A stretch of DNA of 20,000 nt from an uncultured virus (IMG/VR IMGVR_UViG_3300002835_009787) (taxonomy: Duplodnaviria; Heunggongvirae; Uroviricota; Caudoviricetes): IMG/VR virus record IMGVR_UViG_3300002835_009787. The stretch is one strand, 5' to 3'. The translations under genes were made by a program, and so were the position numbers. A model generated the notes under the pieces. The model had not been told where the DNA came from, did not search any database, and saw only the letters and a program-made list of their open reading frames with translations. Within the stretch, counting starts at the first letter, position 1; each line of letters begins with the position of its first letter. Shown here one piece after another: positions 1-20,000 of this stretch.

Positions 1-123
1 GAATGCAAGAAGAGTAGGAAGACTTACTCCGATTTCTTTGCACATTTCTTTTGTGGAAAATGTCTTTCCATTATTCATTGAAATGAATTCCTGAATAAGA
101 GGTGTTTTTGAAGGCTTAGCCAT
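1..123 (-). CDS. HTH DNA-binding protein, N-terminal part (runs off the window)
   Basis: Hand translation MAKPSKTPLIQEFISMNNGKTFSTKEMCKEIGVSLPTLLAF; STKEMCKEIGVSLPTL fits an HTH pattern; AAGGA SD upstream. Confidence 0.65.
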   Translation of the reverse strand, partial: MAKPSKTPLIQEFISMNNGKTFSTKEMCKEIGVSLPTLLAF

Positions 124-209
124 GATAATATGTCCTTAATGTGAGTTAATTTGAGTTATGAAAGGTATATATAGGTATATAAATAATATCTTATTTTTAC
201 TAGAAATAT

Positions 210-238
210 AGTATAACACTTAATTTATTAGAATGCAA
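210..238 (-). promoter_or_regulatory. SigA/sigma70-type promoter
   Basis: TTGCAT-17 nt-TATACT with extended -10 TG, upstream of the 1..123 gene. Confidence 0.6.
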
Positions 239-313
239 CATTACAAGAAATATATATATAATGTATGCGTGAACACCTAAGGTGTATAAATTAAGGTGTC
301 CAACATTTTTGAG

Positions 314-775
314 TTAATATTTTGATTTGTGTGTAACGTAACTTGCATAAGTTGGATTGGTACAATAAACAACTTCTGTGTTATCGTTGATATATCTTTC
401 GACAAGAATATCTTTTTTGCCATCAAAATAAACACAAGTTTTAATAAGAGCGCAATAATAAAATTTATCATTGCTGTTATCAACTATCCAAGTGATACGT
501 TTATCGTCTCCTTGAGAGCGAGCTCTTTTAATTTCGAATGAACCGTAAGATGACTTGTTTAAATTTTGTGTAATCCACAAAAAGTTTTTGCCGTTGTCAT
601 TAGATAGAACAGTAGATGTAAAGCCATTATGTTCTGGCTTGTATATATCATACTTACTGCCTTTATAGTCTAATTTTAAACCGGCATAGGAGTCTGAGAG
701 AGCATCCCATAATGTATTGTGTACATCAAGTAATTGCTCTATATGTGCTGGTATTTCTGTTTGTGTTATGGTCAT
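314..775 (-). CDS. Hypothetical protein, 153 aa
   Basis: ORF track; AAAGGA SD. Confidence 0.8.
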   Translation of the reverse strand: MTITQTEIPAHIEQLLDVHNTLWDALSDSYAGLKLDYKGSKYDIYKPEHNGFTSTVLSNDNGKNFLWITQNLNKSSYGSFEIKRARSQGDDKRITWIVDNSNDKFYYCALIKTCVYFDGKKDILVERYINDNTEVVYCTNPTYASYVTHKSKY

Positions 776-793
776 AATATTCCTTTAAATAAA

Positions 794-916
794 TGCCAGA
801 CTGGGGCTCACGCCTGGGGAAGCGGAGCGGACTTAAACTCTCAGGAAGTTTAAGTTGAAAGGGACCCTGTGCAATCAGACCATGAACAACCTTGATTACA
901 TAGCCCAGTACTGACA
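794..916 (-). ncRNA. Candidate multibranch structured RNA (intergenic)
   Basis: Outer stem UGUCAG-U-ACUGGG/CCCAGU-CUGGCA enclosing three hairpins, paired by hand. Confidence 0.45.
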
Positions 917-929
917 ACTTGTTAACCGT

Positions 930-1574
930 TTACACGGTTAGTTCTGTGAATCCTTTAGGGATTATGATTGGTGAATTCTTTGCTGGCGCAGAGGAATTCT
1001 GTGTCTTTGTTTTAGTACGCGTAAGTGTTCTGTTAACTTTAAACTTAGGTTTAGCAAGACGAGTAAGCTGTACTAAAGTATTCTTACTCATTACTTGCGA
1101 GCTAACTTCAACGGTGCTACCAGCTTCGCGTAGACGGCGTATAGCAAATGTGACGGTGCTTGTTGGCGCATTAGAAAGACGCTTAAGCTCTTGCATGCTG
1201 TGTATTTCGCGATCCATTAAAATGGCCGCCACATAAGCTGCTTTGCCTTTAGACTTTGTTCTGCTTGGGGCGTAGAAGAATATTGAGTCCAATACTTCAC
1301 GCTGTGGACGACTGATTTGTGATGATACTGGAAGGTCAGCAATGATTGTTTTATTAGCTGGAGCCTTCTTGTCTTTGACAATCTTGGCTTCAAGCTCTTT
1401 TAGTTCGGCTTCAAGCTTAGGTTTAATTGCCGCATTCTGAGCTTTAATTCTGCTAATACGCTGATCTTCAGTCTCTGCGTTAGGGGTAGACAGCTTGGCT
1501 AGGATAGCAACTGCTTGGTCGGGTGTTGCTTCAATAGTGATGTCATTTGGGAGGTTGATTCGGACGGTACTCAT
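930..1574 (-). CDS. Winged-helix DNA-binding protein with N-terminal coiled coil, 214 aa
   Basis: YVAAILMDREIHSMQELKRLSNAPTSTVTFAIRRLREAGSTVEV resembles a wHTH; basic C-terminus. Confidence 0.6.
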   Translation of the reverse strand: MSTVRINLPNDITIEATPDQAVAILAKLSTPNAETEDQRISRIKAQNAAIKPKLEAELKELEAKIVKDKKAPANKTIIADLPVSSQISRPQREVLDSIFFYAPSRTKSKGKAAYVAAILMDREIHSMQELKRLSNAPTSTVTFAIRRLREAGSTVEVSSQVMSKNTLVQLTRLAKPKFKVNRTLTRTKTKTQNSSAPAKNSPIIIPKGFTELTV

Positions 1575-1936
1575 GATTTAGCCTTTGTGTTTGTTTTGGT
1601 GGTTATTGAGAAATTAATATTCACTGTACTTCTTCTGAGGAGCGCAAAGCGTCCTTGGTCCAGAGTGTACAGTTGGCGTTCATATTCTTTAGGTATAAGG
1701 TCACCAAATTGTGGTGTCCATATGTTATTGATAAAACTGAAGACTCCCCAGCGTTCTGCGTCTGACGGTATAAAAATACCGTATTTGCCGGCTCGAACGC
1801 CGTAGAATGCTTCGTTGTATTTGTTATTACAAAGGGTTATTTCCTTTGGTGTACCGACAGAAGTTATAGTTCTGTTGCGGTTCATCTTGTAGAAGATAAA
1901 GTAGTGGTCTTCCCATGTCATAGAGTATTTGGCCAT
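1571..1936 (-). CDS. Hypothetical protein, 121 aa
   Basis: ORF track; AAAGGA SD; ATGA overlap with the next gene. Confidence 0.75.
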   Translation of the reverse strand: MAKYSMTWEDHYFIFYKMNRNRTITSVGTPKEITLCNNKYNEAFYGVRAGKYGIFIPSDAERWGVFSFINNIWTPQFGDLIPKEYERQLYTLDQGRFALLRRSTVNINFSITTKTNTKAKS

Positions 1937-1981
1937 TACATGTCCTTTGCTTTGGTTGTCACTTCTTTGATTTTGAGTGGG

Positions 1982-2054
1982 CGCCTTGGGTAGGAATTGA
2001 ACCTACGACCTGCGGATTAGAAGTCCGTTGCTCTATCCCCTGAGCTACCAAGGC
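1982..2054 (-). tRNA. tRNA-Arg(TCT)
   Basis: Acceptor GCCTTGG/CCAAGGC, D arm GCTC/GAGC, anticodon loop CT-TCT-AA, T arm GTAGG-TTCAATT-CCTAC; discriminator G is followed by CCCA, not an exact CCA. Confidence 0.95.
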
Positions 2055-2113
2055 CCGTTCGGCGCGAAATTTTTTTGTAATTTTTTGTTATATTGCTTTC
2101 GCTGACAGGATGT

Positions 2114-2365
2114 CTATATAGTTTTAAGTTGTTTAGTTTCCTGTAGGGCTTTGATGTAAGCGTATGTGGTGACGGGTGTGCCGTCTTGGTCAATGTCTTC
2201 TTGGGTAATTTTGACTATTTTTAGACCTGTTATTCCCAGGTAATCTAAAACGTCAAAGAGGTTAATTACTTGGTCGTCATTGTCTTGGTTGAAGATCTTT
2301 ACAAATTCTTGTGTGTTGGTGATAAGCTGGTCAGCTTGTTTGTTTATTTCTTCTTTGGTTGTCAT
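2114..2365 (-). CDS. Hypothetical protein, 83 aa
   Basis: ORF track; AAAGGA SD. Confidence 0.8.
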   Translation of the reverse strand: MTTKEEINKQADQLITNTQEFVKIFNQDNDDQVINLFDVLDYLGITGLKIVKITQEDIDQDGTPVTTYAYIKALQETKQLKTI

Positions 2366-2377
2366 GTTTGTCCTTTG

Positions 2378-2437
2378 TTATAGCTGTATTGTTATGTACC
2401 AGATTAAGAATAGGGCTGCCGCTATAGCTAATTTCAT
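2378..2437 (-). CDS. Hydrophobic 19-aa peptide (MKLAIAAALFLIWYITIQL)
   Basis: ATGA overlap with the stop of 2434..2865; fills the gap up to the next SD. Confidence 0.45.
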   Translation of the reverse strand: MKLAIAAALFLIWYITIQL

Positions 2438-2865
2438 ACAGCCCTGCGTGCTTTAATGGAATTGATCTTTTGTATAGCTGCTCTGGTAGCCCATATTGGG
2501 AATGTGATTATTCTAATGATTCCGTAAATAACCTTTGCTAGGTCTTTGAATGCTTGCATCCATTTGCCGCGAAGGTAATGCGTCATGTTACCACCATGCT
2601 TTTGTGCTTCCTTGGAATCATAATTCCAGTGTAGGATAGCATAGCCTGGGATGGATAGGACGGTGGATATCATGGCTGCACCTAAGGCGATTAGTCCGGC
2701 TGCACCGAACATTACACCTAGGATGAATGATAACAGTAGGGAGAGGGTCATGTTAACCCATTTGTATTTGTGTGCGTTCTTACGCCAGGCTGGGATCCTC
2801 GCCGCGAACATCATTTCTACTACGGTAGAAGCTACAGCTAACCATATCATCATCATAAAGAGCAT
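2434..2865 (-). CDS. Multi-pass membrane protein, 143 aa
   Basis: About three hydrophobic segments; GAAAGGA SD. Confidence 0.8.
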   Translation of the reverse strand: MLFMMMIWLAVASTVVEMMFAARIPAWRKNAHKYKWVNMTLSLLLSFILGVMFGAAGLIALGAAMISTVLSIPGYAILHWNYDSKEAQKHGGNMTHYLRGKWMQAFKDLAKVIYGIIRIITFPIWATRAAIQKINSIKARRAV

Positions 2866-3010
2866 ATAAGTATCCTTTCACGATACATTGTTTAGTCTAA
2901 TACTATTCTAATACTATCCTATACGGACTAGGCATTGTTGATCTGTCTTATTCCTATATCAGAATTCAGTGGATTTGAGAGAGACAAATCCTATAGGGAG
3001 AATTCTTTAT

Positions 3011-3054
3011 TGTGTACACAAGTGTACTGTATAAGGAATAGATGTGTGTACACA
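3011..3054. repeat. Two copies of the 10-bp palindrome TGTGTACACA (3011-3020, 3045-3054)
   Basis: Read directly; lies in a non-coding gap. Confidence 0.7.
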
Positions 3055-3328
3055 TGTGTATCTATATGTTTATATCGATTTATACTGAGTTATATAAGTT
3101 ATAATGGGTGCTGGGGCGAGAGGGTTCCATTTATTGGTTTGTCTAACATTTTTGTTGGGTTGGGTTTAGGTTTTGTGTGTGTGTGGTAGGGGTAGTGTAA
3201 GCTTAATCTTATTATTAATCTTATTTTAATACTTATAGTGTAGGGGGGCGGGAGAGCCCACCCACCCAAGTATAGCTACCACCACCTAGTAGAGATACGA
3301 GATGAGCTCTCCCATGGAAGCAAACACC

Positions 3329-3544
3329 TTAAACGTTGATATCTATGTTATAATATTTTTTAAAGTCACGGCGCATCGGATGCAATGCTGATTCCGTGCC
3401 ATGTGTCGTATACAGTGGACCATCTACCCCTGGGGGTGGAGTGATCCGATAGACACCTGATTTCTTTTGTTCAACGTTAAAGCCTAGTCTGGTTAGTTCT
3501 GCGAGAACTTTCCGAACAGCTTTAGATTGATGCTGCCGAGGCAT
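3329..3544 (-). CDS. HicA-like (dsRBD-fold) small protein, 71 aa
   Basis: RKVLAELTRLGFNVEQKKSG..YRI pattern resembles HicA; the GSH histidine is absent; AAAAGGAG SD. Confidence 0.55.
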   Translation of the reverse strand: MPRQHQSKAVRKVLAELTRLGFNVEQKKSGVYRITPPPGVDGPLYTTHGTESALHPMRRDFKKYYNIDINV

Positions 3545-3581
3545 ACATAATCTCCTTTTAGTGTTTATTTCCTAGGATATC

Positions 3582-3611
3582 AGTATAGCAGTCTCGTGTA
3601 CTCACTTGCAA
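3582..3611 (-). promoter_or_regulatory. SigA/sigma70-type promoter for the HicA-like gene
   Basis: TTGCAA-18 nt-TATACT with extended -10 TGC. Confidence 0.6.
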
Positions 3612-3744
3612 CATCTGTACTCTTTTTTTCTCGGCGGTCTGAGGACTACCTCGAATTTTTTTATAAGCTTCCATACGGAAGTCTACTAGGGTAAGGGAGG
3701 CCTCGCTTCGCTCGGCCCCCCAAGAAAAAAGGTTTGGGGAGTAG

Positions 3745-3758
3745 TATTGTGATAGAGG
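3745..3758 (+). repeat. Exact 14-mer TATTGTGATAGAGG, copy 1 (copy 2 at 14985-14998)
   Basis: Both copies are preceded by TCGGCC..A-run-(G)GTTTGG. Confidence 0.7.
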
Positions 3759-3773
3759 GAGTAATAGAGAGTG

Positions 3774-4151
3774 TTATTGGATGATCCATTGTTGGCCATC
3801 TTCTGAAGCTAAATAGTTTATGGCACTGTTGCCTATCCATTCTGCTTTCCATGCATATTGGCAGCATGGTTTTTCATTGGGGCCTGACTGGCTGTGGCAT
3901 CCTTTGCCTACTAGTACACTGAGTAGTGGGAATGTGTCTAGGAACTTTATTACGCAGTCGTGACATAGTCTGACTAGTTGTTCTGGTTCTCCAATTGGAT
4001 CTGTGAAGCCGGCATAGTATCCGAAGTGATTGAGATTAAATGCCCATCCATTATCTGGAAAGTTTTCTTGAGTATGATGCGGAGCCATAGACCCGCACCC
4101 ATGACACATGTGAAAGCCATGACGAGGATAATTTGTTGGGTATTCATTCAC
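3774..4151 (-). CDS. Cys/His-rich putative zinc-binding protein
   Basis: CHGC, CHDC, CH and CC motifs; probable GTG start at 4151 overlapping the end of whiB (ORF track starts at 4181). Confidence 0.7.
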   Translation of the reverse strand: MNEYPTNYPRHGFHMCHGCGSMAPHHTQENFPDNGWAFNLNHFGYYAGFTDPIGEPEQLVRLCHDCVIKFLDTFPLLSVLVGKGCHSQSGPNEKPCCQYAWKAEWIGNSAINYLASEDGQQWIIQ

Positions 4152-4407
4152 TTTTTTTTCCTTCGGCTCGCATTCTGCCACGCTTGCGTGCTGTTACTCC
4201 ACCCCAGATGCCCTGTAGTTCTGGTCGTGACATAGCATAATCTAAACATTCTTGTTTGACTAGACAATCTTTACATATGGCTAATGCTATTTTTACTGTA
4301 GGGTAATTGCCTGGGGCTTCTGGGAACCAGTCACCTTCAGTGTTTCCTTTACATGCGGCGTCTTTCATCCAACGCTGGATATTTAGCATTTCAAGTGGGG
4401 TGCTCAT
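4144..4407 (-). CDS. whiB: WhiB family Fe-S transcriptional regulator, ~87 aa
   Basis: W..AAC...WFP...A..IC..C.V..ECL.YA...GIWGG; ATG at 4407 follows an AAAGGA SD. Confidence 0.95.
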   Translation of the reverse strand: MSTPLEMLNIQRWMKDAACKGNTEGDWFPEAPGNYPTVKIALAICKDCLVKQECLDYAMSRPELQGIWGGVTARKRGRMRAEGKKSE

Positions 4408-4452
4408 GTTAATCCTTTTTGAGTTAATAAAATTTTTTTTATTATACTTAAA

Positions 4453-4515
4453 TAGTGGGTAGCAAATGGTTGGTTCGCAGCATTCATCGGGAATGTGCAC
4501 ACTTACTACCCACTA
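4453..4515 (-). other. Long irregular hairpin upstream of whiB
   Basis: UAGUGGGUAGUAAGUG/CAUUUGCUACCCACUA outer stem plus inner CAUUC/GAAUG stem. Confidence 0.6.
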
Positions 4516-4528
4516 AAAGTTTATTAGT

Positions 4529-4560
4529 AGGGTTGACCCGCGATCAGTCAGGCCAACCCC
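4529..4560 (-). terminator. Stem-loop after the 347-aa gene
   Basis: GGGGUUGGCCUG/CGGGUCAACCCU 12-bp stem; weak U-tract. Confidence 0.5.
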
Positions 4561-4577
4561 ACCAAATTTAGATAACC

Positions 4578-5621
4578 TTAGAACGGTACCTCAGCGGTTG
4601 CGATATCGCTGATCTGCTGTTCTGCGGTCTGTACTGGTGCTTTTGTCGAGTTTGACCATACATCGAAGTCGATGGTTTGACCAGCAACTACGGCAGACCA
4701 ACGACCACATGGGGCGTTTACTGCGTTGTACTTGTTCTCAACGATCTTGCGACCATTGTCAATCTTGGTTTGACGAGCAGCACCAGACCAGCAGTTAGCA
4801 TAGTCTTTAGCCATGTCAAGTTCAATCTTGATTTCTGTCTGTGCCTTCTTGATTGCTTCTTGGCTCATTGAACCGATGTTTGTGTTCAACTTGTCTTGCA
4901 ATACTTTAGCAACAGACTTGTGGTTCTTTACACGCTCAAAGTTTTCGGTCACTGCACTGACGATGTCAATGAAGCCTTGTCCTGTCTTTGAGAGTGAACG
5001 GTCAGATGTACCAAGTTCAAACGATACAACTTCAAGACCAGCACCATCGCCAGGAATCTTGTAAGCAGTGTTGAATGACTTGCTTGATGCAACAGACTTC
5101 ATATCGTCAATTGCTCCAGCTGTACGGAACGCTTCTACTGCGTGTGCGATACCAGCAGGATTTGCACCCATTTGTTGGAACATCAGAGGGCCACCGTTAC
5201 GAATGCCGTTGAGCGAAAGGTTGCTCTCCAACATCTTGTTTACTTGGTCATCTGTAAGGGATGTACCGAACGATTCGATGCAGAACTGCTTCATGAGTTC
5301 ATACAATGACATTTCAGTACCATCAACTTCAAGCGTGATGTCTGCTTGGAAGTTATTGAATACACCACCGAATACTTGGCTGATGCGTGGCTCTGCGTCC
5401 TGACGACGGATAACATGGTCACGCACGGTGAGACGGCTCCAGTTAGCATTCTTTACTAGAATGGTGGTTGGAACAGCAACGCCATTGATAGAACCAGCAA
5501 TTTTGGCTGGTGTACCAACAGTGATTTTGGTGGTAGTTGAGTTTGATGCAAACAACTCTGGGTTTTCCAAAGCGATTGCGAACTCGTCTTTCTTGTAACC
5601 GAATTTTTCGAGTAATGACAT
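4578..5621 (-). CDS. Hypothetical protein, 347 aa, with SSB-like C-terminal tail (..ATAEVPF)
   Basis: ORF track; AAGGA SD; no family recognised. Confidence 0.85.
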   Translation of the reverse strand: MSLLEKFGYKKDEFAIALENPELFASNSTTTKITVGTPAKIAGSINGVAVPTTILVKNANWSRLTVRDHVIRRQDAEPRISQVFGGVFNNFQADITLEVDGTEMSLYELMKQFCIESFGTSLTDDQVNKMLESNLSLNGIRNGGPLMFQQMGANPAGIAHAVEAFRTAGAIDDMKSVASSKSFNTAYKIPGDGAGLEVVSFELGTSDRSLSKTGQGFIDIVSAVTENFERVKNHKSVAKVLQDKLNTNIGSMSQEAIKKAQTEIKIELDMAKDYANCWSGAARQTKIDNGRKIVENKYNAVNAPCGRWSAVVAGQTIDFDVWSNSTKAPVQTAEQQISDIATAEVPF

Positions 5622-5700
5622 GTGTTTATTCCTTATGTGTTTATTATGTGGATATGATATGTGTTTATTGCTTATTTTGGGACTAGCCCAAATCTTTGTA

Positions 5701-5880
5701 TTAGTCCTCGTTAGTTACTTCAGGCTTGTTGTATTCAGCCTTGAAATCAGTTACGAATCCATCTTTTGCACCCTTGAGTGCTTCCATAGTCGCTTTAGTG
5801 TTCGTCTTTAGAAATTCTGGCGTAGCAGTAACTACTTCCACTGATTTGCCAGTAACTTTACCTAGAAATTTACCTAACAT
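5701..5880 (-). CDS. Hypothetical protein, 59 aa (MLGKFLGKVTGKS...)
   Basis: Hand translation; AAGGAG SD; amphipathic N-terminus. Confidence 0.7.
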   Translation of the reverse strand: MLGKFLGKVTGKSVEVVTATPEFLKTNTKATMEALKGAKDGFVTDFKAEYNKPEVTNED

Positions 5881-5893
5881 AATGTTTTTCTCC

Positions 5894-5950
5894 TTAGTTG
5901 AATATTGAATCTAATATATCTTGGATAATATCGAATAGCCAATCAAACAA
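5894..5950 (-). CDS. Possible 18-aa amphipathic peptide (MFDWLFDIIQDILDSIFN)
   Basis: GGAGG SD, TTG start, stop overlaps the next SD. Confidence 0.35.
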   Translation of the reverse strand: MFDWLFDIIQDILDSIFN

Positions 5951-5974
5951 CGGTCACCCCCCTCCGAAAATATC

Positions 5975-5985
5975 CCGACTTATTC
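5975..5985 (-). promoter_or_regulatory. GAATAAGTCGG motif copy (candidate phage-RNAP promoter or operator)
   Basis: Exact 11-mer present four times on the same strand. Confidence 0.6.
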
Positions 5986-6252
5986 CTACTTCTGTCGGTT
6001 CGTTGGATGGTTTAGACGGCCTACAATGCTATTGAATCTAGCGTCTTCATCAGTGTTTACCCATTCAGGGAAATCTAAGTCTTGATTATGATAGTGTCCG
6101 TACACTTCTTGAAATGCTTTACTGGCAGACAATGGGTTATTGCGTAAGCGACGCTTGATTTTTTGTTGCTCAATGCCGCGCACAATGCCAATGACAAAGC
6201 CAGTGATAGCACTAAATGCCATGTAGCCCCAGAATAGTTTCTTATAGTTCAT
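5986..6252 (-). CDS. Single-pass membrane protein, 88 aa
   Basis: N-terminal hydrophobic helix; AAAGGAG SD. Confidence 0.8.
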   Translation of the reverse strand: MNYKKLFWGYMAFSAITGFVIGIVRGIEQQKIKRRLRNNPLSASKAFQEVYGHYHNQDLDFPEWVNTDEDARFNSIVGRLNHPTNRQK

Positions 6253-6254
6253 GC

Positions 6255-6350
6255 TTATTCTCCTTTGAACAATGTCATCTTTTTGATGTATAATGCTAAG
6301 CCGGCAATAACGAATGCTATTGTTGTAGTGATTATTGCAAGTTTCTTCAC
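6255..6350 (-). CDS. Small single-pass membrane peptide, 31 aa
   Basis: GTG start, KKLAIITTTIAFVIAGLALYIKK; GTGA overlap with the upstream ORF; AAAGGA SD. Confidence 0.6.
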   Translation of the reverse strand: MKKLAIITTTIAFVIAGLALYIKKMTLFKGE

Positions 6351-6451
6351 AAGGTTCCTTTCATTGTTTTATTGAATATCTTGCGAAGCCACATCATCAT
6401 GGTGATACTGCCTGCTGCAAATGATATTGAGATTAGCCCGAATGTTTTCAT
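6347..6451 (-). CDS. Small single-pass membrane peptide, 34 aa
   Basis: MKTFGLISISFAAGSITMMMWLRK...; ATGA overlap with the stop of 6448..6741. Confidence 0.55.
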   Translation of the reverse strand: MKTFGLISISFAAGSITMMMWLRKIFNKTMKGTL

Positions 6452-6741
6452 GCTGACATCTTTAGAATGTAAGAGTCTAACATGGTTGCATACATATCTA
6501 CAATAGCTTTAGCGCGTTCAAATGAATTGATTTCTAGCATAGTGTAGGTTAGGAAGTCAGATGAATCTGGTGTACCACTTGGGCTTTGAATGTTGAATTC
6601 AATATGAACACTACCATCGTTGTATTTTTCAGCTCGCATTGAACTGATCATACCTTGAGGGCGTGTGTGATATTCGGTTAGTACATTAAGAAAACCATAG
6701 GATTCCCAGTTTTCATCTTTTGTTTCATATTTTGATATCAT
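6448..6741 (-). CDS. Hypothetical protein, 97 aa
   Basis: ORF track; GAAAGG SD. Confidence 0.8.
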   Translation of the reverse strand: MISKYETKDENWESYGFLNVLTEYHTRPQGMISSMRAEKYNDGSVHIEFNIQSPSGTPDSSDFLTYTMLEINSFERAKAIVDMYATMLDSYILKMSA

Positions 6742-6752
6742 GTTTTTGCCTT

Positions 6753-6929
6753 TCAGCGTAGTGTGAGTGTTTTATCTTGTAGAGTGTGGAAATCTTCTAA
6801 GCACCAATCTTCAGTGGTGATTATAGGACTTCCTTTGGATATGATGGATACTGTTACTGTGAGTTTGGTCTTGTGACATATGGCACACAAACCTTTGCGT
6901 GGTATGTCATCAATCATTTGTATTTTCAT
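6753..6929 (-). CDS. Small putative zinc-ribbon protein, 58 aa
   Basis: Hand translation MKIQMIDDIPRKGLCAICHK...WCLEDF; GGAGG SD. Confidence 0.65.
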   Translation of the reverse strand: MKIQMIDDIPRKGLCAICHKTKLTVTVSIISKGSPIITTEDWCLEDFHTLQDKTLTLR

Positions 6930-7152
6930 GGGTTATTCCCTCCCGACTTATTCCTTTAGAATAATATTCAATGTCTATGTCCTTGTGACATACGCCACAA
7001 TATATTCCACGACAATCTATTTCTTCAAAGTAGAACTGGTGGTTCATACAACGATGTAATTTCCATGGGTTGCCGGCAACATATCGCACAATGCCTCGCA
7101 CGAATACAGCCGATATGAGGATTAGAATGACGAGAGGTAAGATGATGTCCAT
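6910..7152 (-). CDS. Membrane-anchored zinc-ribbon protein, 80 aa
   Basis: N-terminal TM helix; C..H and CGVC motifs; GGAG SD. Confidence 0.7.
   Translation of the reverse strand: MDIILPLVILILISAVFVRGIVRYVAGNPWKLHRCMNHQFYFEEIDCRGIYCGVCHKDIDIEYYSKGISREGITHENTND
6943..6953 (-). promoter_or_regulatory. GAATAAGTCGG motif copy
   Basis: Exact 11-mer directly before the SD and ATG of 6753..6929. Confidence 0.6.
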
Positions 7153-7430
7153 TAGTAGTCTCCATGTTTAGCTGCATCGAGTGATTCGAGGCATGGGTTG
7201 CTTCCACAGCATTGGCAAGGCTTGAGATTATCAAGTGCATCCTGTAAAGAAATAACTTTATCGGACAACTGCTCAATAAGTATTTGGTGTGATTCACAGA
7301 TCTCAAGCAATGAGTCTGTACGGCGGTTCATTTCCTTGACCGTTTCTAGCAAAGTCATCTGACTAATCTTTATTAGACCTTCTTTAGTCGCAATAAGATT
7401 AACATCAAATGAGTCGTCTTGAATTCCCAT
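7152..7430 (-). CDS. Coiled-coil protein with Cys-rich C-terminus, ~92 aa
   Basis: Start reassigned to ATG 7430 (GAAAGGA SD); heptad region followed by PCQCCGSNPC. Confidence 0.75.
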   Translation of the reverse strand: MGIQDDSFDVNLIATKEGLIKISQMTLLETVKEMNRRTDSLLEICESHQILIEQLSDKVISLQDALDNLKPCQCCGSNPCLESLDAAKHGDY

Positions 7431-7506
7431 AACAATCCTTTCAATTGAGATGAATAATATAACATATTGATACAACGCTATTCCTGCATATGTCAGACAG
7501 TACAAT

Positions 7507-7676
7507 AATGTCGCCCTTGTACCAGTGGCCTAGGTTACCCTAAATGTTTAAAAGTCGCTGTAACTCGACTGTTCATCATCAACTTTACATCGGTAGAACG
7601 ACCGTATGTATATATAAGTGTTGATTACTCAGCCTGATTCGACATCCATTGGTTTACAGGCTACCAGTACATAGGC
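7507..7676 (-). ncRNA. Candidate five-way-junction RNA with pseudoknot
   Basis: 13/14-bp closing stem, four internal hairpins (one with a GUAA GNRA loop), loop GAUGUCG complementary to 3' CGACAUU. Confidence 0.5.
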
Positions 7677-7695
7677 TTTTATATGTGTCCTATGA

Positions 7696-7854
7696 TTATT
7701 TACACAGATTTCTTGCTTTTTTAGCTGCTTCTTGAGCTGCTGTCCATGTTGGAAACCAAGATAGACATTCTTGACAAGTAGCGTCATGATGTTCTACGCT
7801 TTCAAATTCGCAAGGATCAGGTGCTGCTGTTCCGCAAATGTAAGGTTCACTCAT
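7696..7854 (-). CDS. Small Cys-rich protein, 52 aa
   Basis: Hand translation MSEPYICG...CEF...HHDATCQEC...; AAAAGGAG SD. Confidence 0.7.
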   Translation of the reverse strand: MSEPYICGTAAPDPCEFESVEHHDATCQECLSWFPTWTAAQEAAKKARNLCK

Positions 7855-7870
7855 GCTATTCTCCTTTTCT

Positions 7871-7881
7871 CCGACTTATTC
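7871..7881 (-). promoter_or_regulatory. GAATAAGTCGG motif copy
   Basis: Exact 11-mer lying between a terminator and the next SD. Confidence 0.65.
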
Positions 7882-7930
7882 CTAAGGATTAGAATACTAG
7901 GAACAAAAAAAAGATTAGGGAACTAGTTGC

Positions 7931-7985
7931 AAAAAAAAATGTCAGTCAAGCCGATATGCGGGGGGGCATACCGACCTGACTGACA
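7931..7985 (-). terminator. Intrinsic terminator
   Basis: 20-bp stem UGUCAGUCAGGUCGGUAUGC/GCAUAUCGGCUUGACUGACA followed by U9. Confidence 0.85.
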
Positions 7986-8006
7986 AAACGGGCTAAAACT
8001 AAAGTG

Positions 8007-8534
8007 TCAGAAAGGCACTTCAGCAGTAGCAGTGGATGTAACAACTGGCGCAACCAAAGCAGCACCACGGAAGTCAACGAGGATATCGAGGTCATCGATA
8101 TTGCCACGCTGAGGGGAAACAGCCAACTCGGCAATGTCATAAGTCAAAGCCGTGTCGTCCTTCAACCAAATGGTCTGGTTGGTCACAGTGTATGTGCCAC
8201 CAAACTTGTTGGTCAAGTCTTTCGTCCGCAGTTCGCCCGCAGTAAAGCACTCGCTGTCGTTGAGTACAGCAAGACGGCAACTTGGGTGATACAGTTCACC
8301 GTTACTGTCAGTGGCTGTGCCATCAATGAATGCCTGAGCAATCGCGACGACTTTGCTTGCACGAGCAGCGTCCATCCAGACAGTGTAGTTCACACCAATC
8401 TGAAAGCCTGCTTCCTCACCGAACTTAGCCTGTAGGGTTACAGGAATTTCGGTCTTGCTGAACGAGCCTGAGCCGTCCTTCAAGTTATGTGTGTGCGTTG
8501 TAGGTGCACCAACCTTAGTGATGAGAAGAGTCAT
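8007..8534 (-). CDS. Putative single-stranded DNA-binding-like protein, ~175 aa (..ATAEVPF tail)
   Basis: Beta-rich N-terminal region, low-complexity linker and EVPF terminus like the SSB C-tail; ATG 8534 after GAAAGGGG. The CDS is secure, the function is inferred. Confidence 0.5.
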   Translation of the reverse strand: MTLLITKVGAPTTHTHNLKDGSGSFSKTEIPVTLQAKFGEEAGFQIGVNYTVWMDAARASKVVAIAQAFIDGTATDSNGELYHPSCRLAVLNDSECFTAGELRTKDLTNKFGGTYTVTNQTIWLKDDTALTYDIAELAVSPQRGNIDDLDILVDFRGAALVAPVVTSTATAEVPF

Positions 8535-8551
8535 TAGACCCAACCCCTTTC

Positions 8552-8659
8552 TGTGACCGTAGTCACATAAACTACCAGCAACCCGATGTTACCAGTAGGC
8601 GAAGTCCCGAAAGACCCCGACTTATTCAACGGCCAGACCCGTGATGGGGGCCAGACCGC
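8552..8659 (-). other. Structured leader of four tandem hairpins
   Basis: Hairpins at 8629-8659, 8600-8619 (UUCG loop), 8572-8598 and 8552-8567 (cUACGg loop). Confidence 0.6.
8617..8627 (-). promoter_or_regulatory. GAATAAGTCGG motif copy
   Basis: Exact 11-mer in the gap after the polymerase gene. Confidence 0.6.
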
Positions 8660-8763
8660 GGAAAATCTCTTGAACCGTGTTTAGAATCAAAGTGGAACCA
8701 AGTCTTGGGGACTAGGCAGAGCACGGTGCTTGTTTAGAATATAACATTAAGATAATACTTATC

Positions 8764-11439
8764 CTAGAGGCCCAGATCCTTGAGCCCCTGGATAAGCAGA
8801 TCCATCATTGATTTCTGCCCACGCTTGCCGGCTTGGAACATTACACGGTCAACTAGACCATAACGCAGATGAGCATTGGCCTTGATGTATTCGCCACGAC
8901 CTTCGTGATACACCCTCTCGTAGCTCATCTTTGGATCAGTCATCCAGCGATAGATAGCAACAGCCATCTTGGTTGGTGACTTGGACGTTTCAATCTCATC
9001 GACCATCATCTTGACAATGGCTTCCAACTCGGTTGAAGAATACACAGCGTTCCATGCCTTGAAGTAGCGGCTTGACCACTTTGTCTCTTCTGCCTTAGCT
9101 TCTGCCTTACGCTCGTCAAATGCACGCAACATGTGGATATACTTGGTGTTGAATGCTTCACAGACAGCCTGTGTTTGATCTGACAGTGTAGGGATTAACT
9201 GTTGCAGTTGAGGAATTAACTCAGAACGCATGCGGAGATAGATGGTGTTCTTCTTCTCTTCGCGTACATCCTTGAGTACCTTGATGTAGTGCTCACTGAG
9301 CTCTGCCAATGGTCCATCATAGACATTACCTTCCAACTCATGCTTGAACCGATCAGGGATACGACTCATCATGTAGCTGTCAATCTTGATATCTTGTTTG
9401 ACCATATCATCGATCAATGATTGCCACATGGTTGATACGCTGCCACTGATAAAGCGGAATGCCTCAATGTTTGCTGTCTGAGAGCTTGCATCGATAATGT
9501 CATTACCACTAGCTGGCATGTAGGTTGGGTAGCTTGGACCGAACACACTTGCATGCACCATCATGAAGTTTGAGAATGAACCAAACCCAGGGTTGTGCAG
9601 TTGTGCATCAATCATGTCCTTGGCGTTATCCCGTGTGAATCCCCTCTTGGTGTACTGTGTTGAGTTCAGGATTTCATTGAGCTTAGTGTCAACAATAGTG
9701 TCTTTAAGCAGTGTGCTCATCGGCAATGTTGCTTTGCTAAGGTCAATTACCTGTACCATGTCCTCGTTTACACGCATAAATGGCATTGTCTCTGCATCGT
9801 AACGCTCGATTGAATAACCACCAGGTCCGTTTGGTGAACGAATGATGACAACCATGTCGATTGCTTCTTCTGGTGTGGTTGGTACTTCCAGGTCAGCTGG
9901 GATAACAAATCCATCCCTGAATTCCTGGTGTGACAACCCATAGAGAGTTACAACTGGCGAAGAGCTCCACAACTTAATGCGAATGAACCTAGCCATGTCA
10001 CCATCTTGATCCCATGTATCGTGGAGGTCTGCTGTCTCAACAAAGCGATTGCCTGGGATGATTGCACCGAAGCGCTTGTCATACCATACAACATTTGACT
10101 TTGACTCTGGCAGCTCTTGTCCACCCATGATTTGCAATGCCTCATGAGTAATGACAGGAGCCATGAATGCATTAAACATTGGCAACCAGATGTTACCACG
10201 CTTAACTGATGCACTCATGCGATTAGCAAGCTGACCATACGCCATGTGGATGAAGTTTGAGCTGTCATACAATGAGAACCCAGCCTTTTGCCACTTGATG
10301 TAGTTTGCTTGCCACTCTTGGAGTTCATTGTCTTCGTTGACTACTCCATGATCCTCTTGATCATCCATGCTAACAGTCATCCATTCTGGCATATTGCCCA
10401 CTTCGATTTCTTTCTTGAAGTCAGACAAAAGACTGTCACATGTAGCTTTGAGGTGTTCAGTGGTGTACAACCATGGATTGTTGATCATTGATTGATCGTC
10501 AATCGTTACTTCGTACAGAGTTGGCATCGGCCACGCTACAAATGTATAATTACCATCTGTTGTGGACAATTCCTTCTTCTCCATTGATTCGTGGTACACA
10601 ATATCTGCTGGGATTTCATCATCCTCAACAATGTGCAACAAGCCCTTAAGCATGAAGCTTTCCATTTTCATACGGAACAACCAAGTACGATTGTCACCGT
10701 GCACACCACCAATCATCCTGCCTCTTACTTCCGCATCTTTGATAGGGAAACAAGCTTTGATGAATGCTGATTTGCGCATAAAGGCTGGTCCATCAAACAT
10801 CACCTCATCTGCTGGATCATACTTCAATCCATAGCTAGAGTAGTATTGCTCAAGCCATTCGTTCGTATAAGCCTTAGTGGTGACTGACTTCATTGACCTT
10901 GAACGATATACCTGAGTAAACCGTGTGATTTCTTGAAGTCGCTTTGATGTCTTCTTCATGTCGATTACGCTGACACCAAGATCATCCAATGACCAGTTGT
11001 TGTCTTCACGCATCTTCAAGAAGAAAGCATGTGTTGCATTAGCCCAAGCAAAGTTGGATTCTTTGATGAGTGCATCTAAGTCTCCGTTGTCCTTGCTGAT
11101 CCACTGCTTCAGCTCATTGATTGTGATCATCTTAAGCTTGAACTTCTTACCGCGGCTGTTAAGCTTGTGCTCCAAGAGTCCATACTTCCAAGTAGGGTTG
11201 TTGTTGATTGGCATAAGCCAGATATGGTGGTTGTATGCACCATTCTCACCAGTGCGAACTGTTGTCCCCATCTTGAATGGTTTGCCCGTCTTCTTTACGG
11301 TTGAATAGGCCAATGACTCACGCTCTGTTGGGTCGTTGGTGATGGTGTGGAAGAAGTCATGCATGAATGCAATCACTTCTGCTCCTTTCTGTTGAGGCTC
11401 TGTCGTTAAACGATTGAGCTTTTGTTGTGGTGTTTCCAT
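8764..11439 (-). CDS. Single-subunit two-barrel (YonO/QDE-1-like) RNA polymerase, ~891 aa
   Basis: FDG.af, R...LKG, ESMEK (first-barrel motifs), WDQDGD catalytic motif at 9997-10011, IIRSPN at 9829-9846; start reassigned to ATG 11439 (GGAGGT SD); the ORF is open to 11505. Confidence 0.75.
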   Translation of the reverse strand: METPQQKLNRLTTEPQQKGAEVIAFMHDFFHTITNDPTERESLAYSTVKKTGKPFKMGTTVRTGENGAYNHHIWLMPINNNPTWKYGLLEHKLNSRGKKFKLKMITINELKQWISKDNGDLDALIKESNFAWANATHAFFLKMREDNNWSLDDLGVSVIDMKKTSKRLQEITRFTQVYRSRSMKSVTTKAYTNEWLEQYYSSYGLKYDPADEVMFDGPAFMRKSAFIKACFPIKDAEVRGRMIGGVHGDNRTWLFRMKMESFMLKGLLHIVEDDEIPADIVYHESMEKKELSTTDGNYTFVAWPMPTLYEVTIDDQSMINNPWLYTTEHLKATCDSLLSDFKKEIEVGNMPEWMTVSMDDQEDHGVVNEDNELQEWQANYIKWQKAGFSLYDSSNFIHMAYGQLANRMSASVKRGNIWLPMFNAFMAPVITHEALQIMGGQELPESKSNVVWYDKRFGAIIPGNRFVETADLHDTWDQDGDMARFIRIKLWSSSPVVTLYGLSHQEFRDGFVIPADLEVPTTPEEAIDMVVIIRSPNGPGGYSIERYDAETMPFMRVNEDMVQVIDLSKATLPMSTLLKDTIVDTKLNEILNSTQYTKRGFTRDNAKDMIDAQLHNPGFGSFSNFMMVHASVFGPSYPTYMPASGNDIIDASSQTANIEAFRFISGSVSTMWQSLIDDMVKQDIKIDSYMMSRIPDRFKHELEGNVYDGPLAELSEHYIKVLKDVREEKKNTIYLRMRSELIPQLQQLIPTLSDQTQAVCEAFNTKYIHMLRAFDERKAEAKAEETKWSSRYFKAWNAVYSSTELEAIVKMMVDEIETSKSPTKMAVAIYRWMTDPKMSYERVYHEGRGEYIKANAHLRYGLVDRVMFQAGKRGQKSMMDLLIQGLKDLGL

Positions 11440-11972
11440 GGGTTTTACCTCCCCATTTGTTGTTGGTTGATTGTTTGATTGATTTAATACAGACATGCGA
11501 TGCATCCGTTGGTGAATACTTCAGTGCCTGATCCGCCCATTTCTTCTGGCTGGTATTTCGTGCCACATACATGACATTCAACTTTGCCAAATGGCTCATC
11601 CTCTTCCATGACTTGAACAGGCTTAACAGGCTTAGGCTTGTATGCCTTAAGCTTGTCAATAGCTGCTGATGCCCACTTGGTGGTGAGTACATTTGTCCCA
11701 TCGATATGTGCTTTCATCTTTGTTGTCAAAGACTCCTGCTCATCAATTGTCATGTTTGATTTAACTTCCAAGAACAAAGACCGGATAAACTTTATCTGCT
11801 TATCTGTCATTGGTTTGTTCTTTGGTGCAAGTTGAGCCAGTTGCTCTCCACACAGTTCACAATAAACTGCCTTGTAGTCTGTGTTTACTTGTCCTGGAAT
11901 TAATTTCCAATCCCAGACTTGGTGTTTGCACTGCTTCATCGGATTTACCTCCCGAATTGTTGTTGGTTGATT
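11437..11972 (-). repeat. 36-bp direct repeat (11437-11472 and 11937-11972, 32/36 identical) containing an A/C-rich leader, GGAGGT and ATG
   Basis: Aligned by hand; the copies are 500 nt apart. Confidence 0.8.
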
Positions 11973-12287
11973 TGACATGGCTTCTTTCCTTTCGTTGTTT
12001 GTTGTTTCTTGATTGACATTTTCTTGCGGCACTAACTCAATTGCGGTAGACCCCTGTAGACCGTGCAAAGGACGCTCTGGGTAGTAACCAAGTTGTGGGA
12101 CTGGATCCCAGTTAATAGATACGGTATAACCTCCCTTTGGTATCTTCTGGACATAGTTCCATTTTCCACGTGAATTTTGCCTATTAACAGATACTCCATT
12201 GGGTTCAAACCTAACCCACTTTACAGTGCCTGTTATATGAGGCTTTGCCTTGGAACGTACCTTGTCCCCTGGATTGAATGGCTTCAT
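11484..12287 (-). CDS. Multidomain hypothetical protein, 267 aa (SH3/KOW-like N-terminus, two zinc ribbons)
   Basis: F.PGDKV...GTV; CKH..CELC; T.KQ..FI..L...AS..ID.L helical motif; CHVC..CIAC. Confidence 0.75.
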   Translation of the reverse strand: MKPFNPGDKVRSKAKPHITGTVKWVRFEPNGVSVNRQNSRGKWNYVQKIPKGGYTVSINWDPVPQLGYYPERPLHGLQGSTAIELVPQENVNQETTNNERKEAMSNQPTTIREVNPMKQCKHQVWDWKLIPGQVNTDYKAVYCELCGEQLAQLAPKNKPMTDKQIKFIRSLFLEVKSNMTIDEQESLTTKMKAHIDGTNVLTTKWASAAIDKLKAYKPKPVKPVQVMEEDEPFGKVECHVCGTKYQPEEMGGSGTEVFTNGCIACLY

Positions 12288-12289
12288 GA

Positions 12290-12541
12290 TTACTTTCCTT
12301 CCTCGTTGAATAGTGATAGTTGGTTGTCTTTCATTGTTTGCTTTGCTTGAGATACTAGTTTCTTCTTCTCGACCCTAGTTTCACTGCCTGCTTTGCATTC
12401 GGTGCACCACACACGCTTTACTGGGTAAAACGTAATCCAAGCATTAGCTATGTGAACATAGTGTTTGCCTAAGGCACACCACACCTCTTTCTCTGAATCC
12501 CGAGCAAAACGGGAATAGTTCTTCCAATGTAACCTTGCCAT
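12290..12541 (-). CDS. Small putative zinc-binding protein, 83 aa
   Basis: C...H and CTEC motifs; TAATG coupling. Confidence 0.75.
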   Translation of the reverse strand: MARLHWKNYSRFARDSEKEVWCALGKHYVHIANAWITFYPVKRVWCTECKAGSETRVEKKKLVSQAKQTMKDNQLSLFNEEGK

Positions 12542-12768
12542 TACTCCCCCTTTATGTTTTCTTCTAGGAATTGTTTTGCATTTTTCTCACACCAACCACA
12601 CGAACCACATTTCTGAATGTGCGTGTTTAATTTCCAGATTATGAGATGCTTTTCTAACTGTTTCTGCTGGCGAGAACTTAAAAGATATCCGCCATTGTTC
12701 TTTTCGCAGAAATCAAAGTATGCTTGCCTGTCTAAATCAAGCACACCTAATTTGAATATATCACTCAT
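12541..12768 (-). CDS. Hypothetical protein, 75 aa
   Basis: H...CGSCGWC; AAGGAG SD; TAATG coupling. Confidence 0.75.
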   Translation of the reverse strand: MSDIFKLGVLDLDRQAYFDFCEKNNGGYLLSSRQQKQLEKHLIIWKLNTHIQKCGSCGWCEKNAKQFLEENIKGE

Positions 12769-13295
12769 TACTTTTCTCCTTGGTTGTTGTTTGTTACTCG
12801 TAATTCAATTTCCATGTCTCGGCATGTCAATTCAAGGCTTGCGTTGAGGTTAAACCGATCAATTATGGCTTCAATGAATTCTTTCGAGAATCCATACAAA
12901 GTATTATTAACGTTAACCTCGGTGTATTGAATACCGCTATTGGCAGTGTGGACTGATGGCCTTCCACTCCATGGTCCGGTAAGAACCCTGTGTGATCCAT
13001 CTTGCATTGTCAATTCAAATGACTGGCCTCCATAACCACGACCAATTTTATTGGATCCATCATGGATAAAGCCATTAACAATTGCACCATCATCTGAAAT
13101 GCCAACAAATGAATATGATGATTTTGTTTCATCACACACATTTTCGTATTGGGTATACGTCAATGCTCCACTTGTTAGCCGATTGTCATTTGATTGGATT
13201 TTAACCTCATGCCATTCTCCCATGTGATGTAACACAATTTCAGCTTTTGAGATTAAATCCAGCCTTGACTGGAATTTATTATTGTTTTCTAACAT
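12768..13295 (-). CDS. Hypothetical protein, 175 aa
   Basis: ORF track; AAAGGAG SD. Confidence 0.85.
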   Translation of the reverse strand: MLENNNKFQSRLDLISKAEIVLHHMGEWHEVKIQSNDNRLTSGALTYTQYENVCDETKSSYSFVGISDDGAIVNGFIHDGSNKIGRGYGGQSFELTMQDGSHRVLTGPWSGRPSVHTANSGIQYTEVNVNNTLYGFSKEFIEAIIDRFNLNASLELTCRDMEIELRVTNNNQGEK

Positions 13296-13355
13296 TACTT
13301 GTCTCCTTTGTTGTTTTTTGGCTTACTGTTTTTCTGTTGATTGCAAAAATCTATC

Positions 13356-13559
13356 TTAGAGCATTCGGCCTTTCGTCAAGACCATAATTGCATTCCAGTA
13401 GATGTCTGCATCTTTTTCTTGCTTGTTGGCCTCTGCGTCGTTCAATGCAAAAACCAATTCATTGATGAGTGCTTTCTTGCTTAGTTTTTCTTGTAGTATT
13501 TTTGCTACAATTTCTTCGGCAGTGAACACTCTTGGTTTTGGTACATTTTCTTCAGACAT
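13356..13559 (-). CDS. Hypothetical protein, 67 aa
   Basis: ORF track; AAAAGGAG SD. Confidence 0.8.
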   Translation of the reverse strand: MSEENVPKPRVFTAEEIVAKILQEKLSKKALINELVFALNDAEANKQEKDADIYWNAIMVLTKGRML

Positions 13560-13595
13560 TCGTTTCTCCTTTTGGATTGTTGTTTGTTGACATGT

Positions 13596-13871
13596 TTACT
13601 TTCCTGCGTTTTCTGTTGGTAGCTTAATTGATTCACCGATTCGTAAATAACGAGTCTTCAATTCTGGATTGAGGTCCACGATATCACCAACCATATTTGT
13701 GGTGCTATTGCCGTAGCAATTGGCCTTGGCTATACTCCAAAGAGTATCTCCTTCGTATGCAACAACTGAACTTACGTAACAGTATGTTGGCTTATTGATT
13801 AGCAAGCCCGATGCTATTAAAGCCGCAATTGCGACAATAAGAACAACGAACATTTTTGTTGCTTTACTCAT
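13596..13871 (-). CDS. Membrane-anchored LysM protein (YneA/ChiZ-like architecture), ~91 aa
   Basis: TM helix then V..GDTLWSIA...I.DLN...L.IG..I.LP; ATG 13871 after an AAGGAG SD. Confidence 0.9.
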   Translation of the reverse strand: MSKATKMFVVLIVAIAALIASGLLINKPTYCYVSSVVAYEGDTLWSIAKANCYGNSTTNMVGDIVDLNPELKTRYLRIGESIKLPTENAGK

Positions 13872-13976
13872 TGCTTTCTCCTTAATTGATATTGGATAAA
13901 TAACCATGTGATTTACAACCTCTTGATTAACGGTTGGGTCATGAAGTTAACGTCTACCAATAGACAATGTACTTAA

Positions 13977-14330
13977 TTAGCAGTTAGTGCCGCACAAGGC
14001 TTTAATACCTGCAGGAGAAGCCTTTACTGACTCTTCCCATAGGTTTACTGAATGAAGGGTCCAGCGGTAGCCCCACATGCGTGCACGTGAATCCCATGAA
14101 CGCTCACCTAGAAGGCGGACAATCTTTCCATTGTACATCTTATTCATGTACTCTGGGATGTTATGGGTATGTGTGAATGTATGGCTATCAGATGCACCGC
14201 ACCCAACAAGCTGTATCCACACTGCCTGGCCATCATGGCACACGTACTTGCCAATAACCTCGGCATACTGTGCATGTGTGTTGTACGCCTGAGCCATCTG
14301 CTCACACGTGGTTAGTGTTACTGGTAACAT
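13977..14330 (-). CDS. Hypothetical protein, 117 aa
   Basis: ORF track; GGAGG SD. Confidence 0.7.
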   Translation of the reverse strand: MLPVTLTTCEQMAQAYNTHAQYAEVIGKYVCHDGQAVWIQLVGCGASDSHTFTHTHNIPEYMNKMYNGKIVRLLGERSWDSRARMWGYRWTLHSVNLWEESVKASPAGIKALCGTNC

Positions 14331-14332
14331 GG

Positions 14333-14482
14333 TTACTTTCCTCCCTTATTGGTGATTGATGTTTCTACTAGGTATGCCCTTACATAGGCACATGTCTTTG
14401 CATTTACTGGTATGTTGTGCTTTACACAATGCAGTAGGTACTTACGGTACGTACGTGCATATGATGTCCTGTTATGGTCCAT
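14333..14482 (-). CDS. Small basic protein, 49 aa
   Basis: Hand translation MDHNRTSYARTYRKYLLHC...; AGGAG SD. Confidence 0.6.
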   Translation of the reverse strand: MDHNRTSYARTYRKYLLHCVKHNIPVNAKTCAYVRAYLVETSITNKGGK

Positions 14483-14590
14483 GACTATCTCCTATGTTTG
14501 AAGTGAATAAAGCCCAATGTTTTACATACCATGGCTATCGTATGGTTCATGTTGTTTAGTGTCCACCAATGGACAGTATTACTGGGGTAC

Positions 14591-14767
14591 TTAGTCCTTA
14601 GTTACCCTGCACTCAGTGCCATCAGCATGCATGTGCCAACATACAGTCTTTCCTTCATCATTTACCTGAAAGAAAGGTGTGTGCTTTACTGACAATTCCT
14701 TACCTGTACCCCATGTGCATACCCTTGGCCCACGGCTAGGTGTGTTGCTGTTATTAACAGTAATCAT
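14591..14767 (-). CDS. Hypothetical protein, 58 aa; first gene of the block
   Basis: Hand translation MITVNNSNTPSRGPRVC...; GAGGAG SD. Confidence 0.6.
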   Translation of the reverse strand: MITVNNSNTPSRGPRVCTWGTGKELSVKHTPFFQVNDEGKTVCWHMHADGTECRVTKD

Positions 14768-14984
14768 ATTACTCTCCTCTTGTTAATTGTTTAACCTTAA
14801 GACCCCATACCCGGGTGGGCACGTTAAAGATCTTAAGGGTGTGTATATACCCACTACTACTGGCCCATATTTTTTCCATATTTTTAGCCTATTAGTTTTT
14901 TTTATATATGTTTTTACACCAAAAATTTTTCCCTTATTTTTATACCTATATAGGAAATCGGCCGGCAAAAAAAAGTTTGGAATA

Positions 14985-14998
14985 TATTGTGATAGAGG
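14985..14998 (+). repeat. Exact 14-mer TATTGTGATAGAGG, copy 2
   Basis: See 3745-3758. Confidence 0.7.
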
Positions 14999-15099
14999 TT
15001 GTCAAAGGTAAACATGCTTTGCTATTATCTTTGTTGTCATATAGATATCATGTACAAGAATCATATAACCATCAATGCCTAGTACAAAAGGATAAGAAA

Positions 15100-15294
15100 A
15101 TGAATAACAACAAGAGTACGTTGACACAAAAATCACAGGATGATATTCAACTGGATATGTTCGAGGATTATGAAGGGTTAGACGTGGAAGATGATGTCTT
15201 CTATCAGTTTAACTCTAAGACATACTATGGAGCTAAGTCAGCTTACGTTGAGGTTGAAGATTATGATTTCGACAACTACGGCTATAATGACTAA
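15100..15294 (+). CDS. Small acidic, aromatic-rich protein, 64 aa
   Basis: ATG 15100 after AAGGA; followed by a terminator; the ORF-track upstream extension looks non-coding. Confidence 0.75.
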   Translation: MNNNKSTLTQKSQDDIQLDMFEDYEGLDVEDDVFYQFNSKTYYGAKSAYVEVEDYDFDNYGYND

Positions 15295-15313
15295 TATTTA
15301 ACGTATATAAAAG

Positions 15314-15346
15314 AAAAACCCCCTGGATATACCGGGGGGTTTTTTT
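15314..15346. terminator. Bidirectional intrinsic terminator
   Basis: A5-CCCCCTGG-atata-CCGGGGGG-T7 between convergent genes. Confidence 0.9.
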
Positions 15347-15366
15347 ATATCCTTATATAAGTATTA

Positions 15367-15678
15367 TTATAGATCATTTAAATCGTTAGGAAACTCCCTA
15401 GGATCGATAACCCAGGATTCAATACCATCCTCTTCGCACAAGCCCTCTATGATAGAAAATTTATCCCTACCGGTAAGCTCGGAAATATCATCGATCATTT
15501 CCCACACTTCAATACTAAAAACATTGAATACTAAGTTACCATTGCCATCAGGATGGAAGGTAACCACACTCTCAGTCTCTAAGTCATCATCATCAAGCAA
15601 GAAGACCTGTTCTTCTAACTCTTCCCCGTTTTCCCTATTATAGATTATAAGTTCAAACAATTTTTTGAAAAAGTCCAT
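15367..15678 (-). CDS. Acidic hypothetical protein, ~103 aa
   Basis: ORF track; start at 15678 preferred because TAGAAT lies 7 nt upstream (leaderless). Confidence 0.8.
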   Translation of the reverse strand: MDFFKKLFELIIYNRENGEELEEQVFLLDDDDLETESVVTFHPDGNGNLVFNVFSIEVWEMIDDISELTGRDKFSIIEGLCEEDGIESWVIDPREFPNDLNDL

Positions 15679-15774
15679 ACACATCATTCTACTAGATGAT
15701 ACTCTTATAGTAATCTGTTAAAAAATAAAAAAAATAATTTTTGCGCGGAACTTGCGGGGAAGCCCAAAGATTTG

Positions 15775-16317
15775 TTATTTCTTGTAAACAAAAGAAGACC
15801 ACATATATCTATGTCTATCTATCAGATCTGTTACAAGATGTAACTCATGAGCAGCAAAGACAATAGCCGAACCAGCCGGCGGCTTTAACGAAAGGCCATA
15901 TTCCGGGAATTCTATCAGCCCCCCCTCGTAATCTTCATTTAAGTATCCACATAGCGTATACTCAACCGGCCTTGCATTACCGCTACCGTCATAGGCATAA
16001 TCCCTGTGGGCGCTCATACCTCTCATAGGAAAGTCCCATTTCCTTATATAGATCCCATCCTCATCATAATAGTATAAATCATTATTTATATTGAGTTCAG
16101 CCATATACTGGTCTAAACATATTCGGGTGGCAGAATTTATCTGTTCAAATATGTAACTATTTTTTTTTATAAAGTTTAATTCGCCAATTCTATGATTAGG
16201 GTCATTATTGTTTCTGCCCCACAATTGCCACTCAGACTTATCTAGATCTAAAAATATTTGATCTAAATCCTGAAAAAGATCTGTAAATAATAAAATATCA
16301 TCAGTTAACCTAATCAT
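15775..16317 (-). CDS. 2OG-Fe(II) oxygenase (prolyl 4-hydroxylase-like)
   Basis: HRD...YLNEDYEGG..EF...KP..G....F...H.V....R. Confidence 0.92.
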   Translation of the reverse strand: MIRLTDDILLFTDLFQDLDQIFLDLDKSEWQLWGRNNNDPNHRIGELNFIKKNSYIFEQINSATRICLDQYMAELNINNDLYYYDEDGIYIRKWDFPMRGMSAHRDYAYDGSGNARPVEYTLCGYLNEDYEGGLIEFPEYGLSLKPPAGSAIVFAAHELHLVTDLIDRHRYMWSSFVYKK

Positions 16318-17003
16318 CTAATCCAAGACCAATCATTTAATAGCTCCAAACTTTTCTTAATAAACAAATCTAATATTTTACTATTATACTCATCCTTAAG
16401 ACCATCTACTGGATGATGGGCTTTATTATGGGTCATATCTGGAGTTAGTTCTTTTACCCCAACTGCATCAAGAATCTGAGATTGAAAAATAAAATTAGTT
16501 ATTCCAGCATCATGCGCATACTTGTGTAAACTATCTAAGAATTTTTTATTTTGATTTAATCTTTGCTGATACGTATAATGAGGACTAATTCCCTCATACT
16601 TAAGCATCATTTCAGTAAACTGTGGAAGTGGCTCTATAATTACTATAGTAGAATTTTTAAAATTATTTACAATTTCTTTTATATATTTTTTAGCTACTTC
16701 ATCAGCGTTGTCGTAGCCTGAAAGAAAAGTCCTTATATCAACATAGCCAAACCATGAAAGAAGTATGCCGTCATCTTTTATGTCCGAAAACGGTATAACC
16801 CCATCACCATAGAAAAGCTGTTCCTCTTTACCTGAAGACAATTCTTCTTCCTCATACATTTTCTTAAAATCAAGATCCCAAACCTTTTTTGCCGCTTTGC
16901 CCCAAAAGACAACATCGACTAAGTTATGCATTGCTTTATTCTTATTATAATGTTCAGAGACTCTAGAAACATGGCAATCGCCAATCAAATATATTTTTTT
17001 CAT
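16314..17003 (-). CDS. SGNH/GDSL-like protein
   Basis: N-terminal YLIGDCH (GDSH-like block I), FGYVDIR block; Cys in place of the usual Ser. Confidence 0.55.
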   Translation of the reverse strand: MKKIYLIGDCHVSRVSEHYNKNKAMHNLVDVVFWGKAAKKVWDLDFKKMYEEEELSSGKEEQLFYGDGVIPFSDIKDDGILLSWFGYVDIRTFLSGYDNADEVAKKYIKEIVNNFKNSTIVIIEPLPQFTEMMLKYEGISPHYTYQQRLNQNKKFLDSLHKYAHDAGITNFIFQSQILDAVGVKELTPDMTHNKAHHPVDGLKDEYNSKILDLFIKKSLELLNDWSWIR

Positions 17004-17007
17004 ATTA

Positions 17008-17796
17008 TTAAATTATTCCTTTATTTTTAGCTACAAATTCATGTACTAAATTGTATTTATTATCTTCTTTATGATTTCTTATCATCAAATCAGTTACACC
17101 AATACTCTTCAAATATTCTATCTTTTCTAAAACTTGTTCTTCTGTCCCAAAAATCGTCCATCTTTTTTGATGTTTTTGTTTTATTTGATCTACAACTTTT
17201 TCTGCTTCTTCATAAGTGTTTCTAATTATTAGAGCAGCGCAAACCATTCTATTGTTATTTCTTTTAAATTTTTTTGGATTATCTACAAAACTATCCATCA
17301 TACACAAGTTGTAATCGGCAAAAACCGAAGCTGAATCAAGAGTATTATCTGACGTGCCAGACATAACAATTTCTGGTACCTTTTTTTTATCTATTATAGA
17401 TAATACTTTCTTAATCCATTCATGTGTATACTTTACTCTTTTTTGACTAGTATAAAAATTTTCTTTATTAAAAATAATATCATCTACAGATGTTTCAGAA
17501 TCATGAATGTCACCAGATACTATATTGAACATTATTCTATTTTCTTGAATTTCGCTAAAGCCTCTGTACATCATAACGAAATATTCTGGGCTTATTGCAT
17601 ATGTTCGTATTGCTATCATATATTTAAATGTATGCGTTGTATCTAAAACATTTGCGCATTTTATCCAAAAATCATTTTCTAAAGAATGATAAACTAAAAG
17701 AACAGAATAATAGTTGCATTTATTTGCTAATTCTGAAATTTTTTTCAAACCATCTATATTAGATGAGCCATTAACGTACATTAAATGTAACTTCAT
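17008..17796 (-). CDS. Luciferase-like (LLM, SsuD-like) flavin-dependent monooxygenase, compact form
   Basis: A....Y.SVL, K.MIAIR...ISP, R..FNIVSG, P.I.MSG.S, IFGT.EQV.EKI....SIGV. Confidence 0.8.
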   Translation of the reverse strand: MKLHLMYVNGSSNIDGLKKISELANKCNYYSVLLVYHSLENDFWIKCANVLDTTHTFKYMIAIRTYAISPEYFVMMYRGFSEIQENRIMFNIVSGDIHDSETSVDDIIFNKENFYTSQKRVKYTHEWIKKVLSIIDKKKVPEIVMSGTSDNTLDSASVFADYNLCMMDSFVDNPKKFKRNNNRMVCAALIIRNTYEEAEKVVDQIKQKHQKRWTIFGTEEQVLEKIEYLKSIGVTDLMIRNHKEDNKYNLVHEFVAKNKGII

Positions 17797-17800
17797 TTTA

Positions 17801-18658
17801 CTAATGAATATCCCTGTATCTTACAGCGGTTATCCCCTTTTTCTTTTCCTCTATAAGTTCCAGGGGTTCCTCCCAAATAAATCCATTTACAGGAGTGCAC
17901 CAAGTCGACCATCTATTGTGTGGATCTTCTTTTATATTTTTTATTTGCTGTTCGTACTCTGCAGTTTTGTAACAGAAAAATGTACCAGGGTTACTAGACG
18001 ACGGTAATACAAAGTTTGAGTACGCAAAACGCACCCCGCTAGTGACTTCTTTAACTCCATGGCAATAATCTCCATGTGATCCATGAATTATTAAATCTCC
18101 ATTTTCTGGTTTAACCAAAAGTTCTTCACCATTATCAAGAGGTAAAAGTCCTCCTACAAATTCTAGTTTATTATTAAAATTTGGATAATATACTTCTCCA
18201 CCTTCAAAATCTCCAAAATAAACAATTAACCCATAATGAAGACGGCAACACGTGCCCCACATATCCGGAGAAATTAAAACCCTTGAAGATATATCACATG
18301 TTTCACAAACTGGACCACAATCTTCATGAACTGCCCCAGGAGCATCTGCATGATGATACATGCCTGGTTGACCAACCTTGGACCTTAATAGGGAAAGTTG
18401 TGGATGCATAGAAAGCTCCGGGTAGAGCAACTCACTGGCTTTTTCCCAAACCTCATGCATCTCAGGAATTAAGGGGGTAACTCTTGAGTTGTACCAATCT
18501 TGATTATGTTGAATGTTTGAGTCTTTTAAATGTTCTTTTAAAATAGAGTTTATTTTTTTTAATAAATCATCTTTTATAAAATTTTTATATATAAACAATT
18601 TAGGAGCTAATTGTTTTATATTTGGATTTTTTCTAAAAGATTCTTTATACATAGACAT
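17801..18658 (-). CDS. 2OG-Fe(II) oxygenase with Cys-rich insertion
   Basis: HAD...YFGDFEGGEVYYP...KPENGDL.....HGV.EV.SG.R. Confidence 0.9.
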   Translation of the reverse strand: MSMYKESFRKNPNIKQLAPKLFIYKNFIKDDLLKKINSILKEHLKDSNIQHNQDWYNSRVTPLIPEMHEVWEKASELLYPELSMHPQLSLLRSKVGQPGMYHHADAPGAVHEDCGPVCETCDISSRVLISPDMWGTCCRLHYGLIVYFGDFEGGEVYYPNFNNKLEFVGGLLPLDNGEELLVKPENGDLIIHGSHGDYCHGVKEVTSGVRFAYSNFVLPSSSNPGTFFCYKTAEYEQQIKNIKEDPHNRWSTWCTPVNGFIWEEPLELIEEKKKGITAVRYRDIH

Positions 18659-18672
18659 AATATAATTGTACC

Positions 18673-19659
18673 TTATAAATTGGGTGATTTAACCTCTAGG
18701 TTAGACTTAATCTTAATAATAAGATCTTCTCTAGATTTTAATTTTTCTACAGCGTTGTCTCTACCTTGAGCAAAGTTTTCACCATCAAGATAAACCCAAG
18801 CACCTTTTTGAGTGAACATACCTTGGCCCAAAGCAAGATCAAACAAGCAGCCAAATTGATCCACGCCCTTACCGTAAAGAATGTCAAATTCTGTAATTTT
18901 TAGTGGAGGAGCCATTTTGTTTTTAATAATCTTAGCCTTAACCTTGATTCCTATTGCCTCACCAGATTTATCCTTAAGATCTTCCTTCTTACGCAAGTCA
19001 ATGCGTACCGAGGCAGCATACTTAAGAGCCATACCACCAGGAGTGGTTTCGGGATTACCAAACATAACACCAATTTTGTTGCGCAACTGATTTATAAACA
19101 ATAGGAGCGTTTTTGTCTCGGATGCGGCCGAAACTAGCTTTCGCATCGCTTTGGCCATTAGACGAGCTTGTAGGCCCATCTGAGCGGACTCCATCTCACC
19201 TTCTAGCTCTGCTTTTGGAATGAGTGAAGCAACAGAGTCAATTACGACAACTCCCACTTCACCTGAGCGTACAAGACGGTCAACTATTTCTAAAGCTTGC
19301 TCGCCGTAATCTGGTTGAGAAAAGATTAACTTATCTAAATCCACGCCTAAAGCGGTCATGTAAATTGGGTCTAAAGCATGCTCGGCATCTATATAAGCGC
19401 ACTTCAAGCCCATTTTTTGGGCTTCTGTAATAACAGTAAGAGCAATGGTGGATTTGCCAGAAGACTCTGGTCCATATATTTCCACTATTCTCCCTCTAGG
19501 TAAGCCGCCTATACCGAGAATATTATCTAGCGTAGCAGCACCGGTGGGGATACAAGGCCATTTTTGCACATTGGTAGACCCGAGAGTAATTACGGATCCG
19601 GCACCAAATTGACGCTCTAATTGAGCGATGATTACTTCTAAAGTTTTTGATTCATCCAT
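18673..19659 (-). CDS. recA: RecA recombinase
   Basis: GGLPRGRIVEIYGPESSGKST, IDAEHALDP, QARLM, FINQLR.KIGVMFGNPETTPGG.ALK. Confidence 0.99.
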   Translation of the reverse strand: MDESKTLEVIIAQLERQFGAGSVITLGSTNVQKWPCIPTGAATLDNILGIGGLPRGRIVEIYGPESSGKSTIALTVITEAQKMGLKCAYIDAEHALDPIYMTALGVDLDKLIFSQPDYGEQALEIVDRLVRSGEVGVVVIDSVASLIPKAELEGEMESAQMGLQARLMAKAMRKLVSAASETKTLLLFINQLRNKIGVMFGNPETTPGGMALKYAASVRIDLRKKEDLKDKSGEAIGIKVKAKIIKNKMAPPLKITEFDILYGKGVDQFGCLFDLALGQGMFTQKGAWVYLDGENFAQGRDNAVEKLKSREDLIIKIKSNLEVKSPNL

Positions 19660-19671
19660 AGAGATATTCTA

Positions 19672-19851
19672 TCATACTTTCAATGCTAAAGCTGCTTGGA
19701 CTTCCTTCATCTTGTCCACAACTTTAGCTTCAACAAATCTAAGTTCAGCTTGAGTTTGTGGATCTTGACCAAGCATTGATTGTCTTACTTGTTCGCGCAA
19801 CTTAGTTAACTGCTTAAGATAAGTAAATGATGGCTTTATTGTTTTGCTCAT
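19672..19851 (-). CDS. Hypothetical helical protein, 59 aa
   Basis: Hand translation MSKTIKPSFTYLKQL...; AGGAG SD. Confidence 0.7.
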   Translation of the reverse strand: MSKTIKPSFTYLKQLTKLREQVRQSMLGQDPQTQAELRFVEAKVVDKMKEVQAALALKV

Positions 19852-19916
19852 TGTGAGGGTCTCCTAATCTAGATGGTATAATTACTACAAGAAATTATAT
19901 ACAGATGGGATACAAA

Positions 19917-20000
19917 ATGCAACGCAAAATAGAATTAGATGACAATTTTTACAGAGCAGTATATTTGCTTAAGAATAGATTTAATAACGTAACTGACCTT
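19917..20000 (+). CDS. Start of a divergent hypothetical gene (partial)
   Basis: MQRKIELDDNFYRAVYLLKN...; extended -10 TG-G-TATAAT at 19874-19882. Confidence 0.5.
   Translation, partial: MQRKIELDDNFYRAVYLLKNRFNNVTDL

Follow-up and report, generated by a model that had tools for sequence, protein, structure and literature searches.

The stretch of DNA analysed here (the window) is 20,000 nucleotides (nt) long and is part of a large (~200-kb) freshwater phage. The closest related record, G001, comprises 204,904 bases, is 97% complete and has 94% of sampled words in common with the window. WhiB at 4144-4500 in the window and a proteasome subunit in G001 suggest that the phage probably infects actinobacteria. 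The window also holds a tRNA-Arg(UCU) gene (1982-2054, minus strand), and ARAGORN called 7 tRNAs in G001, where JAB, ThiF, AAA and proteasome-subunit genes are clustered (L201:17269-19753, L202:10228-10839) in a possible ubiquitin-like module.

The region of interest is a gap of 265 nt between the stop (7696) of a 52-aa ORF (7696-7854, minus strand) and the RBS-led ATG (7430) of a 92-aa ORF (7152-7430, minus strand). No function was assigned to the 52-aa ORF, which is missing from several relatives; the 92-aa ORF has no family match and is swapped for other genes in relatives. A preliminary description had placed a gene-free gap of about 265 nt inside a packed polymerase operon. Its length and non-coding nature were borne out: stops occur in all six frames of a 264-nt slice of the gap, where the longest open stretch is 42 codons, and the six-frame stops together with 1-2 nt indels among homologues ruled out a coding role. 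The operon did not stand, as a terminator-like hairpin (7940-7985, minus strand; 20 pairs and a T-run, by consensus match only) and a repeated motif (7871-7881) intervene before the polymerase gene. The hairpin divides the array unit described below from an upstream 178-aa gene, and the 52-aa ORF lies between the motif and the array. Elsewhere in the window, 8544-8763 and 14331-15366 are gene-poor too, with conserved hairpins or AT-rich sequence, and an orientation switch at ~14700-15300 contains a bidirectional terminator-like hairpin.

A predicted RNA polymerase and a repeated motif

The neighboring gene (8764-11505, minus strand), which lies outside the array, encodes a single-chain, two-barrel RNA polymerase-like protein of 913 aa. 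This ORF has 99 relatives and no Pfam or PHROG match, and neither sequence searches of the PDB nor tblastn against isolate phages gave a match. A DxDxD motif is invariant in 60 aligned sequences. The structural model of the protein (pLDDT 90.3; 34.7 for a single-sequence prediction) had QDE-1 (E 6e-9), RDR2, phage P74 gp62 and P32 gp64 as its best Foldseek matches. By this structural match the protein is a QDE-1-like RNA polymerase as to fold, as the preliminary description had it, with its activity predicted. Two distant QDE-1-like paralogues are present per genome in G001, G004, G573, G574 and G575 (the second copy, for example, at L201:63-2528). The family was found in 10 of the 12 array-bearing records searched, the two misses being 15-16% complete fragments, and arrays often lie between the two paralogues.

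The repeated 11-nt motif, GAAUAAGUCGG (as DNA; 7871-7881, minus strand), occurs four times in the window, always on the minus strand (5975-5985, 6943-6953, 7871-7881, 8617-8627), where 0.01 copies are expected, and it is also present in relatives. Among scorable arrays, 12 of 16 start within 30 nt of a copy. We infer that the motif may be a promoter, a candidate start signal of the phage polymerase. The copy at 8617 has a small hairpin before it that is conserved in relatives.

Five RNA modules in the gap

Judged from sequence comparisons, the gap carries five separately folded RNA modules in a row, A to E (7462-7705, minus strand), and not one RNA. The element is also larger than the 7507-7676 originally proposed. 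Strong covariation supports C, D and E as pseudoknots, whereas the evidence for A and B is weaker. Since related sequences can beat shuffled controls, it is relevant that slid controls scored far lower in every case.

Module A (7668-7705, minus strand) is a putative 38-nt H-type pseudoknot with weak-to-moderate support, the first 10 nt of which overlap the end of the 52-aa ORF. Its stem pairs GUGU with ACAC (7705-7702 with 7688-7685), the loop CAUAGG (7694-7689) pairs with CCUAUG (7675-7670), and the connecting loop is A-rich. Among five distinct variants, the L084 class shows the single compensatory change of the pseudoknot stem, while stem 1 is invariant; in the L005 class a hairpin is inserted into the A-rich loop. 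Module A occurs without E in L005 and L009 and after E in L044.

Module B (7631-7662, minus strand) is the hairpin AGCCUG/CAGGCU, the P2 stem of the preliminary description, for which 13 variants provided one compensatory change. Its 20-nt loop carries a constant CCAAUGGAUGUCG(A/G)A, a constancy that is partly by construction because the loop formed part of the search expression, and one class has a wholly different stem with the same loop. Mimicry of rRNA was considered from two matches of module B to 23S rRNA and was rejected. Such matches exist but do not rise above 300 shuffles (p 0.30-0.46), and a single comparison of 12 reached p 0.04 (module C against 16S).

Module C (7571-7631, minus strand) is a 61-nt double pseudoknot in which two hairpins have both loops paired with the 3' tail, through the helices GAGU/ACUU, AUCAAC/GUUGAU, CGGU/ACCG and GUUC/GAAC. 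In 39 distinct copies 95.2% of cells are paired, a figure lowered by four short-loop rows whose first stem is misaligned, and 10 of 18 pairs show changes on both sides; none of 500 shuffles was as high. The second pseudoknot, missed in the preliminary description, is 100% paired. Covariation confirmed the core AUCAAC/GUUGAU (94% paired) and the CGGU/ACCG part of the proposed P3 stem, and its UACAU/AUGUA extension fared less well (78.6% of the helix paired). The first hairpin and the 3' pairing strand of module C recur in conserved structured leaders of unrelated phages (L091, L098 and L103, ~1440-1560; L093, 820-945), directly 5' of NUMOD4-domain ORFs. A NUMOD4 Pfam match was obtained for all three ORFs tested, and the leaders have no Rfam match; their model scores are not independent, since the loci came from a C-derived pattern.

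Module D (7527-7570, minus strand) is a 44-nt H-type or kissing-loop pseudoknot in which the stem AGUCG/CGACU is combined with pairing of the loop GUUAC to GUAAC, with AAA in the connecting loop. The alignment used 20 of 31 variants, with the short-linker class left out; the 19 distinct copies among these are 100% paired, with changes on both sides in 6 of 10 pairs. These fall on 4 of 5 pairs of the pseudoknot stem and on 2 of 5 pairs of AGUCG/CGACU, which upholds that stem (P4) as first drawn. The sequence of the module otherwise varies almost freely. A short-linker D pattern matched 0 viral contigs. A P5 hairpin with a GNRA loop, also proposed, is at most a short stem: it is 83% paired, the G-C pair closing the loop is broken in 4 of 19, and the loop is mostly not GNRA because it pairs with the P4 loop.

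Module E (7462-7523, minus strand) is a 62-nt pseudoknot with a long stem, a large asymmetric internal loop and a short inner stem CUGU/GCAG; the 3'-terminal AUAUGU pairs with the loop ACAUAU. The 29 distinct close copies are 100% paired with both-side changes in 3 of 19 pairs, a count reached by 156 of 500 shuffles. A model search located two remote copies, both on one phage-like G015 contig, and an alignment including them (25 matches, drawn from 30 sources and aligned on the nested part of the model) is 99.6% paired with both-side changes in 8 of 19 pairs, which no shuffle reached. A relaxed E pattern gave 51 loci, 10 of them above 60 bits and three of those new; more remote copies lie in L238, L261 and L264, and remote copies keep the core CUG-RYAUAU. 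In records that were mostly fragments, E model R1 found none in 5 (the complete G002 among them) and model R3 none in G002, G003, G006, G013, G014 and G016. By column E is 94% identical, yet the ORFs that follow it belong to 17 different families.

Compact pseudoknots with constant unpaired residues, such as the CUG of the E core, could also be expected of a self-cleaving ribozyme or a selfish RNA element that cuts the array into units. Module D resembles the P1-pseudoknot-AAA half of the pistol ribozyme in its 5-bp stem, loop pseudoknot and AAA connecting loop. The second and third stems and the catalytic junction of pistol were not found in D, the sequence of D varies almost without constraint, and no Rfam ribozyme matched the window, D included, or the 34 homologous loci. 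Furthermore, no mobility gene was present among the 116 of 134 long G001 ORFs scanned, and we consider that any module acts in this way to be very unlikely.

Array turnover and RNA-library contigs

Homologues were collected from nine polymerase loci, where pieces of the element occur in differing combinations, and then from pattern scans that yielded 6, 8 and 11 viral loci and 50 metagenome loci. With duplicates removed, 56 distinct arrays fell into 21 layouts when modules were called by regular expressions (D being scored by its 3' linker). The layout A-B-C-D-E is the commonest (19), A-B is replaced by at least seven other module types, and C is duplicated in nine arrays. The near-universal presence of E reflects ascertainment, since most loci were found with E patterns. 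These comparisons show that modules are gained, lost, duplicated and reordered, and that the array is dispensable in some lineages.

The same data bear on the original proposal of one 170-nt multibranch RNA, closed by a stem P1 and a long-range pseudoknot GAUGUCG/CGACAUU. Every stem listed for that model was located at its position, and the description of a structured, conserved non-coding element of no recognised family near an RNA polymerase gene was sound. As one molecule the model did not survive, its parts being independent modules that are found apart, duplicated and swapped. It is the minimum-energy fold from a program unable to form pseudoknots, and the fold of 7490-7700 (z = -2.49; 4 of 200 shuffles as good) is modest evidence alone. 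The 5' strand of P1 accompanies the 3' strand in only 18 of 53 distinct arrays, and the 5' strands of P1 and of the long-range pseudoknot are absent from 31 of 49 complete arrays. All 18 keep 12-13 of 14 P1 pairs and 7 of 7 pseudoknot pairs, but P1 has no compensatory and two breaking changes, the long-range pseudoknot is invariant in these arrays, and CGACAUU is partnerless in 21 of the 35 others. Moreover, P1 is made of the 3' strand of the A pseudoknot and the 5' strand of E, both used by covarying helices inside their own modules, and C7513 is claimed by both P1 and the long-range pseudoknot. Even though A-B-C-D-E is the commonest layout, we regard this fold as extremely improbable, including as an alternative, switch-like conformation of A-B-C-D-E arrays.

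In L004, the array is deleted beside a polymerase that is 99% identical. A deletion of the missing 247 nt is suggested by a 3-nt microhomology at the joint and by retention of the first 13 nt of A, and one contig of sequencing run X4, with 28 letters on its short side, skips the same 247 nt (7445 to 7693). RNA runs holding part of the stretch numbered 23; of 24 runs, eight contained at least 0.2 of its words and 16 less, and four were examined by contigs. RNA-library contigs covered the array in three of these (X1, X2, X3); the runs were chosen for holding the stretch, and the contigs report presence only, without strand, ends or level, and with DNA possibly present. No contig covered 8806-12000 in the four runs, an absence that is not evidence.

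Arrays occupy different gene junctions of one region; G015 carries two in a single genome, and lengths of about 650 and 715 nt are attained in G573 and G574. The ~650- and 715-nt arrays at L279:950-1600 and L280:925-1640 follow a homologue of a 347-aa gene and contain structured-looking modules, among them tRNA-like T-loops and several E-like folds, with no Rfam match. L238 has three E-like folds. In L044 and L047, 200-450 nt of further modules lie 3' of E, including two similar pseudoknot-like units in L047. tRNA-like units with a T-arm and an acceptor-like stem, without an anticodon arm, precede D in L028, L031, L037, L045, L071 and L204; ARAGORN called no tRNA or tmRNA in 44 loci, and there was a weak tmRNA-end match (E 0.039, below gathering). 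Phage-like contigs of the clade also appear in bins named Acidibacter and Cyclobacteriaceae (G015:C17, G016:C49), a placement that is probably mis-binning and not host evidence.

The array might act with the neighboring polymerase, a possibility raised in the preliminary description. By analogy with the UG27 reverse transcriptases and their ncRNA arrays, the modules would be templates, primers or regulators of the QDE-1-like enzyme. The nearest solved folds, QDE-1 and RDR2, copy RNA templates, the enzyme accompanies the array in 10 of 12 records and its paralogues often flank it, and UG27 arrays gain and lose units in the part of 10.64898/2026.09.22.753630 consulted. UG27 units, however, have one architecture, which array modules do not, and the array is lost in L004 beside a nearly unchanged polymerase. 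The strand-specific motif suggests ordinary DNA-templated use of the enzyme, and linkage follows from array and polymerase both belonging to the early region of this clade. We therefore find such a partnership quite unlikely.

The position of E would suit a role in cis. In 41 of 53 arrays a start codon is found no more than 70 nt from E (median 32 nt; 31 nt in the window), and 17 unrelated ORF families come first downstream of these 53 arrays, both by our own ORF rule; this diversity leaves the riboswitch reading weak. If located at the 5' ends of early transcripts, the modules may instead block exonucleases or set a processing site, and D-E may cap either the downstream mRNA or the array's own 3' end. 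Compact exonuclease-resistant pseudoknots occur in eukaryotic viruses, and the position of the array would be compatible with an exoribonuclease-resistant RNA. E ends most arrays, a variant of it terminates both arrays of G015:C17, the D-E linker precedes E in every E-bearing array, and array starts near the motif fit an early transcript. Nevertheless a single stabiliser would suffice, whereas relatives pile up a dozen different folds over 650-715 nt, with more modules after E in L044 and L047 and E three times in L238. The terminal place of E is also partly ascertainment, because most loci were found by E patterns, and a literature search combining such elements, RNase J and phages found no paper. 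Overall, a protective or processing role in cis appears unlikely.

Proposed RNA decoys and known phage RNAs

We favor the interpretation, at a probability of roughly 45%, that the array supplies RNA decoys, expressed early as a cassette, which counter defence proteins of the host; it would work like pseudo-ToxI and the Racrs and is a member of neither. The gap holds one example of a mosaic of small RNAs that fold independently, located in the hypervariable early region of ~200-kb freshwater phages that form a clade. Transcription would take place early, with the phage's own polymerase probably starting at the repeated motif. Each module would present a fixed three-dimensional surface by which a host defence protein that recognises RNA is bound and kept inactive; candidate targets are nucleases held in check by RNA antitoxins, nucleases that cut tRNA (for the tRNA-like units) and comparable proteins. 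Module turnover would track the changing defence repertoire of the host, as with the neighboring small ORFs.

This interpretation is the best fit because it accounts for strong conservation of sequence and fold, free context, accessory status, duplication, tRNA-like modules and the small variable ORFs around the array. With sizes of 32-62 nt and H-type pseudoknots that have A-rich loops, the units share the format of known RNA antitoxins (ToxI 31-46 nt, CptI 45 nt, in the portions of PMC3401426 and PMC4627078 consulted). The doubling of C and the three E-like folds of L238 recall the expansion of pseudo-ToxI, and E is far more constant than its context. The T-arm/acceptor units, the presence or absence of arrays among near-identical phages (L004; the X4 joint) and the RNA-library contigs in three of four runs likewise argue for decoys.

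Several results count against decoys. No host target or cognate RNA was found, with 0 matches of the exact E pattern in GTDB contigs, and the E model matched 0 of 151 genomes of Chloroflexota, which is not the presumed host phylum. ToxN-family proteins above cut-off numbered 0 in 401 genomes of Bacteroidota, likewise not the presumed host phylum and thus uninformative on the host. Table 1 of PMC3401426 includes no Actinomycetota among 125 type III loci, nor are they named in the part of PMC12283969 consulted. The modules are dissimilar and abut almost without single-stranded linkers, unlike toxin-processed antitoxin repeats, and Rfam ToxI and abiF gave no match. Finally, D and E stay together with E usually last and close to a start codon, which a cis role fits equally.

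A bolder form of the decoy interpretation, which we consider doubtful, is that these phages carry programmable arsenals of unrelated RNA folds, organised like CRISPR arrays and transcribed early by the phages' QDE-1-like polymerase. Each fold would disable a different defence protein of the host or sequester an immune signal molecule. If so, the arrays would be the RNA counterpart of anti-defence protein islands, every module would be a bait for some RNA-controlled defence system yet to be discovered in freshwater actinobacteria, and a heterogeneous array would directly supply baits for unknown RNA-binding defence proteins. Independently of function, the array adds at least three covariation-supported pseudoknot families absent from Rfam (C, D and E), all small enough to synthesise, and the clade that carries them has a QDE-1-like polymerase that is itself uncharacterised.

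Rfam searches of 7440-7720 and the window gave nothing for the element at E<=10 except two sub-threshold snoRNA/miRNA matches, and tRNAs alone were reported across the window, the 34 homologous loci, G001 and part of G002, with no ribozyme or riboswitch at gathering score. Blastn against isolate phages and plasmids returned only 20-31-nt chance matches. A literature search, with subscription journals mostly outside it, gave no description of these modules or of heterogeneous phage RNA arrays, and the part of PMC13728456 consulted names no such system. None of six motifs occurs in the six supplementary files of PMC10690425 searched, and the modules may be among its 10,000 candidates, unnamed.

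A close likeness is to pseudo-ToxI of phage PhiTE, a documented case of a pseudoknot that serves a phage as decoy and operates through expansion and recombination (PMC3475682, consulted in part). Like ToxI, CptI and TenpI in the excerpts consulted, the array includes small intergenic H-type pseudoknots, phage-encoded and altered in copy number by expansion and recombination; further antitoxin pseudoknots are described in parts of PMC5086642 and 10.1101/2025.04.15.648962. An H-type pseudoknot of ~31-60 nt with an A-rich loop, as in type III antitoxins, is found in D (44 nt, by covariation) and, weakly, in A (38 nt). Type III antitoxins form tandem repeats, although tenpI repeats can be non-identical (PMC12283969, in part); 7460-7705 has five different folds and no repeat family among the 20 largest listed, and duplication in relatives affects only C or E, in some. 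The array has no terminator-like site after E and no cognate toxin gene downstream; PF13958 was found in 0 of 2 near-complete phage records by a search that matched nowhere, controls included. In contrast to ToxI as described in these excerpts, the array combines several unrelated folds, no Rfam ToxI match, toxin gene or host counterpart was found for it, and nothing in ToxI corresponds to its double and internal-loop pseudoknots (C, E).

The Racrs, in the part of PMC10651486 consulted, are likewise small phage ncRNAs proposed as mimics that occupy host defence proteins. Racrs, however, are solitary CRISPR repeats, while A to E are pseudoknots without a match to an Rfam CRISPR repeat family, a comparison that covered A-E. 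The UG27 ncRNA arrays (10.64898/2026.09.22.753630, in part) share structured phage units that are singly gained and lost beside a polymerase gene; their units are ~150 nt with one fold and a reverse transcriptase partner, whereas array units are 30-80 nt, heterogeneous and accompanied by a two-barrel RNA polymerase. Pfam searches of the window ORFs and of 116 of 134 long G001 ORFs found no adjacent reverse transcriptase; the only related family in G001 is the RNase H-like RVT_3, with no catalytic family. The AbiF antitoxin RCd22 is also a phage-borne structured RNA and neutralises a nuclease by binding it, with two abiF hairpins 5' of the cognate toxin (10.1101/2025.04.15.648962, in part), whereas the array has neither an RF03085 match nor a toxin gene. 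Together these comparisons place the array outside the type III antitoxins, the Racrs and the UG27 arrays, and as a set of decoys it would work like a phage RNA mimic. The known phage RNA mimics, pseudo-ToxI and the Racrs, are single species, and a shuffled multi-fold array would be a new organisation of counter-defence.
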